From the NCBI GenBank assembly GCA_002296185.1, contig DBHM01000027.1:158867-222866 (forward strand): a stretch of DNA of 64,000 nucleotides. Reading direction: 5' to 3'. Below, in pieces: positions 1-64,000 of the stretch. The translations under genes and the position numbers were made by a program. This stretch comes from Alphaproteobacteria bacterium UBA828 (GTDB taxonomy: Bacteria > Pseudomonadota > Alphaproteobacteria > UBA828). The notes beneath the pieces are model-generated. The model ran no database searches. It saw only the letters and a list, made by a program, of their open reading frames with translations, and was not told where the DNA came from. How positions within the stretch are numbered: position 1 is the stretch's first letter; every line of letters begins with the position of its first letter.

Positions 1-26
1 AAAATATACTAAATAGGGCATCGTAA

Positions 27-800
27 TTATATCTCCAGGGAGATAACTGATAATAAGCGGCCATAATCACCACCGCCATTATGACAAGTTCGTCTGTAAC
101 TAAAAAATCTATCAGAATCAGCATAAGTGTCAGCTGAAATAGTATCAATCAAGCCAATGTTAGCCAACTGTAGCTGGTTTTTAATAAATTCGGGTAGATC
201 AAACATAAGAGATTGATGATTTAGCGCAGGATTAAAAAATCTCTTATTTTCTAGACTAAGGTTTATAAAAGGTTCAGCAAATGATCGACTTACTTCGTAA
301 CTTTGTGGGCCAATAGTTGGGCCTATAATCGCAACCGTATATTTTGGAAGGGCCCCAAGACTAGACATAGCATCTACGGTAGATTTAATTATGCCTCCCA
401 GAGCCCCCTTCCAGCCAGCGTGGGTTGCTGCGATAACCTGTGCTTTATAGTTCGAGAGCAGTATAGGTGCGCAATCAGCAGTTAAAACGCCTAAGGGTAC
501 ATTAAAATTATTAGTAATCAACGCGTCGCATTTTGGTCTATCGTGTATCTCGGTTGATTGGTCTATGATTTTTACTACAGAGCTATGTATTTGCCATGCT
601 GTTCGAAGTTTAAATTTTTCTAGATCCAGTGCTGAGAGTGCAATTGTTTGATTTTTACTTATTAAAGCAGGGTCATCATGAGAGCCTATTCCACAGTTAA
701 GGGAGTGGTAGCGTCCAGTGCTAACACCCCCGTTTCTCGTAAAAAAACCATGTTTTACAGAGTGTTGGTCGAGAGCTTGGTGTTGAATTAGGTTTGTCAT
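27..800 (-). CDS. pgeF: Peptidoglycan editing factor PgeF / YfiH (DUF152, laccase-domain) family protein
   Basis: 257-aa ORF with the YfiH-family motifs TADCAP and HAGWKG. It lies next to lgt, as is usual in alphaproteobacteria. Confidence 0.75.
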   Translation of the reverse strand: MTNLIQHQALDQHSVKHGFFTRNGGVSTGRYHSLNCGIGSHDDPALISKNQTIALSALDLEKFKLRTAWQIHSSVVKIIDQSTEIHDRPKCDALITNNFNVPLGVLTADCAPILLSNYKAQVIAATHAGWKGALGGIIKSTVDAMSSLGALPKYTVAIIGPTIGPQSYEVSRSFAEPFINLSLENKRFFNPALNHQSLMFDLPEFIKNQLQLANIGLIDTISADTYADSDRFFSYRRTCHNGGGDYGRLLSVISLEI

Positions 801-806
801 AGATTT

Positions 807-1925
807 CTAATATGTATTTATAAATTTATTATAAGAGCAATTTTCAAATCCTGGGGGCATAGGTGAGCTATCGTCAGTTATAGCTATAGCTTTAAACATG
901 CTGCCCATTTGCTCAGGATCAATAAGCCTATCTAGTGCACGCTGTATTTCAAGGCCAGATTGCGTATTGGAATTATTCCGCAAATAGGATGCTCTTGTTT
1001 CTATACCTAGTCTTCTTAAAAATTGACTTTGCATTATAGGTCCCCAATGCAAAACCCCAATATTAGAGATGGCTCTTTGAAGGGCCTGGAAGTCCAGATG
1101 CGCTGTAAGGTCAGCAGTTCCTGGATCGACTAGTACTGGATGGAATTTATGATTTTTAACAGCCTGAAGCGTTTCCCCTATTGCTGTTTGGGTATGCCCA
1201 TAATCGATAATAAGTATTACTCCCCCCTCAACTGATATTTTTTTAGCAAGTATTTTAACCATTTTTTCTCTAGCTGGAGAAAATTCAAATATTGATCCCT
1301 CCTCAGTTCTTTCTTTAATTATCTCTGATGGAAGCTGCTCCTCCTTTGCTTCAGGACCTGAAGAAAATATTAGTTTTTGGTTAATATCGTTGGTTACTGA
1401 TATCTGTCTTTCATGCCAACAACCAGTATCATATACCAACTGATTAACTGGAAGGGCATCAAAGAATTCGTTTGCAATGATTATTGATGGTCCAGGGGGA
1501 ATGCTATTTATAGAATTATGCCAAATAACTTCCCTGTCTTTTAAGGTATATTGCTGAACGCGCTTTAATTTTGGATTTATTTCCACTAAATGTGTTTCAA
1601 ATTTTTCGGGCGATTTATCTATCTTTGATATTGATCTCAGAATGTCATTGATTAATACACCATGCCCCGGACCAAGTTCTATGAGTTTTATCTGCGCATT
1701 ATCAGATAATTGTTTATGCATTAGTGTTACCCAGATTCCAATTATTTCCCCAAACATTTGAGAGATTTCAGGTGCAGTGATAAAGTCACCAGATGTACCT
1801 ATGGGATCAATAGTTTTATAGTAACCAAATTCTGGGTGACTAAGGGCTAAGTCCATATAGTGTTCTACAGATATAGGGCCGTTTTTTTCTATAAGTTTTT
1901 TAATTATTATTTCAAGTGATGCCAT
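807..1925 (-). CDS. Class I SAM-dependent methyltransferase, MidA/NDUFAF7 (DUF185) family
   Basis: 372-aa ORF in the conserved lgt-midA-pgeF arrangement. It has a glycine-rich stretch (IELGPGHG) consistent with a SAM-binding site. Confidence 0.6.
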   Translation of the reverse strand: MASLEIIIKKLIEKNGPISVEHYMDLALSHPEFGYYKTIDPIGTSGDFITAPEISQMFGEIIGIWVTLMHKQLSDNAQIKLIELGPGHGVLINDILRSISKIDKSPEKFETHLVEINPKLKRVQQYTLKDREVIWHNSINSIPPGPSIIIANEFFDALPVNQLVYDTGCWHERQISVTNDINQKLIFSSGPEAKEEQLPSEIIKERTEEGSIFEFSPAREKMVKILAKKISVEGGVILIIDYGHTQTAIGETLQAVKNHKFHPVLVDPGTADLTAHLDFQALQRAISNIGVLHWGPIMQSQFLRRLGIETRASYLRNNSNTQSGLEIQRALDRLIDPEQMGSMFKAIAITDDSSPMPPGFENCSYNKFINTY

Positions 1926-2732
1926 CTAATTTGAACGTCCATTAAGTAACGGTTTTATAACTAAAATTAGACCAAATAGTAACATTGGAAGAGAGAGTAA
2001 TTGCCCCATGGTAATGCTAGAAAAAATAAAACCAAGAGAAGCATCCGGTTCCCGAAACAATTCAACAATTATTCGAGATATGGAATAACCAATTAAAAAG
2101 ACACCTGTAATAAGCCCTGGAAATTTATTGAGCTTAAAGAAAAATGTTAAAAAACTTAGTAAAATAAATAAAACTAATCCCTCAAGAAGGGCCTCATATA
2201 ACTGACTGGGATGACGAGGAAACTCTCCTCCTCTTGGGAAAACAATTGCCCAAGGAACTTCACTAGGCCTACCAAAGAGTTCTCCATTAATAAAATTTGC
2301 TATTCTTCCAAAGAATAAACCGATAGGAGCAGCCATAGATACAACATCAGTGAGTTTTAGTAGCGGTAAGCTCTTTTTTCTTGAAAAAAGAATAAGGCCT
2401 AAAATCATTCCGACTAATCCCCCATGAAAGGACATGCCTCCATTCCAGATCATAAGTATTTGAATTGGATCTGAGAAATACTTACTGGGCTCGTAGAAAA
2501 AAACATATCCTAGACGTCCTCCAAGAATGATAGCTAGGGTTGAGAATACGAGAAGATCATCGACTTGACGCTTTGTAAGTGATGCTATTCCTTTGCGGCT
2601 AAGATAATGAATATAAAGCCAACCTAGAAGTAATCCGGCCACATAAGCAAGAGCGTACCATCTTATTTCAAGCGGACCAATTTTTAGTGCTACTTCTTCT
2701 ATCATTGGAAAAGTAAGGGCAACTGTTAGCAT
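1926..2732 (-). CDS. lgt: Prolipoprotein diacylglyceryl transferase
   Basis: 268-aa polytopic membrane protein with the Lgt signature region GRIANFINGELFG and a W/Y-rich N-terminal helix. Confidence 0.85.
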   Translation of the reverse strand: MLTVALTFPMIEEVALKIGPLEIRWYALAYVAGLLLGWLYIHYLSRKGIASLTKRQVDDLLVFSTLAIILGGRLGYVFFYEPSKYFSDPIQILMIWNGGMSFHGGLVGMILGLILFSRKKSLPLLKLTDVVSMAAPIGLFFGRIANFINGELFGRPSEVPWAIVFPRGGEFPRHPSQLYEALLEGLVLFILLSFLTFFFKLNKFPGLITGVFLIGYSISRIIVELFREPDASLGFIFSSITMGQLLSLPMLLFGLILVIKPLLNGRSN

Positions 2733-3724
2733 TAGAGGTAGGGATCAGGCTTAATAAGAAATTGTTGAACATATTTTCTTATTCCCGCCTCCAGACTCGT
2801 TGGTTGTTTGGTGTATCCTGTATTGATAAGACGTTCCATATTTGCTTCTGTAAAATATTGATACTTAGGCCTTAGATCTACAGGCATATCTATATATTTT
2901 ATTTTTTCCGGTTTATCCAAAGCGGCAAACAATGCGCAGGCTAGCTCACGAAAGCTCCGAGCTTTTCCGGTTCCCACATTAAAAATTCCATTTACGTTAC
3001 CTTTTTCAACTAGCCATAAAATAATATTCACACAATCACCAACCCATACGAAGTCCCTTAGTTGTTCGCCATCAGCATAGTTAGGGTCATGGGATTTGAA
3101 GAGTTTAACTTCTCCATTTGTCATTGCATCAGGAAATATTGTAGCCGCAACACTTCTTTGGTTTCCTTTGTGATATTCATTAGGGCCATATACATTAAAA
3201 AACTTTAATCCCACCCATTGTGGGGGATATTTGTGGCCCGATGAGATTTGACTAACGATTTTGCGATCAAAAAGATGTTTAGATCTTCCATAATGGTTCA
3301 GAGGACGTAACTTAGAAAGGGATTTGGGGTCGTAATCGTCCTCAAAACCCATGTTACCATTTCCATATGTAGCTGCTGACGAGGCATATATAAATGGCAC
3401 TTTATTTTCTACGCACCAATCCCATAACTTTAGGCTGTATTGATAATTATTTTTAACAAAAAGTGAGGCATCTGTAATCATCGTTGAGGAAGTTGCTCCC
3501 ATATGAAGAATGGCTTGTATATTTGACTTATTCTTAGTGCAGAAATTAAGAAGCATTGGGGGTGCAACAAAGTCGTGAATGTTTCTCTTAGAAATATTTT
3601 CTAAATGCGCATTTGGTTCATCTGATACAACCAGCTCTTTATATCCTCTCTGCTCAAGTGAAGCTAAAATATTAGAGCCTATAAAACCAGTGCCTCCTGT
3701 TACAATAATCATATCTTCTCGCAC
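2732..3724 (-). CDS. hldD: ADP-L-glycero-D-manno-heptose-6-epimerase
   Basis: MIIVTGGTGFIGSN Rossmann N-terminus, YASSAATYG, YGRSK and FFNVYGPNE motifs, matching HldD/RfaD along its whole length. The true start is probably the internal Met at MIIVTGG (about 3709). Confidence 0.9.
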   Translation of the reverse strand: MREDMIIVTGGTGFIGSNILASLEQRGYKELVVSDEPNAHLENISKRNIHDFVAPPMLLNFCTKNKSNIQAILHMGATSSTMITDASLFVKNNYQYSLKLWDWCVENKVPFIYASSAATYGNGNMGFEDDYDPKSLSKLRPLNHYGRSKHLFDRKIVSQISSGHKYPPQWVGLKFFNVYGPNEYHKGNQRSVAATIFPDAMTNGEVKLFKSHDPNYADGEQLRDFVWVGDCVNIILWLVEKGNVNGIFNVGTGKARSFRELACALFAALDKPEKIKYIDMPVDLRPKYQYFTEANMERLINTGYTKQPTSLEAGIRKYVQQFLIKPDPYL

Positions 3725-3826
3725 CTCGAAAACTCTTGCATTCGTATCCCCCAGGGCCTAGGAATTAGGATATAAAATATCTTTAAGGTATGCTCGCATA
3801 ATTCAAGTCTAATTGGGAGACATCTG

Positions 3827-4093
3827 ATGAAAGTTGATAGCAAATTATTGGATGACCTTACGCGAATAGCTGGGAGTGCTATAGGTGCTGCAGGTGGTAT
3901 GAGAAATGAGCTAGAAGTGGCATTTAAGCGGCGTTTAGAGGAGGCAATATCTAACATGGATGTGGTTACCCGTTCAGAATTTGATGCAGTCAAAGAAATA
4001 GCCCTAAAGGCTCGGTCTGAACAAGAGTTATTAACAGAACGTCTTAGTCAGATAGAGGCCAATTTAAGTAATAATACTTCTACAAAAGACTAA
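3827..4093 (+). CDS. UbiK/YqiC (BMFP) family accessory factor-like small coiled-coil protein
   Basis: 88-aa mostly helical protein that resembles the UbiK/BMFP family in size and charge pattern. Confidence 0.45.
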   Translation: MKVDSKLLDDLTRIAGSAIGAAGGMRNELEVAFKRRLEEAISNMDVVTRSEFDAVKEIALKARSEQELLTERLSQIEANLSNNTSTKD

Positions 4094-4320
4094 TTAAAAC
4101 AATTACATATATTATATTTATGACTAAATCGAACCTTGATTTAGTATGTATTGGTATCTTCTAATTTTCATTAAAAAATCTTAAAAATCAACAAATTGAT
4201 CATTGAAATTCCTGTACTACATTCTATTGTAGTAACCAGAACATATAGTAGCTTATTTAACATGTGATACAAAATATTGTAGCTATTAGAGCTGCCATTA
4301 ATCTAGTTTAGGAATATTTT

Positions 4321-4824
4321 ATGACTGGTGATTTAGCAGATATGATGGAAAGTAATGGTGGTGCTTTAGAGGTGGTTGAGCGTGTAGTTAGTGCCGCAGA
4401 GCTCCAATTTGAAAGATTTAGTACAGAAGACCTGGCTGCTGAATATCAAGGTAGATGGGGTATGTATCAGCTTTGGTTTGCAGTCCGCCAAGACGTGCAA
4501 GTAATGCATGTATCATGTGCCCTAGACTTAAAAATTGTAGGCTCAGAATTTGATTCTATATATCCTCTGTTGGCTAGAATCAATGAAAGACTATGGTTGG
4601 GTCATTTTGATGTTTGGCACTCAGAAGGACAGCCTACATGGCGGCATTCAATAGTTTTTAGGGCTGGTCCGATTCCAAATGACCAGCAAATAGCTGATAT
4701 AGTAGGCACAGCTTTGGACGATTGCGAGAAATACTTCCCTGCTTTTAAAGAGGTTCTAAATTATGGAACGGACCCAGAAATTGCAATTGCTTCAGCAATA
4801 GTGGACACGGTCGGCGTAGCATAA
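4321..4824 (+). CDS. YbjN domain-containing protein
   Basis: 167-aa ORF immediately upstream of, and overlapping by one codon with, proC; a YbjN-family gene in that position is a conserved alphaproteobacterial arrangement. Confidence 0.5.
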   Translation: MTGDLADMMESNGGALEVVERVVSAAELQFERFSTEDLAAEYQGRWGMYQLWFAVRQDVQVMHVSCALDLKIVGSEFDSIYPLLARINERLWLGHFDVWHSEGQPTWRHSIVFRAGPIPNDQQIADIVGTALDDCEKYFPAFKEVLNYGTDPEIAIASAIVDTVGVA

Positions 4825-5648
4825 TGGCTGCAATATCTGATGTTTCTCTGCTTTTAGTTGGTGGCGGAAAGATGGGAGGCGCCCTCCTCAATGGCTGGCT
4901 AAGCAATGGCCTACAACCGGAAAATGTTGTTCTAGTTGATAAAAATTCAGAAATTTTATCCTCTTTTAGTGACATAGGTATATCTACTGTTTTAAGCCCT
5001 TTAAAGATTGACCCTGATTTTTCGGCTGACATCATTTTTTTTGCAGTCAAGCCAGATTTAGTGGTAGAAGTATCTAATTCATATAAAAAATTTATTAGTA
5101 ATGGTGCACTTCTCATATCTGTGGCAGCTGGGGTTAAAATATCAGCACTTGAGGTCCATTCGGGTAGCGTTCCAATAATTCGCGCGATGCCTAATACACC
5201 TTCATCAATTGGTAGAGGTATCACAGCAGTTTGTGCAAATAACAAGGTTATTTCTCTACAGAAAGAAATTTGTGAAGAATTATTTAGAGCTGTTGGTGAC
5301 GTAATTTGGATTTCTGAAGAATCACATATGGATGCTGTTACGGCAGTATCTGGGAGTGGACCGGCATATCTTTTCTTGATGATTGAATGTCTCTCAGAAG
5401 CTGGAATATCTATTGGTTTAGATCCAGATATTTCTTACAAGCTAGCTCTAGAAACTATTGCAGGTTCGTCAGAATTAGCAAGAAATGACTCTGAGCCTCC
5501 AAATATACTAAGAGAAAATGTAACAAGCCCAGGTGGCACTACTGAAGCTGCTCTTGATATTTTGATGTCAGAAAACGGTTTGAAATACTTGCTAGATAAA
5601 GCTGTTAAAGCAGCCTATCAGAGGTCTAAGGATTTAGCGGGTAGATAA
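4824..5648 (+). CDS. proC: Pyrroline-5-carboxylate reductase
   Basis: 274 aa with an N-terminal NADP-binding LLVGGGKMGGALLNGW motif and a ProC-like C-terminal dimerisation region (GPAY...SPGGTT). Confidence 0.85.
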   Translation: MAAISDVSLLLVGGGKMGGALLNGWLSNGLQPENVVLVDKNSEILSSFSDIGISTVLSPLKIDPDFSADIIFFAVKPDLVVEVSNSYKKFISNGALLISVAAGVKISALEVHSGSVPIIRAMPNTPSSIGRGITAVCANNKVISLQKEICEELFRAVGDVIWISEESHMDAVTAVSGSGPAYLFLMIECLSEAGISIGLDPDISYKLALETIAGSSELARNDSEPPNILRENVTSPGGTTEAALDILMSENGLKYLLDKAVKAAYQRSKDLAGR

Positions 5649-5857
5649 AATTGAAATACCTGAATGCATCTATGAGAAAAATGGTGGAGCAGATTTTGCG
5701 CTCTATTTTGAAGAGCAGATTGTAAGGATGTTACGGCAACGACACGATTTCAGTCGTGTCAAAGCGAAGCATATAGAATGCTCATGGGTTACTAACGACA
5801 AAAGCTCTGATCTCTGGTAGCGTATTAGGTCGAAAAAACCAGAAAACAGGTTTAATC

Positions 5858-5968
5858 ATGAAAAATATAATTTTAGTGATTACATTTATATTGTTTGTTG
5901 GTGTCGCCAATAGTGTCTCGGCAAATCTCTTCAATCTGAATATTGCGAAATGGTTTGGTCGAACCTAG
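5858..5968 (+). CDS. Hypothetical 36-aa peptide with a signal-peptide-like N-terminus
   Basis: ATG ORF (MKNIILVITFILFVGVANSVSANLFNLNIAKWFGRT) below the ORF-track size cutoff, with AGG about 8 nt upstream. It sits in a 540-bp convergent spacer. Support is weak. Confidence 0.2.
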   Translation: MKNIILVITFILFVGVANSVSANLFNLNIAKWFGRT

Positions 5969-6187
5969 AAAGCAATATGGGATTACTTAAACGTTCAAAA
6001 GAGTTTGTAAGTAGAGAATACAAAAAAGCCCCCAGAACGCAGCTAGTATATAAATGATTGGGAAAATGAATTAATATTGCTTTTATCTGAAACAGCTAAT
6101 TGGTCGACCATTTGGAACAATGTTTGTACAGCCTGATGGGGTTGTTTAGAATAGATTAAAAATCTTGTAATAGCATTCTATTCATAG

Positions 6188-7513
6188 CTATTTGGGAAGC
6201 CTCAGCTGAGCTCTCAGTCCGCCCAAATTGCTATCTGACATACGTATATCCCCGCCATGGGATCGAGCAACATCAAGAGCAATTGCAAGTCCTAGTCCTG
6301 CGCCTCCAGTATTGGGATTGCGGGCTTCGTCAATTCGGTAGAAGGGTTTAAAGATAGATTCTTTTTGATTATCAGGTACACCTGGCCCATCATCTTCTAT
6401 ATTAATTTCTATATTATCTTTGTTTACCTCTACACTTACTCTTACATTTTTACCAAAATGTGTAGCATTCTCCATAAGATTGGTAAGGCATCTCTTCATT
6501 GCTGATGGCCTTACGGAAATTAAAATTTCTTTATGTGGAATATAAGTTAAGTTATTACTATTATTTTTTATATTTTCAACTACAGTTTTAATTATTAATC
6601 CAAGGTTTGCTTCAACTGGAGACTCGCCTTCTTGCCCCTGAGCGAATGATAAATATTCATTTATCATTTTTTCCATTTCGATAATATCGCGGTTTATTTC
6701 ATCTATTCCAGGAGATTCTTTATTGGTATTTTCTATTATAGCTAATTGTAATTTCATTCTAGTAAGAGGTGTACGAAGATCATGACTAACACCAGCAAGC
6801 ATTTCAGTGCGCTGGTCAATATATCTTCTTATCCTAGCGCGCATTTTGATAAACGCATTTGCTGCCTGACGTATTTCTTTGGCACCCGAAGGTTTAAAGC
6901 CTGAATAATCATGACCTTTACCAAAAGCATTTGCAGCATCTGCAAGCCGCCTAATAGGTCTAATCTGGTTACGAAGAAACAGAATAGCTAGTGCGCTAAC
7001 AATGATGAATGTGCCAACCATCCAAAGTACAAATATATATGTCGTAGAGCTATCCAGTCTTTTACGCGGAGTTAAAATATCCATAACTTCATCACGTAGC
7101 TGTATACGAATTGATAGTTTTCCATCAGGGCGTCGAGTATCTATATGAAATGGAAAATACATTCTTTCAGATATCGCTGAATGGAGTACTCTGTCGATTA
7201 TACGTGAGCTTTTCTTTGGCGGCTCATTAGGGAGTATAGCCCCTTTCTCCAAGCTAACATCTATTTGCATTTCTCTAAGGGCAGCATCAAGTATCCAAGC
7301 TCTTTTTTTAGGATCTGACTCAATCTGTAACTCCCGCATGACGTAAGCTACATCGCCAGCAATTCCAAGCGCGAGTCTTCTGCTAACTGTATCCCAATGA
7401 CGCTCATAAAATATGTATGTAATGACACATTGAAGTAATATTAGTGGTACTAGCATTATGAGCAAAGAACGCCAGAATAAACCTCTTGGTGCTAAATTTT
7501 TTAATCGTGCCAT
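6188..7513 (-). CDS. Two-component sensor histidine kinase (EnvZ-like)
   Basis: Two TM segments, a HAMP-like region, an H-box (SHDLRTPLTRM) and an HATPase_c G-box (GGAGLGLAI). Forms an operon with the OmpR-like regulator. Confidence 0.85.
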   Translation of the reverse strand: MARLKNLAPRGLFWRSLLIMLVPLILLQCVITYIFYERHWDTVSRRLALGIAGDVAYVMRELQIESDPKKRAWILDAALREMQIDVSLEKGAILPNEPPKKSSRIIDRVLHSAISERMYFPFHIDTRRPDGKLSIRIQLRDEVMDILTPRKRLDSSTTYIFVLWMVGTFIIVSALAILFLRNQIRPIRRLADAANAFGKGHDYSGFKPSGAKEIRQAANAFIKMRARIRRYIDQRTEMLAGVSHDLRTPLTRMKLQLAIIENTNKESPGIDEINRDIIEMEKMINEYLSFAQGQEGESPVEANLGLIIKTVVENIKNNSNNLTYIPHKEILISVRPSAMKRCLTNLMENATHFGKNVRVSVEVNKDNIEINIEDDGPGVPDNQKESIFKPFYRIDEARNPNTGGAGLGLAIALDVARSHGGDIRMSDSNLGGLRAQLRLPK

Positions 7514-7517
7514 CTAA

Positions 7518-8210
7518 TCAATCCGATCGCATTAAATAGCCTGCCCCCCAAATAGTTTTCAGGTAGCGTGGGTCTTTTGGGTTAGGTTCGATCTTACGTC
7601 TTAAGCGAGTTATTTGAACATCTAACGCTCGTCCTGTAGGATCAACGCCAGAATGCGAGCATAATTCACTTCTGCTGATTGTCTCGTTGGGACGGGTGGT
7701 GAAAAGCTTTAAAAGGTCAACTTCTGATCTAGTGAGTTTTATAATTTCAGATCCGTGTTTTAAGGTTTCAGTAATATTATCAAATATATATTCTCCAAAT
7801 TTTAGTGATAATGGAGAGTCTTTAGCTGACTCATTATAATTATCACTTCTTTTGAGAATGCTTGTAATTCGAAGAAGTAATTCTCTTGGTTCAAAGGGTT
7901 TTGTTAGATAATCATCCGCCCCACTTTCAAATCCAGAAATACGGTCTTCTGTTTCGGACATTGCTGTAAGAAGCAGAACTGGAATATCATTTGTTTTACG
8001 AAGATCTTTTGTGAAATTTATTCCAGTTTCTCCTGGCATCATAACATCAAGAACCATGATATCAAATTCCATTCCGGAGAGAAATCTTCGTGCATCAGGG
8101 GCTGATGATGCGACAGTGACGCGATACCCATTATCAGTCAGATATCTTTTAAGCAGATCTCTTAGTCTATCATCATCATCAACGATTAAAACATGTGGTC
8201 CGCATATCAT
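7518..8210 (-). CDS. OmpR-family DNA-binding response regulator
   Basis: The receiver domain is close to E. coli OmpR (VLIVDDDDRLRDLLKRYL vs ILVVDDDMRLRALLERYL) and is followed by a winged-helix C-terminus. Confidence 0.85.
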   Translation of the reverse strand: MICGPHVLIVDDDDRLRDLLKRYLTDNGYRVTVASSAPDARRFLSGMEFDIMVLDVMMPGETGINFTKDLRKTNDIPVLLLTAMSETEDRISGFESGADDYLTKPFEPRELLLRITSILKRSDNYNESAKDSPLSLKFGEYIFDNITETLKHGSEIIKLTRSEVDLLKLFTTRPNETISRSELCSHSGVDPTGRALDVQITRLRRKIEPNPKDPRYLKTIWGAGYLMRSD

Positions 8211-8276
8211 ATAATCACCAGTTAAAGCTATTTGATGACATTCTTCACCAGAAAAATTATAAAAATAGTCTATGGT

Positions 8277-8798
8277 TTATTTATTATTAGTAAAACGTTC
8301 ACGATCTACCTCATCGATAATACCTAGTAGGACCTTACGATATCCATCTACAGCATCAGGTCCAGCCTTTCTGTAGGCTTCAGAAAGTAACTTTCTGTGA
8401 ACACCTGCCAAACGATTATCTAAATCATCACCCTTTTGGGTTAATCTTAATAAACGTCGTCGCTTATCTGTATTGCATTTTTGATTTTTAATATATCCAT
8501 CTTCTATTAGTTGTCCTAATACTCGAGATAAGGACTGCTTTGTGATCTTTAGAATACTTAATAATTCAGCCACAGAAATATTCGGATTACGTGCTATAAA
8601 ATATATTACTCTATGGTGGGCCCTACCAAATCCGTAGTTATTTAATATAGTGTCACACTCGGCAGTAAAGTCACGATATGCAAAAAACAGCAGCTCCATT
8701 CCCTCATAGAGCTGGTCTTCACGTAAGAACAAAAGGTTTGTACCGGACTTTATGTCAGCCATGTTGACTGATATGCCGTGCGATGCTAGTGGATGCAA
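8277..8798 (-). CDS. MarR-family transcriptional regulator
   Basis: Winged-helix HTH region (ISVAELLSILKITKQSLSRVLGQLIEDGYI...DKRRRLLRLTQKG). The likely true start is the internal Met (MADIK). Confidence 0.75.
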   Translation of the reverse strand: MHPLASHGISVNMADIKSGTNLLFLREDQLYEGMELLFFAYRDFTAECDTILNNYGFGRAHHRVIYFIARNPNISVAELLSILKITKQSLSRVLGQLIEDGYIKNQKCNTDKRRRLLRLTQKGDDLDNRLAGVHRKLLSEAYRKAGPDAVDGYRKVLLGIIDEVDRERFTNNK

Positions 8799-8851
8799 GT
8801 CTTTTTATGCAACAATGTTGAATCTAGTCAATAAATTAGAATGGAATATTT

Positions 8852-9727
8852 ATGGTTGAACTCGTTCCTTATGACGATCGCGATGGCAAGATCTGGTATA
8901 ATGGTGAGCTTGTATTGTGGCGTGAGGCAAAGCTCCATGTCCTGAGTCATGCTTTGCATTATGCTAGCTGCGTATTTGAGGGAGAGAGGGTTTATGGTGG
9001 AAAAGTATATAAGTTAGAAGAGCATACCACCCGTTTATTTCAGTCAGCTAAGGAACTTGGGTTTGAAATCCCATTTAGCTCCAATATGCTAAATTCAGCT
9101 ACACTAGAAGTTGTTGCCGCTGAAGGTATTGATGATGGCTATGTCCGGCCCGTAGCATGGAGGGGACCTGAGCAGATGGGAGTTTCTGCGCAAGAGACTA
9201 AAATCCATGTAGCTATCGCTGCTTGGCCGTGGCCTGCCTACTTTGGTGATGAAGCTAGAAAAAAAGGTATAAAATTAAAGACTTCAAAGTGGAAAAGGCC
9301 TGCCCCTGATACTGCTCCAGTAAAAGCAAAAGCTGCAGGCTTATATATGATCTGCACTTTGTCTAAACATGACGCAGAGGCTAGTGGTTACCATGATGCG
9401 CTAATGTTAGATTGGAGAGGACAAGTCGCAGAGGCAACCGGAGCTAACATATTTCTCGTTCAAGACGGCGTTATTCATACTCCAATCCCAGATTGTTTTC
9501 TTGACGGTATTACTCGTAGGACTGTGATCCAGTTGGCCAAACAGCGCGGATATAGCGTAAAAGAGCGCCCTATATTTCCAGAAGACATAGAAAAATCGGA
9601 AGAAATATTTCTTACCGGAACAGCGGCAGAAGTCACGCCTGTTGGACAGGTTGATCAACATTTTCTCAAAGTTGGCCCTATCACGGAGCGCCTTATAGCT
9701 GATTATGACGAAGAGGTTAGAAAATAA
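8852..9727 (+). CDS. ilvE: Branched-chain-amino-acid aminotransferase
   Basis: Matches E. coli IlvE along its length, including the PLP-fold class IV region (HALHYASCVFEGER, AAKAAG, LDGITRR, FLTGTAAEVTPV). Confidence 0.9.
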   Translation: MVELVPYDDRDGKIWYNGELVLWREAKLHVLSHALHYASCVFEGERVYGGKVYKLEEHTTRLFQSAKELGFEIPFSSNMLNSATLEVVAAEGIDDGYVRPVAWRGPEQMGVSAQETKIHVAIAAWPWPAYFGDEARKKGIKLKTSKWKRPAPDTAPVKAKAAGLYMICTLSKHDAEASGYHDALMLDWRGQVAEATGANIFLVQDGVIHTPIPDCFLDGITRRTVIQLAKQRGYSVKERPIFPEDIEKSEEIFLTGTAAEVTPVGQVDQHFLKVGPITERLIADYDEEVRK

Positions 9728-9728
9728 T

Positions 9729-9741
9729 AAAGGGCGCCTTT
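9729..9741. terminator. Short GC hairpin (AAAGG-GCG-CCTTT) with T-runs on both sides; possible bidirectional terminator between ilvE and moaE
   Basis: Inverted repeat read directly from the sequence. The stem is only 5 bp, so this is a weak call. Confidence 0.3.
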
Positions 9742-9771
9742 AAATCATTTTTATGTAGAAAGTTTATTTTA

Positions 9772-10230
9772 CTAACGGCTTTTCCAGCGCTTAGTCTTTT
9801 GTGTATCTTTGCTTGTCGGTTTTACCCATTCGTAGGTTTCAATGCCCTTATATTTTTCAAGTTTCCAAAATGGAGCCTCTGTTTTGAGCCAATCAATCAG
9901 AAATGTGCATGACTCTAGTGCAGCTTGCCTATGAGATGATGCAGTTGCTACCATAACTATCCTATCCCCTGGGTTTAAGCAGCCATATCTATGAATAATA
10001 AGACTTGCATCTAATGGCCACTGATTTAGTGCTTGAGACTCTATTGCAAGAAGCATTTTTTCTGTCATGCCTGGGTAGTGCTCAAGAGTCATTGAATCTA
10101 ATTTTTGGTCATTAGAAAATTCTCTAACAAGTCCGATAAAAGAGGCTAGTCCACCAATATTCTTGTTGTTAGATGTAAGATCTTGAAGCTCCTTTCCTGG
10201 GTCAAAATCTTGATGTTGAACCCTAATCAC
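9772..10230 (-). CDS. moaE: Molybdopterin synthase catalytic subunit
   Basis: 152-aa protein directly downstream of the MoaD-like gene in a Moco-biosynthesis operon. Confidence 0.7.
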   Translation of the reverse strand: MIRVQHQDFDPGKELQDLTSNNKNIGGLASFIGLVREFSNDQKLDSMTLEHYPGMTEKMLLAIESQALNQWPLDASLIIHRYGCLNPGDRIVMVATASSHRQAALESCTFLIDWLKTEAPFWKLEKYKGIETYEWVKPTSKDTQKTKRWKSR

Positions 10231-10247
10231 TTTCTATCCCCTTCTTG

Positions 10248-10499
10248 TTAACCTCCTGTAATAGGAGGGAAAAAAGCTATTTCATCATTATTTTTTATAC
10301 GTTTATCGAACTGAGCAAACTCCATATTTACAGCAACTCTCACTGCTCTTAGATCAGAGAATGCATTAGCATATTTTGGTTCACGACTAGAAATCCATTC
10401 GATTAGGTCATTAACAGTTTCGATTTCTTCAGATAGGGAGATCTCCTCACTTTCACATCCTACTTTTTCTCTAATCCAAGCAAAATAAAGAATTTTCAT
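10248..10499 (-). CDS. moaD: Molybdopterin synthase sulfur-carrier subunit
   Basis: 83-aa ubiquitin-like protein ending in the Gly-Gly C-terminus (PPITGG) required for thiocarboxylation. Confidence 0.75.
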   Translation of the reverse strand: MKILYFAWIREKVGCESEEISLSEEIETVNDLIEWISSREPKYANAFSDLRAVRVAVNMEFAQFDKRIKNNDEIAFFPPITGG

Positions 10500-11767
10500 C
10501 TTAGTATCTCGTTAAAAGGTAGAAACCATAAGTTATCACCAAGATTAATTTGAGTTATATCTTCTTCAATTTCAATTAAACCATCAGCAAATACTGCTGA
10601 TGATAGAATCCCAGCTCCATCGCGGGAAAATTTCTCAGCTACTAATTCTCCCTGATTATCACTTCTTATTTTTACTCTAAGCCATTCTCTTCGGCCTTTT
10701 TTCTTTTTATAATTAAATCCACTTAATACTTTATAACTTCGAGGTTTTGTCTCCGTGCATCCACCCAATCTTAACAATAATGGGCGTGCAAATATCATAA
10801 AAGTAACTATTACTGCTACAGGATTTCCCGGAAGACCAATAAATGGTACATCAGCAATTTGGCCTAAAGCAATAGGCCTACCGGGTCTTATAGCTAATCT
10901 CCAAAAATGAAGGTTACCTTGAGCCTCTACTGCATTTTTAACATGGTCTTCAATACCAGTTGAAACACCCCCAGATGTAATGACTGCATCATTTTCAGTT
11001 GCTGCTAGGGCAAGAGAATCATAAATAGCAGATTTATCATCTTGGATAATTCCTAGATCACTAATACAACATCCCAATCCCTCTAAGAGACTATGTATCG
11101 TGTATCGGTTTGCATCATATACCCCTCCCTGGGGTAGTACGGTTCCTGGCTCATGTATCTCATCCCCAGTGGATAAAATAGCAACTTTTAGTCGTCGATA
11201 TACCGGGAGTGTTGTAAGTCCAGCTGTTGCGGCTATGCCTATATCCTGAGGTCTAAGTCTGTGGCCATGAGCTAAAACCGTCTTTCCAGATTCTAAGTCT
11301 TCTCCAGAAAACCGTTTATTGGCACCTTTTTTAATTCCGGGGGGAAAGGTTACAAAACCATTTTCTTCACGACAGTCCTCCTGCATAAAAATAGTATCTG
11401 GAGATTCACCGTTATTGTCCGGAATAATAGCAGCTCCTGTAAAGACTCTAAGGGCAGTTCCACGCTTAGTAGGTTTTTTTGAGGGGTTTCCTGCTTTAGA
11501 TATACTTGAAATTTCTAGTCTAGTTTCAGTTTCAGTATTTAAATCATCATAATAAACTGCATATCCATCAACAGCAGCATTATCGTGTGGGGGCACATTA
11601 GATTTTGCTATTAGAGTTTCTGATAGCACTCTACCTGTGGCACTGTTAAGGGGTATAGACTCTGTTTCAACAATAGGTCGAGAGGCTCTCTCAATTTGTT
11701 GGAGTGCCTCTTCGGCAGGTTTTAGTGAGCCGCCAAATGCAAAACAATCATCACTCAGTTGCGCCAT
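10496..11767 (-). CDS. moeA: Molybdopterin molybdenumtransferase
   Basis: 423-aa protein with a MoeA-type central MoCF-biosynthesis domain (GGVSTG, ILSTGDEI). Confidence 0.8.
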   Translation of the reverse strand: MAQLSDDCFAFGGSLKPAEEALQQIERASRPIVETESIPLNSATGRVLSETLIAKSNVPPHDNAAVDGYAVYYDDLNTETETRLEISSISKAGNPSKKPTKRGTALRVFTGAAIIPDNNGESPDTIFMQEDCREENGFVTFPPGIKKGANKRFSGEDLESGKTVLAHGHRLRPQDIGIAATAGLTTLPVYRRLKVAILSTGDEIHEPGTVLPQGGVYDANRYTIHSLLEGLGCCISDLGIIQDDKSAIYDSLALAATENDAVITSGGVSTGIEDHVKNAVEAQGNLHFWRLAIRPGRPIALGQIADVPFIGLPGNPVAVIVTFMIFARPLLLRLGGCTETKPRSYKVLSGFNYKKKKGRREWLRVKIRSDNQGELVAEKFSRDGAGILSSAVFADGLIEIEEDITQINLGDNLWFLPFNEILR

Positions 11768-11791
11768 ATAACACCTCTTAGGTGGAAATTA

Positions 11792-12382
11792 TCAGGCAAG
11801 ACAAAAATAATTCTTAATAAATCTTGATATCTCATAATGATCATCAAGGTCTAATATTGGTATATTGATCCAACTTGGTAGTTTTTTATGGTCACCATAC
11901 TTTACCGCTAAAGCAATTATATATGGATCTGCTGAAGCAAGTATAGGTGCTTCTTTATCTGCCCTCCAGATCTCAATTTTAGGAAATGGCCTATGTTTGA
12001 AGCCTTCTATAAGGAATATATCACAATATTCATTCTCCTTTAGGAGGTCATAAGGTGTCTGCGGTATTTCTCCATCTATAATTTTATTAATAGCCGTGCA
12101 TTTTTTATTAGTAACTAATGTTGCTTTCGCTCCTGCGTATATAAAGCTGTTAGAAGGATGATTGGCTTGCAAAATATCAAGGTTATGGTGAGTATGTTTT
12201 ATAGTTCCTATTTTATATCCATAACTAGATAACGTTTTAATTAAGCCACCTATCAAAGTCGTTTTTCCGCTCCCACTATAACCAGCTATGCCAATTATAG
12301 ATGGGCTAGTTATTCCTTCCTTTGGGTTTTTTTCTGAAAAGAAGTATTTTTTCATTTTTTGTTTAACCACGTAGATTTGCAA
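11792..12382 (-). CDS. mobB: Molybdopterin-guanine dinucleotide biosynthesis adapter protein
   Basis: P-loop GIAGYSGSGKTTL, small size, and location inside the Moco operon. The true start is probably the internal Met (MKKYFF). Confidence 0.7.
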   Translation of the reverse strand: MQIYVVKQKMKKYFFSEKNPKEGITSPSIIGIAGYSGSGKTTLIGGLIKTLSSYGYKIGTIKHTHHNLDILQANHPSNSFIYAGAKATLVTNKKCTAINKIIDGEIPQTPYDLLKENEYCDIFLIEGFKHRPFPKIEIWRADKEAPILASADPYIIALAVKYGDHKKLPSWINIPILDLDDHYEISRFIKNYFCLA

Positions 12383-12908
12383 TACTCTTAATCAAGTATG
12401 GTATAGCAGTAATCCATGTCAATACGACAGTGACCCATATTAATGTATCACCTACTATAAAGATAATATCACCAGATGCATCAGCTATAGCGGGATAAAG
12501 AATTAATATACTCAATCCTAAAAATTGAATTGCAGTTTTCCATTTAGCGAGTTGGCTTACAGGTATTTTGAGTTTCCCAGATAAATATTCTCTTAATCCT
12601 GCAATAAGAAGTTCGCGGCTTATGATAGCAATAACAGCAAAAATTGAAATTCTTGAATCTGACTGTAATAGAATTAGTATGCTGGCAACCAATAGTTTAT
12701 CTGCAATTGGATCAAAAGCTTGGCCAAAGGCACTAGTTTGATTTAGTTTCCGAGCAAGCCATCCATCAAAAAAATCTGTAAATGCTGCTGCAATAAAAAT
12801 AGAAAATGTTATCCATACCCCTAATGGATCTGGAATTTGAAAAGTGACCACAATAATAGGTATAGCGACTATTCTGGAAATTGTGAGAATATTAGGTATA
12901 GATCTCAT
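12363..12908 (-). CDS. pgsA: CDP-alcohol phosphatidyltransferase (CDP-diacylglycerol--glycerol-3-phosphate 3-phosphatidyltransferase-like)
   Basis: 181-aa membrane protein with the D-G-x2-A-R...G-x3-D-x3-D motif region (DFFDGWLARK...AFDPIADK). It sits in the conserved uvrC-pgsA position. Confidence 0.75.
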   Translation of the reverse strand: MRSIPNILTISRIVAIPIIVVTFQIPDPLGVWITFSIFIAAAFTDFFDGWLARKLNQTSAFGQAFDPIADKLLVASILILLQSDSRISIFAVIAIISRELLIAGLREYLSGKLKIPVSQLAKWKTAIQFLGLSILILYPAIADASGDIIFIVGDTLIWVTVVLTWITAIPYLIKSIANLRG

Positions 12909-12932
12909 TTATAGTCTCACTTACATCCGATA

Positions 12933-14870
12933 TTATTGATGGTGGAAATGGTCATAGATAGACAATGCGGTGCTTGTTGAAATACCGTCAACTTTCTCTA
13001 GATCCTTAACTCCAGCTTGAGCAACATTATTGGCAGATCCAAAGTGATGCAAAAGTGCACGCTTTCTAGTGGGGCCAATACCAGATATCTCATCGAGAAT
13101 AGAACGTGTATTCTTATTTTTATGACGAATTCTATAGCTACTTACTGCAAAACGATGGGCCTCATCACGTATCCTTTGAACGAAGTAAAGTAGTGAGTCT
13201 CTGTGTGGTAGCGCTATAGAATTTCCATTTAAAATATGAATAATTTCCCTTCCTGCGTTACGGTTTTGACCCTTGGATATTGCTGCTAAATGTATGTGAT
13301 TTATTCCGAGGGTATCTAGAGCTTGTTTGGCTATATTTAGTTGCCCGGCTCCGCCATCAATTAGGCATAAGTCTGGCCAGGATTTTGAGGACCTATCAGG
13401 ATTTTCACGGAGAAGGCGTTTAAATCTTCGCATAATTACTTCATGTATCATACCGTAGTCATCTCCTGGAGAAATCTGTTTTTCTCCGAAGTCTATTTTA
13501 TCACTACGAATATTAAATTTTCTATAAGAACTTTTTTCGAAACCGTTTTGCTTTACCGCTATCATTGCTCCAACAGAAGATTGACCAGAGATATGACTAT
13601 TATCGTAAACTTCTATTTTACGGGGGACTTCTGTCATTTCGAGGAGCTTACTTAATTTCTCAAAGAATATCTTTTGAGAATGTTTTGCCGATAAGTGTCT
13701 ACTCAGTGCATCTTTGGCGTTTCGATTTGCATCTTGTAAGAGTCGCCACTTTATTCCCTTAAGGGGTTTATGGAGTTTCACGGCATATCCAGATTTTGAA
13801 GATAGTGCATCAGCTAGCAGCTGACTATCCTTTATAGATTCACTTAAAATTATAGTATTTGGAGCTTTTTTGTTTGAATAGAATTGCGCTACAAAAGCGG
13901 ACAAAACCTCACTTGCAGTTGCGTCTTCAGGATGGCTAGGAAAATAGGAGCGGTTTCCATAACTTTGGCCTGATCTATAAAAAAATATTTGAATGCAGCT
14001 ATGTCCAGCTTGCTGATCAATAGCAATTGCGTCAATATTACCAAGATTATGTAAACTAATAACTTGCTTAGATTGAATTTGTGTTATTGCTTTTATTCGA
14101 TCACGATATGCTCCAGCTGTCTCATATTCCTGTTTTTCGCTAGCTTCTGTCATTAAAGTGCTTAATCTTTTTTGTATTTTCTTTGAGTGCCCGGAAAGAA
14201 ACTCAGATGCATCTTCAACAATGCTGTCATAATCCTCTGATGAAATCTTTCCGACACATGGTGCTGAGCATTTTTTTATCTGGTATTCCAGGCAAGGGCG
14301 TGTGCGGCTATTAAATACACTATCTGAACAAGAGCGAAGTGGGAATGCTCGGTGAAGAGTGCTTATCGTTTGGGATACTGCACTAGCCGATGCAAATGGT
14401 CCAAAGTATCTCCCTTTTTTTGACCGATTCCCTCTATATTTAATTACACGTGGCCAATCATCATCTTCGGTAATCAGTATAAAGGGAAAAGATTTATCAT
14501 CTTTAAGAACTATATTATAAATTGGCTTCAAAGATTTGATGAGACTACTTTCAAGAAGTAGGGCTTCTATCTCACTTTCTGTGATGATAATTTCTACCCT
14601 ACAAGTAGAAGAAATCATCCTAATTAAACGATCTGATAGTGACTTTAAATGTGTATAACTTCCTATGCGGTTGAAAAGGTTTTTTGCTTTTCCTACATAT
14701 AAAACCTTATCTTCCTGGTCTATCATTCTGTAGACACCAGGCTTATGAGGTATCGTTTTTCTAGCCTCACGAATAACATCTACGCCTTGCAAAATAGCTT
14801 TTTCAGCTAATTTTGTAGCATCAATAGGTGTCTTTTGGTTTTCAACCAATTTTTCAGATTGCTTCGGCAT
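12933..14870 (-). CDS. uvrC: Excinuclease ABC subunit C
   Basis: 645 aa with an N-terminal GIY-YIG region (GVYRM...LYVGKAKNL), a UvrBC-interaction region, and a C-terminal RNaseH-like/HhH endonuclease region. Confidence 0.9.
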   Translation of the reverse strand: MPKQSEKLVENQKTPIDATKLAEKAILQGVDVIREARKTIPHKPGVYRMIDQEDKVLYVGKAKNLFNRIGSYTHLKSLSDRLIRMISSTCRVEIIITESEIEALLLESSLIKSLKPIYNIVLKDDKSFPFILITEDDDWPRVIKYRGNRSKKGRYFGPFASASAVSQTISTLHRAFPLRSCSDSVFNSRTRPCLEYQIKKCSAPCVGKISSEDYDSIVEDASEFLSGHSKKIQKRLSTLMTEASEKQEYETAGAYRDRIKAITQIQSKQVISLHNLGNIDAIAIDQQAGHSCIQIFFYRSGQSYGNRSYFPSHPEDATASEVLSAFVAQFYSNKKAPNTIILSESIKDSQLLADALSSKSGYAVKLHKPLKGIKWRLLQDANRNAKDALSRHLSAKHSQKIFFEKLSKLLEMTEVPRKIEVYDNSHISGQSSVGAMIAVKQNGFEKSSYRKFNIRSDKIDFGEKQISPGDDYGMIHEVIMRRFKRLLRENPDRSSKSWPDLCLIDGGAGQLNIAKQALDTLGINHIHLAAISKGQNRNAGREIIHILNGNSIALPHRDSLLYFVQRIRDEAHRFAVSSYRIRHKNKNTRSILDEISGIGPTRKRALLHHFGSANNVAQAGVKDLEKVDGISTSTALSIYDHFHHQ

Positions 14871-15325
14871 AAATTAGATATTCCTTACCAAATGCATTCC
14901 GTCAATGTGTGTTTTGGTAGTTATGAGATATATTAAATCAAATAGTTATGTTTCAAGCTTAGGCCGATAGAAAGTGCAGGATTGGTTTCCACTGTCGTTG
15001 TGGATAACCCTGTGGGAAACCAGTCCATCAATGTCTTAGTGGTCTGAAAACCAAAGCCTTAAACCATGCTGCCTAATTAATAGGCATATATTATAAGGCA
15101 TTGAAATAAATTAATTTTTTTATTCTGTATGAGTGGTATTATTACACCTTACTAATAATTTTTAAGATAATAACCGAACAATAATCAACATCTTAATGCG
15201 TGTGAACAAATATTCTTTGTCAACAAAAAAATCATATTATTTTTTTCACTAAAACAAATATTTTTTATTGACACTAAAATATTATTAGGCAGCCTTGATA
15301 CTTATTCGCTATGTGGTTGATAATT

Positions 15326-17023
15326 TTAAAATAAACCGACTATATTATTGTTGTCATCTACAGAAATTGAGTTTGCGGCTGGGGTCCTTGGAAGACCCGG
15401 CATTGTCATTATCTCTCCGCATATTACAACAATAAATTCAGCACCACTTGAAAGTCGCACTTCTCTTACGGGTACTATATGCCCAGATGGTGCTCCTTTA
15501 AGTTCTGGATTAGTTGAAAAACTATATTGAGTCTTGGCTATGCATATTGGGAAGTTTCCAAACCCTTGATTCTCAAGATCTTCAATTTGTTTTCTTAGTT
15601 TAGCATCTCCTGTTATGTCAGCGGCTCCATAAATTTCAGTGGCGACCTTCTTAATCTTTTCCCATAGAGGTAAATTATCTGGATAAAGTAATTTAAAATC
15701 ACCGCCATGAGAATCAGCTAGTTCTGCTACTTTATGCGCCAAGTCTTCTGTGCCCCTTCCTCCGTTAGCCCAGTGATCACATTCTATCGCATCAACTCCT
15801 AAAAAAGAGCAACCTTCAACTACCGCGCCTCTTTCTGACTCGGTATCTGCTGAAAATCGGTTAATAGCAACAACTACAGGAACTCCAAAGCGTCTGACAT
15901 TTTCAATATGACGTTCTAAATTCTTCATACCTATTTTCAACGCCTCAACATCTTCTTTGCCTAGGTTTTCCTTTGTGACACCTCCATGCATTTTTAACGC
16001 TCTAATAGTTGCTACGATTACAGCGCAGTCTGGCTTCAAATTAGCTTTTCTGCATTTGATGTTAAAAAACTTTTCGGCTCCAAGATCGGCACCAAAGCCT
16101 GCCTCTGTAACAACATAGTCTGATAATTTTAGAGCAGATTTTGTTGCCAGAACGGAGTTGCATCCATGAGCTATATTTGCAAAAGGTCCGCCATGAACAA
16201 ATGCGGGGTTATTTTCTAATGTCTGGACTAGATTAGGTTGAATGGAGTCCTTAAGTAGAGTTGTCATGGCCCCAGCAGCATCAATCTCTTTAGCTTTTAC
16301 TGGTTTCCTATCGCGAGTATATCCAACAACTATATTTCCTAGTCTGGTTTTTAAATCATCAAGGTTTTGAGCTAGACAAAAAATTGCCATAACTTCAGAA
16401 GCTACTGTAATGTCAAACCCATCTTCTCTAGGAAATCCATTGGCTACACCTCCGAGGGATGAAACTATTGAGCGAAGAGCTCTGTCATTCATATCAACGA
16501 CTCTTCTCCATGTCACTCGGCGAGGATCAATACCTGCCTTGTTTCCCCAGTAGATATGGTTATCCACTAAAGCTGCTAGAAGATTATTTGTAACACCAAT
16601 TGCATGGAAGTCACCTGTGAAGTGCAGGTTAATGTCCTCCATAGGTACTACTTGTGCGTATCCGCCACCCGCAGCTCCTCCTTTCATACCAAAACAGGGG
16701 CCTAAACTTGGTTCTCTCAAGCAAATAAGAGTTTTTTTACCAATTCTATTTAGTCCATCACCTAAACCAACAGTTGTGGTGGTTTTTCCTTCGCCAGCTG
16801 GAGTTGGTGTAATAGCTGTAACAAGGATTAGTTTTCCATCATTTTGATTTGTGGCACTTTCAATATATTCAAGAGATACTTTTGCTTTGTCATGTCCATA
16901 TGGGAGTAGATACTTACTATCTATTCCAAGGTGTTTTGTTCCAATATCAATAATTGGCTTTTTTGTAGCCTTACGTGCAATCTCGATATCACTAAGAGGG
17001 TCTGTATGCTGATTTGAAGTCAT
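15326..17023 (-). CDS. fhs: Formate--tetrahydrofolate ligase
   Basis: 565 aa with the P-loop-like [15 protein letters not shown] motif diagnostic of FTHFS, and strong conservation along its length. Confidence 0.9.
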
Positions 17024-17245
17024 GACATGTTATCCTTCTGAATTCGATCAGGGTTGTATTGCGATAGGCTAAATTAATTTGATAGACTTAACATAGTTAG
17101 CTATAGACATTTAATGATATGAAAAAATATTTCCGTTTAGTCAAGAATTTTGATTAATTATGACTAATATTTATGTGAATATTTATTTTATAGCCCTAAA
17201 AAAGAGCTTTAATTTCGGTTTATGTTATTTTTTTCATTGAGATTA

Positions 17246-17629
17246 TTAGTCATTTTTCCTCAAGTATTCTAACTCTATCCCAACACTTTCTGTGTGATCA
17301 TATATATCTAATTTTTCAATTTTTATTATAACGGAATCTACTTTAGGGTCTTTTAGGCAAAGTTGAGCTATTTTTTTTGAGAGTGTCTCGACTAAGTTGA
17401 TATGCCCTTTTGATTTTAAGGCTATTATTCCGTCTACTATATCCGAATAGCTAACAACATTTTTGATATCGTCGTTAATCTCTTCAGGATTCCAAGACGT
17501 ATTTAATGCAATATTTATTCTTACTCGTTGTTCCTGTTTTTTCTCGTGCTCAAATACTCCTATAGACCATCGAATCTCGAGATTATTTACTAGAACCTTA
17601 GAATTTTTGACTATCAACTTACTTTTCAT
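17246..17629 (-). CDS. folB: Dihydroneopterin aldolase
   Basis: 127-aa protein with a FolB-like pattern (GVFEHEKKQEQRVRINI, YSDIVDGIIAL...ETLSKKIAQ). Confidence 0.6.
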   Translation of the reverse strand: MKSKLIVKNSKVLVNNLEIRWSIGVFEHEKKQEQRVRINIALNTSWNPEEINDDIKNVVSYSDIVDGIIALKSKGHINLVETLSKKIAQLCLKDPKVDSVIIKIEKLDIYDHTESVGIELEYLRKND

Positions 17630-17651
17630 ACCAATAGCCCCCTAATATTTT

Positions 17652-18413
17652 TCACTCATTTGTATGTATTGAGTTAGGCAATGACCATCCCAGGTGTTGT
17701 CCAGAATCAATTGCAATCATTTGGCCTGTTAGAGAAGTTGTTTGTAGTATATAGCTAACTGTATTAGCGATTTCGTGGGGACTAACTCCATGTTCAAGTA
17801 ATGTAGATTTACATTGTTTTTTAAAATCATCATCTGTTTGTCTTGTTGAAGGTAAAACCGGCCCTGGTCCTATGGCATTTACACGAATGGATGGTGCCAG
17901 TGCGAGTGCTAGAGTTTGGGTTAATGTCCATAGGCTAGTTTTACTTAATGTGTATGTCATGAAATGTGGTGTAAGATTCCATACTCTTTGATCAAGAATA
18001 TTTATAATACACCTATCATGCTTACTGCTCTTTTGGCCTGCAAATTGTTGAGATAATACAAAGGGTGCTCGCAAGTTAGTTTCCATGTGGCAATCCCATA
18101 ACGCCCTATTAGAACTAGTAATAGTGTCATATTCAAAGGCTGATGCATTATTCACCAAACAATCGACTGGGCCCATAGACTTATTAATATCTGCTATTAA
18201 TGAAACAACTTCACTTTCTATTTCTAGGTTAGCTTTAAATATCTTTACTTCATTTCCAATTGAAGAAATTTTATCAGCTAACAGTTTAGCAGACTCTTGG
18301 CTTTGATTATAATGTAAGGCTATTGACCAGCCCTCTGCAGCTAGTGTTTCTGTAATGCAACGACCAATTCTCACTGCTGCTCCTGTTATGAGTGCAATAC
18401 GCGGTTTCGTCAT
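17652..18413 (-). CDS. SDR-family oxidoreductase (possibly a pteridine reductase, given the folB neighbour)
   Basis: TGAAVRIG Rossmann motif and NNAS and Y-x3-K catalytic residues. Adjacency to folB is the only basis for the pteridine guess. Confidence 0.65.
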   Translation of the reverse strand: MTKPRIALITGAAVRIGRCITETLAAEGWSIALHYNQSQESAKLLADKISSIGNEVKIFKANLEIESEVVSLIADINKSMGPVDCLVNNASAFEYDTITSSNRALWDCHMETNLRAPFVLSQQFAGQKSSKHDRCIINILDQRVWNLTPHFMTYTLSKTSLWTLTQTLALALAPSIRVNAIGPGPVLPSTRQTDDDFKKQCKSTLLEHGVSPHEIANTVSYILQTTSLTGQMIAIDSGQHLGWSLPNSIHTNE

Positions 18414-18469
18414 AGTTGATTAATATCCCTTATTTAAAAAACCAAATAACCGATTTAATGCCTATTAGC

Positions 18470-20623
18470 TTACTGTTTTCTTTTCTTTTTCACCCGTTTT
18501 TTTATATTTTTTGTTCCAGCCCTACCTGAATGGCTTCGACTTTGCCATTGCTTTGCATCTTTGGCCTTAAAAAATTCGTTAGAAAGACCAAGGTGATTTT
18601 CTTGAAGTTGGTGAATTTGATCTCTTAAATCTGCGGCTGTTTCGAACTCAAGTTCGGCTGCGGCATCTTTCATTCTAGTCTCTAAATCACTGAGGTGTAA
18701 TTGTAAATTATTACCGGGTATGGGAAGATCATTTTTTTGAGTTGTTCTATCATCTTCATGAATAACTTCAAGAATATCTCCCACAGATTTTTTAATTGTC
18801 TCTGGTGTAATATTATTATCTTCGTTGTATTTTTTTTGTTTATTCCTTCTTCTTTCAGTTTCTTCAAGTGCATATTTTAATGAACCTGTCATTTTATCAG
18901 CATAGAGTATTACACGACCTTCTACATTTCGGGCTGCGCGACCTATAGTTTGAATCAGTGAAGTTTTTGATCTTAAAAATCCTTCTTTATCGGCATCTAA
19001 TATTGCTACAGTGCTGCATTCAGGAATATCCAGGCCTTCACGAAGTAGATTTATTCCTACCAGAACGTCAAAGGCCCCTAGCCTTAGATCTCTAATTATT
19101 TCAATTCGTTCCAGGGTATCTATGTCAGAATGCATATATCGCACACGAATACCAGATTCGTGGAGATATTCGGTAAGGTCTTCAGACATACGCTTTGTGA
19201 GAGTTGTAACTAATACACGAAAATTTTTAGCCCTAGCATTTTTACATTCAGAGATTAAATCATCGACTTGATTTTCAACAGGCCTCACAACACAAACTGG
19301 GTCTACGAGCCCAGTGGGCCGAATTAATTGCTCGCAAAAAATTCCGTGTGTTTTTTCTAGTTCCCAATCACCCGGTGTTGCTGATACATATATTGTTTGG
19401 GGTCTCATTTCTTCCCATTCTTCAAATTTTAATGGGCGATTATCTACACATGATGGGAGTCTAAAACCAAATTCTGCTAACGTAGATTTTCTTTTAAAGT
19501 CCCCCCTATACATTCCCCCAAGTTGCGGAATTGCCACGTGGCTCTCGTCAACTATTAGTAGAGAGTCCTTAGGTAGATATTCAAATAGAGTGGGGGGTGG
19601 TTCTCCTGGGAGTCGACCGGTAAGGTAACGAGAATAATTTTCAATTCCTGCGCAGCTACCTGTAGTCAATAACATCTCTATGTCAAATGTTGTTCTCTCC
19701 TCTAACCTTTGTGCCTCAATGAGTTTTCCGTTTAATCTATATTCATCAAGAGTTTCAGATAATTCTTTCTTTATACCCTTCACAGCCTGCTGAATAGTTG
19801 GCCTAGGTGTTACGTAATGACTGTTTGGGTATATAGTTATTTCTTCTAGTTTATCCGTTTTCTTACCTGTCAGAGGATCAAATTCAAGAATTTCTTCGAC
19901 TTCATTACCAAAAATTGAAATTCTCCAAGCTAGTGTTTCGGAGTGGGCAGGGAATATCTCAATAGTATCTCCTGTTATGCGAAAGTCCCCGCGTTCGAGA
20001 GACTGATTGTTACGACGATACTGAAGTTCTGCCAATCTTCTGGGCAATTCTTCTTGGTCCAATATCCCTCTATTTTTGATTGTTATAGTCATTTCAGAGT
20101 ATGTCTCAACTGACCCTATGCCAAAAATACATGAAATAGAGGCTACAATTATTACATCATCTTGTTCTAAAAGCGCACGAGTTGCTGAATGGCGCATGCG
20201 GTCAATTTGCTCATTTATCGACGCATCTTTTTCTATATAAGTGTCAGTACGCGGCACGTAAGCCTCGGGTTGATAGTAATCATAGTACGAGACAAAGTAT
20301 TCAACCGCGTTTTCAGGGAAAAAAGTTTTCATTTCCCCGTATAACTGAGCAGCTAGTGTTTTATTTGGTGCAAGCACTAAAGTTGGTTTCTGAACATTTT
20401 GTATGACGTTAGCCATAGTAAAAGTTTTTCCTGATCCGGTAACCCCAAGTAGTACTTGGTCTTGGGTTCCATCAGAGAGCCCGAGTGTAAGTTCTTGTAT
20501 GGCATCAGGCTGATCTCCTGCAGGAACAAGGTTAGATTGGATAGCAAGAGATTTTGACAAGCTTGAAGAATCAGAAAAAATAGCCTTTTTAGGCTTTGAT
20601 AAAGTTGTATTATTCTGGGTCAT
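18470..20623 (-). CDS. uvrB: Excinuclease ABC subunit B
   Basis: 717 aa with Walker A (GVTGSGKT), helicase motifs, a beta-hairpin region and a UvrB C-terminal domain, plus a Lys/Arg-rich tail. Confidence 0.9.
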
Positions 20624-20770
20624 GTATTAAATGTCTTATTTATATTTATTTAGTTTAAGCAATCAATTAGAACATTTATTGAGTTTATTTATTAGTATTT
20701 CATTGTATTGGTTATTTTTTTTAATCCCTACCAGTATTTGATATAATTGTGTATCAGTGTTTTACTCTAA

Positions 20771-21991
<1,221 letters not shown>

Positions 21992-22077
21992 CAGTGATAT
22001 AATTTCATGTCAGAAGGTGAGAGGATATAATATTTCCTATAAATCACCATCTGACTAAATTATGACTGGGGCAACTA

Positions 22078-23064
22078 ATGCTAATACGAGTACCAAAGGG
22101 TTGGGAGATAAAAGAACGAGAGGCTACACCTAAGGATACTTTTTCCCAGCGCAGAATGCTTCTTAAGACTTTGCTTTCTGTTCCAGCGGTTGCTGCCGGG
22201 ACTTCATTCATTGCTTCGGGTAAAGCAGTGGTAGCAAAAGAAAATAATGATGACCCTACATCAGACCTTTATCCTGTAATCCGTAACAATCGATATAAAT
22301 TAGATAGACCAATAACACCAAAGGAAATTTCCACAAAATATAACAACTATTATGAATTTGGTTCCCACAAAGAGATTTGGAGCTTAACAGATAATCTTTC
22401 TACCAGACCATGGCTAGTGACCATCGATGGATTGGTAGATAAAAAAATTGTTATAGATATCGATTCACTCATTCGCCAGATGCCACTTGAAGAGCGTGTT
22501 TATAGACATAGGTGCGTAGAGCGATGGTCTATGGCTGTTCCCTATAGTGGTTTTCCTCTGAGTAATTTAATTTCTTTGGCGAAGCCTTTGAATTCAGCAA
22601 AGTATATTGTGATGCAGAGTTTTTTTGATGCCGATGTAGCCCCTGGGCAGCGGCAGTTTTGGTATCCATGGCCTTATACCGAGGGTCTTACTATAGATGA
22701 AGCACTTAATGAATTAGCTTTTATTGCAACAGGTTATTATGGAGAGCCAATACCTAATCAAAATGGAGCGCCTTTAAGATTAGCGGTTCCATGGAAGTAT
22801 GGCTTTAAACATATCAAAGGCATAGTGAGATTTACTTTTTCTGACAAACGTCCCGTATCTTTCTGGGAGGAAATTGCAGGAAGTGAATACGGCTTCTGGG
22901 CTAATGTAGCAGGTTCTGTTCCTCATCCAAGATGGCCCCAAGCAACTGAGGAGTTTTTCGGCCCAAATGGTAAGGAGAAAAGAAGAACTCAGCTTTATAA
23001 CGGTTATAGTGAATATGTATCTTATCTTTATAGGGGGCTAAAAGGTGAGTCATTATTCAAATAG
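22078..23064 (+). CDS. msrP: Protein-methionine-sulfoxide reductase catalytic subunit MsrP (YedY-like molybdopterin oxidoreductase)
   Basis: Tat signal (SQRRMLLKTLL) and a sulfite-oxidase-fold Moco-binding domain, at about 330 aa typical of YedY/MsrP. Confidence 0.7.
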   Translation: MLIRVPKGWEIKEREATPKDTFSQRRMLLKTLLSVPAVAAGTSFIASGKAVVAKENNDDPTSDLYPVIRNNRYKLDRPITPKEISTKYNNYYEFGSHKEIWSLTDNLSTRPWLVTIDGLVDKKIVIDIDSLIRQMPLEERVYRHRCVERWSMAVPYSGFPLSNLISLAKPLNSAKYIVMQSFFDADVAPGQRQFWYPWPYTEGLTIDEALNELAFIATGYYGEPIPNQNGAPLRLAVPWKYGFKHIKGIVRFTFSDKRPVSFWEEIAGSEYGFWANVAGSVPHPRWPQATEEFFGPNGKEKRRTQLYNGYSEYVSYLYRGLKGESLFK

Positions 23065-23728
23065 AAATGATGATTGCGTTGCGCCTTTAGTTATTTTCGA
23101 TTGTGATGGAGTTCTAGTTGACAGTGAGCCGATAGCTGCATCAGTAATTTCTTCTTTACTAATTGAAGAGAATATAAATTTAACCCCAACAGAATGCGAA
23201 TCTATATTCTCCGGTTATACCATGGACTCAGTAGTAGCATGGATTAAGGACAATTATTCTATTTCACTGTCTAAGAGCTTTATATCCAGATGCCACATAA
23301 AAACACTTGAATCTATAAGTAATGAATTGCAACCAATAAGAGGCATAAGAACTGTTTTGGACACTATAAGAAATCCAATCTGCGTGGCGTCTAATGGTGA
23401 ACTAAAAAAGGTAAAACATAGTCTAAGATCCGCGGGTCTCTCAAAGTATTTTGGAAATAGTTTATTTTGTATTGACCATGTATCTTTTGGAAAGCCTCAC
23501 CCAGATCTCTTCTTATATGCAGCAGAAGTAATGGGATACAAACCAGAAAATACACTTGTAGTTGAAGATAGTTTAACAGGAGTGAGAGCTGCTGTAGCTG
23601 CAGGTATGGGGGTTTTTGGTTATGTTCCTGAAGAAAAAAATAATGCAAGCTTTTTTCGTAGAGAATTATCTTTAGAAGGGGCAGAAATATTTTCTAAAAT
23701 GGTAGACTTGCCAGGTTTAATTAAATGA
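23045..23728 (+). CDS. HAD-IA family hydrolase (beta-phosphoglucomutase/phosphatase-like)
   Basis: HAD motif I (FDCDGVLVDSE) at the N-terminus and motifs III/IV (GKPHPD...VEDS). Confidence 0.7.
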   Translation: MSHYSNRNDDCVAPLVIFDCDGVLVDSEPIAASVISSLLIEENINLTPTECESIFSGYTMDSVVAWIKDNYSISLSKSFISRCHIKTLESISNELQPIRGIRTVLDTIRNPICVASNGELKKVKHSLRSAGLSKYFGNSLFCIDHVSFGKPHPDLFLYAAEVMGYKPENTLVVEDSLTGVRAAVAAGMGVFGYVPEEKNNASFFRRELSLEGAEIFSKMVDLPGLIK

Positions 23729-23732
23729 AAAT

Positions 23733-23758
23733 GGGGCCAAACCATTTGGCTTGGCCCC
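23733..23758 (-). terminator. GC-rich hairpin (GGGGCCAAA-cca-TTTGGCTTGGCCCC), rho-independent terminator-like
   Basis: Imperfect inverted repeat. On the minus strand it is followed by a U-rich tract (AUUUUCAUUU); on the plus strand no U-run follows. Confidence 0.45.
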
Positions 23759-24046
23759 TACTAGACAGGGAGGCTTTACGTCTGGGAGACGTTGGCAGCC
23801 AGTAACCAAGCTACCTTTGTGATGGCTATTTATGTAGACCATCATGGGTTCGATTCTACAGGGTAAGAACCAAAACCCGGGAGATTTGAACTAATTTTAT
23901 CTAACTCCAAGAGTAAAATAGGCCATTTTAAAAATTTTTCCAGAATAAGAATTAGAGAGTAGATATGCATTTAATGCATATCAATAAGTGATGTGATACC
24001 TCTTATTTTAGGGGGGGTAGCTCAGTTTAAAATTAAGGTTTGAAAG

Positions 24047-24937
24047 CTAATATAGCCAATTAGCAAGTTGCTCTATAAGAAAATCCCTGAAAACATTCAC
24101 TCGTTTAGAGTGTTTTAGTTCCTCAGGATATACAAAAAAACTATCAATTTCTGGCCCTTCTATATCTGGAAGAACTCTTTTTAGTCGAGTGTGATCTTGA
24201 ACAGAGTAATCTGGCAGGCCTGCTATGCCCAATCCACTTTCAACAGCTTGCACCATACAATAGATATTATTTACCTCTAAAGCTGCTTTTGTTGAACGTT
24301 CTATATTACCACTTAATTGTAACATCCAGAATGGATCGATTATTGGTGTAAGGGGGCCTCTATTATATACGATTATTTGGTGCTGTGATAGATCCTTGAC
24401 AGACTCCACTTTTCCATTTGCTTCTAAATATTGAGGGGAAGCATATATATGGTGGTGAAATTTCATTAGGTGTCTTTGTATTAAGTCAGGTTGTCTAAGA
24501 GGACCAATTCTAATAGCAACATCAGCTTCCCTCATGCTTAGATCAAGCGGAGCATCACTTGCTAATAATATCACATCAATTTCTGGATAATTTTTTCTAA
24601 ATTCACCTAGCCGAGGTGCAAGCCAAATTGATGCGAAAGTTACAGGAGCTGTTACTATTAGTTGGCCACGCGGAGTATCCCTGCCTTCAGAAATTGCTGC
24701 TTCAGTTAATGACATCCTAGAATATATTTCTTGTGCAGTCTCAAGTAATAGATCACCGTGCTCTGTTGGTGCTAGCCCCCGAGAGTGCCTATGAAAGAGA
24801 GAAACACCCAGCTGATCTTCAAGATTAGAGACTTGGCGACTAATTGAGGACTGGCTTAGATTTAATTCTCTTCCAGCTGCAGTAAAGCTTCCTGCTAGAG
24901 CGACTGTTCTAAATATTCTAAGTTTATCCCAGTCCAT
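24047..24937 (-). CDS. LysR-family transcriptional regulator
   Basis: N-terminal HTH (LRIFRTVALAGSFTAAGRELNLSQSSISRQV) and a C-terminal substrate-binding domain. Confidence 0.85.
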   Translation of the reverse strand: MDWDKLRIFRTVALAGSFTAAGRELNLSQSSISRQVSNLEDQLGVSLFHRHSRGLAPTEHGDLLLETAQEIYSRMSLTEAAISEGRDTPRGQLIVTAPVTFASIWLAPRLGEFRKNYPEIDVILLASDAPLDLSMREADVAIRIGPLRQPDLIQRHLMKFHHHIYASPQYLEANGKVESVKDLSQHQIIVYNRGPLTPIIDPFWMLQLSGNIERSTKAALEVNNIYCMVQAVESGLGIAGLPDYSVQDHTRLKRVLPDIEGPEIDSFFVYPEELKHSKRVNVFRDFLIEQLANWLY

Positions 24938-24988
24938 AAGATTTAGATCCTTTAGTAAATGATTATCTTGAAGAAAACATTTAGAATA

Positions 24989-25930
24989 TTAGTTATCAGC
25001 TAGTAGTTTTTCTGCTTCTAAGGCTCCCATGCATCCAGTGCCCGCTGCCGTAACGGCTTGTCTATAAATTTTATCTTGCACATCACCGGCAGCAAAAACA
25101 CCTTTCACGCTTGTTGATGTGCTATCGGGGGAGGTTAGGATATAACCCTCCTTATCCATATCTAATTGCCCCTTAAAGATTTCAGTATTTGGACTGTGTC
25201 CTATGGCAATAAAGACACCATCTACAGCTATTTCTCTTTGTTTGTTATCTTTTGTGGAAGATAAATTAATCCCTTTTACACCCAGAGGTTGGTCATTTCC
25301 TATTATCTCTTGCAGTGTGTGGTCCCAAACGACACTAACTTTGCTATTTGCAAATAACCTATCCTGGAGAATTTTTTCGGCTCTTAGTTTGTCTCGTCTG
25401 TGGACAAGGGTAACCTTCTTAGCATGATTAGTAAGATAGAGGGCTTCTTCTACTGCTGTGTTGCCACCGCCAATTACCGCAACCTCCTTGTCTCTATAGA
25501 AAAAACCATCACATGTTGCGCAGGCAGATACACCGAATCCCATAAATTTCTCTTCACTCTCTAAGCCAAGCCATTTAGCTTGTGCTCCTGTGCATATAAT
25601 GACTGTTTCTCCTAAATACTCATCCCCTGAGTCTGCAGTGCATAGAAATGGCCTTTTTGAAAAATCAACACCTGTTATAAGGTCAGATATAACTTTCACT
25701 CCCACTTTCTTGGCCTGTTCACGCATTTGATCCATCAACCATGGCCCTTGAATTACTTCTGCAAAACCAGGGTAGTTTTCAACATCTGTAGTGATTGTTA
25801 GTTGTCCCCCAGGCTCAAGGCCTGCAACAAGGGTCGGTTCTAGGTTAGCTCGTGCAGCATAAATAGCTGCAGTATATCCCGCTGGTCCGGATCCAATAAT
25901 TAAAACTTTAGTTCGATTTGTTTTTGGCAT
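24989..25930 (-). CDS. trxB: Thioredoxin-disulfide reductase
   Basis: FAD motif GSGPAGYTAA, redox-active CATC, and NADPH motif GGGNTAVEEA. Confidence 0.9.
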   Translation of the reverse strand: MPKTNRTKVLIIGSGPAGYTAAIYAARANLEPTLVAGLEPGGQLTITTDVENYPGFAEVIQGPWLMDQMREQAKKVGVKVISDLITGVDFSKRPFLCTADSGDEYLGETVIICTGAQAKWLGLESEEKFMGFGVSACATCDGFFYRDKEVAVIGGGNTAVEEALYLTNHAKKVTLVHRRDKLRAEKILQDRLFANSKVSVVWDHTLQEIIGNDQPLGVKGINLSSTKDNKQREIAVDGVFIAIGHSPNTEIFKGQLDMDKEGYILTSPDSTSTSVKGVFAAGDVQDKIYRQAVTAAGTGCMGALEAEKLLADN

Positions 25931-25984
25931 GAGTTAAGTTATTATTTCTATCATGTAATTTGAATTAAGGGTTATCTGATTACA

Positions 25985-26986
25985 TTACAATTTAGTATGA
26001 TAATCCTCTATAATGTTTTTTACTAATTTCCCAATCCTTTCAGTTTCTCTCGGTGGATTGTATTGCCATGAGTCTAGGCTGTCTTTATACCAACGAGCAT
26101 ATCCGGAATTAATAATGTCTTCAAAGAATCTCTCAAATCGAGCAGATCCTTTTCCTTTTAACTTATATATATATGTTGGTTTTCCAGTAGAAATAGCTTC
26201 CGAAGTCATAGTCACGGAGTCGCAGGTTGTTATAATAAAATCGGCGTGGGCCAAAAAACCAGTATATGGATTCGCCCCTTGTCCATCCCATACAAACCCT
26301 GGAGTCTCTTTTAGTCCATTTTTTAGGGCATTGAGAACATGAAGGTCTGTCCTTCTTGAACCTGAAATTAAGACGCTACCTCCTTTTTTTTGGGCTAAAT
26401 ATGCAAGCTCTGCTGCAAAACTTATAGCCGCACTTGAGTCGAATTTGTATCTGCGAGTTGAGCCTCCTATTAATACTGCTATTATTGGTTTTGGATAATT
26501 TATAAATTGTTCTGAAAAACGCTCAAGTGATTGACTTAATATTATATCATTAATCCGGTGTAATGCTCCTTGAGACTCAATAATATTTGATCCAATTAAT
26601 TTATCATGTTGAGGGGCTATTATTAAATTAAACATTTTAGGTGGTATTAATGGATTCTGAATATGTATAGTAAATGTTTTTTTTCTAGAATATTTTTTTA
26701 CAGCAATGGCATAAGCAACGGATTTATGACCACAACTAATTAAAATTTTTGGCAGTTCTATTTTGTCAGAATTACACTCCGTGAGGTTATGTAGTATATT
26801 AACCAGTGGTTTTATAGGCATCCAGTGTGGACGTATAAGATTATGAAGAGGGGGTTTGGGAACTCTTAAGCAAACAGGATTCACATTTATATGCTCTGAC
26901 AGGCCTAAGGCTTGGTTTTCCATTCCGGCTGAGCCGTCTGTAATTATCCAGCAGCTTTGGTTATCCTGTTTAGTAATCGAGCTCAT
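25985..26986 (-). CDS. ELM1/COG3660-family protein (predicted nucleotide-sugar-dependent glycosyltransferase-like)
   Basis: 333 aa with a W-I-I-TDG-x-AGMENQ N-terminus typical of the alphaproteobacterial Mito_fiss_Elm1 family. Confidence 0.45.
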   Translation of the reverse strand: MSSITKQDNQSCWIITDGSAGMENQALGLSEHINVNPVCLRVPKPPLHNLIRPHWMPIKPLVNILHNLTECNSDKIELPKILISCGHKSVAYAIAVKKYSRKKTFTIHIQNPLIPPKMFNLIIAPQHDKLIGSNIIESQGALHRINDIILSQSLERFSEQFINYPKPIIAVLIGGSTRRYKFDSSAAISFAAELAYLAQKKGGSVLISGSRRTDLHVLNALKNGLKETPGFVWDGQGANPYTGFLAHADFIITTCDSVTMTSEAISTGKPTYIYKLKGKGSARFERFFEDIINSGYARWYKDSLDSWQYNPPRETERIGKLVKNIIEDYHTKL

Positions 26987-27125
26987 GATTTCATGTTAAT
27001 TCAAGGAATTTCATACTTTAAAATATAGATAGAATAATGTGAATATGAGGTTTTTTATACAAATACTTGATTCTGATAGCTAAGTTCGTAAATCTTAAGT
27101 GAGTAAGGGGCTATTTTTTGTTTAT

Positions 27126-27199
27126 TGGTTGGGGGAATAGGATTCGAACCTATATTTACGGAGTCAGAGTCCGCTGTCCTACCGTTAGACGATCCCCCA
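27126..27199 (-). tRNA. tRNA-Gln (anticodon CUG)
   Basis: The reverse complement folds into a cloverleaf: a U1-A72 acceptor stem (UGGGGGA/UCCCCCA), a GUCU/GGAC D-stem, a GCGGA/UCCGU anticodon stem with loop CUCUGAC, T-arm AUAGG-UUCGAAU-CCUAU, and an encoded CCA. Confidence 0.8.
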
Positions 27200-27379
27200 A
27201 AAATATATATCACCGCGAGATAAGGCTCTAATGCTTAGAAGTCAACGTTTAGCATAAAATTTTCAATTATCGGCTGATTTGTGATTTTGACTAATTGAAG
27301 CTTTGGGCCTATTTAATTTCCATAGTCTAATAGCATCAGATAGGCACATTGTATCGAATATAGTGGAGAGATAAGGCCT

Positions 27380-28372
27380 ATGAAAAAAAAATCAGAACCT
27401 GGAATTGTAAGAGGTTGTTATGCGGCAATTGATCTAGGTACTAACAATTGTAGAATGATCATTGCTATCAACAGAGAAGATTCTCTTGAAATCGTCGCGT
27501 CTTATTCGCGTATTGTTCGTCTTGGAGAAGGTCTTGCAGAGACTGGTGTTTTGAGTCATGCAGCAATGGATCGAACAATTGAAGCTTTAAGTATATGTGC
27601 AAACCGAATCAAAAAAATTGGGGTCGATAAAATTTGTGCAGTTGCAACAGATGCCTGCCGTAGAGCTGAAAATGCTGATATATTTTTAAGCCGAATTAAA
27701 TCAGAAACAGGCTTAGATTTTGAAATAATTTCTCCAGAGAAGGAGGCAGGTTATGCGCTAATAGGATGTTCTCCTCTAATCGATACTACATCAGAGAGGT
27801 CTATAATCTTCGATATTGGAGGTGGTAGTACAGAAATTATAATTGTTGATAGTAGGTCCTTAAACTTAGATAGATGTATATCAATGGGACTTGGAGTGGT
27901 TGGCCTAACAGAAAAGTACGGGGGCAATTTTTTATCCGAAGAAGATTTCGAATCTATGGTTTATGAAGTATCAATACCTGTCAGGGAATTTATGATCACT
28001 CTGGAACGCGATGGAATTGAAATTAATTCACAGGTTCAATTAATAGGTACATCTGGTACATTAACTACCCTTGGGGGAGTTTACTTGAATCTAGATCGCT
28101 ATGATAGGGACAGGGTTGATGGTTTAAATATATCTATTAAAGATATAGAAATAATGATCCGGCGTTTACTGTCCATGGGCTATGCAGAGCGTTCGGCTAT
28201 TCCTTGTGTTGGGGAGGGTAGGGGAGATGTTGTTCTTGCTGGCTGCGCTATTCTCAAGGCTATAATTTCTATGATTCCAGTCCAAAAACTTATTGTCGCA
28301 GACAGAGGTTTAAGAGAAGGAATTTTGCAAGAGATGATAAAAAATAATGGAAGGTACAAAGCCCTAGTATGA
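27380..28372 (+). CDS. ppx: Ppx/GppA-family phosphatase (exopolyphosphatase / pppGpp phosphohydrolase-like, short form)
   Basis: ASKHA-fold motifs (AAIDLGTNNCRMIIA, DIGGGSTE) in a 330-aa single-domain form. Confidence 0.8.
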   Translation: MKKKSEPGIVRGCYAAIDLGTNNCRMIIAINREDSLEIVASYSRIVRLGEGLAETGVLSHAAMDRTIEALSICANRIKKIGVDKICAVATDACRRAENADIFLSRIKSETGLDFEIISPEKEAGYALIGCSPLIDTTSERSIIFDIGGGSTEIIIVDSRSLNLDRCISMGLGVVGLTEKYGGNFLSEEDFESMVYEVSIPVREFMITLERDGIEINSQVQLIGTSGTLTTLGGVYLNLDRYDRDRVDGLNISIKDIEIMIRRLLSMGYAERSAIPCVGEGRGDVVLAGCAILKAIISMIPVQKLIVADRGLREGILQEMIKNNGRYKALV

Positions 28373-29073
28373 GTAGTGCCAGAAAAAAAGGTAGTAAATC
28401 AGTTGTAACTGGTCGAAGAGGTCACAATAAAGTTACAGTAAAGGGGCGCGGGAGGCGCTCATCGTCGACTCGTTGGCTTCAAAGACAGTTGAATGATCCT
28501 TATGTTCAAGAGGCGCAGGATGCGGGTTATCGTTCACGGGCAGCATTTAAGCTTATCGAGCTAGATCAAAAATTCAATTTTTTAAAGTCTGGAAAAATTG
28601 TTGTAGATCTGGGGGCTGCTCCAGGTGGTTGGAGCCAGGTAGCTGCGAATAGGGTTGGAAAAAGGGGGATGGTTTTAGCAGTGGATATTCAAAAGATTGA
28701 CCCGATCCCTGGAGTTATAACCCTAGAAATGGATGCAACTACAGAAATTGCTCTTGAAAGCATGGTGAGGACTCTCAAATGTCCACCTAACATTGTTCTT
28801 AGCGATATGGCTTCACGCTCAACTGGTCATGCTCAAACTGACCATTTGCGTGTGGTGGCGCTTGCAGAATTGGCCGAGTTTGCTGCTAGCAAACTTTTGG
28901 CGCCAGGAGGCATATTTGTAGCTAAGGTGTTTAAGGGGGGTTCAGAAGGGGAATTGCTAAGGAATTTGAAGGCTAAGTATGATCGTGTTAAGCATGCTAA
29001 ACCACCTGCAAGTAGATCTGGATCAGCTGAGGAGTATGTTGTGGCGCAGGGTTTTAAAAAATCTATTTATTAA
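28369..29073 (+). CDS. rlmE: 23S rRNA (uridine2552-2'-O)-methyltransferase RlmE/FtsJ
   Basis: SSTRWLQRQLNDPYVQEAQ...RAAFKLIELD...VVDLGAAPGGWSQV matches E. coli RlmE. It carries about 25 extra basic N-terminal residues. Confidence 0.85.
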   Translation: MSSARKKGSKSVVTGRRGHNKVTVKGRGRRSSSTRWLQRQLNDPYVQEAQDAGYRSRAAFKLIELDQKFNFLKSGKIVVDLGAAPGGWSQVAANRVGKRGMVLAVDIQKIDPIPGVITLEMDATTEIALESMVRTLKCPPNIVLSDMASRSTGHAQTDHLRVVALAELAEFAASKLLAPGGIFVAKVFKGGSEGELLRNLKAKYDRVKHAKPPASRSGSAEEYVVAQGFKKSIY

Positions 29074-29116
29074 AAATTTTATAGAGTGCTTGGCTAAGAG
29101 GGCGATTTGTGTATAG

Positions 29117-30607
<1,491 letters not shown>

Positions 30608-30693
30608 GTGAGTTATTTAATTTATCGTAAGGTTAGAATTCTAATACTGGAATTTATTTAAGTGAAAGACATTGTGAGATCCAGAGGACCTGT

Positions 30694-32238
30694 ATGTCAG
30701 AACGAATTTTAATTTTAGATTTTGGCTCACAAGTAACTCAACTGATTGCTCGTCGTGTGCGTGAATCAGGTGTGTATTGTGAAATGAGACCTTACACAAT
30801 GCAAGATAAAGAGATTAAAAAGTTTTCTCCATGTGCAATAATTTTATCAGGCGGGCCTTCATCAATTACTAATTCAAAAGCTCCAAGACCTTCCAAAATG
30901 GTTTTTGAATGCGGTGTACCTGTTTTAGGAATTTGTTATGGGCAGCAAGTTATGTGCGAAACTCTTGGAGGAAAGGTAGAGTCGTCTAGCTCCCGAGAAT
31001 TTGGTAGAGCTGATATGGAAATACTAGAAACATGCGAATTATTTGAGGGAATATGGAGTGTTGCCTCCACTCAAACTGTGTGGATGAGCCACGGAGATCG
31101 TGTGATAGACCTACCTGAGGGGTTTAGGGTTGTCGCTGCTTCCAAAGGTGCTCCTATGGCTGCGATAGCTGACGATACCCATAAATTTTACGGTGTTCAG
31201 TTTCATCCTGAGGTTGTCCATACTCCAAGTGGTGGAGCGCTAATTAAGAACTTCGTTCAAAGAGTAGCCAAGTGTGATGGATCCTGGACTATGTCAGCAT
31301 TCAAGAAGCGGGCTATTAAAGCAATAAGAGATCAGGTGGGATCAGGTAGAGTCGTGTGTGGGTTGTCTGGGGGAGTCGATTCAAGTGTTGTTGCTGCTTT
31401 ATTACATCAAGCTATAGGCGATCGGCTAACATGTGTCTTCGTAGACTCTGGGCTTCTTAGGCTTGGAGAAGCAGATGAAGTAGTCAATATTTTCAAGAAG
31501 GAACTTAATGTCCATCTGTTACATAAGAATGCTTCTCTTGAATTCCTATCTGCTTTAGCGGGGGTATCAGACCCTGAGGAAAAGCGTAAGATTATTGGAT
31601 CGACATTCATTGATGTTTTTGAGCGCGCGGCCCTTGAAATTGGAGGAGCAGATTTTCTGGCCCAAGGAACATTATATCCCGATGTTATAGAGAGTGTTTC
31701 TGTTTCTGGTCCAAGTGCAGTAATTAAATCTCATCATAATGTAGGCGGATTACCGGAGAGGATGAATTTACAACTTGTCGAACCTGTTAGAGAGCTTTTT
31801 AAAGATGAGGTACGTGAATTAGGACGTGAGCTTAATCTTCCAGAATCATTGATTGGACGTCATCCATTCCCAGGTCCAGGTCTTGCAATCAGGATACCTG
31901 GGGAGGTAACGGAAGGTAAAGCTAATTTATTAAGAAAAGCAGATGCTATTTTTATTGATGAAATTCGTTCCGCAGGTTTGTACGATATTATTTGGCAGGC
32001 TTTTACTGTATTATTACCAGTTCGTACTGTAGGTGTTATGGGAGATGCTCGCACTTATGATAATGTATGTGCACTTAGAGCTGTCACTTCAACAGATGGA
32101 ATGACAGCTGACTTTTACCATTTTGACATGGATTTTCTCGGGAAAGTTTCTAATAGAATTGTAAATGAGGTGCCTGGTATTAATAGAGTAGTTTATGATG
32201 TAACTAGCAAGCCACCAGGTACCATTGAGTGGGAATGA
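30694..32238 (+). CDS. guaA: GMP synthase (glutamine-hydrolysing)
   Basis: GATase domain (ILILDFGSQ...GICYG), ATP-PPase SGGVDSSV motif, and a conserved C-terminal dimerisation domain. Confidence 0.9.
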
Positions 32239-32266
32239 CAAGTAAATTTATTAGGGAGAATGAAAC

Positions 32267-33721
32267 ATGAGTAAGGTAATCAAGGGTGGAACAATTGTTA
32301 CAGCTGATAGAATCTATATGGCTGATGTGCTGGTTGAAAAGGATATCATCGCTGATATTGGCACCGGGCTTTCGGGAGATGAAACACTTGATGCCAGCGG
32401 TTGCTATGTAATGCCGGGTGGTATTGACCCACATACACATCTCGATATGCCGTTCATGGGAACCTACACCTCAGATAATTTTGAGTCCGGTACTAGGGCA
32501 GCACTATCTGGCGGTACCACAATGGTAGTGGATTTCTGTCTACCGGCACCTGGGCACTCACTTCTGGAGGCAATTCAGGCCTGGGACAATAAATCTTCTC
32601 TGGCGACAACTGACTACTCTTTCCATATGGCAATCACTTGGTGGGGCGAGGAGGTGTTCAATGAAATGTCAGCTGTTGTAGATAAGGGTATTAATACCTT
32701 TAAACACTTCATGGCCTATAAGGGCGCGCTGATGGTAGATGACGATGAAATGTATGCATCATTCCAGCGTTGTGCAGAATTAGGAGCAATGCCACTAGTT
32801 CATGCCGAAAATGGAGATGTCGTTGCACAGTTGCAGGCAAAGTTGATGGCTGAGGGGAATAATGGTCCCGAGGCGCATGCCTATTCTCGCCCGCCCGAGG
32901 TCGAAGGCGAGGCAACCAACAGAGCTATCATGATTGCCGATATGGCTGGCGTTCCGCTTTATGTTGTGCATGTTTCCTGTGAGCAGGCGCATGAGGCCAT
33001 CCGACGGGCGCGGCAGAAGGGTATGCGGGTCTATGGTGAACCGCTGATCCAGCATTTGCTGCTTGATGAGGGCGAATATGCCAATGATGATTGGGATCAT
33101 GCTGCGCGCCGCGTGATGTCACCGCCTTTCCGAAATCAACAGCATCAGGACAGCCTTTGGGCCGGTTTACAGGCAGGCAGCCTGCAGGTCGTTGCCACTG
33201 ATCATTGTGCTTTCACAACTGAGCAGAAGCGCTATGGTGTTGACGATTTCACCAAGATTCCGAATGGTACAGGTGGCCTTGAAGACCGTTTGCCGCTGCT
33301 TTGGACGCATGGAGTGAATACTGGCCGCCTTACGATGAATGAATTTGTTGCTACTACATCGACCAATATTGCCAAGGCGCTGAATATGTATCCACGCAAG
33401 GGTGCTATTCTTGAGGGTGCAGACGCAGATATTATCGTTTGGGATCCTAAGCGCGAAAAGACAATCAGTGTCGATAGCCAGCAATCAGCCATTGATTACA
33501 ATGTATTTGAGGGATTTAAAGTCAAGGGTCTGCCGCGTTTCACTATGACCAGGGGCTATGTCGCAATCAGTGAGAACGAGATCATGACGCGAGAGGGTCA
33601 TGGAAAGTTCGTTTCGCGTGAACCTTTCGGCGCAACCAACAAGGCGCTTTCGCAGTGGAAGGCATTGACAGCACCTCGAAAGGTGATCCGTGATCCAGCG
33701 AAGATGCCAGCTGGTGTATAA
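32267..33721 (+). CDS. hydA: Dihydropyrimidinase / D-hydantoinase (cyclic amidohydrolase)
   Basis: 484 aa with a metal-binding GGIDPHTH motif and long collinear similarity to D-hydantoinases (SRPPEVEGEATNRAI...VVHVSCEQA). GC content rises to about 57% through the gene. Confidence 0.85.
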   Translation: MSKVIKGGTIVTADRIYMADVLVEKDIIADIGTGLSGDETLDASGCYVMPGGIDPHTHLDMPFMGTYTSDNFESGTRAALSGGTTMVVDFCLPAPGHSLLEAIQAWDNKSSLATTDYSFHMAITWWGEEVFNEMSAVVDKGINTFKHFMAYKGALMVDDDEMYASFQRCAELGAMPLVHAENGDVVAQLQAKLMAEGNNGPEAHAYSRPPEVEGEATNRAIMIADMAGVPLYVVHVSCEQAHEAIRRARQKGMRVYGEPLIQHLLLDEGEYANDDWDHAARRVMSPPFRNQQHQDSLWAGLQAGSLQVVATDHCAFTTEQKRYGVDDFTKIPNGTGGLEDRLPLLWTHGVNTGRLTMNEFVATTSTNIAKALNMYPRKGAILEGADADIIVWDPKREKTISVDSQQSAIDYNVFEGFKVKGLPRFTMTRGYVAISENEIMTREGHGKFVSREPFGATNKALSQWKALTAPRKVIRDPAKMPAGV

Positions 33722-33857
33722 CTAGCATGCGAACAACGATTAAGGTGGAGTTAATTAAATATATTAAAAACAATAACTAGTTGCTAGTTTCAAAAATGAT
33801 TTCTAGAAGCTTACTTAGATTTCGGGTTTGAAGTGAAATTCTTGGGGAGTATTAGTC

Positions 33858-35726
33858 TTGCGAAATTTTAGAACAGTTCTTTTCGACAAAAATCCTGGGC
33901 GGAATGCACAGACGGTCGGCATTGCGCGAGAACTGGGCACCGATATTGAACTCATTCACGAGCCATCGGTTGGTGTCGTGGGCAACAAAGGCGATTCTCA
34001 GTGTTATCTCGGCGTACAGCGCAAGGTTGAAGCAATTCACGATTGTCTGCGTAGCAGTATTGGACAGAGTGATGGGCAGATGCGCGTCCGTTTGGTGCAA
34101 CCAGAATATTCCGTCGCAACCTCTGATGGTATGCGAAACGGTACGCGCGAGATGCGCTATTCGCTAATCGGCCGTGAAGTCACCAACGATACGATAACGG
34201 AACATCTCAGTGCTAGCGGACTTGAGGGTACCGTTGCCGTAGTCGCTTGTGACAAGCCACCTGTTGGAACACTGGCTGCCCTACTGGAGCATGACCGACC
34301 GTCGATAATTATGTCGGACGGACCGATCCGCCCGGGCCTAGACTCCGTCACTAAAGAGCGGATCGACATTATAACCGGATTCCAAGTCGCCGGGAGCTCC
34401 GATGAGGAGATGAAGAAGCGCGTCGCTTGCGAAGCGTGCCCAGGCTATGGCAGCTGCGGAGGCATGTTTACGTATAACACAATGCAAACCTTCATTGCAG
34501 TTGTCGGTATGGAGCCACTGCACATGGTTTCGCCGCCCTCGGACGACCCACGGCGTATCGAACATTATCCAAGCGAGTTGATATCTTACTTAGATAGGCT
34601 TATAGCCAATGACCTTTCGCCACGTAAGATTGTCAATCGCGATTCCATTCGCAATGCGATGATTGTGGCCATGGCGATTGGTGGCTCAACTAATGTTCTA
34701 CTGCATGGTCCAGAGATTGCTCGTGCCGCAGGATTTAGCAGCTTTACGAAAGACATCATGTCGCCGGAGGAGTTCAATCACCTCTCTCAATACGTAGTGC
34801 CAGTGCTGATCAATGCGCGGCCATTTGGGCAATATTCTATGGTCGACATTGATGATAAGGGTGGTATTCAAGTTATCGTCAAGGAGCTACTAGAGGCAGG
34901 ATTACTAAACGGTGACGTCATGACTTGTACAGGAGAAACCTTGATTGAACAGGTAGCGCGCCTTGATCCTCCGGCGCCAGACGGTGAGGTCATTTACTCG
35001 GTTGAGAAGCCCTTCAAGCCTACGGGGGGCCTTCGCGTGCTCGGTGGAAATTTATCACCTGAGTTTAGTGCTGTCTTAAAACTTGCTGGCGTTGAGGGGG
35101 GGCTAGAAAACAACGTCTTCAATGGCAAGGCACGGGTCTTCAATAGTGAAGTCGAACTGCTTGATACACTGGAGAACCAATCGGAAGTCTTCAAAAACAA
35201 CGACATGATCATTGTCCGCTACGAAGGCCCAAGTGGGGCACCAGGTATGCCAGAAATGCTCGACTCTACCTCGCGTATCACTACCTTATGCCGAGAGCAA
35301 GGGATCGTTGTGGGCTTAATGACCGACGCGCGTTTCTCCGGTGGTTCCGTCGGTCTCGTGATCGGTCATGTTGGTCCGGAAGCGGCTCTCGGGGGTCCAA
35401 TTGCCTATATAGAAGACGGCGACGACATTGTCGTTGACTTAAATAGGAACGAAATAAACTGCCTACAGCTAGGCAATGAATCGATATTATCCGCTCGTAA
35501 GGCAAGCTGGGATAAGGCTGTCGCGGATAATGGCGACATGCATCCGGCAATTGGTGATGTAGATACACGCTTGTTACATAGGATGCGGCGTTCGGCTGTC
35601 TCGGCTGTATTTGGCGCTGGCATGCATCCCGACCGAGAGCTCTGGGTCCACGCTGCACGCAAGCCAGAGATAACTGGATTCGTACCATCAAACAAGTACC
35701 GGGAAGGCTCTGCGAAAGCGTTCTAG
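33858..35726 (+). CDS. IlvD/EDD-family dehydratase (dihydroxy-acid or sugar-acid dehydratase)
   Basis: CDK motif (VVACDKPPVG), Fe-S motif CEACPGYGSCGGMFT, and TDARFSGGSVGLVIGHVGPEAALGGPIA. It has a TTG start, no obvious RBS, and high GC (about 55%). Confidence 0.75.
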   Translation: MRNFRTVLFDKNPGRNAQTVGIARELGTDIELIHEPSVGVVGNKGDSQCYLGVQRKVEAIHDCLRSSIGQSDGQMRVRLVQPEYSVATSDGMRNGTREMRYSLIGREVTNDTITEHLSASGLEGTVAVVACDKPPVGTLAALLEHDRPSIIMSDGPIRPGLDSVTKERIDIITGFQVAGSSDEEMKKRVACEACPGYGSCGGMFTYNTMQTFIAVVGMEPLHMVSPPSDDPRRIEHYPSELISYLDRLIANDLSPRKIVNRDSIRNAMIVAMAIGGSTNVLLHGPEIARAAGFSSFTKDIMSPEEFNHLSQYVVPVLINARPFGQYSMVDIDDKGGIQVIVKELLEAGLLNGDVMTCTGETLIEQVARLDPPAPDGEVIYSVEKPFKPTGGLRVLGGNLSPEFSAVLKLAGVEGGLENNVFNGKARVFNSEVELLDTLENQSEVFKNNDMIIVRYEGPSGAPGMPEMLDSTSRITTLCREQGIVVGLMTDARFSGGSVGLVIGHVGPEAALGGPIAYIEDGDDIVVDLNRNEINCLQLGNESILSARKASWDKAVADNGDMHPAIGDVDTRLLHRMRRSAVSAVFGAGMHPDRELWVHAARKPEITGFVPSNKYREGSAKAF

Positions 35727-35891
35727 GTGAGCCCAGAGCGATTTAGTAGGAATAGATTTTAGAGTGTCATAACCTGGTCTGGCGGGTTTGGTCCTGGTGC
35801 TTGATACAATTGTGGAAAGAATCCGGCAACTACGCCTTTTTCTTTACTAGTCTTGAATACATAAGCGACTTTCATAGAAATCTCGAAAAAA

Positions 35892-35914
35892 ATTACTATT
35901 TAATGAATAGTAAT
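35892..35914. promoter_or_regulatory. 23-bp perfect palindrome ATTACTATT-TAATG-AATAGTAAT upstream of the small membrane protein and photolyase-related genes; candidate operator
   Basis: Inverted repeat read directly from the sequence, about 35 bp upstream of the first ATG of the 35947 ORF. Confidence 0.3.
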
Positions 35915-35946
35915 ACTTTGAGTCTTATCCATTGGCTTAATAATAA

Positions 35947-36462
35947 TTGTATATGAAAGCTATTATATTTTTTTTATTTAACATAATACAGATAGGTAAA
36001 AATATAGAATTCATGATGTTCTCAATCTTTGCTCAAATTAATAATATTTTTAAACATAAAAATACTTGGAAGGTCGCCTCTAAGAATACTTTATGGTGTC
36101 TTTTAGGTTGCTCTATAGGGGATCTTGGTACAATAGCTTTTTTTCAGTTTATGGAAATTGATTGGCCAGTCTTTTCAATAATGGTTCTAGCTATTGTTAA
36201 TGGTTTGATTACGTCAATTCTTTTGGAAACTCTTATCCTTACAAGGCAGATGAATCTTAAAAACTCTTTTAGAACTGCAGTTGGAATGTCATTCATTTCA
36301 ATGATTGCAATGGAAATTGCCATGAATATTACAGATTTAATTTTCACGGGTGGTGCAGTTTTAAATTGGTGGGTAGTCCCATTAATGTTGATAGCGGGTT
36401 TTCTTACCGCAGTACCCTACAATTACTGGCGTCTTAAAGCTTTTGGAAAATCATGTCATTAA
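35947..36462 (+). CDS. Small integral membrane protein (4-5 TM) with a conserved-looking WCLLGCSIGDLG motif
   Basis: 171-aa hydrophobic ORF in a very AT-rich island. The start may be the downstream MMFSIF. Function unknown. Confidence 0.45.
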   Translation: MYMKAIIFFLFNIIQIGKNIEFMMFSIFAQINNIFKHKNTWKVASKNTLWCLLGCSIGDLGTIAFFQFMEIDWPVFSIMVLAIVNGLITSILLETLILTRQMNLKNSFRTAVGMSFISMIAMEIAMNITDLIFTGGAVLNWWVVPLMLIAGFLTAVPYNYWRLKAFGKSCH

Positions 36463-36564
36463 ATTAATAATGAATTTGAAATCGTATATTATATGGATAC
36501 ATATAGTTATAAATATACATAAGATTAATTTTGAAAAAATTGTATAATTTTAATTAAGAATAAC

Positions 36565-38076
36565 ATGACAAATAATTTTTTTGTAATTTTAGGAAATCAA
36601 CTATTTGATCCCAAAATTTTAAAGTCCAAAGGTTGTGGGCATGTTTTTATGGCAGAAGATTTTGGTCTATGTAAATATGTAAAGCATCATAAGCTAAAAA
36701 TCTATTTGTTCTTATGTTCAATGAGAGAATATAGAGATGAATTAAAGAGGTATGGTTTCAAAGTATCTTATTTTTCTCTTGAAGATAGAACTGATAACCT
36801 CAATTACCCAAAATTTTTAATAGATTTTGTAGAAAAAAATAATATATCTAAGATCAATTTCTTTGAAATAGAAGACCATTTCTTTGAAAAAGAAATCTTT
36901 GATCAAATGAAGAAGAAAGGCCTAAAATTACAACTCCATAAATCGCCAATGTTTATGTTTTCACGTAATGAATTTATTTCACTTCACGAAGGGAAAAAAA
37001 ACTTTAGACTTTCTAATTTTTATAAAATAGGTAGAAAAAAATTTAATATACTTATGAATGAAAATTGCGAACCAATTGGAAAAAAGTGGTCATTTGATCA
37101 TGAAAATAGAAAAAAAATACCCAAAAATGTTTCAATCCCAAAACTTCAGCCTCCCAGTCGAACTAAGTACCACAATCAGGTTATTCAATTAATAGAGCAG
37201 CATTTTAGCGATCATCATGGCAGATTAGATAATATATGGTTTCCTGTAGAGCGGGGAGGTGTTGACAGGCATCTTGAATTTTTTCTGGCTCACAAGCTTA
37301 TATATTTTGGGGTATATGAGGACGCAATACGGCATGAAGAAAATTTTTTATTTCATAGCTGTATTAGTCCATTTCTAAATATCGGGTTAATTACACCAGA
37401 CTCATTATTAGAGAGAGTGTTGGAGTTATTTAATAAGGGGTATGCCCCGATTAACTCCATCGAAGGATTTGTGAGGCAAGTATTAGGGTGGCGTGAGTTT
37501 ATACGTGGAATATACCAAATGAAGGGCTCAGAACAGCAGCAAAGCAATTTCTGGGCGCATAAACGTTATTTAAGTGAAAGTTGGTATAATGGTTCGACCG
37601 GGATTGTACCTTTGGATGATTCTATTCAATCGGCAATAAAAGATGGATATAATCATCACATACCTAGGCTTATGGTAATCGCTAATTTGATGAATTTGAG
37701 CGAGATCGATCCAAGGAATATTTATAAATGGTTCATGGAAATGTATATTGATTCGTCAGACTGGGTAATGATACCCAATGTATTTGGAATGGCAACGTTT
37801 GCTGATGGGGGTCTGATATCAACTAAGCCATATTCATGCAGTTCAAATTATATACTTAAAATGAGTAATTATAAAAAGGGAAACTGGTGTAAAGTAGTCG
37901 ATGGATTGTACTGGCGTTTTATTGATAAGCATCAAAAATTTTATAAGTCTAATCCCCGTCTTTCGTTTCAAGTAAAAATGCTAGAAAGAATAGATATTGA
38001 AAGAAAAAAAGAAATTTTCCAATGTGCAGAAATTTTTTTGACTAAAAACACATATTATTCTTCAGAGTTTCTTTAA
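36565..38076 (+). CDS. Cryptochrome/photolyase-family protein, COG3046 (PhrB/CryB-like, deoxyribodipyrimidine photolyase-related)
   Basis: N-terminal VILGNQLF motif and a C-terminal FAD-binding region (HHIPRLMVIANLM...DWVMIPNVFGMATFADGGLISTKPY...NYILKMSNY), matching COG3046 proteins of about 500 aa. Confidence 0.65.
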   Translation: MTNNFFVILGNQLFDPKILKSKGCGHVFMAEDFGLCKYVKHHKLKIYLFLCSMREYRDELKRYGFKVSYFSLEDRTDNLNYPKFLIDFVEKNNISKINFFEIEDHFFEKEIFDQMKKKGLKLQLHKSPMFMFSRNEFISLHEGKKNFRLSNFYKIGRKKFNILMNENCEPIGKKWSFDHENRKKIPKNVSIPKLQPPSRTKYHNQVIQLIEQHFSDHHGRLDNIWFPVERGGVDRHLEFFLAHKLIYFGVYEDAIRHEENFLFHSCISPFLNIGLITPDSLLERVLELFNKGYAPINSIEGFVRQVLGWREFIRGIYQMKGSEQQQSNFWAHKRYLSESWYNGSTGIVPLDDSIQSAIKDGYNHHIPRLMVIANLMNLSEIDPRNIYKWFMEMYIDSSDWVMIPNVFGMATFADGGLISTKPYSCSSNYILKMSNYKKGNWCKVVDGLYWRFIDKHQKFYKSNPRLSFQVKMLERIDIERKKEIFQCAEIFLTKNTYYSSEFL

Positions 38077-38238
38077 ATTTTTTACTGGATATTTTTGGAT
38101 TTTTCATGAAGAAGAAGTGGTTTTTATAAGATATTAATTTAAGTCTATTATCACTATAGAATGTAATGGTTGTGTGTGGTTGAAATAAAATTATGAGACG
38201 GCTAGGGTGTAAGAAGTATTCCTTGAAGGATTAAATCA

Positions 38239-39651
38239 ATGTCAGTGCTACTTGATCAAAACAAAAACTATAATGCACAATTTGGACCAATCTTTAGATC
38301 ATCAGCAATTTTTTATATTCCTCGTGATGTTAAGACGACTATAACTGTTTCCAATTACTGGGATTTTAAAAACAATTTAGAAGTAGGGCTATTATTTTCA
38401 ATACGTAAACTTAGTGGAGAATTAGTTGAGAGACGAGAGCTATACTTTAATGATGGATTAGTTATTAATGAGAGTAAATGGCCTATCGAAGAGGGTTCTG
38501 TCGAGGTGGAGGCATTCGGTAATAAAAACCTTCGTATACCTTATGCGGCTGTCATGGGAGTATATGAAACAGAAGCTTCGATTACTATGGTTCACTCTTA
38601 TGGGAGAAACCACAACTTAATAGAAATAGAAGATCGGAGTTCCTTAACCTCTGGACGCGAGAGCTGTTGGACTATTCGTCAAGATAATGATGTTGAGAAT
38701 AAAGCGGTTTTTCATAATGGTCATCTAGGTGTACCTAATCAAATAGCAAAATTTACGTTAACAAATGTTGAGGGAGCGGAGCATTCTACAGATTTCAGTA
38801 TGCCCCTTTTAGAACCGTTTGAAACATTTGTTTTTAACTTGTCTGAAATAGTTCCACAATATAAGGATTTTCTTAGCGGCTCAGACGGTTGGGGGACATT
38901 ACATTTTGAAAATAAAACTGCCTTCACGCGACTACTTTTAGTTTGGCAAAATAAATTAACAGGGGAGTTACAAGTAACTCATTCAAATTTTGATTATTCT
39001 GAGATTGAGACTAATAAGATAGAGGCAACTAAGCCAGCAATTATGAAATGGCCTTCAATATTAACTCAATCAGATTCTGGGCAAGTCGTGCTATATCCAA
39101 AATTTTCCAAAGGTATATATAAAATAACTTCAAATAAAAGTATAACTGAAACTGATAAAGGTTTGTTCATTAAAACTAAGGATATTGATGCTCTTGAATT
39201 TACGTCCTTAGATAAAAACACAATACCTTCACGAATAGTAACTGGAATCACTTATCAAAAAGAAAAAAATACTTTACCATTAGAGTGTTCCATGGGAATT
39301 GTTCACGAAAAAAGACCGCCAAAAAGATTTCACTGGGCTGTTGTCTCAAAAAAGTTCAAGTCACGTCTATTCTTCAATGCCTTTACAGAAATATATCAGG
39401 TCCCTGATGACTTGTTTATCGTATTTAGACTTTATACGGCAAAGAGAAATCAATATGTGGAAAAACGTTTGGATATTCAATCTCTGAATGAAATCCCAGA
39501 TGGTATTTATATAGATGAATTATTTGCCAATATAGATCAATCAGGTCATGAGGATTATTGTTATGTTTCAATGTTCTCAAACTTTGGTGGATTGCTAATG
39601 TATTCTTCTATGCAAAAAAAATCTTCTATGACTATAGAGCATTCATTTTAG
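38239..39651 (+). CDS. Hypothetical protein (470 aa, orphan, predicted beta-rich and soluble)
   Basis: Long uninterrupted ORF with a good RBS (AAGGATT) and host-island-like codon usage. It has no recognisable motifs, no TM segments and no signal peptide. Confidence 0.5.
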   Translation: MSVLLDQNKNYNAQFGPIFRSSAIFYIPRDVKTTITVSNYWDFKNNLEVGLLFSIRKLSGELVERRELYFNDGLVINESKWPIEEGSVEVEAFGNKNLRIPYAAVMGVYETEASITMVHSYGRNHNLIEIEDRSSLTSGRESCWTIRQDNDVENKAVFHNGHLGVPNQIAKFTLTNVEGAEHSTDFSMPLLEPFETFVFNLSEIVPQYKDFLSGSDGWGTLHFENKTAFTRLLLVWQNKLTGELQVTHSNFDYSEIETNKIEATKPAIMKWPSILTQSDSGQVVLYPKFSKGIYKITSNKSITETDKGLFIKTKDIDALEFTSLDKNTIPSRIVTGITYQKEKNTLPLECSMGIVHEKRPPKRFHWAVVSKKFKSRLFFNAFTEIYQVPDDLFIVFRLYTAKRNQYVEKRLDIQSLNEIPDGIYIDELFANIDQSGHEDYCYVSMFSNFGGLLMYSSMQKKSSMTIEHSF

Positions 39652-39683
39652 TCTATTACTTCTTAAGTAAGAATTTTTTCAAT

Positions 39684-40349
39684 TTAGCGATAGATTCCAT
39701 CCCACTCAGTTTTTGAAACCTCTACATTTCCGTCGTCATCAACTGTAGGTCGTTGTAGTACAAAAGTTGTTTCAGGTGTAATTACTCCATAATCCATATA
39801 GCCCATTCGAGCTAAAGGACGCATCTCTGATGTATTTACAATACCATCTTTGATAAATTTATCATTTATATAGACCCCAACTACTTGACCTATAGTCATA
39901 AAATGGCCTTTGTCACCTTGATCAACTACATCTGGTAATTCTATAGTTTTCCAGTGTTTGCACTCTAGAGCGGCTGGAGATCGAGAAACGCGGGGTGGCT
40001 TCACAAATTGTGACTCTGTTGTTTCAAGATTTGCAAGAGAGAATTCATTTGCTAAATAGTCAACAGGTGCTGAGCTAATATTCATACCTTCACGGGTATC
40101 CCACGTAGATAAAGAACACGTAAATTCGCCATTATCTTCAATATTGCGCAGACTGTCTTTTCGGTCTACAGAAGTAAACATCACATAATTTGGATCCGCA
40201 CCTACTGCATTGAAAAAACTATAAGGTGCAAGGTTTAATATGCCGTCGTTAGAAATAGTTGAAATCCAACCAATGGGTCTTGGTGCAACTAAGGCTTTGA
40301 AGGGGTCATGCTTTAAGCCGTGGTTATTCTCTATACTATCATAGTGCAT
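39684..40349 (-). CDS. Flavin reductase-family protein (FMN-binding split barrel)
   Basis: 221 aa with the flavin-reductase-like domain pattern (LAPYSFFNAVGADPNYVMFTS). Confidence 0.7.
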   Translation of the reverse strand: MHYDSIENNHGLKHDPFKALVAPRPIGWISTISNDGILNLAPYSFFNAVGADPNYVMFTSVDRKDSLRNIEDNGEFTCSLSTWDTREGMNISSAPVDYLANEFSLANLETTESQFVKPPRVSRSPAALECKHWKTIELPDVVDQGDKGHFMTIGQVVGVYINDKFIKDGIVNTSEMRPLARMGYMDYGVITPETTFVLQRPTVDDDGNVEVSKTEWDGIYR

Positions 40350-40443
40350 GATATTATTCCTAAAATACGATTAATAAGTTAAATTATTTTATTAGGCAAT
40401 GACTCGAGTAACTTATCTATAATAATACTTAATTCTGCAATAT

Positions 40444-41496
40444 TTAGTTATGGTGCGTTTCCTCAAACCCTCCAAGAATAGCTATAAGATTGTCACCTAG
40501 AATATCTGATATATACCCTCCTTCTTGTATCATAAGAGTAGGTAGTTTAATTCTTCCTATAGCCTGGCCAATTCTATAAAAGCCATCTGTTGTAATACTC
40601 ATAAAAGCAAGTGGATCACTTTCTGATATATCTAGACCAAGCGCTATAATTAATATTTCAGGTTTAAAAGTTATAATCTCATCTATCGCGAAATTTAATG
40701 TGTCTAGATATGATTGATCAGCTGTATTCTTTTCAAGTGGCAAGTTAATGTTATAGCCCTTTCCCATGGCTAAGCCTGCCTCATCTGAGTATCCAGAAAA
40801 AAATGGATAGTAGTCAGATGGATCACCATGAAGTGAAACAGTTAAAACATCAGACCGGTTGTAAAATATACCTTGAGTACCATTTCCATGGTGTACATCA
40901 ATATCCAATATAGCTATTTTTTTTGCCCCATTTTCAATAAAACATTGCCCGGCTATAGCGGTATTATTAAAAAAACAAAACCCTCCTGCTTGATCTGAGA
41001 AAGCGTGGTGACCTGGAGGTCTGCAAAGAGAATAAGCAAAGGTATTTTTTTTGCTATTTTTAGCATCATCGATTAAAGCAAGTGCTCCAGATACGGCAAC
41101 ATTAGCTGATAATATGGCCCCATCATATGTCCCTTTTCCTATCGGGCATGCAGTATCTGCTTGATAATATCCAGCGAGCCCTATGAGTGATTTTGGTAAT
41201 AAACTCATATTTCGACCTGGGTGTATATTGGGAATAACTTCATTACTGCTATCTGGAAGATTTTGCCACAGACTCCATGAATTTTTAAGGAAATTTATAT
41301 AGCCCTTATCATGTATTGCTTCTATAGGTTTTGTGCCATGATCCTGAGACTCTATTAAATTGTGTCCAGCTGCTCTTGCTGATGCTTCTAAGATTTCCGC
41401 TCGTTTTGGTTGTTCAGGATTATTTTTTAGTTGACCTCTAGAAATAAAGGTTTGTGGTGAATGGATAGTATGATTAGGGGAATAAAACACTCGCAT
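40444..41496 (-). CDS. Histone deacetylase-family amidohydrolase (AcuC / acetylpolyamine amidohydrolase-like)
   Basis: HDAC signatures: PGHHA..GGFCFFNN, DIDVHHGNGTQ, and the Zn ligands D-H-D. Confidence 0.8.
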   Translation of the reverse strand: MRVFYSPNHTIHSPQTFISRGQLKNNPEQPKRAEILEASARAAGHNLIESQDHGTKPIEAIHDKGYINFLKNSWSLWQNLPDSSNEVIPNIHPGRNMSLLPKSLIGLAGYYQADTACPIGKGTYDGAILSANVAVSGALALIDDAKNSKKNTFAYSLCRPPGHHAFSDQAGGFCFFNNTAIAGQCFIENGAKKIAILDIDVHHGNGTQGIFYNRSDVLTVSLHGDPSDYYPFFSGYSDEAGLAMGKGYNINLPLEKNTADQSYLDTLNFAIDEIITFKPEILIIALGLDISESDPLAFMSITTDGFYRIGQAIGRIKLPTLMIQEGGYISDILGDNLIAILGGFEETHHN

Positions 41497-41552
41497 TATA
41501 AATCTATCCTAAAACTAGTTGACTGGTGTTTGTTTTCTAATAGAGGTATTAT

Positions 41553-41568
41553 TTAACAATTAATTAAC
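41553..41568. promoter_or_regulatory. Perfect CtrA-box-like motif TTAA-N7-TTAAC in the divergent promoter region between the HDAC-like and DMT genes
   Basis: TTAACAATTAATTAAC read directly from the sequence. AT richness raises the chance of a random match. Confidence 0.25.
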
Positions 41569-41667
41569 ATGTTTTATTATAATCGTTGAACGAAATAGTT
41601 ATGTTTTGAAAAATGAGTATAGTGTTTTCATTACTTATTAATAGTCCACAAGTATAGGCTTATCTTT

Positions 41668-42570
41668 TTGAATATAAATATTAATAAATTATTTATCCCG
41701 ACAGCATTGGTCTTATTAGGAGGGATAACCTTTGGTAGTATTTTCTCTGCAAATATCTTTGCTTATGAGTCGGGATTGCCTCACTTCTCATATGTTTTCT
41801 GGCAAATTTTTCTTGGTTCTTTAATTCTATTAATAATATCCTTAGCAACTAAGACTTTCCCCAAATTCACATGGGGGAATATTAGGGCTTACATATTTGT
41901 TGCTGTCCTTGGGCTAATAGTTCCAGTTATTGTATTTAATGTCGTGGCAGATAAGTTGCCCCCTGGTATCATCACTCTTTCTGTAGCATTAATCCCAGCT
42001 AGTACTTATTTACTCTCCCTGCTTATTAAGGCAGATAAGTTTCGCGTAGTAAGTATATTAGGAGTTATCATAGGATTCGGGAGTGTTTTATTAATTGTTT
42101 TACCCCAGGGTAGTTTGCCAATTGAGGGTGCTGAAATCTGGGTCATTTTTTCTTTACTCGTTCCAATATCTGCTGGGACTAATAATGCTTTTAGTGCGCT
42201 AGTTATACCTCCAAACACACAGACTTTTGGGCTAGCAACAGGAACCATGTTAGTAGCATCAATAATTTTACTTCCAATAAGCCTGGCTTATGATGGACTT
42301 CATTTTTTTGGTAACTATGGATGGGAATCTATAGGTTCCACCCTGTGGGCTTCAATTGTATGGGTGACGATTTACATGTGTTTTTTCGAAATAGTCAAAA
42401 GAACAAGCGGTCTTTTTTATGCTCAGGTTAATTATATCATCGTTGCAGCTGGCATTATATGGTCATGGGCTATCTTTGCAGATGTTCTGAGCGCTTGGGT
42501 ATGGGGTGCTGTAGCTATGCTATTCGTTAGCCTTGCACTTGTGAATTTGGGAACAAAAGTAAAGGTATAA
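41668..42570 (+). CDS. DMT-superfamily (EamA-like) transporter
   Basis: 300-aa protein with about 10 TM segments and a two-repeat EamA-like architecture. Confidence 0.6.
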   Translation: MNININKLFIPTALVLLGGITFGSIFSANIFAYESGLPHFSYVFWQIFLGSLILLIISLATKTFPKFTWGNIRAYIFVAVLGLIVPVIVFNVVADKLPPGIITLSVALIPASTYLLSLLIKADKFRVVSILGVIIGFGSVLLIVLPQGSLPIEGAEIWVIFSLLVPISAGTNNAFSALVIPPNTQTFGLATGTMLVASIILLPISLAYDGLHFFGNYGWESIGSTLWASIVWVTIYMCFFEIVKRTSGLFYAQVNYIIVAAGIIWSWAIFADVLSAWVWGAVAMLFVSLALVNLGTKVKV

Positions 42571-42709
42571 TAATTTTTTTGTATTTAAATTTTTAATAAA
42601 TTTGATGACTATAATCTGTTAATGCATAGATTATTCGATATTGTTTTGGAATATATACAAATAGAAGTATTTTTGAGATTACATCAAATATCTCTCAGGA
42701 GAATATATA

Positions 42710-44131
42710 ATGGATACTGATTTACTAATCAATGGACAGATAGTCAGCGGTGCTGGAGATTTAGTTCCTGTTATAAATCCAGCAACTGGAGAAGCAATAT
42801 GTAATGTTCAAGAGGCGAATGAGGAGCAGGTTAACGCCGCTGCTAGGGCTGCTGCTGAGGCGTTCCCGAAGTTTTCACTAAAAACACCAGCAGAGCGTTC
42901 ATCTATGTTATTTGATCTTGCAGCTAGATTAGAAGCCGAGATAGATGAATTTGCTAAATTAGAGTCACTTGATACGGGAAAACCTATTTCGGCATCGCTG
43001 GATGAGATGGAAGCCTGTGTTGATGTGGCTCGATTTATGGGTGGTGCAGTTAGGTCGATGAATGCAGTTGCTGCTGGGGAATATATGGAGGGTTTTACTT
43101 CAATGATTCGCCGAGACCCTGTGGGAGTGGTTGCTAGTATAGCTCCGTGGAACTATCCTTTAATGATGGCCTTATGGAAGTTAGCCCCACCATTAGCTGT
43201 GGGTTGTTCTATGGTGCTTAAACCATCAGAACTTACTCCCTTGACTACACTCAAATTAGCGAAAATTCTTAACGATATTTATCCTCCCGGTGTTGTAAAT
43301 ATAATTTCAGGTAGAGGTGATACAACAGGAAATAATCTAATAAATAATAATAACATTGATTTTATATCTTTAACTGGCTCAATTAGGACTGCCAGTCGTG
43401 TGCTGGAAGCAGCATCAGGGACGATCAAAAAAACTCACTTGGAGCTTGGTGGCAAGGCTCCGGTCATTATTTATGAAGATGCAGATCTTGATAAGGTGGT
43501 TGCAGATCTTAAGGCATTTTCTTTCTATAATGCTGGGCAGGATTGTACCCAGCCATGTCGCTTATATGTAGACAATAAGATTTTTGATAATTTTGTTGCA
43601 GATTTTGGTTCTTCAATTTCAAAAATTAAAGTAGGTAATCCAGAAGATAAAGATGTTGAGATGGGGCCTATAATTACAAAGAATCAGTTTGACCGAGTTC
43701 AGGGTATTGTTCAGGATGTCCAAAAGAGCGAACATTTACAAATAATAACTGGTGGGACTAAATATAAAGGAAGTGGATTTTTCTTTGAGCCAACGTTGAT
43801 AACCGAAACTGAACAGAGCGATCATATTATAAATGAAGAGATATTTGGTCCTGTGGTAACAGTAAGTAGATTCCAGAGTACAGAAGAGGCAATTCAGTGG
43901 GCCAATGATTCACGATATGGATTATCTTCTTCTGTTTGGACAAGGGATATTTCAAAAGCAATGAAAACTGTGGCACGACTTAGGTACGGTGTAACTTGGG
44001 TTAACACGCATCTAGTGGGTGTTTCAGAGATGCCTCATGGTGGACTAAAAGCGTCAGGTTATGGAAAAGATATGTCGGTTTATGCGCTTGAGGATTATAC
44101 TGTGCCTCGTCATATAATGATTTCTCATTAG
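42710..44131 (+). CDS. NAD-dependent aldehyde dehydrogenase (aminobutyraldehyde/betaine-aldehyde dehydrogenase-like)
   Basis: ELGGKAP and catalytic Cys region ([14 protein letters not shown]), with full-length ALDH architecture. It contains an Asn-rich insertion ([11 protein letters not shown]). Confidence 0.85.
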
Positions 44132-44205
44132 TGCTTATTATTTAATGATTTAGCATTAGTGTTTATTATTGCCTTATTAACTCGTTTCAAAACTGAGGGG
44201 TAGTA

Positions 44206-45309
44206 ATGTTGGAGAGAATACGAATATTAAATGATAGAGTTTTGCGCAGTAGTTTTTTATCACGCTTACAAGTGATTCTTGGTGTTTGTATTTTTACTAT
44301 TATTTTAAGTGCTTGCTCTCAAACAGAAAATTATTTGTCTATAGCTGATCAAGTTGAAACTCAGAAATTTATAGAAACTCTTCCTGAGAGTGCGCGTCCT
44401 GGGGAAGGTTTTCAATTTAGTTACTTTAATTCCGTTCATGGGTACAATATCAGGTATGGAAGTTCTGAAATCAAACAACCACTAGGAACTATTATTTTAG
44501 TGCCGGGACAGTCAGAGTTTTCTGAATCATATTTTGAACTTATTAATGATATTAATGATATTGGTTATAGTGTGTGGATTATGGATTTTTACGGACAAGG
44601 TGGTTCCGATCATCTACTGAGTGACAACGCCAGAGCGGACAACAATTTTCATAATGATGTTGATGACTTAAGTCAGTTTGTAAACGGTATAGTTAAAAAC
44701 ACACAAGAAAGCCCTTTGATTATTTTGGGACATTCAATGGGTGGTCACATTGTACTATCAGCAATTCTAGAAAAAAAATTAAGAGTTGATGGGGCTGTGC
44801 TATCTTCTCCAATGATTAAAATAAAAACCGGTGCAATACCTCACGGGATTACTGAACTTATTGCATCTATAGGTTCTGCCTTAGGCGGCGATTGGTGGAT
44901 AGCGCCTGGGCAAAAAGAGTGGGTTGAGAAACTAAATTATAATCCAGAAGATAATGTTAACACATCTGATTCCGAAAGATCACTTCTTAAAGAGAGCTGG
45001 AGAAAGCATACAGAGCATACTCGTAAATCATATGCAGTGACTTTTGGTTGGCTAAAAGGTTATTCTGAGTCAAGGAAAACCATCTTATCTAATTCTCAAG
45101 CAACAGAGATAACAACCCCTATATTGATGACAGTCGCTGGTGAAGATGCTTTGGTAATTCCTGAAGATAGTCTGGAATTATGCAAAAGATTAATTTCCTG
45201 TGAATCTATATTTTATAATAATTCAAGACATGAATTATATCTCGAGAAAGATAATTTGCGGAATAAGTGGATGAGAGACATATTTCTTTGGATAAACCGA
45301 TCATTTTAG
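44206..45309 (+). CDS. Alpha/beta-hydrolase lipoprotein (lysophospholipase-like)
   Basis: Lipobox (ILSAC), nucleophile elbow GHSMGG, and a C-terminal Asp/His region. Confidence 0.65.
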   Translation: MLERIRILNDRVLRSSFLSRLQVILGVCIFTIILSACSQTENYLSIADQVETQKFIETLPESARPGEGFQFSYFNSVHGYNIRYGSSEIKQPLGTIILVPGQSEFSESYFELINDINDIGYSVWIMDFYGQGGSDHLLSDNARADNNFHNDVDDLSQFVNGIVKNTQESPLIILGHSMGGHIVLSAILEKKLRVDGAVLSSPMIKIKTGAIPHGITELIASIGSALGGDWWIAPGQKEWVEKLNYNPEDNVNTSDSERSLLKESWRKHTEHTRKSYAVTFGWLKGYSESRKTILSNSQATEITTPILMTVAGEDALVIPEDSLELCKRLISCESIFYNNSRHELYLEKDNLRNKWMRDIFLWINRSF

Positions 45310-45616
45310 TTAATAGAAGCACTAAATCGCTTATCTCTATCAAAATAATAGAGCTTGTATATTTTTCTGCCTAAAACTAGCCTTTATTTTGATTTATTAA
45401 TTGGATTTAAATATCTGATTAAATTGGTAAAAATTTATCTACACCCATAAATCCACAAGATATAACTTAGTCATATTACTAAGGGCTTTAATTATGCTTA
45501 CTAATACTGTATGTTGCGTGAAACAGCATTACCTACACCTATAGGTAGTGGTATGAAAGTTTAGAGCTTGTCGACCTTTAGCTTTTTTTGTTGCTAAAAA
45601 AATTAGGAGCTTAGCT

Positions 45617-46030
45617 ATGACGACTTGGACCCCTGAAAGAGTAGACCAACTTAGAAAGCTTTGGGATGAGGGACTTACTACATCTGAAATCGGAAAAAAC
45701 ATTGGCGTTTCCAAAAATGCTGTTGTTGGTAAAGCCCATCGACTTGAGCTTCCCTCGAGGCCATCTCCCATTAGGCGAGGTGTATCTAGAAGAGCTAATA
45801 AGCAGATTTCAAGACCTAAACCGGTGCAGCCGCAAAGTAAGCCTTTAGTAAGGTCTCTGCCTCTTAGTAGAAGCGGTAGATGCTGTCAGTGGCCTATAGG
45901 CCATCCAGGAGATGAAGATTTTCATTTTTGTGGTGCTCCCGCTGTAGAGGGGAAACCTTATTGTGCCGAACATTACGCAATGGCTTATATTATTCAGGGC
46001 AAGCCTAAGGTAGAAGAGGATGCGGCCTAA
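45617..46030 (+). CDS. gcrA: Cell-cycle transcriptional regulator GcrA
   Basis: The N-terminus (WTPERVDQLRKLWDEGLTTSEIGKNIGVSKNAVVGKAHRLEL) matches the GcrA DNA-binding domain. At 137 aa the protein is shorter than usual. Confidence 0.75.
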   Translation: MTTWTPERVDQLRKLWDEGLTTSEIGKNIGVSKNAVVGKAHRLELPSRPSPIRRGVSRRANKQISRPKPVQPQSKPLVRSLPLSRSGRCCQWPIGHPGDEDFHFCGAPAVEGKPYCAEHYAMAYIIQGKPKVEEDAA

Positions 46031-46143
46031 GATTAGCCTCAATACTTAATACGATAATAAATATTTTTTAGGCTTATTTTACAATAAACCTTCCGATTCA
46101 TACGGCTTATCAAAATATAATTAAATCAATGTATTAGCGTGTA

Positions 46144-46170
46144 TCAAAGAAGTAGCATCGTATTCTTTGA
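46144..46170 (+). terminator. AT-rich hairpin (TCAAAGAA-N11-TTCTTTGA) followed by a T-rich tract downstream of gcrA; weak terminator candidate
   Basis: Inverted repeat read directly from the sequence. The stem is low in GC. Confidence 0.2.
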
Positions 46171-46297
46171 CCAAATTTTATCTACTGCTAATAGTTTATT
46201 GTTGGTATGGAAATTTTGCTCTGTTGGCCTCTAGCACTTCAGCCTGCTATAAGACTTCATATAGTTCTTTTATTTTAAATATATTGAGGGCGTTTGA

Positions 46298-46975
46298 GTG
46301 GCTGATATATTTCATGATATAGAAGAGGGTCTTCGTCAGGATAGGCTCAAAAAACTCTGGAGGAAATTTCGGTGGCCTCTCATAGGCCTTATTTTATTGA
46401 TAATTGGTGCTGTAGTCGCGCTGGTATTAGTCAAAGATGTTACTGAAACTAGGAAATTAGAGCAGGCAGAACGTTTCTCTAATGCGTTAGAAATCTATAG
46501 TACTGGAGATTCTAAGGCTGCAGCTGAAGCTTTTTCTTCATTGGCATTTGAGGCTGAGGATCCTGGGTATCTAGTTTTCTCAAGCTTTCGATCTGCACAA
46601 GCGCATATTGAGTCAGATAACATAAATAAAGCGATATCTATTTTTGATGATTTAGCTGGTAATGCTGAAGTTTTACCTCTTTACCGTGAACTTGCTGTTT
46701 TTTTTGCGGCTGATCTTCTTTTAGATACTGTAACTTATGAAGAAATAAATCAAAGGTTGGCACCTATAATGCTCAGTGAAAGTGTATGGAGGCCAATGGC
46801 CCAGGAAATAGTGGCTTTAGCTGCTTTAAAATCGGGAAATGAAGATCGTGCCCGTGAATTATTTCAGGAACTAACATTAGACGCGTTGTCTCCGCCTGGT
46901 ATTAAAGAGCGGGCTAAAAAGTTTTTGGCTAATATAGGAGGTATTATGCAGTCACCGGAGGAAGGTGGAGATTAG
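46298..46975 (+). CDS. YfgM-like membrane-anchored TPR protein
   Basis: N-terminal TM anchor (LIGLILLIIGAVVALVL), a TPR-like helical body, and conserved position immediately upstream of bamB and der, as in E. coli yfgM-bamB-der. Confidence 0.5.
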   Translation: MADIFHDIEEGLRQDRLKKLWRKFRWPLIGLILLIIGAVVALVLVKDVTETRKLEQAERFSNALEIYSTGDSKAAAEAFSSLAFEAEDPGYLVFSSFRSAQAHIESDNINKAISIFDDLAGNAEVLPLYRELAVFFAADLLLDTVTYEEINQRLAPIMLSESVWRPMAQEIVALAALKSGNEDRARELFQELTLDALSPPGIKERAKKFLANIGGIMQSPEEGGD

Positions 46976-46980
46976 CAGAT

Positions 46981-48303
46981 ATGCTTCGAACGTTTATTGT
47001 GGTCCCTTTACTATCTTTGGTTCTTGTTTCTTGTAGCGATTGGATGGGGGAAAAAGAGGAAGCGCCTCTCCCCGGCTCAAGAACTGCTGTCTTGTCTCAG
47101 TCTATGTCAATAAAGACTGATAAGGGAGTTGAAAGATTTCTAGTTCAATTACCTGCTCCATATATTAATCATGATTGGCCTCAGGTAGGTGGATATCCCG
47201 ATAGAGCTATGCATCATTTAGTGGGTGGGGAAACTTTAGGTACGCTTTGGGATGTAAAAATAGGTGAAGGCATAGATGGTAATATTGATATTCTTCCATC
47301 ACCTATAGTTGCCCAAGGGCGTGTTTTTGCAATCGATTCGCGTGGAAAAATATCTGCGATAGATATCAGAAACGGCTCAATATTATGGAGCTTTGATTCT
47401 ACTCCTAACTATGAAGAAAGGGAGTCAGGCTTTGGTGGAGGTCTTGCTTATGTTGGTGGCAGGGTATTTATTGCGAATGGTTTTGGTCAAATTATTGCAC
47501 TAAAAGCTAATACGGGTAAATTAATTTGGAAAACAAATATTGGTATTCCATTTAGAAATGCACCAGTAGTTGCGCAAAGAAAAGTATTTGCAGTAAGTAT
47601 AGATAATCAATTATGGGCTTTAGATGGACTTACTGGTAGTAAATTATGGAATAATGCTGGAATTTCTGAATCAGCGGGTCTGTTAGGTTCTAGTAGCCCA
47701 GCAGTTTCAGGTGAATTAGTGCTTGCTACATATTCATCTGGTGAAGTTAATGCTCTAAGAATCGAAAATGGATTACCTATATGGTCTGATGCTATAGGTA
47801 GACAAAATATAATAAGCAGCAGTATTTCAGATTTTAATGATATAAATGGAAGCCCGGTTATTGACAGGGGTTTAGCGTATATTATTAGTCATGGAGATCA
47901 TTTAATTGCAATCGATATTCGTTCTGGTTTAAGGGTTTGGGAGCGTGATATTGGTGGGGTAAATACGCCCTGGATAGCAGGGGATTTCCTTTATATTATC
48001 TCAGCTAACTCTGAGATTATTTGTTTAATTAGAGAGACTGGGGATGTGAAATGGGTTCGTGATTTACCACAGTTCTCTGACTATGAGGATCGAAAGGGCG
48101 AAATCATTTGGAATGGCCCGGTACTGGCTAGTGATAAACTTCTTATGACAAGTTCGACAGGATTAGTTGTAGCTTTGTCTCCTTATAGTGGAGATTACCT
48201 TGGTAAGGTTGAAATGCCAGACTCTATAAGTCTCCCTCCAATTGTGGCAGATTCAAAAGTTTTTATTCTTACAGAAGAAGCAAAACTTTTTGCCCTTCGT
48301 TGA
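46981..48303 (+). CDS. bamB: Outer-membrane protein assembly factor BamB (PQQ-repeat beta-propeller lipoprotein)
   Basis: Lipobox (LVSCS) and repeated PQQ-like W/G blades (ILWSF, KLIWK, KLWNN, LPIWSD, LRVWER, VKWVR). Confidence 0.75.
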   Translation: MLRTFIVVPLLSLVLVSCSDWMGEKEEAPLPGSRTAVLSQSMSIKTDKGVERFLVQLPAPYINHDWPQVGGYPDRAMHHLVGGETLGTLWDVKIGEGIDGNIDILPSPIVAQGRVFAIDSRGKISAIDIRNGSILWSFDSTPNYEERESGFGGGLAYVGGRVFIANGFGQIIALKANTGKLIWKTNIGIPFRNAPVVAQRKVFAVSIDNQLWALDGLTGSKLWNNAGISESAGLLGSSSPAVSGELVLATYSSGEVNALRIENGLPIWSDAIGRQNIISSSISDFNDINGSPVIDRGLAYIISHGDHLIAIDIRSGLRVWERDIGGVNTPWIAGDFLYIISANSEIICLIRETGDVKWVRDLPQFSDYEDRKGEIIWNGPVLASDKLLMTSSTGLVVALSPYSGDYLGKVEMPDSISLPPIVADSKVFILTEEAKLFALR

Positions 48304-48323
48304 TAATTCATAAGGTTTTTTTA

Positions 48324-49718
48324 ATGACATTAACAGTTGCCATTGTAGGTCGACCGAATGTGGGCAAATCGACCTTATTTAATCGTCTAGTAAAAAGACA
48401 GGTTGCAATTGTAGAAGACAGACCTGGTGTAACCCGTGACCGTCGTATGGATGAAGGAAGACTTGGCTCTCTCCGATTTAGAGTAATTGATACTGCTGGT
48501 TTCGACGATAGTGGATTAGACATTTTATCTACTCGTATGATGGATCAAACAATGACAGCGATTGATGAGGCTGATCTTGTATTATTACTGGTTGATGGTA
48601 GATCTGGTTTGAATCCAATAGATAGTAAATTCTCACAGGTCTTACATCAATCAGGGTCTTTAACACTCCTAGTCGTCACTAAATGTGAGGGAAATGTGGG
48701 TGAAAATACTGTTGCTGAGTCCTGGGGTTTAGGATTTGGTTCACCCATACCTATATCTGCAGAGCATGCAGAAGGTTTAGGGGACCTGCACGATTCTCTC
48801 TATCCTTATTTATCTAAAGATTCTCCTGAAGAAAATTTAGACAAGGGAAATGAGTCTAAAGAAATTAATATAAAGAATAAAAATAAAGACGAGAATCAAA
48901 GACCGTTGCGCTTAGCCATAGTTGGTAGGCCAAATGTTGGAAAATCTACATTATTAAACAGATTAGTTGGTGAGGAGAGAGTAATAACCGGGCCAGAGGT
49001 GGGTTTAACTAGGGATTCTATTTCTGTAGATTGGAAATATGGTGAAAAACCCATTCAACTTATAGATACAGCGGGATTAAGGAGACGTTCAAAAATTCAG
49101 GATAAATTAGAGAAGCATGCTGCGAGAGATGCCATACGATCAATAGATATTTCTGAAGTAGTAGCCCTTATGTTTGATGGTTCAATTGAGCCACTAAAAC
49201 AAGATTTTTCAATAGCTTCTTTAACTGTTAAGGAGGGTAGAGCTCCTATAATTATTTTAAATAAGTGGGACTGTGTAGAGGATCAAACTATAAGGTTAAA
49301 AAGTTATAAAGACTCTCTCGCTACAACACTTTCACAAGCTAAGGGTGTTCCGATAATAACTTTGTCGGCATTAACTGGGGAAGGTATTCAATCTTTCATG
49401 CCGGCAGTATTGAATGCTTATGAGGTATGGAATAGGAGAATAGCTACTTCAAGACTAAATTCTTGGTTGCGCAGAACTCTATATCAGCATCCTCCACCGC
49501 TAGTAGATGGTAGGAGAACAAAATTACGCTATGTTACTCAAATAAAATCTCGTCCACCTACATTTTCCATATTTTGTAACATCACTCGTGGTTTGTCAGA
49601 ATCATATCAAAGATACTTAGCAAACAGTTTACGAGAGGAATTTGATTTACCTGGAGTTCCAATTCGTCTGATTCTAAGAAAGGGAGAAAATCCGTATATC
49701 AAAAGTGATTCTAAATAG
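48324..49718 (+). CDS. der: Ribosome-biogenesis GTPase Der (EngA)
   Basis: Two tandem GTPase domains (VAIVGRPNVGKSTL and LAIVGRPNVGKSTL) and a KH-like C-terminus. The start is set at the internal MTLTVAIVG. Confidence 0.9.
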   Translation: MTLTVAIVGRPNVGKSTLFNRLVKRQVAIVEDRPGVTRDRRMDEGRLGSLRFRVIDTAGFDDSGLDILSTRMMDQTMTAIDEADLVLLLVDGRSGLNPIDSKFSQVLHQSGSLTLLVVTKCEGNVGENTVAESWGLGFGSPIPISAEHAEGLGDLHDSLYPYLSKDSPEENLDKGNESKEINIKNKNKDENQRPLRLAIVGRPNVGKSTLLNRLVGEERVITGPEVGLTRDSISVDWKYGEKPIQLIDTAGLRRRSKIQDKLEKHAARDAIRSIDISEVVALMFDGSIEPLKQDFSIASLTVKEGRAPIIILNKWDCVEDQTIRLKSYKDSLATTLSQAKGVPIITLSALTGEGIQSFMPAVLNAYEVWNRRIATSRLNSWLRRTLYQHPPPLVDGRRTKLRYVTQIKSRPPTFSIFCNITRGLSESYQRYLANSLREEFDLPGVPIRLILRKGENPYIKSDSK

Positions 49719-50421
49719 AAATACGTTCACCGTGTAACTTACACTCACTCATAGCAAGTTCTATAAATTTATCTGTTATTTCATCTGGCTGGTTAAGTTT
49801 TTTTTGATCTTCTCCCGGAAAGGCTTCGGCACGCATACGAGTAGCCACGGGACCGGGGTCAATTAAATTAACTTTTATTTTGGTCCTCTCTACTTCAGAG
49901 GCCCATGTCAAAACTAATGCTTCTAAGGCAGCCTTGCTTGCAGCATAGGGTCCCCAATAGGGACGTCCAGTAGATTTAGTGATCCCAGAGGTTATAAATA
50001 TCGCTTTACCCGCATCTGAGATACGAAGTAATGGATCAAGGCTTCGGATTAAACGCCAATTAGCTGTCAAGTTGACTGCAATGGTTTCATCCCAAGCTTC
50101 AGGGGAATAATGGCCAACTGGTCTTAGCCCTCCTAAAACTCCAGCATTAGCTACCAATATATCTAGTTTTCCAAATCTTTCGTTTATGGCTGCTCCAAGA
50201 TGGTCTATTTGTGTTCCCTGGGTAATATCAAAAGGTACTAAGGTAGGTTGTAAACTTGAATTCTTACGAATCTCATCATCAAGGTTTTCTAAGGCGCCTG
50301 AAGTGCGAGACGTAAGAATTAAATGGGCTCCTTCAGATGCAAAAGCTTTCGCAATTGCATACCCTATACCCCTTGATGCCCCAGTTATTAGAGCAATCTT
50401 TCCATCTAATCTACTAGCCAT
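49711..50421 (-). CDS. SDR-family oxidoreductase
   Basis: TGASRGIG Rossmann motif, NAG, and Y-x3-K (YAASKAA). Confidence 0.75.
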   Translation of the reverse strand: MASRLDGKIALITGASRGIGYAIAKAFASEGAHLILTSRTSGALENLDDEIRKNSSLQPTLVPFDITQGTQIDHLGAAINERFGKLDILVANAGVLGGLRPVGHYSPEAWDETIAVNLTANWRLIRSLDPLLRISDAGKAIFITSGITKSTGRPYWGPYAASKAALEALVLTWASEVERTKIKVNLIDPGPVATRMRAEAFPGEDQKKLNQPDEITDKFIELAMSECKLHGERISI

Positions 50422-50423
50422 TA

Positions 50424-51077
50424 TTAATCTCTTTCTTCTTCCAAATCTTTTTCATCTGTCTTTTGATTATCATCAATCCCAGTTGCACGATTAAAATTTT
50501 CTTCGGCTTTTTTTCTACTTTGATCAGCTTTATCAATTTCCCTAATACTGTTTCCGGTTGCTCTAACTCTCTCTTCCGCTTCCTTAAGGGTATCATTTGG
50601 CACTATAGATCTAATCGTATCAGCACCTTTAATTATATAAGGGCTGGTTATAGCCTCTTTGATCCATTCTGGCTGATCATCCTCATCGACTGCCCATACG
50701 TACATCATATAAGCTAAAGAGACTATAATGGCTCCTCTTAAGAGGCCAAAAATGATGCCTACAGTTCTATCTAAAGCTCCCATACGGCTTCTTTGGACTC
50801 TACCAGCAACTATTTGGGCTGTAATTGTAAGTATGATTAGGGCTATTAAAAAGAGCCCCCCTCCTGCAACTGCGTCTGCTACTAACTCATGTTCAATTAT
50901 ATCGCGTGCTATAGGGCGCACATAAATAAAACCATAAATGGTTGCCACTCCTGCTCCTGCCCAAGTGCCTATACCAAGTGTTTCTCTAACTACTCCTCTT
51001 GAAAAAGCAAGTAATCCTGAGAATATAAGTATTACAGCAACTCCTATATCTATTGGATTAACGGGTAAATCTGCCAT
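50424..51077 (-). CDS. cvpA: CvpA-family membrane protein (colicin V production protein-like)
   Basis: Four TM helices with a CvpA-like fold. It sits upstream of radA, as is common. Confidence 0.65.
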   Translation of the reverse strand: MADLPVNPIDIGVAVILIFSGLLAFSRGVVRETLGIGTWAGAGVATIYGFIYVRPIARDIIEHELVADAVAGGGLFLIALIILTITAQIVAGRVQRSRMGALDRTVGIIFGLLRGAIIVSLAYMMYVWAVDEDDQPEWIKEAITSPYIIKGADTIRSIVPNDTLKEAEERVRATGNSIREIDKADQSRKKAEENFNRATGIDDNQKTDEKDLEEERD

Positions 51078-51083
51078 AAGCTG

Positions 51084-52463
51084 CTATTTCTCCAAAGTCT
51101 CAAGGCCGATAAGAGTGATTAATTCAGAGATTTCTTTCACGTTAATAATATTAATTCCAAGCCTTGCTTTTTCATTTAATTGTTCTGAATGTGCAGGAAG
51201 TAATGCTCTTGTGAATCCAAGTTTTTCAGACTCCTTTAGTCGGCTTTCGCTTTGTGCTACGGGTCTTAACTCACCTGAAAGACCAATTTCTCCAAAAAAA
51301 ACCATACCTTCTGGAATGGGTTTATTTTTAATTGAGGATATGAGAGCTGCTGCTACAGCCATATCTGCAGCTGGCTCTGAAATTTTTATTCCTCCTGCTA
51401 CATTCAGATAAATATCATTTGCACTAAAGGACAGTCCGGCTTTAGTTTCGAGGACTGCAAGTATCATTGCTAGTCGATTGTTATCCCAACCTACTATAGC
51501 TCTCCTTGGGCTACCGGGGTGTCCTGGAGCAACTAACGCTTGAATTTCCATAAGCATTGGCCTGGTTCCCTCAACTCCTGCATAAACTGTTGTTCCTGTT
51601 ATAGATCCTCGTTCGGAATTGAGAAACAGAGAGGAAGGGTTAGCTACTTCATTAAGGCCCTTACTGGTCATTTCGAAGACACCAATTTCATGTGTAGGTC
51701 CAAATCGGTTTTTAATTGATCTAACAATCCGAAATCTGTGACCTCTATCGCCTTCAAAATAAAGAACAGTATCAACCATATGTTCTAATACTCTTGGTCC
51801 TGCTATTTGACCTTCTTTTGTGACATGGCCAACTAATAGTAAAACAGATTTTGTATTTTTTGCGTGATGAATCAGTTCTTGGGCTGCTCCACGAACTTGA
51901 CTTACCGTTCCAGGTGAAGAGTCTAATGTATCTAAATACATCGTCTGTATAGAATCTATTACTATTATATCTGATGGATTTTCTTTTAGAGTAGTTAGTA
52001 TGTCACGGATATTTGTAGCTGCCGCCAAACGCACTTTCGAGTTACTTAAACCGAGACGGTTAGCCCTAAGGCGTACTTGTTCAGGGCCCTCCTCTCCAGA
52101 AATATATGATACTGTTGTATCTCTTGAACTTAATGCTGCAGCTGCTTGAAGAAGAAGTGTAGATTTACCGATTCCTGGGTCTCCAGCAAGTAGGATGGCG
52201 GAACCTTGAACCACTCCATTGCCTAAAACTCTATCTAGTTCATTTATTCCTGTAGTTAGTCGAGCTTGAATGGGTGTTTCCTCGTTTAACCCAGTGAAAT
52301 TAACTATATTTCCGTCAAATTTATTAAGGCCTTTTGGGGATACTGGTCTATTATTTTCTTCAACAATCGTATTCCATCCACCGCAGACGTCACAATGCCC
52401 AGCCCATTTTGCATGAGAAGTACCACAAGTTTGACAAATAAAGCGTTGTGAATTTTTTGCCAA
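51084..52463 (-). CDS. radA: DNA repair protein RadA (Sms)
   Basis: N-terminal C4 zinc finger (CQTCG...CDVCG), a RecA-like Walker A (GDPGIGKST), KNRFG, and a Lon-protease-like C-terminal domain. Confidence 0.9.
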   Translation of the reverse strand: MAKNSQRFICQTCGTSHAKWAGHCDVCGGWNTIVEENNRPVSPKGLNKFDGNIVNFTGLNEETPIQARLTTGINELDRVLGNGVVQGSAILLAGDPGIGKSTLLLQAAAALSSRDTTVSYISGEEGPEQVRLRANRLGLSNSKVRLAAATNIRDILTTLKENPSDIIVIDSIQTMYLDTLDSSPGTVSQVRGAAQELIHHAKNTKSVLLLVGHVTKEGQIAGPRVLEHMVDTVLYFEGDRGHRFRIVRSIKNRFGPTHEIGVFEMTSKGLNEVANPSSLFLNSERGSITGTTVYAGVEGTRPMLMEIQALVAPGHPGSPRRAIVGWDNNRLAMILAVLETKAGLSFSANDIYLNVAGGIKISEPAADMAVAAALISSIKNKPIPEGMVFFGEIGLSGELRPVAQSESRLKESEKLGFTRALLPAHSEQLNEKARLGINIINVKEISELITLIGLETLEK

Positions 52464-52523
52464 AGAATATTTTCTCCGAATTGAATTGATCAGTCATTAA
52501 TTATTTGTATAAAAAATGAGTGT

Positions 52524-53315
52524 TCAATTTGCTCTTGTAAGCATCTTTATTGGTCCATCAGAGCTTCCACTGATAAATTGATTAACGTATGGGTTGTCAC
52601 TTGAATCTAATTTTTCGACAGGCCCATGCCAGATTATTTTTCCTTCATATATCATAGCTATACGTGTAGCTATTTTTCTGGCGCTAGCCATATCATGAGT
52701 AATGCTTAATGCAGTACTTTTTGTCTCTGTAGTAATTTTTATTATAAGTTCATTAATTACATCAGCCATTATAGGATCGAGTCCTGTGGTGGGCTCATCA
52801 AAAAATATTATCTCGGGCTCTGTTGCTATTGCTCTGGCGAGGGCTACCCTTTTTTGCATTCCACCAGATAATTCTGAGTGATAAAGGTTACCAACATCAG
52901 CATTCAAGCCTACTGCTGCAAGTTTATCTATTGCGATATCTTTCGCTTCTTTCCTATCTATGTTCTGGCCATGAATTAGGCCAAATGCAACATTTTCCCA
53001 CACTGGAATACTATCAAACAAAGCTGCTCCCTGAAAAAGCATGCCAAATTTATGCATTAATTTTTCGCGTTCACTCCTTCTAAGTCCTATCATTTCTTTT
53101 CCATCAACCTTTATGGAGCCACTTTCAGGGTTGAGCAAGCCAAGTATGCATTTAAGCATTACCGATTTTCCTGTTCCAGAACCACCAATGACTACAAGTG
53201 ACTCACTCTCAATAACATCTAGGTCAAGTTCATCAAGTACGGATTTTGGACCAAAACTCTTTGAGAGGCCTCGTAATATAAGCTTGGCTTCTTTTTTACC
53301 GTGTGTGGTGCTCAT
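52524..53315 (-). CDS. mlaF: ABC transporter ATP-binding protein (MlaF-like)
   Basis: Walker A (GGSGTGKS), LSGGMQKRVALARA signature, and Walker B (IFFDEP). Confidence 0.8.
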   Translation of the reverse strand: MSTTHGKKEAKLILRGLSKSFGPKSVLDELDLDVIESESLVVIGGSGTGKSVMLKCILGLLNPESGSIKVDGKEMIGLRRSEREKLMHKFGMLFQGAALFDSIPVWENVAFGLIHGQNIDRKEAKDIAIDKLAAVGLNADVGNLYHSELSGGMQKRVALARAIATEPEIIFFDEPTTGLDPIMADVINELIIKITTETKSTALSITHDMASARKIATRIAMIYEGKIIWHGPVEKLDSSDNPYVNQFISGSSDGPIKMLTRAN

Positions 53316-54097
53316 TGAGAGAAAAATGCCTCCGTAATTATATAGTTGAAAATAAGAACAAGGATTGCGCCAGAAACAACAGCATTTGTCGTTGCGGAGC
53401 CTACACCTTGAGCTCCTCCACGGCTATAAAATCCATGATAGCAACCCATTAGTGCTATTAGAAAACCAAACACTGCTGCTTTTACTAGTCCAGACACAAC
53501 ATCCATGACTTCCAAAAACTCGAAAGTATTTGCTAGATATGCTTGAGAATTAAAATCCAGTTTGTGCACACTTACTAAATACCCTCCGAGTACACCAATT
53601 ATATCGGCAATAAGGACCAAAAATGGCAAACTAATTGCTGCTGCTATTAAGCGGGGGGCGATCAGATATTTAAAGGGGTTTGTAGATAGAGTGCTTAAGG
53701 CGTCAATTTGCTCTGTGACGCGCATAGTGCCTATTTCTGCAGCCATTGATGCTCCGACCCTACCAGCCACCATTAGGCCAGCAAGTACAGGACCTAGCTC
53801 CCGTGTTATTGATAGCACAACTACTGCAGGTATGGCACTATCAGCGGCAAAGCGTGAAAAACCCGTATAGCTTTGTAGGGCGAGTACCATTCCAGCAAAT
53901 ATACCAGTAAGTCCTACTACTGGAAGTGAATAATAACCAATTTCTAGTGTCTGTTTCAGAATTAGATGGGTGTAAAAGGGTGGGCGGAAACAGTGAGAGA
54001 GACTTTCAGCTGTAAATATGGAAATACGCCCAATAGTCTGAATAAGGTTTAAAAACCCTCGCCCAAGAAGGGCAATGGGGTTATTACTTAAGTTCAT
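53312..54097 (-). CDS. mlaE: ABC transporter permease (MlaE family)
   Basis: 261-aa permease with 5-6 TM segments, translationally coupled to the ATPase gene. Confidence 0.8.
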   Translation of the reverse strand: MNLSNNPIALLGRGFLNLIQTIGRISIFTAESLSHCFRPPFYTHLILKQTLEIGYYSLPVVGLTGIFAGMVLALQSYTGFSRFAADSAIPAVVVLSITRELGPVLAGLMVAGRVGASMAAEIGTMRVTEQIDALSTLSTNPFKYLIAPRLIAAAISLPFLVLIADIIGVLGGYLVSVHKLDFNSQAYLANTFEFLEVMDVVSGLVKAAVFGFLIALMGCYHGFYSRGGAQGVGSATTNAVVSGAILVLIFNYIITEAFFSQ

Positions 54098-55251
54098 TAT
54101 ATTTTCACCGGCGTATCTATATTATTCCAAACTCTCTCATAACGATTTCCAAGAGTAGTTAGGACTTCTTCACCTATAGTGCCGGAGTCGCGAGCAAAGT
54201 CATCTACTGTGTAATCTTTACCTATGAGCTCTACAGGGCAACCTAGGTGGTATTTTCCCTCAGGCACTTCTGAAATATCAAGAGTAATTAGATCCATTGA
54301 TACACGGCCTATTATTGGTACAGAAATTTTACCAAGGCGCGCTTTTGATATCCCGCCGCTAGAACGCATATATCCATCAGCATAGCCAACTCCAACAGTA
54401 GCGATTCTTCCAGGCTTTGTAAAAGTATGAGTTGCACCATAACCAACGGTCTGATTTCTGTCAACTTGTTGTACTTGAAGGATTTTTCCATATAGAGTAA
54501 CTATATTTTTCATAGGGTTTTCTTGGTACGGGGTAGGATTAAGCCCATAAAGAGATGCCCCTGGTCTGGTGAGATTAAAGTGGTAATCATTTCCTAAGAA
54601 TATTCCAGAAGAGTTTGCTAGACTCCATCGAGAGCTTTGAGGGGTAAAATTAATAATTTTATCCCTCAATAGTCTAAAACGTTTTAGTTGAATACAATTC
54701 ATCGGATGTTCAGGTTCTTCTGCGCAAGCAAGATGACTTATTACTCCATTAAAGGGGAGCTTAATTGAGGTAATATAGCGTTCAATAATTTTTTCTAATT
54801 CTTTTTCTGGAATACCAAGTCTAGACATTCCTGTATCTATATGAAACCAGGCTTTAGGTATATAGTCATTACTTGATGAACTAATTTTTTTACATGCACC
54901 CTGCCATATCTCAAATTGACCTAAATGGTTAATAACGGGGTTTATTTTTTTTTCGAGGCATATGAAAGCTTCCTCTTCTGTATTCACGCCAAAAAGTAAA
55001 TTGACTTCGCGATCAGATATTAATTTTTTTATCTCTATTGCTTCATCAATAGTTGCTGAAAAAAACTCTTTACACCCAATTGATGCTAGCGCCGGTACTA
55101 TATAACTAATACCAAGCCCATAACAGTTAGCCTTTACAACTGAACTAACAGTCGAGTTATTACACATTGAGGCAAGTAGCTTCCAATTAGCCTGAATGGA
55201 GCTAAGGTCAATATGTAAAGTGGCGCCATATTTGCCCATAGATTGGGGCAT
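54097..55251 (-). CDS. alr: Alanine racemase
   Basis: PLP-lysine motif VVKANCYGLG and a C-terminal beta-domain. Confidence 0.8.
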   Translation of the reverse strand: MPQSMGKYGATLHIDLSSIQANWKLLASMCNNSTVSSVVKANCYGLGISYIVPALASIGCKEFFSATIDEAIEIKKLISDREVNLLFGVNTEEEAFICLEKKINPVINHLGQFEIWQGACKKISSSSNDYIPKAWFHIDTGMSRLGIPEKELEKIIERYITSIKLPFNGVISHLACAEEPEHPMNCIQLKRFRLLRDKIINFTPQSSRWSLANSSGIFLGNDYHFNLTRPGASLYGLNPTPYQENPMKNIVTLYGKILQVQQVDRNQTVGYGATHTFTKPGRIATVGVGYADGYMRSSGGISKARLGKISVPIIGRVSMDLITLDISEVPEGKYHLGCPVELIGKDYTVDDFARDSGTIGEEVLTTLGNRYERVWNNIDTPVKI

Positions 55252-55263
55252 AGATTCCTCTAT

Positions 55264-56778
55264 CTAAGACATGGGATTGTTGGTTGTTGCAGAAGAGTGC
55301 TGTGTATCTAAATCAGCAAATTGAGTGAGGAACTCATTAAAGTAGAGTAAAACTTTACCTGTCGGGCCATGTCGCTGTTTGGCGATTATAGTTTCAGCAA
55401 GGTTATGTATACTGGACATCTTTTCTTGCCAATCTTGATGTTCCACTGTTCCCTCAGCAGGTTCTTGTCGGGCTAAATAATATTGTTCCCTATAAACAAA
55501 CATAACAACATCTGCATCCTGTTCTATAGATCCAGATTCCCTGAGGTCAGCCAGTTGAGGTCGTTTGTCATCTCTCTGTTCAACAGCTCTAGAGAGCTGT
55601 GAAAGTGCTACAACAGGAACACCTAGTTCTTTTGCAAGAGCTTTTAGACCCATTGTTACCTCAGAAACTTCCTGCACCCGATTATTAAGCCGTCTACTTG
55701 AAGTGGGGCGCATAAGTTGAAGATAATCAACAATAATCAAGTCTAAGCCACGCTGTCTTTTTAATCTACGTGCTCTAGCTCTTAAGCCTGGAATTGTTAG
55801 TTCAGGGGTGTCATCAATAAAGAAGGGAATAGTCTCAATTTCTTGGCTGGCTCTAACAATTTTTCCAAAGTCTTCGTTATTGACTTCTCCTCTTCGAAGC
55901 TTTTCTGAAGATATACCGGTTTGCTCTGCTAGAATCCTTGTCGCAAGTTGCTCAGAAGACATTTCAAGACTAAAAAAACCAACACGTGCTCCATCAGTTA
56001 GGATTGAAGTTCCAGTGTCAGATTTTTCCTCATGGAATTTTCGAGCAGCATTATAAGCGAAATTTGTTGCTAGCGCAGTTTTGCCCATTCCTGGTCGTCC
56101 AGCTATTATAATCAGGTCGGATGGATGTAACCCCCCCAAAAGCTTATCTAAGTCGTTGAGTCCTGTGGGAACTCCAACCATCTTCCCATCACGTTTATAA
56201 GCAGATTCGATAAGGTTTACGGCCGTTGTTAGTGAGCTACTAAAATCTTGGAATCCACCTTCATTTTCTCCGTCTTCTGCAAGTTTATAAAGTTTTTGTT
56301 CAGCAGATTCTAATTGGTCAATAGCTGTTTCATCTAATGGAGCATCGAAAGCATCATTTACAATATTTTCACCGATTGAAATTAATGATCTTCTCATAGC
56401 AAGATCATGAACAATCTTTCCGTAATTCTCTGCATTAATGATTGTTACTGCAGCACCTGCAAGCCTCGCTAAGTACTGCGTACCCCCAAGATTTGTTAGG
56501 CCTGCATCAGACTCAAAAAAATGCTTAAGGGTTATAGGGCTTGCAATTTGACCGCGGTCAATTAACTTTATTATCGTATCAAAAATTCGGCCATGAACAT
56601 CTAGAAAAAAATGATCTTCTTCGAGAAATCCTGATACCTGGTTGGCTGCTTCATTATTTACAAGAATAGCACCCAGCAACGCTTGCTCGACCTCTAGGTT
56701 ATGCGGCAGAGAGCGATACCCATCATTTGTAGTTGATTGAGTCCTAGTTTGCGATTCAAGGTTTGTTTGTGTTGCCAT
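55264..56778 (-). CDS. dnaB: Replicative DNA helicase DnaB
   Basis: N-terminal DnaB domain (NLEVEQALLGAIL), Walker A (GRPGMGKT), and the conserved motif ALSQLSRAVEQR. There is no intein. Confidence 0.9.
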   Translation of the reverse strand: MATQTNLESQTRTQSTTNDGYRSLPHNLEVEQALLGAILVNNEAANQVSGFLEEDHFFLDVHGRIFDTIIKLIDRGQIASPITLKHFFESDAGLTNLGGTQYLARLAGAAVTIINAENYGKIVHDLAMRRSLISIGENIVNDAFDAPLDETAIDQLESAEQKLYKLAEDGENEGGFQDFSSSLTTAVNLIESAYKRDGKMVGVPTGLNDLDKLLGGLHPSDLIIIAGRPGMGKTALATNFAYNAARKFHEEKSDTGTSILTDGARVGFFSLEMSSEQLATRILAEQTGISSEKLRRGEVNNEDFGKIVRASQEIETIPFFIDDTPELTIPGLRARARRLKRQRGLDLIIVDYLQLMRPTSSRRLNNRVQEVSEVTMGLKALAKELGVPVVALSQLSRAVEQRDDKRPQLADLRESGSIEQDADVVMFVYREQYYLARQEPAEGTVEHQDWQEKMSSIHNLAETIIAKQRHGPTGKVLLYFNEFLTQFADLDTQHSSATTNNPMS

Positions 56779-56999
56779 GAGGCCCTCTTTTATCCTGCCT
56801 TTTGTTTATCTGAAACCTTCTCATATCAGCGTGTAGGAATTTGTCATGGACTAATTCCATATTAATAACAATAATAGCGGGGATAAAATACTAAGATATT
56901 GTAAATAAATAATAAAATATGCCGGTTTGCTTATAAATAACATGGCCTGTGTTTATCTTAATAGGTAACCGGTATTTAAGCTAAACTTATTTTTAAGTT

Positions 57000-58214
57000 T
57001 TAGATTTGGTGGTTTTTTTCCCACTCTACCATGTAATCTCTTGTTAATGGTGCAGCTTCCTGGTCCCAAGCAATCTGAAGCTGTGCGATCATGTGATCTT
57101 GTCTTCTAAAGGCAATTTCTGAACCTGCTAGATAAAATTCCCACATTTTACAAAAGCGTTCATCGTAAATTTCTTTTATTTTATTTCGGTTGTAAGCAAA
57201 ATTACGTGACCAGTGACGTAGAGTGTCGGCGTAGTGAAGTCTGAGCATTTCGGTATCTAGAACTTTTAGTCCTGTTTTTTCAATAGCAGAAAAAATTTCT
57301 GACATGGATGGGCAGTACCCTCCTGGGAAAATATATTTTCTTAGCCAAGGATTAGTTACGCTTGGTCCATCCCAACGAGCTATAGTATGTATTACGGCCA
57401 CCCCGTCATCTTTAAGAAGTGATCCTACCTTATTAAAAAATTCTCCATAATGTTTAATGCCTACATGTTCAAACATGCCTACTGACACAATCCTGTCATA
57501 TAGATTTGTTTCTCGTCTGTAGTCCTGAAGTAAAAATCTGACATCGCCTTGAATTTGTAAATCCTGAGTCCTCTTTTCAGCATATTTCTGTTGTTCTTTT
57601 GAGAGTGTTAAACCTGTAACATTTGCGCCGGTTTCTTGATGAAGATAGATCCCAAGCCCGCCCCATCCAGATCCAATATCCAAGGTCTTTAAGCCAGGTT
57701 TGTCGAGTATTAATTTTGAAGCTAGATGCCGCTTTTTTGCTTTCTGGGCTTGCTCAAGTGTGCTGTTTTGTGAGTCAAAATATCCACAAGAGTATTGACG
57801 ATCTGAGTCTAGGAATAAATCAAAAAGATCATCTGATAGATCATAATGGTGGGCTACATTCTTTCTTGCTACTCCTAATGGATTATGTTGTTGAAGTGGT
57901 CTTGTCCACCCACTCAACCAATTTCTTATTCGTACGATGGTTAATTCGTCAAGAACATGTAGATTAGATCCTGTCAGATCTAGGAAATCATAAATACTTC
58001 CCCCATCCTCGACGGTCAAAGATCCATCCATATATGCTTCTCCAACAGCAAGTCTTGGATTGAGAGCTATTTTACGACTCACTGAACGATTATGCAGACG
58101 GATTGTAACAGAGGGGCCTTGATTATTTCCAAAGGTTTTTAATTTACCCCTATGATCAATGACATTAAGGGTTCCTTTTTTCATTAGTTGTTTGAGTAGT
58201 AACTCTAATAGCAT
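57000..58214 (-). CDS. cfa: Cyclopropane-fatty-acyl-phospholipid synthase-family methyltransferase
   Basis: SAM-binding motif (VLDIGSGWGGL) and a CFA-synthase-like C-terminal region. Confidence 0.8.
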   Translation of the reverse strand: MLLELLLKQLMKKGTLNVIDHRGKLKTFGNNQGPSVTIRLHNRSVSRKIALNPRLAVGEAYMDGSLTVEDGGSIYDFLDLTGSNLHVLDELTIVRIRNWLSGWTRPLQQHNPLGVARKNVAHHYDLSDDLFDLFLDSDRQYSCGYFDSQNSTLEQAQKAKKRHLASKLILDKPGLKTLDIGSGWGGLGIYLHQETGANVTGLTLSKEQQKYAEKRTQDLQIQGDVRFLLQDYRRETNLYDRIVSVGMFEHVGIKHYGEFFNKVGSLLKDDGVAVIHTIARWDGPSVTNPWLRKYIFPGGYCPSMSEIFSAIEKTGLKVLDTEMLRLHYADTLRHWSRNFAYNRNKIKEIYDERFCKMWEFYLAGSEIAFRRQDHMIAQLQIAWDQEAAPLTRDYMVEWEKNHQI

Positions 58215-58259
58215 TTGTGTTTATTTCCCAAGAGTTCTTATCTATTCAAAATACATTAT

Positions 58260-58958
58260 CTATTCTTCTTTTTCGTCAATTAAATCCTGATCCGGGTTTT
58301 TGCCGATCTTAGATTCAGTATCCTGAGGTATAACTCTATTTTCCTGGGATAATTTATCAGTTTCTGAATTCATATTTTCTGTGAGTAATTTTGCTTCTGC
58401 TTTCGCGGCTAATTCTTCAGTATCAAAAACAGTCTTATCAACTTCTGATATATCTTCCCCTTCTTCTGAGCTTGCTTTAAGGGTGCCGCCTTTACTTTGA
58501 ATCGATGCTTCTTCGTCTGACCGAGCAACATTGATATTTATATTTACGGTAACTTCAGGATGAAGAACTAATTGTAGTTGGTGGATACCAAGTGTTTTAA
58601 TAGGTACATCCAACTTAATCTGCTGACGTTTTATAGCAACACCAGATTGACTTATCTTATCTGCTATATCACGGGCAGTAACTGATCCAAATAACTGTCC
58701 AGTATCCCCTGCCTGTCGGATCAAAATAAAATCCTTCCCATCGACTTCTTTGGCTGCAGACTCCGCTAAAGTGCGTTTTTCATCATTAACTATCTGTAAA
58801 GCTTCTTTCTCGGCTTCAAATCTTGCCTTATTTTCTTTTGTAGCTAGCAAGGCTTTCTTTTGGGGGAGCAGAAAGTTCCTGGCATAGCCATCTTTAACTT
58901 TGACTACATCTCCCATATGACCAAGTTTTTCAACTCGCTCAAGCAAAATAATTTCCAT
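58260..58958 (-). CDS. rplI: 50S ribosomal protein L9 with a long acidic C-terminal extension
   Basis: MEIILLERVEKLGHMGDVVKVKDGYARNFLLP matches the L9 N-domain. An Asp/Glu/Ser-rich tail of about 80 aa follows the L9 C-domain. The start is taken at the internal Met. Confidence 0.8.
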   Translation of the reverse strand: MEIILLERVEKLGHMGDVVKVKDGYARNFLLPQKKALLATKENKARFEAEKEALQIVNDEKRTLAESAAKEVDGKDFILIRQAGDTGQLFGSVTARDIADKISQSGVAIKRQQIKLDVPIKTLGIHQLQLVLHPEVTVNININVARSDEEASIQSKGGTLKASSEEGEDISEVDKTVFDTEELAAKAEAKLLTENMNSETDKLSQENRVIPQDTESKIGKNPDQDLIDEKEE

Positions 58959-58968
58959 CTTGGGTCTC

Positions 58969-59910
58969 CTAAGAGGGGTTATTACCCTCAATTTTTTCCC
59001 TTATTCTAAACCATTGTTCCGCAAATCCAAGGGCTGCTGCTAAGAACATTGGCCAACCGCGAATAAATATTAAAAGGTAGAAAATTCCAATAAATATAGG
59101 GCCAGGTCCCCAGCCCCTACAGATTGAATGAAACACCATTAGACCGACAAGGATAAAGGGTACAAGCAAAATTTGGAATAGGTTCCAAGCAATAATACTT
59201 GTTATGCCATCTGTTACTAGTCCAAGCAATAGGCTAGCTCCCCATGCAATGAAAACCCAAATAGGGGTAGTTGCTTTGGAAAGTTCCAGGGATGGTCTTA
59301 AATTCCGGCCCCATCGCTTTAGAAGGAGATTTGCTATTCCTAGGCTAATGATTGTAATAGCTAGCCACCATCCTGCCATGGTTCCAGGCGCTAGCTGGGC
59401 AATTTGCCTAGCAAAAATAGTGATTGATTCTTTTGAATTAATATTACCGGCCATCATGGGCTCTAGGGCTGTCGCTATTTGGCGTTCGACTAATCCGATG
59501 AACCCACCTTCAAAACCGGATGACCCTATGAATATTACCATTAATATTAAGGCAGCATAAGCCGTTAGGTAGCCTAGTATTTTACTTGGTGGGAGCCATG
59601 TAAGTGAGCCATTCGGTAGTTTTTGTGGTTTTATGATATATCTTGATATTGCAACTGCAGGCAATGCTTGTGTCAGCACATAGGCTAATGAACCGATTAG
59701 ACCGCCCATTACAGCCACAAGAGCTGTTGCCAAAAAAGATGAGGTTAATGTTGTCCCTAGTCCAGTGCTAAGTCCCACAAGGAAAAGTGGTAGCATAGAG
59801 AAGGGCATAACTACCAGTGATAAGGGGGATCCTGTCATTACTGCCGAAAATAGAAGTGCTGATATGACACCTGCTGCTATGGCGATTAGATTGCGTGTAC
59901 GTGGGGGCAT
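58969..59910 (-). CDS. Polytopic membrane protein (DUF2232-like) between rpsR and rplI
   Basis: 313 aa with 8 or more TM segments, in a position conserved in alphaproteobacterial rpsF-rpsR-x-rplI clusters. Confidence 0.5.
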   Translation of the reverse strand: MPPRTRNLIAIAAGVISALLFSAVMTGSPLSLVVMPFSMLPLFLVGLSTGLGTTLTSSFLATALVAVMGGLIGSLAYVLTQALPAVAISRYIIKPQKLPNGSLTWLPPSKILGYLTAYAALILMVIFIGSSGFEGGFIGLVERQIATALEPMMAGNINSKESITIFARQIAQLAPGTMAGWWLAITIISLGIANLLLKRWGRNLRPSLELSKATTPIWVFIAWGASLLLGLVTDGITSIIAWNLFQILLVPFILVGLMVFHSICRGWGPGPIFIGIFYLLIFIRGWPMFLAAALGFAEQWFRIREKIEGNNPS

Positions 59911-59939
59911 GTTTCCCCTAACCCGCTAACATGGCGTTT

Positions 59940-60284
59940 TTACTGGACTACGTAGGGTAGCAAGGCTAGTTGTCTAGCTCGCTTAATCGCCCGGGCTAAT
60001 TCCCGTTGTCTCTTAGCAGACACTGCGGTTATCCGGCTTGGAACAATCTTGCCTCGTTCAGATACAAATCTTTGCAGGATCTTAACGTCTTTATAATCAA
60101 TTTTGGGAGCATTAGGTCCAGAAAATGGGCAAGATTTTCTACGTCTAAAGAAAGGCCTTCTCGGGAATGCGACATTTGGAATGTTATTGCCGCTTCCTCC
60201 AGGCCCACCTCTGCTGTTACCAAACCTTTGGTTCGTTTGCCGATTATCACTTATGTTTTCTGCAGAGCTAGTTTCATCAACCAT
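59940..60284 (-). CDS. rpsR: 30S ribosomal protein S18
   Basis: The C-terminal 70 aa match S18 ([10 protein letters not shown]...[12 protein letters not shown]...[28 protein letters not shown]). A Gly-rich N-terminal extension precedes it. Confidence 0.85.
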
Positions 60285-60314
60285 AATTTTTCTCTTTATA
60301 TTAACTGCTTTACT

Positions 60315-60719
60315 TTATTCGTTATCTTTAAGCTGATTATCTAAATCTTCATAATTATGATCTTCAGTAACTGAAGAATCAGCCTTTACCTCTCTTGGTC
60401 GAGATTGCATCATAGCTGATGGGTTCGTGTCTAGAGCTTCAACCTTTATTGTTAAGAACCTAATTATATCCTCATTCAACCTCATATTTCGTTCCATCTC
60501 CGAAATAGCTTCGGCAGTTGCGCTAATACGCATATGCACATAATAGCCTTTGCGGTTTTTCTTAATTTTGTAGGCTAAATTACGTAAGCCCCATTGTTCA
60601 ATAGTCGTAACTTCACCTCCACTCTCGCGGATAGATTCATTGAATTGTTCGCCAAGTGCTTCTACTTGTTGAGAGGACACATCAGGGCGTGCAATAAAAG
60701 TATTTTCGTAGAGCGGCAT
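60315..60719 (-). CDS. rpsF: 30S ribosomal protein S6
   Basis: MPLYENTFIARPD...YYVHM matches the S6 fold, followed by an acidic C-terminal tail. Confidence 0.85.
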   Translation of the reverse strand: MPLYENTFIARPDVSSQQVEALGEQFNESIRESGGEVTTIEQWGLRNLAYKIKKNRKGYYVHMRISATAEAISEMERNMRLNEDIIRFLTIKVEALDTNPSAMMQSRPREVKADSSVTEDHNYEDLDNQLKDNE

Positions 60720-60926
60720 GGCTCGCCGTCTCCTCCTTAAATTAGCTATTGTTATCCAACTTTATCTTTAGCACAGTGTTTTTATGTGCTGAAGCGCCGC
60801 ACTATACTCAATTGGGCCAAAGGCGCAAGGCCGCTTGACAGAGATCTTTCAAAAGGTATGACTGGATAAAGCAGATATTTCTGCCCAAACCACAGGAATA
60901 TAACATTATTTGGGACGTTTGAGACT

Positions 60927-61868
60927 ATGAATAGAGCATTTGTATTTCCAGGCCAGGGATCACAAGTAATTGGAATGGGTAAGGCTGTCGCTGAAATGTA
61001 CCCTGAAGCAGCTGCTATATTTGAAATTGTTGACAATGCACTGGAGGAAAAACTCTCAGAGTTGATATTTTCAGGCTCAGAGGAGGAATTAAGACTAACA
61101 AGAAATGCACAACCTGCACTTATGGCGACATCTCTTGCGGTAATACGAGCAATTGAAACTGAATCTGGGAGGTCTCTATCTGAATTAGCCAGTTGTCTAG
61201 CTGGGCATTCTTTAGGTGAGTACTCTGCTCTAGCGGCTGCTGATAGTCTAAATATTGCTGATTCAGCAAGGCTTTTGAGGCTCAGGGGTGATGCGATGCA
61301 GTCGGCAGTAAAAATTGGAGAGGGATTAATGGCCGCGCTAATAGGGGCAGACTTAAATCAGGCTGAAGAAGTTATATCCATTGCTAACTCTGAAGGAACA
61401 TGCGTAATTGCTAATGATAACGCGCCTGGGCAAGTTGTAGTTAGTGGAGCTAGCAGAGCTATAAAGAAAGTAATCGATATTGCAAAAGATTATGATATTA
61501 AAAAGGCAGTTTTACTTCCTGTCAGCGCACCATTCCATTGTCCCATGATGAGGCCTGCTGCTGAGGCTATGTCAGAGGCTCTGAATAAAGTTCAGTTAAA
61601 AAAGCCTACTCTACCAATCATCTCAAATGTTACAGCTCAAATGGAGAGTGATCCGAACAAAATCAAAGACTTATTAACCAGACAAGTGACAGCGCAAGTT
61701 AGGTGGAGAGAGAGTATTTTAACTATGTCTAATGTGGGAGTAAACAAAGTTGCTGAGGTTGGTGCGGGAAAGGTTTTAACAGGTCTTATAAAAAGAATAG
61801 ATCCCGATCTTGATATTAGTTCGATTAACAGTCCGGATGGTGTTAAAAGCTTTGTATCTGAGCTATGA
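60927..61868 (+). CDS. fabD: Malonyl-CoA:ACP transacylase
   Basis: FPGQGSQ N-terminus and active-site GHSLGE. Confidence 0.9.
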   Translation: MNRAFVFPGQGSQVIGMGKAVAEMYPEAAAIFEIVDNALEEKLSELIFSGSEEELRLTRNAQPALMATSLAVIRAIETESGRSLSELASCLAGHSLGEYSALAAADSLNIADSARLLRLRGDAMQSAVKIGEGLMAALIGADLNQAEEVISIANSEGTCVIANDNAPGQVVVSGASRAIKKVIDIAKDYDIKKAVLLPVSAPFHCPMMRPAAEAMSEALNKVQLKKPTLPIISNVTAQMESDPNKIKDLLTRQVTAQVRWRESILTMSNVGVNKVAEVGAGKVLTGLIKRIDPDLDISSINSPDGVKSFVSEL

Positions 61869-61945
61869 TTATAAATAGATTTATTTCTAATAGTTGGTTA
61901 GATCAGTGATTAATAAAATCGAACATAATTAGGGGTTTTTTTTAG

Positions 61946-62683
61946 ATGTTTAACTTGAGTGGCAAGGGTTTGCTGGTTACTGGTGCCTCAGGTGGCATCG
62001 GAGCTTCTATAGCTTCTGCATTACATGAATGTGGAGCAAGTGTGGTGCTTTCAGGAACACGAGAGGAGGCTCTATTAAAATTGGCGGAAGAATTAGGTGA
62101 TCAAGCACATCCTATTTCGTGCGATCTATCTGACAAGGGTTCAATAGAATCTCTTGTGGAAAGGTCTGATCTAGTATTGGATGGAATTGATGGCCTAATT
62201 CATTGTGCTGGTGTGACCTCTGACAATCTTGCTATGCGTATGAAAGATGATGAATGGGAAAATGTAATTGATATTAACCTAAAATCTGCATTTAGGCTTA
62301 CTAGGGCTAGCCTTCGTGGAATGATGAAGAAGCGCTGGGGGAGAATAATATTTATAACTTCAGTAGTTGGAGCAATAGGAAATCCAGGGCAGGCTAACTA
62401 TGCAGCTTCTAAGGCCGGATTAACAGGCATGGCTAAGGCTATGGCTGGAGAAGTGGCTTCTAGGGGGATAACAGTCAATTGTGTGGCTCCGGGGTTTATA
62501 GATACGCCAATGACTCAGGCACTATCTGATAAGCAAAGAGAGAATATGGGGCATCTAATTCCTATTGGCCGATTCGGCACCTCAGGGGATATTGCGGCTG
62601 GTTGTGTCTATCTAGCAAGTGAAGAAGCTGGATATATTACCGGACAGACAATTCATATTAATGGCGGAATGGCTATGGTTTGA
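61946..62683 (+). CDS. fabG: 3-oxoacyl-ACP reductase
   Basis: TGASGGIG, NAG and YAASKAG catalytic triad region, and a conserved position between fabD and acpP. Confidence 0.9.
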   Translation: MFNLSGKGLLVTGASGGIGASIASALHECGASVVLSGTREEALLKLAEELGDQAHPISCDLSDKGSIESLVERSDLVLDGIDGLIHCAGVTSDNLAMRMKDDEWENVIDINLKSAFRLTRASLRGMMKKRWGRIIFITSVVGAIGNPGQANYAASKAGLTGMAKAMAGEVASRGITVNCVAPGFIDTPMTQALSDKQRENMGHLIPIGRFGTSGDIAAGCVYLASEEAGYITGQTIHINGGMAMV

Positions 62684-62708
62684 TGGTATTATAGCATGGT
62701 GTATTATT

Positions 62709-62752
62709 TTCATGTCATATGTATATGGTCAAATACAATAATGTATATGGCC
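62709..62752. repeat. Tandem direct repeat of 22 bp, two copies (ATGTATATGGTCAAATACAATA / ATGTATATGGCCAAATACAATA), in the fabG-acpP spacer
   Basis: Two adjacent units differing at one position, read directly from the sequence. Confidence 0.7.
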
Positions 62753-62907
62753 AAATACAATAAATTATGTTAACAACCGCCCGCTTGTGCTCTAAGAATA
62801 AAGTTACAATTTGATCTAAAGTGTTAACAGGCTAGTTTTGGGTTATTAAAATCAGCTAAAAAAGCTGGTTCATCCAAACAACAAACAAATGTCCGAGGGA
62901 ATTTACT

Positions 62908-63144
62908 ATGAGTGATGATACAGCAGCCCGCGTAAGAAAGATTGTTTCCGAGCATCTTGGTGTTGATGAGGAAAAAGTTATAGAGGGCGCTAGCTTTATT
63001 GACGATCTTGGTGCTGATAGTCTCGACACAGTCGAACTAGTAATGGCCTTTGAAGAGGAATTTGGCTGTGAAATTCCTGATGATGCCGCAGAAAAGATCC
63101 TAACTGTAAAAGACGCTATTAATTTTATAGAGCAGATCTCCTAA
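62908..63144 (+). CDS. acpP: Acyl carrier protein
   Basis: 78 aa with the phosphopantetheine attachment motif LGADSLD. Confidence 0.95.
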
Positions 63145-63232
63145 ATATAAAATTTAAGGTTACATCATATCGTTCTGTTGATGTTAAGCCTGGGGATGCT
63201 CCAAAAACTTTTTACCTCAGAGGACCTAAGTT

Positions 63233-64000
63233 TTGAGAAGGGTAGTAGTAACTGGTTTGGGTGCTGTGACGCCACTTGCAAACGGCGTTAATGAAAGCTG
63301 GTCAAGACTAGTTAACGGAGATTCTGGGGTTGCAAGTATTACTTCCTTTGATGTTTCGGATCTACCCGCCAAGATTGCTGCCCAGGTTCCAAGAGGTGAG
63401 GGGCCAGGTTTGTTTAATCCTGAGGACTATATGTCAGCAAAAGATGTCAGAAAAATGGATGATTTTATCATCTATGCTATGGGCGCTGCATTTGGGGCAA
63501 TAAAGGACTCTGGTTGGGACCCGCAAGATGATGAACAGAAGAATCGTACTGGTGTTATGATTGGCTCTGGTATTGGAGGCCTTAGAGCTATTGAGCAGGG
63601 CGCGATTTTAGTGGATGAAAAGGGCCCGCGTCGCCTGAGTCCATTCTTTATTCCTTCAAGCCTTATTAATCTTGCCTCAGGGCATGTTTCCATCGCCCAT
63701 GGATTTAGGGGTCCTAACCATGCTGTAGTTACGGCCTGCTCGACTGGTGCTCATGCGATTGGTGACGCTGCTCGATTAATTATGTTTGATGATGCGGATG
63801 TAATGGTTGCTGGTGGAGCAGAGGCTGGCGTGTGTCGACTAGGAGTTACAGGGTTTTCTGCTGCTAGAGCTCTAAGTACATCATACAATGATACCCCTGA
63901 AAAGGCATCAAGACCCTGGGATAAGGATAGGGATGGATTTGTCATGGGAGATGGATCTGGAGTTGTGGTGTTGGAGGAGTTAGAGCATGCAAAAAAACGT
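63233..64000 (+). CDS. fabF: 3-oxoacyl-ACP synthase II (partial; continues past the window end)
   Basis: TTG start followed by RRVVVTGLGAVTPLANGV... and the active-site region AVVTACSTGAHAIGDA. The frame is still open at position 64000. Confidence 0.85.
   Translation, partial: MRRVVVTGLGAVTPLANGVNESWSRLVNGDSGVASITSFDVSDLPAKIAAQVPRGEGPGLFNPEDYMSAKDVRKMDDFIIYAMGAAFGAIKDSGWDPQDDEQKNRTGVMIGSGIGGLRAIEQGAILVDEKGPRRLSPFFIPSSLINLASGHVSIAHGFRGPNHAVVTACSTGAHAIGDAARLIMFDDADVMVAGGAEAGVCRLGVTGFSAARALSTSYNDTPEKASRPWDKDRDGFVMGDGSGVVVLEELEHAKKR

Follow-up and report, generated by a model that had tools for sequence, protein, structure and literature searches.

The window, i.e. the whole stretch of 64,000 nt that was analysed, contains a GC-rich block of two genes directly behind guaA. 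The guaA gene (GMP synthase; 30694..32238, plus strand; NF000848, 801 bits) has a GC3 of 0.27 and serves as the host anchor: the guaB-guaA synteny is common to the window and the loci L010, L013 and L111, with guaA 75-76 % identical at the amino acid level. It is followed on the same strand by hydA (32267..33721), coding for a dihydropyrimidinase / D-hydantoinase, and by an IlvD/EDD-family gene (33858..35726), coding for a DHAD-like Fe-S dehydratase of 622 aa with a TTG start. Further downstream the lineage-specific variable region continues (35947..41496) with genes for, according to Pfam, DUF4396 and a DPRP photolyase-related protein, with a 470-aa orphan and, on the minus strand, with genes for a flavin reductase and an HDAC-like protein. 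Counterparts of these genes were not found in L010 or L013, and no boundary repeats of the kind described below were detected among them. Synteny of host genes resumes with EamA at 41668.

An earlier sequence-only reading of this DNA had placed the block correctly and had recognised it as a strong compositional outlier. GC is 0.50 in hydA and 0.52 in the IlvD-like gene compared to ~0.38 in the window, and GC3 is 0.485 (z = 6.1) and 0.525 (z = 7.3), respectively, clearly different from the 54 other ORFs of the window (mean 0.276, sd 0.034, maximum 0.353). The Karlin codon bias against the other genes gave z values of 2.9 for hydA and 3.8 for the dehydratase gene. Long antisense ORFs are enriched as that reading had claimed, with 2.7 stop-free runs of at least 80 codons per kb in the block and 0.68 per kb elsewhere. 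A steady climb of GC to 57 % with a plateau at 55 % was not observed; the profile instead forms a hump of 0.41-0.57 over hydA and lies at 0.47-0.57 over the dehydratase gene.

The product of hydA scores 597.2 bits against TIGR02033 (curated equivalog cutoff 393.25; profile positions: residues 4-451 of 454) and 877 bits against the Sinorhizobium meliloti enzyme of PDB 3DC8, with ~80 % identity over the full length. The metal-ligand motifs DPHTH, FKHFMAYK, VHAENG, VHxS and ATDHC are identical in the two proteins. We take these motifs to hold the HxH, the carbamylated Lys, the two His and the Asp of the binuclear metal site of cyclic amidohydrolases. By homology, the substrate would be 5,6-dihydrouracil, dihydrothymine or hydantoins. 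The nearest relatives (93, 91, 85 and 84 % amino acid identity, the first being P0122 of pyd operons) are all encoded in PreT-PreA-TetR-(aminotransferase)-M20-hydA clusters, with GC3 values of 0.55-0.66 matching their hosts, and the closest dihydropyrimidinases come from bacteria of roughly 51-57 % GC. Whereas all the closest relatives are flanked by genes for both the PreT/PreA dehydrogenase and the M20 peptidase (putative beta-ureidopropionase), hydA of the window is detached from them, and no homologue of PreT, PreA, M20 amidohydrolase or aminotransferase was found within the window.

The dehydratase matches Pfam ILVD_EDD_N (214.5 bits) and ILV_EDD_C (169.4 bits), and scores below every NCBIfam cutoff. 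This was the case with the DHAD models TIGR00110, PRK00911 and PRK12448 (379 vs 618, 427 vs 644 and 251 vs 710, respectively) as well as with the sugar-acid / 6-phosphogluconate dehydratase models for L-arabinonate dehydratase, YjhG/YagF and Edd (198 vs 882, 165 vs 808 and 182 vs 708, respectively). The label of a sugar-acid-type enzyme, given in the earlier reading, does not fit, as the closest solved relatives are dihydroxy-acid dehydratases with ~300 bits, compared to 124-156 for sugar-acid dehydratases. The protein shares the two-domain fold family and the motifs of DHAD IlvD from plant and Mycobacterium tuberculosis (5YM0, 6OVT), but differs from them in its sub-cutoff scores, its C-terminal extension and its lack of ilv neighbours. 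The motifs CDK, CGGM, PEML and RFSGGS align with those of plant DHAD 5YM0 and presumably provide the catalytic serine as well as ligands of the Fe-S cluster and the Mg site. The first of the cluster cysteines falls outside the part aligned to 5YM0; SQCY at residues 46-49 is a candidate. The enzyme probably acts, as an Fe-S enzyme, on some 2,3-dihydroxy acid. The TTG at 33858 is supported by GTG, TTG or ATG at the same aligned position in most fetched homologues and by a conserved GGGGAG-type ribosome-binding site. The family is highly conserved and the gene stands alone in every genome examined, in some of them together with other IlvD paralogues.

We conclude that both genes are foreign, intact and functional, with dN/dS values of ~0.035-0.04 (hydA compared to L093, ~0.035) indicating purifying selection. 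The suggestion of foreign sources with higher GC is borne out for both by their outlying GC3 and by relatives in higher-GC hosts. Partial amelioration had also been proposed, and GC3 has in fact moved ~40-45 % of the way to host equilibrium; the acquisitions are therefore not recent. The four-fold-site distance to the nearest donor-like copies, ~0.75-1.0 with synonymous-distance estimates that are noisy near saturation, likewise speaks against the recent arrival assumed earlier.

The dehydratases of the window, L010, L013, L101, L103 and L104 form a subclade with 100 % bootstrap support, nested among high-GC lineages, and the window protein is 94-95 % identical to those of L106, L108, L109 and L150. 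In most of 77 genomes the GC3 of the gene tracks that of the host over a range of 0.17-0.90; ~10 high-GC hosts exceed an offset of +0.12 (L016, +0.22), and in the window subclade the gene lies 0.25-0.28 above its hosts. The subclade occurs in at least five different contexts and hosts, with host GC3 from 0.12 to 0.8. The closest compositionally native copy is that of L150, with a GC3 of 0.69 equal to its host, and it lies directly after guaA. The earlier reading had named close relatives with both genes at this locus and the same composition as evidence against it; L010, L013 and L111 do carry the dehydratase gene behind guaA with the same GC3 anomaly, but they have no hydA there.

The sequences around the two genes are informative on how they came to lie at this position. 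The last 21 nt of guaA (GGTACCATTGAGTGGGAATGA; 32218..32238, plus strand) form the proximal boundary repeat and a putative attB; they contain the core GAGTGGGA and match the consensus of the cassette repeats described below at 18/21 positions. The spacer between guaA and hydA (32239..32266, plus strand) is 28 nt long and contains an AGGGAG ribosome-binding site, as had been noted. Its proximal 17 nt (AGGGAGAATGAAACATG, including the ATG) derive from a pyd operon, 16/17 nt being equal to the spacer between the gene of the M20 peptidase (putative beta-ureidopropionase) and hydA in L093 and L096. Donor-derived hydA sequence begins within these 28 nt after the guaA stop, i.e. the insertion lies directly after the guaA terminus, and hydA appears to have arrived alone with the ribosome-binding site of its donor. 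The scan gave no terminator-like hairpin in the spacer, the nearest plus-strand match being inside hydA. Read-through from guaA, proposed earlier, is thus plausible, all the more as every cassette ORF in the related arrays is co-oriented with guaA.

Twelve nt after the hydA stop, the boundary repeat recurs in degenerate form (ACAACGATTAAGGTGGAGTTA; 33733..33753, plus strand), which we take to be the distal limit of the hydA insert. This copy agrees with the consensus at 15/21 positions (P = 0.0018 by spacer shuffling) and has lost the core (AAGGTGGA). The guaA end and this copy are the only sites in the window with at least 15/21 matches, and the position of the latter corresponds to that of a clear guaA-end fossil (score 181 vs null 18) in L013, where it follows an Ldh_2 gene inserted at the same spot. 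It is followed by an AT-rich spacer ending in ...AAAATGA (33754..33797, plus strand), which is weakly alignable with the 29-nt spacer and second guaA-end fossil of L010/L013, only the last few nt being securely homologous in the MAFFT alignment. The leader of the dehydratase cassette, TTTCTAGAAG...GGGGAGTATTAGTC (33798..33857, plus strand), includes the ribosome-binding site and is conserved in the window, L010, L013, L101, L103, L106, L108, L109, L110 and L150 whatever the context (local alignment score 49 vs a null maximum of 34). Behind the gene, the first ~45 nt of a 3' tail are retained (35727..35770, plus strand); the rest of this 131-nt tail and the distal repeat are missing here and present in L106, L108 and L110. 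At -70 and behind the dehydratase gene, where further copies of the repeat would be expected, none was recognisable in the window. Next to the tail lies a window-specific, GC-rich remnant of ~110 nt with a 39-codon antisense ORF (35771..35880). Blastn and tblastn, in loci up to L105, matched it only to identical copies of the same genome, and so did blastn against 13 subclade loci (L106-L111, L113 and L150 among them).

In L106, L108 and L110 the dehydratase gene forms a cassette with direct repeats of 21 bp, GGAACGATTGAGTGGGAATGA, at its boundaries, each a copy of the guaA terminus. In these less decayed relatives the cassette is ~2.1 kb long and stands in tandem with single-gene cassettes of unrelated GC. 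Four repeat copies with at most one mismatch delimit three single-ORF cassettes in L106 (GC3 0.39, 0.33 and 0.71), L110 has three copies, and L108 has two perfect ones, extended to 41 nt. All copies in the three loci match at 20-21/21 positions, compared to a background of 3 hits in 1917 kb, and the ~45 nt before each repeat are conserved across unrelated cargo. The guaA-end fossils differ in length: 19-21 nt in L103, L108 and L110, at least 32 nt in L013 and ~66 nt in L106.

The core of the window repeat, GAGTGGGA, is the same as the att core published for GIsul2 / ICERspD18B, the ICERspD18B repeat being ACAATNGAGTGGGAATNNTT, and both this core and integration at the guaA 3' end have been shown experimentally (PMC9376610, PMC7775301). 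Extra att copies have allowed integrase-less sub-units (CR2-sul2) to be moved in trans, and tandem insertion recreating att cores also has precedent (PMC9376610). In Mesorhizobium, guaA is an ICE att site. The motif is present in 62 IMG/VR contigs, many of which have an ORF of ~400-440 aa ~200 nt downstream; five of the eight ORFs tested were P4-type integrases according to Pfam. In the window, no integrase, excisionase or mobility gene was found among the genes at 23-46 kb or among 10 integrase-sized ORFs, and there was no Phage_integrase or Arm-DNA-bind_3 match among the scanned ORFs of the L013, L106 and L110 arrays.

Taken together, we consider the block to be the proximal part of a variable islet that was formed by successive insertions at the guaA 3' terminus and contains two independent single-gene modules, a reading to which we give a probability of about 0.6. 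In a low-GC marine alphaproteobacterium, the older, distal module would be the DHAD-like dehydratase gene with its ~60-nt leader and short 3' tail. The newer, proximal module would be hydA, taken from a canonical reductive pyrimidine-catabolism operon of a bacterium with 55-57 % GC together with no more than its ribosome-binding site. It would have entered directly after the guaA stop, ahead of the older module, with a degenerate repeat copy remaining behind it. Each new module would join the islet beside guaA, push the older ones distally and be expressed via guaA read-through. Insertion would occur by recombination at an att site in the guaA terminus, with the core GAGTGGGA used as by the P4-family integrases of GIsul2/ICERspD18B-type elements, and the integrase, none being present, would be supplied in trans. 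Since no integrase was found among the ORFs checked in any array, we infer this site-specific mechanism. This lack of an integrase and the decay of the window repeats count against it. Such a mechanism also offers no ready account of how hydA, a lone gene, came by a recombination site, and no hydA cassette with boundary repeats was found elsewhere. Nor need the left repeat of the dehydratase cassette be an att site; it may simply be what is left of a guaA neighbour that was native, as seen in L150.

Acquisition through illegitimate or homology-facilitated recombination at the conserved guaA end (last ~20 nt, ...TIEWE*), or through single crossovers of the Campbell type, with the guaA-end repeats as by-products and not att sites, is an appreciable but rather unlikely alternative. 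It would agree with the varying lengths of the fossils and the lack of an integrase among the array ORFs checked, with a possible microhomology of GTGGATGAC and GTGGGAATGAC at the left junction of hydA, and with L150, which shows that native adjacency to guaA can occur. It does not readily account for exact 21-bp repeats that recur with unrelated cargo, each after a conserved ~45-nt arm and each holding precisely the experimentally defined integrase core. Moreover, the flanking guaA genes are only ~69 % identical at the nucleotide level between lineages and therefore too divergent for ordinary homologous recombination. The earlier reading saw in the block one two-gene cassette, acquired together and recently from a single high-GC donor. 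The two genes do adjoin, are co-oriented and have similar GC3 and amelioration, but the pair was found nowhere else: hydA did not occur within 10 kb of the dehydratase gene in 80 genome loci, nor near it in the 10 closest of 80 metagenome loci, the ten that were scanned. The nearest relatives differ in context and donor composition (pyd operons with GC3 0.66 vs guaA-linked dehydratase genes with GC3 0.69-0.71), relatives carry the dehydratase gene behind guaA without hydA, and a host-like AT-rich spacer with a repeat fossil separates the genes. A joint acquisition is thus improbable; the genes appear to be two separately acquired single-gene inserts. The observation that they make up no pathway stands, and so does that of missing partners, the window having neither pyd nor ilv genes beside them; the pairing is apparently incidental.

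It is still less probable that the dehydratase gene is the ancestral neighbour of guaA and has kept its high GC3 by synonymous selection or a slow synonymous rate, possibly as a highly expressed gene. In its favour, the gene has the same position in the window, L010, L013 and L111 and lies close to guaA in L031, conservation of the protein is extreme, and the grouping of L010 with L013 agrees with the host tree. However, the gene has the GC3 of its host in most other hosts, very AT-rich ones included, and there is therefore no intrinsic requirement for a high value. The same subclade is found at unrelated loci in unrelated hosts with a guaA-end fossil. Between the window and L010/L013 the four-fold sites of host genes are saturated, whereas those of the dehydratase gene are not (distance 0.75-0.90), and the shared position behind guaA therefore does not reflect vertical conservation; an adjacent amidase gene of host composition in L010 and L013 has an equally low synonymous distance, as would fit a recombination tract rather than codon selection. 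A chimeric assembly, in which a fragment of high GC was wrongly joined to a scaffold of low GC, has virtually no probability left. The window does come from a metagenome assembly and its composition shifts sharply, but the junctions are coherent (donor ribosome-binding site, conserved leader, repeat fossil), and an assembly artefact is excluded by the identical arrangement on 23-24 contigs from independent assemblies (ENA/Tara, JGI, Logan, NCBI).

Beyond the successive insertions proposed for the window, we tentatively suggest, at somewhat less than even odds, an undescribed integron-like cassette system on guaA in marine bacteria. Its integrase-less single-gene cassettes would each end in a recombination site of ~66 nt (~45-nt arm and 21-nt guaA mimic with GAGTGGGA), be stacked co-directionally and expressed by read-through, and be shuffled by P4-type integrases in trans across hosts with GC3 from 0.12 to 0.8. 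If this is true, the window holds a fossilised two-cassette array, hydA followed by the dehydratase gene.

The guaA elements of the GIsul2/ICERspD18B type share with the units described here the insertion exactly at the guaA terminus and, clearly so in L106, L108 and L110, direct repeats of ~19-21 bp with the core GAGTGGGA. The units described here differ in their size of 1-2.4 kb, their single metabolic gene and the lack of integrase, AlpA, transfer or resistance genes among the ORFs checked. Their hosts are marine Alphaproteobacteria and other marine bacteria, the repeats of the window are decayed (left copy intact, the copy after hydA 15/21 with a degraded core, none after the dehydratase gene), and mobility is putative. 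The islet also resembles the Prochlorococcus islands seeded by Tycheposons and integrative-element accretion in general, in which repeated integration at one att pushes older elements inward; in both cases partial copies of the target gene are scattered through a variable island of a streamlined marine genome. The target here is, however, the end of a protein-coding gene, guaA, and not a tRNA gene, the modules carry single genes, and no tyrosine-recombinase-bearing element was seen.

Compared to integron arrays, which have IntI, attI and Pc, the recombinase family implied here is P4-type and not IntI, none of the scanned ORFs resembled IntI, and in place of attC hairpins the cassettes end in direct repeats of a host-gene terminus with a ~45-nt arm. 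In both kinds of array, single-ORF cassettes that differ in GC and mostly lack a promoter stand in tandem and in one orientation, and each ends in a conserved recombination-site-like sequence. The newest cassette lies nearest to the anchor, and expression plausibly comes from an upstream promoter, here through read-through from guaA.

The two foreign genes behind guaA, hydA and the IlvD/EDD-family dehydratase gene, appear to be a decayed two-unit example of single-gene cassettes bounded by copies of the guaA terminus, and the recognition of such cassettes in related marine bacteria is new here. The window, with a GC content of about 38 %, stems from a marine alphaproteobacterium, as it encodes GcrA and proteins identical to its own are found on contigs from Tara, JGI, Logan and NCBI. 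Compared to the 54 other ORFs of the window (GC3 0.276 ± 0.034, maximum 0.353), hydA (32267-33721; GC 0.50, GC3 about 0.485) and the dehydratase gene (33858-35726; GC 0.52, GC3 0.525) are clear outliers, with z values of 6.1 and 7.3, respectively. Codon bias is outlying too, as is the density of open frames on the antisense strand, which the sequence-only reading had pointed out, and its 28-nt guaA-hydA gap with an AGGGAG ribosome-binding site and, in our scan, no terminator-like site was found as claimed. The 55-57 % GC which it gave as the level of the block is a local maximum only. Matches in the promoter and terminator scan were no better than those in shuffled sequence, a generic search for repeats and inverted repeats over 31.5-46.5 kb gave none that flank the block, and the Rfam gathering scan of the window gave no riboswitch or leader family upstream of hydA or the dehydratase gene. 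The only RNA gene in the window, tRNA-Gln(CTG) (27126-27199, minus strand), is not associated with the block.

The hydA product is predicted to be a bona fide dihydropyrimidinase, as it exceeds the TIGR02033 cutoff (597 compared to 393 bits) and matches 3DC8, the enzyme from Sinorhizobium, at 877 bits with every metal-ligand motif aligned. Both hydA and the dehydratase gene are under strong purifying selection (dN/dS about 0.035-0.04). The closest hydA relatives, the proteins P0122, P0123, P0126 and P0130 (93, 91, 85 and 84 % identity, respectively), are all encoded within canonical PreT-PreA-TetR-(aminotransferase)-M20-hydA-ABC clusters, in hosts of 51-57 % GC where hydA GC3 (0.55-0.66) is the same as that of the neighbouring genes. 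The 17 nt ending at the hydA ATG are identical at 16 positions to the M20-hydA spacer of these operons, and homology to donor-type operons ends right after the stop codon; thus a single ORF with its ribosome-binding site was probably transplanted. No other genes of the pyrimidine-degradation pathway were found in the window, and formation of beta-alanine and ammonia from the hydA reaction would need partners encoded elsewhere. A few kb away from the pyd operons of the closest relatives there are integrase fragments (DUF6538 + Phage_integrase; Arm-DNA-bind_3) at positions 1-304, 14-181 and 1432-1632 of the loci L093, L094 and L096, respectively, and in L093 also low-GC hypothetical genes. There are hints that the hydA donor operon was itself located on an island.

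The dehydratase carries both IlvD/EDD domains and is below every NCBIfam cutoff for DHAD, Edd and sugar-acid dehydratases. Among proteins of solved structure, DHADs are the nearest to it, scoring about 300 bits and sharing the CDK, CGGM and RFSGGS motifs, compared to just 124-156 bits for sugar-acid dehydratases. The TTG start was confirmed, GTG, TTG or ATG being present at the same aligned position in most of the homologues fetched. The inverted repeat AGAACnGTTCT lies within codons 2-9 (CGAAATTTTAGAACAGTTCTTTTCG, 33861-33885), whose nucleotide sequence is conserved even where the host GC3 is 0.8, and this could reflect a translation-initiation constraint or an operator. Within this family of 622-aa proteins (loci L013-L092 and L106-L185) identity is 74-82 %, over hosts that include Chloroflexota (SAR202) as well as Alpha-, Beta- and Gammaproteobacteria, many of the proteobacterial hosts being Granulosicoccaceae and sponge symbionts. 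The gene is always stand-alone, and its composition usually matches that of the host. The largest cluster of conserved neighbours among 77 loci occurred in only 11 and was functionally unrelated, so the context gives no clue to the substrate; searching the literature for IlvD/EDD subfamilies gave nothing useful. The dehydratase, extremely conserved and widely transferred, is a candidate for biochemical study.

In most of 77 genomes the GC3 of the dehydratase gene is close to that of the host (range 0.17-0.90), and thus the gene has no intrinsic need for GC-rich codons; the exceptions are about ten high-GC hosts which it exceeds by more than 0.12, reaching +0.22 in L016. In the window, L010/L014 and L013 it lies above the host by 0.25-0.28. 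The window copy forms, with those of L010, L013, L101, L103 and L104, a subclade with 100 % bootstrap nested among high-GC lineages, to which L106-L110 and L150 were assigned because their dehydratases are 93-95 % identical to that of the window and have the leader, tail and boundary repeats in common with it. Genes of this subclade occur in at least five unrelated contexts, including linked to guaA, between argA and pdxJ, next to Zn-ADH (host GC3 0.12-0.21) and two others. In L010, L013 and L111 the dehydratase gene is directly behind guaA, without hydA. All host genes that the window shares with L010 or L013 have reached saturation at their four-fold sites (identity about the saturation expectation), whereas the four-fold distance of the dehydratase genes is only 0.75-0.90, and therefore the position behind guaA in the window, L010, L013 and L111 is unlikely to reflect simple vertical inheritance. 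Between L010 and L013 the dehydratase gene and an adjoining amidase gene of host composition have four-fold distances of 0.44-0.51, compared to 0.7-2.2 in the flanks, and look like a recombination tract swapped after the lineages split; the low-distance tract covers 10001-13519 in L010 and 9998-13521 in L013. An ancient guaA-amidase-dehydratase synteny was considered and rejected, as the amidase of L031 is not orthologous to those of L010 and L013 (30-34 % identity). In L103 (1-3693), an extremely AT-rich host (flank GC3 0.12-0.21), a dehydratase gene with a GC3 of 0.58 is preceded by a 19-nt fossil, i.e. a leftover copy, of the guaA end (18/19 to the window guaA terminus by blastn, 17/18 by eye), with no guaA on the approximately 1.7 kb of contig upstream.

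The cassette structure is best seen in relatives of the window. The dehydratase gene is always preceded by a leader of about 60 nt and followed by a 3' tail. L106 contains four copies of the 21-mer GGAACGATTGAGTGGGA(A/G)TGA, each with at most one mismatch, one at the guaA end and three downstream. They bound three co-oriented single-ORF units, namely a 448-aa ORF (4949-6295, GC3 0.39) as the first cassette behind guaA, a GST (GC3 0.33) and the dehydratase (GC3 0.71), in a host with a GC3 of 0.60-0.67. The first position is where integrases are located in islands of the type of GIsul2, an element integrating at the guaA 3' end; the 448-aa ORF was rejected as an integrase, having no Pfam or PHROG match and no similarity to P4 integrases. 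L110 has three repeat copies and two units, and in L108 the dehydratase gene is flanked by two perfect copies, extended to 41 nt. With up to four mismatches allowed, the repeat pattern occurred only three times in 1917 kb of unrelated loci. The approximately 45 nt before each repeat are also conserved, as two related types, across different cargo. In L013 an Ldh_2 gene is inserted at the guaA end and followed by a clear guaA-terminus fossil (score 181 compared to a null of 18). L150 is the best candidate for the native or donor arrangement, since its dehydratase gene (95 % identical to that of the window) has the GC3 of the host (0.685) and directly follows the guaA stop. The cassette ORFs of all arrays are co-oriented with guaA, which fits read-through from it.

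Only two sites in the 64 kb, both strands included, match the repeat at 15 or more of 21 positions. The better match, in which the core is intact, is the guaA terminus (32218-32238; 18/21), and the other a decayed repeat 12 nt after the hydA stop (33733-33753; 15/21), which is significant (P = 0.0018) only against the later derived cassette repeat consensus, an earlier query with the guaA ends of L010 or the window having given P = 0.17-0.48. With these two sites around it, hydA is bracketed like Ldh_2 in L013. The order is thus guaA end, hydA unit, decayed repeat, spacer, leader, dehydratase gene and truncated tail. A GC-rich remnant of about 110 nt (35771-35880) with a 39-codon antisense ORF (MKVAYVFKTSKEKG...) has taken the place of the distal repeat and of most of the tail; the loci searched contained no homologues of this remnant apart from identical copies of the same genome. 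A 9-mer at +35 of the dehydratase gene was discarded as the right-hand repeat when the true distal repeat was found at +131, and is probably coincidental or a motif adjacent to a ribosome-binding site. Further downstream (35947-39651) are three co-oriented genes of 27-34 % GC, for a DUF4396 membrane protein, a DPRP/photolyase-related protein and a 470-aa ORF without Pfam, NCBIfam or PHROG match. As their GC3 (0.26-0.29) is that of the host, they owe their low GC to amino-acid composition; they are missing from the syntenic loci L010 and L013.

The sequence-only reading had taken hydA and the dehydratase gene for one recently acquired cassette. Their foreign origin from higher-GC sources is supported by the high-GC lineages around the dehydratase subclade and the hosts of the hydA relatives, and the partial amelioration and the lack of a common pathway also hold. 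The structure was misjudged, as the block is neither one cassette nor recent. The hydA relatives reside in pyd operons, and no hydA was found within 10 kb of the dehydratase gene in 80 genome loci or the 10 closest metagenome loci scanned. With the nearest donor-like copies as the starting point, GC3 has shifted from 0.66 to about 0.485 in hydA and from about 0.70 to 0.525 in the dehydratase gene, approximately 45 and 41 % of the way to host equilibrium, respectively, at four-fold distances of about 1.0 and at least 0.75. Both genes are established acquisitions, fixed in the population.

We propose that the units were inserted by site-specific recombination at the guaA terminus, with the integrase supplied in trans. 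Action in trans is what we infer from finding no integrase among the ten integrase-sized ORFs of the window or the array ORFs checked, and the same result favours a serious rival, in which recombination needed no integrase and was anchored on the invariant end of guaA. In IMG/VR, the motif ACNATTGAGTGGGARTGA is present on 62 viral or prophage-like contigs (L186-L247), in half of these no more than 400 nt from a locus end. On many of the contigs an ORF of about 400-440 aa lies approximately 200 nt downstream of the motif, and five of eight such ORFs tested by Pfam were P4-type integrases (Arm-DNA-bind_3 + Phage_integrase). Integration at the guaA terminus thus appears to be common; the full 21-mer had no match in a scan of viral contigs.

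Little is understood of the ways in which marine bacteria with streamlined genomes and few plasmids obtain individual metabolic genes, and this case offers a concrete and testable route, in which the terminus of a protein gene would serve as a reusable landing pad behind which repeat-bounded one-gene modules of diverse origin accumulate. It is also a warning for annotation, as adjacent foreign genes should not be taken as a pathway. If the cassettes are mobile, the 21-bp repeat would provide a simple search key for cargo genes (for example GGAACGATTGAGTGGGARTGA), and guaA would rank with tRNA genes and integron attI sites among the seeds of flexible islands. In the model proposed for tycheposon-seeded islands, repeated integration at one site pushes older elements inward and leaves partial target copies. 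The guaA gene is an ICE site also in Mesorhizobium (PMC8627217). GIsul2 and ICERspD18B both integrate at the guaA 3' end, and the GIsul2 integrase acts in trans too, moving a sub-unit that has no integrase of its own (PMC9376610, PMC7775301). In the cassette repeat, the central 8 nt (GAGTGGGA) are the GIsul2 att core as defined by experiment, and the cassette repeat also matches ACAATNGAGTGGGAATNNTT, the direct repeat of 20 bp in ICERspD18B (PMC9376610, PMC7775301).

Follow-up and report, generated by a model that had tools for sequence, protein, structure and literature searches.

Behind guaA in the 64,000-nt stretch of alphaproteobacterial DNA analysed here (the window), three adjacent, co-oriented genes lie in a stretch of low GC content, which raises the question of whether they arrived together as a genomic island, work together as a module, or merely share a place. 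An earlier note on this DNA took them for a very low-GC island encoding a membrane protein, a photolyase-related protein and a 470-aa orphan, and left open whether they were a light- or DNA-damage-linked module or independent cargo in an insertion hotspot. The three ORFs (35947-36462, 36565-38076 and 38239-39651) were confirmed, each with an AT-rich leader (220, 102 and 162 bp, with GC of 0.36, 0.14 and 0.28). We consider it very probable that they are three functionally independent accessory genes, brought side by side by chance in a variable slot between guaA and a flavin reductase gene.

Table 1. Features of the slot behind guaA and its flanks, in window coordinates
Feature	Position	Strand	Basis or remark
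guaA (GMP synthase), left anchor of slot	30694..32238	+	ORF and Pfam GATase/GMP_synt_C
High-GC pair: dihydropyrimidinase/D-hydantoinase and IlvD/Edd-family dehydratase	32267..35726	+	TIGR02033, IlvD models
Non-coding leader of DUF4396 gene	35727..36012	.	Includes 66 bp 5′ part of longest ORF
DUF4396 (PF14342) integral membrane protein, ~148 aa	36013..36462	+	Pfam E 7.6e-37
Spacer, 102 bp, GC 0.137	36463..36564	.	
Prokaryotic (6-4) photolyase-type flavoprotein (DPRP/COG3046, FeS-BCP clade)	36565..38076	+	Pfam, PDB comparison
Spacer, 162 bp, GC 0.278	38077..38238	.	
ORF470, cytoplasmic all-beta protein, four beta-sandwich domains	38239..39651	+	
Flavin reductase-like gene, right flank, outside trio	39684..40349	-	Pfam Flavin_Reduct E 6.6e-17

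The composition of the interval was compared with that of the rest of the window. GC was 0.320 in 35727-39683 versus 0.390 across the window, and the abrupt drop reported near 35.75 kb was reproduced, from ~0.50 at 35.0-35.8 kb to 0.26-0.33 at 35.8-37.2 kb. The sharp return to core values claimed for 39.68 kb was not, since GC stayed at 0.32-0.39 up to ~42.8 kb. The three genes, in order, had GC of 0.314, 0.317 and 0.340 (z -2.7, -2.6 and -1.8), against 0.395 ± 0.030 for the 51 other window genes. At third codon positions they were indistinguishable from the core (GC3 of 0.285, 0.282 and 0.255 versus 0.278 ± 0.037; z +0.2, +0.1 and -0.6), and their synonymous-codon log-likelihoods under the core model were equal to or above those of core genes (z +1.0, +2.2 and +1.5), so that the deviant synonymous sites or codon use of a genomic island were not found in the trio. 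The fraction of FYMINK residues was 0.39, 0.41 and 0.34, compared to 0.275 ± 0.04. Since the deficit lies in GC1 and GC2, it reflects amino-acid composition and not synonymous sites. The low GC of the trio is thus that of Lys/Asn/Ile/Phe/Tyr-rich proteins and not of recent foreign DNA; alternatively, these FYMINK-rich proteins could have an old origin in lower-GC lineages. The GC dip that had suggested an island is therefore real, but the synonymous sites are host-like and signatures of mobility are missing.

The adjacent high-GC block is real as well. Its two genes, the first a dihydropyrimidinase/D-hydantoinase gene (TIGR02033 E 2e-179) and the second an IlvD/Edd-family dehydratase gene with IlvD model scores under cut-offs, had GC of 0.50-0.52, GC3 of 0.485 and 0.525 (z 5.6 and 6.7), and codon log-likelihoods with z of -3.5 and -5.7. 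This pair is the sole compositionally foreign segment here. On the right side, the flavin reductase-like gene is convergent with ORF470 and has core values of both GC and GC3.

The 3′ end of guaA is an att site for integrase-borne islands, and the 8-mer GAGTGGGA located there is the core site of GIsul2-type islands (PMC9376610). The guaA gene of the window carries this 8-mer at 32227-32234. The likeness to GIsul2-type islands consists of this core and of the location directly 3′ of guaA; the interval differs from them in having no integrase, direct att duplication or mobility genes. No integrase, transposase or other mobility gene was present among window ORFs at the slot, no att-type direct repeats above chance flanked the interval, and no tRNA occurred at the slot, the sole window tRNA being at 27.1 kb. 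The 3′ end of guaA was not found again in direct orientation; the only second copy of GAGTGGGA is inverted, at 39700 inside the flavin reductase coding sequence, and is at chance level. An 18-nt repeat bracketing ORF470 (16/18 matches) was also estimated to be at chance level. Tblastn of the DUF4396 protein and ORF470 against 72,556 plasmids gave no match. Searching Rfam over the whole window returned the tRNA alone, with no match in the 35727-36012 leader, where promoter-like matches were at chance level. Promoter and terminator scans gave the same counts as shuffled sequence. There were no terminator-like sites in the spacers between the trio genes, and read-through transcription may cross the co-oriented, short-spaced trio.

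The arrangement of the slot was identical in 24 of 24 contigs read, and it was unchanged downstream of a strain variant of guaA (P0363); thus no empty-site allele was found. Neither did we find a close relative with the same backbone and an empty slot, so the order of insertion is inferred from distant relatives only. Gene content 3′ of guaA varies among relatives, as expected from the suggestion of independent cargo in a hotspot: one related locus (L009) reads guaA-ORF470-...-AhpC-TPR_21-BamB-Der, while the window reads guaA-[4 genes]-ORF470-...-GcrA-TPR_21-BamB.

A conserved module or operon should recur as neighbours in independent lineages. Searching 83 DPRP loci (668 kb) by tblastn with the three proteins detected neither DUF4396 nor ORF470. 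Likewise, neither DPRP nor DUF4396 occurred in 30 other ORF470 loci (26 genome loci plus metagenome loci), and DPRP was absent from 3 distinct DUF4396 contexts. With 0/83, 0/30 and 0/3, the light- or DNA-damage-linked module did not survive the synteny comparison, and the co-occurrence of ORF470 with COG3046 proteins that it called for was not seen in either set of loci. Because no two of the trio are neighbours in any of these other loci, the locus is better described as a variable slot behind guaA than as a light-response module, and because ORF470 adjoins guaA in relatives that lack the other two genes there, the three genes have different histories.

The first gene encodes a small four-helix inner-membrane protein, according to hydropathy, which matches PF14342 over its full length (127 bits, cut-off 27), a family without assigned function. 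The earlier note was right about a membrane protein with Cys motifs, but not about its start. The longest ORF has 171 aa, but of 60 homologues more than 80% lack its first 23 residues; the true start is probably ATG 36013 or 36016, giving 148-149 aa, in line with the typical length of 148 aa among more than 7900 relatives. The first hydrophobic segment contains an invariant C51-x3-C55-x3-D59, and the C-terminal C170-H171 is invariant too (residues numbered as in the 171-aa ORF). Neighbours elsewhere, from 3 distinct loci only, are MerR-type regulators, CopB, a multicopper oxidase and DUF411, and in its sole mention in the literature DUF4396 adjoins a cluster for heavy-metal resistance (PMC7760498). 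With its invariant Cys-x3-Cys-x3-Asp, its terminal Cys-His and the MerR and copper neighbours, it is a candidate metal-handling protein, which may bind or transport a thiophilic metal.

The assignment of the middle gene to COG3046 proved correct (Pfam DPRP PF04244, E 4.7e-59; FAD-binding domain PF03441, E 9e-6). The protein has the domains of prokaryotic (6-4) photolyases (FeS-BCP/CryPro clade) and is alignable over its full length to PhrB and CryB (4dja, E 1.4e-83 over residues 6-492; 3zxs, E 1.3e-77). It shares with PhrB the DPRP N-terminal and FAD domains, the catalytic His-His (PhrB H365/H366, window H364/H365) and both Mg2+-binding Asp residues (PhrB D179 and D254, window D178 and D253), whose role is taken from the literature (bioRxiv 10.1101/366252). 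H364, H365, D178 and D253 are invariant across 12 marine-clade members. PhrB (4DJA), CryB (3ZXS) and the V. cholerae 6-4 PL (7YKN) are FeS-bearing relatives, and cluster-bearing members are defined by four [4Fe-4S] Cys ligands (PhrB C350, C438, C441 and C454). In the window photolyase C350 is replaced by Pro, a 10-residue deletion takes out C438 and C441, and the position of C454 has a single Cys, C442, no more than one residue away. Lacking the four ligands, it is not an FeS-BCP member in the strict sense, and their loss places it in the FeS-free subgroup (bioRxiv 10.1101/366252, PMC9178010), to which PromaPL of Prochlorococcus marinus belongs and which is reported to make up ~30% of the prokaryotic (6-4) photolyase clade (bioRxiv 10.1101/366252). 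Proteins of the marine clade have ~497 aa with two invariant Cys, C425 and C442; the window protein is extended by 6 residues at its C terminus relative to most of them. Judged from its sequence, it is a predicted light-driven (6-4) photolyase of the FeS-free subgroup, in which no iron-sulfur cluster would be bindable and photoexcited FADH- would give an electron to the (6-4) lesion. It may instead have a CryB-like cryptochrome regulatory role. The usual DPRP neighbours in the 83 loci were SDR (22), a second photolyase (17), DCC1-like (16) and PsiE (10). Marine photolyase-centred light/UV clusters (SDR, second photolyase, DCC1-like/DUF393) contain the same photolyase clade, but these partner genes are absent in or beside 35727-39683.

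For the 470-aa protein, no match was found in Pfam, NCBIfam, PADLOC or PHROGs at E <= 10, whether it was searched whole or in four pieces. This part of the earlier description held; the word orphan did not, because ORF470 has 382 relatives at 90% clustering, and its family, uncharacterised but widespread across several phyla, counts 591 representatives at 50% identity. Its four domains span approximately residues 1-132, 133-256, 257-362 and 363-470, and only domains 2 and 4 were detected as internal repeats (E 8e-5). The best fold match was TM1070/ASRT, including the Anabaena sensory rhodopsin transducer (2II7; TM1070, 1NC7), and ORF470 has the eight-stranded beta-sandwich of TM1070 topology that defines the ASRAH superfamily (De Souza, Iyer and Aravind 2009, PMC2739507), from which it differs in having four such domains per 470-aa chain. 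Foldseek of the whole chain against PDB returned only generic multi-Ig arrays (TM-scores 0.08-0.15 relative to query), and the family profile returned only noise against PDB sequences. Alignment of each domain with the ASRT and TM1070 pair by hhalign was not significant (E 0.2-0.7), and the ORF470 family alignment, in which an own set of His, Glu and Cys is invariant, does not contain SHEshChhN, the signature that strand 2 carries in the ASRT-like family. We thus claim resemblance of fold to ASRAH and not membership of the family. Likenesses noted by eye between the motifs GRESCW and GRTCW, and THSNFD and QHTRLD, were dropped as signs of homology in view of the hhalign result.

Genomic contexts elsewhere offer a better clue to the role of ORF470. 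It is housed in legionaminic-acid-type nonulosonic-acid (NulO) clusters in 14 of the 30 other loci, with CTP_transf_3, NeuB, NeuC_NnaA, NeuD, LegC-like, PseB-like, PtmE-like and WbuX as partners, a context undescribed for ASRAH proteins (PMC2739507). A cytidylyltransferase (CMP-NulO synthetase) adjoins it in 8 of these 14 loci, and in two (L028, L029) it has the cytidylyltransferase gene on one side and neuB on the other. Hosts of such operons include SAR11, Comamonadaceae and Planctomycetes. The literature on NulO clusters gave no specific description of a matching gene. Another 6 of the 30 loci have ORF470 just 3′ of guaA. The enzymes that mark such a cluster are a NeuB-type synthase, a NeuC-type hydrolysing epimerase, a LegC-type aminotransferase, a 4,6-dehydratase, an N-acetyltransferase and a CMP-NulO synthetase. 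Tblastn with all of them found no such gene in the 64-kb window, so this copy stands away from the NulO context. From its fold and its NulO-operon context only, we propose that ORF470 is an accessory enzyme or a sensor whose most likely ligand is a nonulosonate, the CMP-activated form of one, or a sugar nucleotide related to these. Tentatively, and with somewhat less than even confidence, we regard the family as an undescribed one in which a single chain carries a four-domain TM1070/ASRT-like array, serving as a dedicated component of legionaminic-type NulO pathways that would bind or modify the nonulosonate or its CMP-activated form (sensor, chaperone or new enzyme), spreading horizontally and repeatedly landing 3′ of guaA. 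A far less likely variant, which we hold to be extremely improbable, is that an ASRT-like ORF470 was recruited here to transduce signals for its neighbour, the flavoprotein of the cryptochrome/photolyase family.

Three other accounts of the locus were weighed. The trio could be one light-linked or DNA-damage-linked module in which the photolyase or cryptochrome works with both other proteins, as their adjacency and common orientation, the flavoprotein in the middle, and the sensory rhodopsin transducer among the fold matches of ORF470 would allow. This is highly improbable given the lack of co-occurrence in 83, 30 and 3 independent contexts; moreover, conserved partners of ORF470 are NulO-sugar genes and those of DUF4396 are metal genes, while the recurrent partners of the photolyase clade are missing here. 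A single island spanning 35.7-39.7 kb, recently acquired at the guaA hotspot from a donor of low GC, would account for a GC of 0.32 against 0.39, for the position behind a known att site (PMC9376610) and for a phylogeny of ORF470 that is incongruent with taxonomy. We regard it as improbable, since the interval cannot be told from the core by GC3 or synonymous codon use, integrase, tRNA and above-chance flanking direct repeats are all absent, relatives have ORF470 beside guaA without the other two genes, the arrangement is the same in all 24 contigs, and DUF4396 and ORF470 are without plasmid matches.

The remaining account, unlikely but with a real chance of being right, ties ORF470 to guaA and purine-nucleotide metabolism instead of NulO sugars, its position being that of an operon and not a hotspot. 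ORF470 lies 3′ of guaA on the same strand in 7 alpha- and gammaproteobacterial loci, with gaps down to 49 bp (L009) and 160 bp (L040), and the nucleoside phosphorylase Ppnp adjoins in L040 and L017. Between L040 and the window, identity is 43% for guaA and 68% for ORF470, indicating that ORF470 moved and yet occupies the same place. NulO-cluster loci are, however, twice as many (14), some with ORF470 within the operon; in the tree, copies linked to guaA are intermingled with those linked to NulO genes; and four unrelated genes separate guaA from ORF470 in the window. 

In the preferred reading, that of independent accessory genes, the slot of this marine alphaproteobacterium is bounded by guaA and the convergent flavin reductase gene. 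The guaA-ORF470 adjacency would be the older arrangement, as its recurrence in relatives suggests, with two pairs inserted later between guaA and ORF470, namely the high-GC pair and that of DUF4396 and the photolyase.

As a unit, the trio has little import: chance placed its genes next to each other in a variable slot. It teaches that an amino-acid-driven GC dip can mimic an island. With thousands of relatives, the clade of FeS-free (6-4) photolyases is a very abundant one in marine metagenomes, and this abundance fits published ideas that these photolyases shed iron in iron-poor oceans. The main residual interest lies in the ORF470 family, which is well conserved across several phyla, has a confident fold model and is unannotated; to identify what it binds or does would close a gap in the account of how bacteria make their sialic-acid-like surface sugars.

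Thirty loci bearing relatives of ORF470, the 470-aa product of the third gene in the interval 35727-39683, were compared besides the window itself, drawn from GTDB genomes (26 loci) and from metagenomes. None of the 30 had a DPRP-type photolyase or a DUF4396 gene, the other two members of the trio, within 8-10 kb where the contig extended. Likewise, 83 loci with DPRP relatives at 44-70% identity, together spanning 668 kb, yielded neither a DUF4396 nor an ORF470 gene; the neighbors that recurred there were an SDR gene in 22 loci, another photolyase gene in 17, a DCC1-like thiol oxidoreductase in 16 and PsiE in 10. A photolyase was present in 0 of 3 DUF4396 contexts. Among the loci compared, the trio is unique to the genome lineage of the window, the sequence of which recurs without change in contigs from TARA Oceans that reach about 0.6 Mb. 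A GcrA gene at 45.6 kb marks the organism as an alphaproteobacterium. The earlier note had proposed a light- or DNA-damage-linked module, which is unsupported by these counts, and had allowed equally that the three are independent cargo genes at an insertion hotspot; this second reading, with the stretch behind guaA as a variable slot, is supported. Its reading of three co-oriented ORFs was borne out (see table).

Positions of features in and around the interval (window coordinates unless a locus is named)
Feature	Position	Remark
guaA to ORF470, window	30694-39651	guaA-linked arrangement
guaA-linked ORF470, other loci		L009, L010, L012, L017, L024, L040
Integration core, first copy	32227-32234	guaA 3′ end
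D-hydantoinase/dihydropyrimidinase and IlvD/Edd-family dehydratase	32267-35726	TIGR02033 E 2e-179 for the former
DUF4396 gene	35947-36462	same orientation as next two
Photolyase gene	36565-38076
ORF470	38239-39651
18-nt repeat, copy 1	38133-38150	about 90 bp upstream of ORF470 start
18-nt repeat, copy 2	39641-39658	across ORF470 stop codon
Flavin reductase-like and histone-deacetylase-family (acetylpolyamine amidohydrolase-like) genes	39684-41496	downstream of and convergent with ORF470
Integration core, inverted copy	39700-39707	flavin-reductase 3′ coding sequence
GcrA gene	45.6 kb
Rhodopsin gene, locus L042	8607-9281	about 2 kb from close photolyase relative
Photolyase neighborhood, locus L044	6855-11494

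The mean GC content of the window is 0.39; it rises to about 0.50 at 32.3-35.7 kb, drops to 0.26-0.33 from 35.8 kb, and then lies at 0.28-0.39 up to 39.6 kb. The very-low-GC island described in the earlier note is real as a dip, since the GC of the three genes (0.314, 0.317 and 0.340) is below that of the 51 other genes in the window (0.395 ± 0.030), but it is not foreign, as GC3 and codon use are core-like. The low GC is limited to codon positions 1 and 2, with GC3 values of 0.285, 0.282 and 0.255 compared to 0.278 ± 0.037 in the core genes, and the synonymous-codon likelihood under a core-gene model was at least that of typical core genes (z of +1.0, +2.2 and +1.5). The fraction of Phe, Tyr, Met, Ile, Asn and Lys in the three proteins is unusually high (0.34-0.41, compared to 0.275 ± 0.04). 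The dip is an effect of amino-acid composition and carries no foreign-DNA signature. Nor does GC reach core values right at the flavin-reductase gene, where the earlier note had placed the return; it remains between 0.33 and 0.39 as far as about 42.8 kb, and the rise is gradual. The truly foreign segment of the region is the neighboring high-GC pair, which begins just 28 bp past the guaA stop codon. Its dihydropyrimidinase and IlvD/Edd-like genes, the latter scoring under every ilvD cut-off, have GC3 of 0.49 and 0.53 against 0.28 in the core, and deviant codon use (z of -3.5 and -5.7, respectively).

The interval 35727-39683 is free of integrase and tRNA genes and of flanking repeats beyond the chance level, and Rfam gave no match inside it. 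Integrase-borne islands are documented to use the guaA 3′ terminus as an att site (PMC9376610), and GAGTGGGA, the GIsul2 integration core, is present there. A further, inverted copy lies 17 bp inside the right edge of the interval, and the two copies enclose exactly the five genes that separate guaA from the flavin reductase. Three copies occur in the window where 1.07 are expected, a count reached by 7 of 100 shuffles. Neither a direct duplicate of the guaA 3′-end core nor an integrase is present, and since the copy at 39700 is inverted and there is no integrase, it is probably due to chance. The 18-nt direct repeat flanking ORF470 matches at 16 of 18 positions, and roughly one pair of that kind would arise by chance in 4 kb of sequence with the composition of the interval.

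In six other loci, or seven including the window, of alpha- and gammaproteobacteria, ORF470 follows closely after guaA and shares its strand. The gap between the two genes is 49 bp in L009, 160 bp in L040 and 512 bp in Stappia sediminis, while one to five small genes separate them in Granulosicoccus, a Porticoccaceae MAG and L017; a Ppnp nucleoside phosphorylase adjoins in L040 and L017. The gene order is guaB-guaA-ORF470-...-AhpC-TPR_21-BamB-Der in L009, and guaB-guaA-[hydantoinase, dehydratase, DUF4396, photolyase]-ORF470-...-GcrA-TPR_21-BamB in the window. On the simplest reading of these two orders, guaA-ORF470 would be the older arrangement, between which two gene pairs were inserted. The high-GC pair would then be a recent insertion, and the low-GC pair of DUF4396 and photolyase would be either of long standing or acquired from a donor of similar codon usage. 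ORF470 itself appears to move horizontally: its tree disagrees with taxonomy, and copies linked to nonulosonic acid (NulO) genes and to guaA interleave. Between L040 and the window, guaA is 43% identical and ORF470 68%, which suggests a horizontal transfer of ORF470 that nevertheless ended at the same place. This recurrent position may stem from a targeting mechanism, from a functional tie to guanine nucleotides, or from a hotspot.

The first gene is a member of the known DUF4396 family without assigned function, with a full-length match to Pfam PF14342 (E 7.6e-37) and more than 7,900 relatives, nearly all of 148 aa. Since residues 1-23 of the 171-aa ORF are missing in more than 80% of 60 aligned homologues, the true start is probably the ATG at 36013 or 36016. 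Invariant residues include C51-x3-C55-x3-D59 in the first hydrophobic segment, E94, E123, D130, and the C-terminal pair C170-H171. Across three independent contexts elsewhere, the gene is variously divergent from a MerR-family regulator with a metal-type DNA-binding domain, adjacent to CopB, a multicopper oxidase and cupredoxins, or some 5 kb from a DUF411 gene. The sole literature mention we found puts DUF4396 on the border of a heavy-metal resistance cluster (PMC7760498). With only three contexts as its basis, a role in handling a thiophilic metal is weakly suggested.

The second gene is assigned as a (6-4) photolyase on strong homology and conserved catalytic residues. Residues 6-492 align to Agrobacterium PhrB (4dja, E 1.4e-83), with further matches to CryB, the Vibrio cholerae 6-4 photolyase and other solved prokaryotic 6-4 photolyases. 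Conservation extends to the catalytic His-His pair (H364/H365) and to the Asp pair that mediates Mg2+ stimulation in PhrB (here D178, D253), all invariant across 12 marine-clade photolyases. In contrast to PhrB, the FeS Cys ligands are missing: C438 and C441 are lost through a 10-residue deletion, C350 aligns with Pro, and a single Cys lies within one residue of C454. By these residues, the protein is a new member of a known FeS-free subgroup, which is reported to make up about 30% of the prokaryotic (6-4) photolyase clade and is represented by Prochlorococcus PromaPL, with Mg2+-dependent repair of (6-4) lesions (bioRxiv 10.1101/366252; PMC9178010). Marine metagenomes are extremely rich in close relatives (58-71% identity, about 497 aa). 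In an alignment of this marine clade (A2), two Cys, C425 and C442, are invariant, one within a residue of PhrB ligand C454 and the other, in YTC(G/S)SNY, new compared to PhrB; a disulfide between them, or some other structural stand-in, might make up for the missing cluster. Near close relatives of the photolyase, locus L042 has a bacterial rhodopsin gene, and in L044 such a relative is directly upstream of DHQ-synthase-like, O-methyltransferase, unannotated 462-aa and ATP-grasp genes, a set resembling a mycosporine-like sunscreen cluster. These light-related neighborhoods have no counterpart in the window.

The earlier note had called ORF470 an orphan, yet 382 relatives were found with clustering at 90%, and 591 representatives with clustering at 50%. 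Complete sequences among the matches listed are essentially all 465-530 aa, and those matches cover the whole profile in a single stretch. The family occurs in, among others, Alpha-, Beta- and Gammaproteobacteria, SAR11, Planctomycetes, Bacteroidetes, Oligoflexales and Silvanigrella; Brevundimonas basaltis DSM 25335 and Stappia sediminis BGMRC 2046 are among the culturable carriers. In 38 sequences (40-71% identity), 62 columns are invariant, with His, Glu, Cys, Asp or Arg in a large share; neither a signal peptide nor a membrane segment was found in ORF470. Profile comparison links domain 2 to domain 4 (E 8e-5). The ASRAH superfamily, defined by TM1070 and ASRT, is predicted to bind sugars or other small molecules and to act as tetramers, with dyads or tetrads within one chain in other families (PMC2739507). 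As sequence-level homology to TM1070 or ASRT was not demonstrable, the modelled structure of ORF470 indicates a resemblance to their fold, not ASRAH membership. For the first and third genes, we infer mechanisms from fold and context.

In 14 of the 30 other loci, ORF470 lies inside a NulO cluster; the 64-kb window holds no NulO genes. These clusters contain a CTP_transf_3 cytidylyltransferase, a NeuB-type synthase, a PseB-like dehydratase, a NeuC_NnaA-type epimerase and a NeuD-family acetyltransferase (both above cut-off, NCBIfam for NeuC_NnaA), a LegC-like aminotransferase (best match), a PtmE-type CBS-nucleotidyltransferase and, often, WbuX (above cut-off) and HisH/HisF-like amidotransferase genes. 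We take this set to be a legionaminic-acid-type pathway with acetamidino modification, and the WbuX and HisH/HisF-like genes suggest acetamidino-modified legionaminic-type sugars. The latter genes accompany ORF470 in the NulO clusters of loci L004, L007, L029 and L127; in L004 (Fuerstiella), ORF470 is flanked by MBOAT and sulfotransferase genes. The cytidylyltransferase directly adjoins ORF470 in 8 loci, and two Comamonadaceae loci have the order cytidylyltransferase-ORF470-neuB, with a gap of about 20 bp and then none before neuB. In 2 loci a formyltransferase gene is adjacent to ORF470 and in 3 loci one for a TylF-type O-methyltransferase, and a relative 69% identical to that of the window lies in a NulO cluster with EpsG, GT2 and an initiating transferase. 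The ORF470 family is strongly linked to nonulosonic-acid operons, and this widespread, unannotated and confidently modelled family is the only element of real interest in the interval.

Follow-up and report, generated by a model that had tools for sequence, protein, structure and literature searches.

The gene at positions 38239..39651 (plus strand) of a 64-kb window, the whole stretch of DNA that was analysed, is here termed X and raises a simple question: what does its product do? An earlier note, made from the sequence alone, described the product as an orphan protein with no recognisable domain, and proposed that it might be a partner or effector of the photolyase-related protein encoded immediately upstream.

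X encodes a member of a large unannotated protein family

ORF X starts with ATG, is intact, and encodes 470 amino acids followed by a stop codon. A ribosome-binding-site-like GAAGGA, as read from the sequence (38225..38230, plus strand), lies 8 nt 5′ of the ATG, in agreement with the earlier description of a long, clean ORF with a good RBS. The GC content of the gene is 34%, compared with 39% for the window. Asn, Lys and Tyr are modestly enriched in the product, as had been noted, and so is Phe; Ile, which had also been listed as abundant, is not (7.4%, compared with a window mean of 8.4%). The highest Kyte-Doolittle mean over 19 residues is 0.89, so there is no hydrophobic segment. The N-terminus does not look like a signal peptide, and it is kept from residue 1 across the family; the reported absence of a transmembrane segment and a signal peptide was thus borne out. 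No Rfam elements were found around the gene, and a scan for promoters and terminators was uninformative.

Searches of Pfam, NCBIfam, PADLOC, PHROG and PDB sequences with X gave no match, and no confident known family was returned. Scans of distant family members against Pfam, NCBIfam, PADLOC and PHROG were also empty, and PDB sequence and profile searches with X yielded chance-level matches only, to desmoglein and herpesvirus gB. The lack of a recognisable domain at the sequence level therefore stands, but the protein is not an orphan: 382 homologues were found at E≤1e-3, all of them full length (about 460–540 amino acids), and the family comprises 601 representatives of 50% identity clusters. 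Members occur in Alpha-, Beta- and Gammaproteobacteria, Planctomycetes, Oligoflexia and SAR11, in 26 species genomes from five classes, and a full-length X is encoded at about 109 loci. No domain fusions were seen among the 150 best matches listed. Neither viral contigs nor plasmids yielded an X, and literature searches turned up no described homologue in legionaminic-acid clusters or in SAR11. As there was no PADLOC or PHROG match and no occurrence on viral contigs, identification of X as a known anti-phage defence or phage protein was rejected.

The ORF is intact in relatives, which argues against a non-functional AT-rich filler. Comparison with relatives at 64–71% identity gave pN/pS values of 0.24–0.33 in three of four cases, with pS saturated. 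The fourth comparison, with the X of locus L038, gave 0.52; here too pS is saturated, and the L038 product is one residue longer, so that the alignment may be out of register. These ratios indicate that X is under constraint and its family under purifying selection. The earlier reading of a novel protein holds to this extent: X is real and conserved, and belongs to no curated family.

The photolyase-related gene is a lineage-specific neighbour

In the window, X lies downstream of guaB (29147–30607) and guaA (30694–32238), both on the plus strand and assigned by Pfam and neighbour clustering. Between guaA and X are an amidohydrolase gene and an ILVD/EDD dehydratase gene (32267–35726, plus strand, 50–52% GC), followed by a DUF4396 gene and the DPRP photolyase-related gene (35947–38076, plus strand, 31% GC). 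The region had been taken for one low-GC island with X as its largest gene. It is not one coherent island, as it holds these two blocks of different composition, and the DPRP gene (36565–38076, plus strand, 503 amino acids) is longer than X.

The DPRP gene does end 162 bp upstream of X on the same strand, as had been stated. At the syntenic locus L009, X directly follows guaB-guaA without any inserted genes, and is itself followed by the same downstream genes as in the window; the DPRP gene is therefore part of an insertion, confined to this lineage, that separates guaA from X. No DPRP relative was present at any of the 108 other non-redundant loci encoding an X homologue, nor were relatives of the flanking DUF4396, flavin-reductase and HDAC-like genes. 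A conserved linkage of X to a photolyase-family gene was consequently rejected, and the insertions at 32267..38076, whose genes are missing from L009 and from all other loci, are not part of the X system. These comparative data contradict the proposal that X acts with the adjacent DPRP flavoprotein as its partner or effector, perhaps in transducing a light signal, and we regard this proposal as barely credible in spite of the proximity of the two genes in this genome.

X homologues are most often embedded in legionaminic-acid clusters

Legionaminic acid (Leg) is a sialic-acid-like nonulosonic acid. Nonulosonic-acid genes were present at 35 of the 54 X loci with at least six flanking genes, and at 52 of the 104 loci with any flank; a pathway gene directly adjoined X at 28 of these 104. 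The association was retained in 31 of 51 informative clusters after de-replication at 70% identity. The commonest neighbour within two genes of X was a CMP-sugar synthetase (21 times). Ten of 11 tested aminotransferases from these clusters gave LegC as their best match and none reached the PseC cut-off; the pathway beside X is therefore of the legionaminic type. In unrelated lineages X repeatedly lies on the same strand within operons of LegB, LegC, NeuB and CMP-synthetase genes. The X gene is most often embedded in Leg biosynthesis genes, especially beside those for the CMP-nonulosonate synthetase and NeuB-type synthase, and these genes are the conserved partners of the family.

Two loci illustrate the arrangement. 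At L008, all genes of a Leg pathway come after X (LegB, LegC, NeuD-type, NeuC-type, NeuB-type and PtmE-like). At L029 the ORF calls for the CMP-synthetase (5293–6243), X (6186–7673) and NeuB (7657–8688) overlap. Recurrent co-neighbours are sugar-tailoring genes, among them those for a TylF-type O-methyltransferase, formyltransferase-like proteins, WbuX with HisF/HisH, and a polysaccharide deacetylase. Also among them are a DHDPS/NanA-family gene, at seven loci, and, at three, a gene for a Rieske plus metallo-β-lactamase-fold protein, a pair of domains that makes up the architecture of CMP-Neu5Ac hydroxylase. Several X loci also hold ordinary glycosyltransferases.

The window itself contains no nonulosonic-acid genes, apart from one weak SDR/epimerase-like match at 2732–3724. 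The link of this X to Leg therefore rests on orthology: its orthologues at L038 (69% identity) and L007 (64%) lie inside Leg clusters.

Alternatively, X could be cargo of hypervariable islands with no tie to Leg synthesis, such as a defence or stress gene that has escaped recognition, and would occur at glycan clusters and at the guaA 3′ hot spot simply because genomes are flexible there. The patchy spread of X across phyla would fit this, as would a transposase fragment adjoining X in Stappia, the uneven GC content of the guaA–X interval in the window, and the absence of nonulosonic-acid genes within 8 kb at about a third of the well-flanked loci. At seven of the 54 loci with at least six flanking genes, in Alpha- and Gammaproteobacteria, X lies directly downstream of guaBA, its conserved upstream anchor there, and genomic islands such as GIsul2 are documented to integrate at the 3′ end of guaA (PMC9376610). 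However, no att-like repeat of the guaA 3′ end was found in the window, and Pfam scans covering the genes between 30694 and 45309 detected no integrase, so a classical recent island insertion is not supported. The missing defence, phage, viral and plasmid matches also speak against cargo, as does the recurrence of X within the Leg operon of distant lineages, in the same orientation and beside the same two genes. We therefore consider this explanation improbable.

X is predicted to contain three related β-sandwiches and an inserted domain

The AlphaFold model of X (pLDDT 91.7, pTM 0.91) is all-β with only short helices, which upholds the earlier prediction of a β-rich protein. In the model, X is a single chain of three paralogous 8-stranded β-sandwiches of about 115 amino acids (domains A, B and D) and one inserted β domain (C), all encoded on the plus strand. 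Domain A (38272..38631, residues 12–131; strands from DSSP of the model) ends in VHSYGR and contains the invariant H119 and R123. Domain B (38632..39012, residues 132–258) starts with C143-W144 and ends in QVTHSNFD, with invariant H248 and also R231. Domain C (39013..39312, residues 259–358) has about 10 short β strands, an invariant R332 and an E349-C350-S351 motif. Domain D (39313..39648, residues 359–470) starts with H365-W366, of which W366 is invariant, and ends in a strictly C-terminal EHSF containing H468.

Profile alignment with hhalign related domain B to D (Prob 96.2%, E 2.7e-9) and domain A to D (Prob 48%, E 1.9e-4; H119 aligned with H468). No relation of domain C to A, B or D was detected by the same method. 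Each of the three paralogous sandwiches ends in a conserved His-Ser. Across the family, H119, H248, R123, R231 and R332 do not vary even among members as distant as about 20% identity. At least 90% of sequences keep H468, and K44, R56 and E141 show almost no variation.

Foldseek searches of the PDB and BFVD with the whole model returned only generic tandem Ig/FN3/macroglobulin matches (TM≤0.16), so no analogue of the complete protein was found. The sequence RIP occurs at residues 99–101, but its Arg varies between R and K in the family and Foldseek found no six-bladed β-propeller of the GH33 type, and identification of X as a sialidase (GH33) was rejected.

Domain B resembles TM1070 and ASRT proteins

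A match was obtained when domain B was modelled alone (pLDDT 87.9). Its best Foldseek hit in the PDB was 1nc7, the ASRT orthologue TM1070 (E 2e-4, prob 1.00, TM 0.59/0.63, rmsd 3.6 Å), and 2ii7 ranked fifth (prob 0.93). An ASRT-type fold for domains A and D is suggested by their internal homology to B and their equal strand count. At the sequence level, the Pfam family of this superfamily (ASRAH; PF07100/DUF1362) gave no match to X at E≤1. Alignment by hhalign to a profile of ASRT and TM1070 gave P values of 0.016 for domain B and 0.006 for domain D, with Prob 3–6%, which is below threshold, and the scores stayed below threshold when the profile was enlarged with TM1070 relatives. The alignments of B and D kept their register across about 100 columns, and P values of 0.14–0.42 were obtained for reversed controls.

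ASRAH domains open strand 1 with a polar residue followed by a conserved Trp, and strand 2 closes with an Asn that is also conserved (PMC2739507). The polar-Trp opener is present in domains B (C143-W144) and D (H365-W366) and missing in A. Conserved Asn residues follow early strands of X (N39 and N160), in a register relative to ASRT that is uncertain. The SHEshChhN signature of the ASRT-like family proper occurs in no domain of X. Both X and the ASRT proteins are intracellular, are encoded in sugar-metabolism operons, and are built of 8-stranded sandwiches of about 115 amino acids. X differs in fusing three paralogous copies and an unrelated insert in one 470-residue chain, in having its own invariant His-Ser closing each copy together with a set of Arg residues, and in its association with legionaminic-acid clusters, which is undescribed for ASRAH proteins. 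Homology of X to ASRT, as the model of domain B would suggest it, is unproven.

The comparison bears on what X might do. The ASRT superfamily is predicted to bind sugars, and ASRT-type domains have been proposed to be non-catalytic binders (PMC2739507). De Souza et al. inferred that intracellular ASRT domains bind sugars and regulate sugar operons in cis, and noted that ASRAH domains work as tetramers, dyads or tetrads (PMC2739507), to which the four β domains of X might be compared. A light-signalling role beside the DPRP flavoprotein would be drawn by analogy with ASRT and sensory rhodopsin, given one X domain with an ASRT-like fold; the same authors argued that the rhodopsin link is specific to one cyanobacterial lineage (PMC2739507).

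X could accordingly be a sugar sensor without catalytic activity, or a regulatory subunit. Much as has been proposed for stand-alone ASRT proteins, it would bind Leg, CMP-Leg or a precursor, and through protein-protein contact would exert feedback control on the CMP-synthetase, the synthase or another enzyme encoded nearby. The absence of any recognised catalytic motif or enzyme fold in X (Pfam, NCBIfam and Foldseek) would agree with this, as would the complete Leg pathway beside it. On the other hand, the ASRT relationship on which it draws is itself not established. The dense set of invariant charged residues together with the strictly conserved C-terminus, and the overlap with enzyme genes at L029, which suggests one-to-one production with them, fit an enzyme at least as well as a sensor, and we consider a sensor unlikely.

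A proposed sugar-binding role in legionaminic-acid synthesis

The reading that we prefer, tentatively and with somewhat less than even confidence, is that X is a cytoplasmic accessory protein of Leg surface-glycan synthesis that binds a pathway sugar, probably with acid-base chemistry. If the His and Arg residues cluster in space, the conserved residues would line a pocket, or several, that takes up a sugar acid of the Leg pathway. The ligand could be free Leg, CMP-Leg or the 6-deoxy-mannosamine precursor, with its carboxylate or phosphate held by the Arg residues and the acid-base chemistry provided by the His residues. Our most specific guess is that X may act after the synthase and before CMP activation, opening the sugar ring with anomerisation or epimerisation. 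In the window, where no Leg genes accompany X downstream of guaA, the protein would act for a Leg cluster located at another place in the genome.

To our knowledge the six-enzyme Leg pathway is regarded as complete. X shares operons and strand with the core enzymes (LegB, LegC, LegH, LegG, LegI, LegF and PtmE) but is homologous to none of them, and as the pathway is complete without X at L008, no missing step calls for it. The role proposed would be analogous to that of NanM or YhcH/NanQ, accessory, non-essential, β-rich proteins encoded beside nonulosonic-acid enzymes of sialic-acid operons. YhcH accompanies NanA in E. coli, much as X lies beside a DHDPS/NanA-family gene at seven loci. The likeness is one of role only: NanM is a periplasmic Kelch propeller and YhcH a small cupin-like protein, whereas X has neither fold and occurs in biosynthetic, not catabolic, clusters.

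A bolder form of this reading, which we hold to be doubtful, is that X is the first catalytic ASRT-type β-sandwich, a single-chain pseudo-oligomer acting on legionaminic acid or CMP-legionaminic acid. The three equivalent His residues and the Arg cluster would then be the active site, possibly metal-dependent, and X might be an anomerase, an epimerase or an all-β nonulosonate transferase.

A transferase has also to be considered outside the ASRT framework, as a legionaminic-acid transferase of a new all-β fold that would move Leg from CMP-Leg to a lipid-linked glycan or a protein. Metal-independent sialyltransferases use His and Arg for catalysis and binding of the CMP phosphate, and X has conserved His and Arg. 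The frequency of the CMP-nonulosonate synthetase as a neighbour would also fit, and no glycosyltransferase was called in the minimal operon at L008 (the scan covered all but its partial last ORF). However, all sialyl- and nonulosonate transferases that we know of, Maf included, have α/β folds (GT-A or GT-B), whereas X is all-β and without a Pfam glycosyltransferase match. X is moreover soluble, with no membrane anchor, and lies among genes for sugar-nucleotide synthesis and not among glycosyltransferases, ordinary examples of which are present at several loci. A transferase of this kind therefore seems quite unlikely.

Both pathogens and dominant ocean bacteria carry legionaminic and related nonulosonic acids on their LPS, capsules and flagella, and these sugars shape recognition by phages and the immune system. 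The X family recurs in Leg operons of five bacterial classes, yet has no annotation, Pfam model or solved relative. For annotation it could be given a name, and it could then serve to mark glycan islands of the Leg type. Once assigned, its function could reveal a further step or control point in nonulosonic-acid biosynthesis; alternatively, it could provide a first concrete ligand for the ASRT-type fold, the role of which has been under debate since 2009. If X were indeed a catalytic ASRT-type protein, there would be an unrecognised step in the Leg pathway of abundant marine bacteria, including SAR11.

Family and conservation of X

The ORF of X (38239-39651, + strand, as read from the sequence) starts with ATG, encodes 470 amino acids and is preceded by GAAGGA (38225-38230), 8 nt 5′ of the start codon. 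As the earlier note had stated, X has no transmembrane segment (highest 19-residue Kyte-Doolittle mean, 0.89) and no signal peptide, its N-terminus being without signal-like character. Relative to the other proteins of the window, Asn, Lys and Tyr are modestly raised, as is Phe; the accompanying claim for Ile did not hold. The GC content of the gene is 34%, against 39% for the window. The absence of a recognisable domain was borne out by searches of Pfam (E ≤ 1), NCBIfam and PDB sequences, which gave no real match; the sole Pfam match was a sub-threshold YcxB fragment, and ten distant members of the family had no Pfam match either.

X had also been called an orphan, and this is not the case. 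X has 382 homologues at E ≤ 1e-3 among the 5.8 billion proteins searched; those listed were nearly all full length (460-495 aa) and 40-71% identical, and none had a Pfam domain or a name beyond ‘hypothetical’. Among 1.84 billion cluster representatives, 601 were matched by a profile of X, 398 at E ≤ 1e-10 and 164 at E ≤ 1e-30; the 150 best matches listed were up to 541 aa long and showed no fused domains. One-genome-per-species assemblies contained 26 loci, a count limited by the search patterns used. Carriers include Alphaproteobacteria (SAR11 single-cell genomes, Stappia, Brevundimonas and Qipengyuania among them), Gammaproteobacteria (Granulosicoccus, Porticoccaceae, Coxiellaceae), Comamonadaceae, Planctomycetaceae and Oligoflexia/Silvanigrella. 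The window protein was found unchanged in 34 data blocks, chiefly Tara Oceans assemblies, and its DNA was identical in all three copies checked. Against relatives at 64-71% identity, with pS saturated, pN/pS was 0.24-0.33 in three of four comparisons; it was 0.52 against locus L038, whose product is one residue longer, so that the two sequences, compared without gaps, could be misaligned. X is a genuine gene under constraint. One metagenome contig carries a homologue (69% identity) broken into ORFs of 123 and 325 aa (L040:2448-3860), either a frameshift/pseudogene or an assembly error. The literature searched contained no paper describing the family, and it has no curated model.

Domain structure

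Alignment of 48 members revealed 57 invariant positions. With members down to 19% identity, G60, G86, H119, R123, R231, H248, R332 and W366 are still invariant, and S22, F25, K44, R56, S87, P101, A104, Y109, E141, N160, G161 and H468 are kept in at least 90% of sequences. EHSF (residues 467-470) is the exact C-terminus of X, with E467, H468 and F470 invariant in the 48-sequence alignment, and nearly all full-length homologues listed end exactly there. A free C-terminus so strictly conserved suggests a functional role for the last strand or the terminal carboxylate.

AlphaFold2, run with the 48-member alignment, gave a model (pLDDT 91.7, pTM 0.91) of about 40 strands with short helices only. 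Profile-profile comparison of alignment slices showed an internal duplication. Domain B (residues 132-258) matched domain D (359-470) with a probability of 96.2% (E 2.7e-9, 104 columns), pairing C143-W144 with H365-W366 and QVTHSN with the terminal EHSF; domain A (12-131) matched D with a probability of 48% (E 1.9e-4), pairing VHSY with EHSF. Each of A, B and D has eight strands, and the alignments therefore place H119, H248 and H468 at equivalent positions in three paralogous sandwiches. Domain C (259-358) is an unrelated insert of short strands, bearing R332 and E349-C350-S351.

Domain B modelled alone (pLDDT 87.9) had as its best structural match 1nc7, Thermotoga TM1070 (E 2e-4, probability 1.00, TM 0.59/0.63, rmsd 3.6 Å), which is the Thermotoga orthologue of ASRT, the sensory rhodopsin transducer from Anabaena (phmmer E 1.7e-16). 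ASRT itself (2ii7) ranked fifth, followed by carbohydrate-binding modules. De Souza, Iyer and Aravind defined the ASRAH superfamily of 8-stranded sandwiches, for which they predicted binding of sugars or similar small molecules. Stand-alone domains form a tetramer, or the domains come as dyads and tetrads; a polar-Trp marks strand one, and strand two is followed by a conserved Asn (PMC2739507). In X, the polar-Trp pair occurs in B and D and is absent from A, and early strands are followed by conserved Asn residues of uncertain register relative to ASRT; the ASRT signature SHEshChhN is lacking. Alignment to the ASRT profile with hhalign was in register over about 100 columns at sub-threshold P values of 0.016 (B) and 0.006 (D), reversed controls giving 0.14-0.42, and Pfam PF07100 did not match X. 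As the sequence-profile support is sub-threshold, X was not filed as an ASRAH member; it is taken to work like ASRT-type domains and may descend from them. X has a multi-copy, intracellular ASRT-like architecture, a conserved His/Arg set of its own and a genomic association that is new and specific.

Linkage to legionaminic acid genes

We ORF-called 110 non-redundant X loci (6 exact-protein look-ups, 26 genomes and 80 metagenomes, minus duplicates, plus the window) and grouped the neighbouring gene products by BLASTP. Within 8 kb of X, the most frequent gene families were CMP-sugar synthetases, found at 33 loci, NeuB-type synthases at 26, LegB/PseB-type dehydratases at 26, a joint cluster of DegT aminotransferases and PtmE-like nucleotidyltransferases at 35, hydrolysing 2-epimerases at 15 and hexapeptide acetyltransferases at 9. 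At least one nonulosonic-acid gene was present at 52 of the 104 loci with any flank, directly adjoining X in 28, and at 35 of the 54 loci with at least six other genes. The gene most often within two of X was CMP-synthetase (21 times). The link was kept when X was clustered at 70% identity (31 of 51 informative clusters) or 55% identity (15 of 21).

NCBIfam typing assigns the pathway to the type making legionaminic acid (Leg), a sialic-acid-like nonulosonic acid. LegC was the best match for 10 of 11 aminotransferases tested, five being over the cut-off and one at 419.5 against 420, and none of the 11 reached the PseC cut-off. In the compact operon of locus L008, X is followed by CMP-synthetase, NeuB-type synthase, NeuC-type epimerase, NeuD-family acetyltransferase, PtmE-like nucleotidyltransferase, LegB (455 bits) and LegC (445 bits, over the cut-off). 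X is often wedged between same-strand pathway genes; at L029 the ORF calls for CMP-synthetase (5293-6243), X (6186-7673) and NeuB (7657-8688) overlap. The order was CMP-synthetase, X, TylF-type methyltransferase at L023 and L032, and LegC-like, (formyltransferase-like), X, CMP-synthetase at the SAR11 loci L016 and L031. Near orthologues of the window protein lie within Leg clusters at L038 (69% identity) and L007 (64%).

The variable co-neighbours of X are sugar-tailoring enzymes: TylF-type O-methyltransferases, formyltransferase-like proteins, polysaccharide deacetylases, the WbuX/HisF/HisH amidotransferases and the following two proteins. One belongs to the DHDPS/NanA family, has some 320 aa and is encoded at L061:4028-4990 and in six more loci (cluster c12), no more than two genes away from X in six; it is a possible nonulosonate aldolase forming a pair with X. 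The other, likewise at most two genes from X, has about 557 aa and combines Rieske and metallo-beta-lactamase-fold domains (L040:556-2226, L091:10253-11920, L107:1-456), the domain architecture of CMP-Neu5Ac hydroxylase, so that a bacterial hydroxylase of CMP-nonulosonates is conceivable. Outside the textbook Leg pathway, a xylose-isomerase-like TIM-barrel protein (AP_endonuc_2, cluster c17; L078:6848-7726 and five other loci) lies between the NeuB-type synthase and the LegC-like aminotransferase in mapped loci (SAR11 L031 and several metagenome contigs). Proteins of 366-506 aa with no Pfam match occur near X at L025:3942-5459, L010:9462-10778, L004:10717-12072, L020:9429-10682, L030:6475-7893 and L069:4581-5681; five of them directly adjoin X, and they may be further uncharacterised glycan-cluster components.

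Other contexts and insertions upstream of X

At seven loci from Alpha- and Gammaproteobacteria, guaB-guaA lies directly upstream of X on the same strand: the window (guaA at 30694-32238), L001, L006, L009, L010, L017 and L024, Stappia, Granulosicoccus and a Porticoccaceae MAG included. Genomic islands are documented to integrate at the 3′ end of guaA (PMC9376610). The association is compatible with X being a flexible-genome gene; Pfam scans of the window's genes between 30694 and 45309 gave no integrase, and no att-like repeat was found. Either a hot spot or a functional connection to guanine nucleotides could underlie the adjacency; the Leg pathway begins from a GDP-sugar. In Stappia sediminis, X is followed by an rve_3 transposase fragment of 30 aa (L001:9643-9735), a hint of mobile DNA there. 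The other contexts are mixed, those scanned including LptF/G, FlhA with acyltransferases, PPDK and RecR. Glycan genes were absent nearby in one third of well-flanked loci, and the 64-kb window contains none either, one weak SDR/epimerase-like match at 2732-3724 apart. Such loci would suit X as unrelated island cargo, an improbable reading given its recurrent place beside Leg genes.

The earlier note saw X as the largest gene of the low-GC island and as a candidate partner or effector, next to the photolyase-related (DPRP) gene upstream. Two gene pairs of different GC content in fact separate guaA from X. Directly after guaA are an amidohydrolase (484 aa) and an ILVD/EDD-family dehydratase (622 aa) at 50-52% GC (32267-35726); this pair is not present in the syntenic locus L009, and looks like recently acquired foreign DNA. 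Between it and X is a separate block, found only in the window genome among the loci examined, of DUF4396 (171 aa) and the DPRP-type gene (weak FAD_binding_7 match) at about 31% GC (35947-38076). The DPRP product (503 aa) exceeds X in size.

No other X locus held a relative of the DPRP, DUF4396, amidohydrolase, ILVD, flavin-reductase, HDAC-like or EamA genes seen in the window. L009, from an uncultured alphaproteobacterium with a 51% identical X, is syntenic with the window on both flanks. Its order is c27-guaB-guaA-X ... c28-c29-c81 (c numbers denoting clusters of neighbour products), with X directly after guaA; the window has the same order with four genes between guaA and X. As guaA and X adjoin in L009, the DPRP gene came in by insertion between them in the window lineage. 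The two GC classes suggest two separate insertion events. The linkage is thus incidental, and a photolyase partnership, for which adjacency in the window had spoken, is barely credible.

Proposed function

X is a constrained cytoplasmic protein of sugar-binding-type sandwiches, and its gene lies within Leg operons, by synthase and CMP-synthetase. It would bind a sugar acid of the Leg pathway, with invariant Arg for the carboxylate or phosphate, plus His. The Leg pathway at L008 is complete without X and the distribution of X is patchy, which favours an accessory rather than a core step. No catalytic motif was recognised in X. This and the match to ASRT would fit a non-catalytic sensor, such as ASRT has been proposed to be, a reading we consider unlikely, if a serious alternative, beside the conserved His/Arg set. 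An all-beta Leg transferase, which would suit the frequent CMP-synthetase neighbour but not the alpha/beta folds of known nonulosonate transferases, seems somewhat less probable still. Acid-base chemistry on free or CMP-activated Leg is our most specific guess for X; the reaction could be anomerisation/ring opening, epimerisation or tailoring. We propose a likeness in role to the mutarotases/anomerases of sialic-acid operons, with which the NanA-family gene paired with X in seven loci would agree. With this candidate function, X is a solid lead for the glycobiology of marine and other Gram-negative bacteria.
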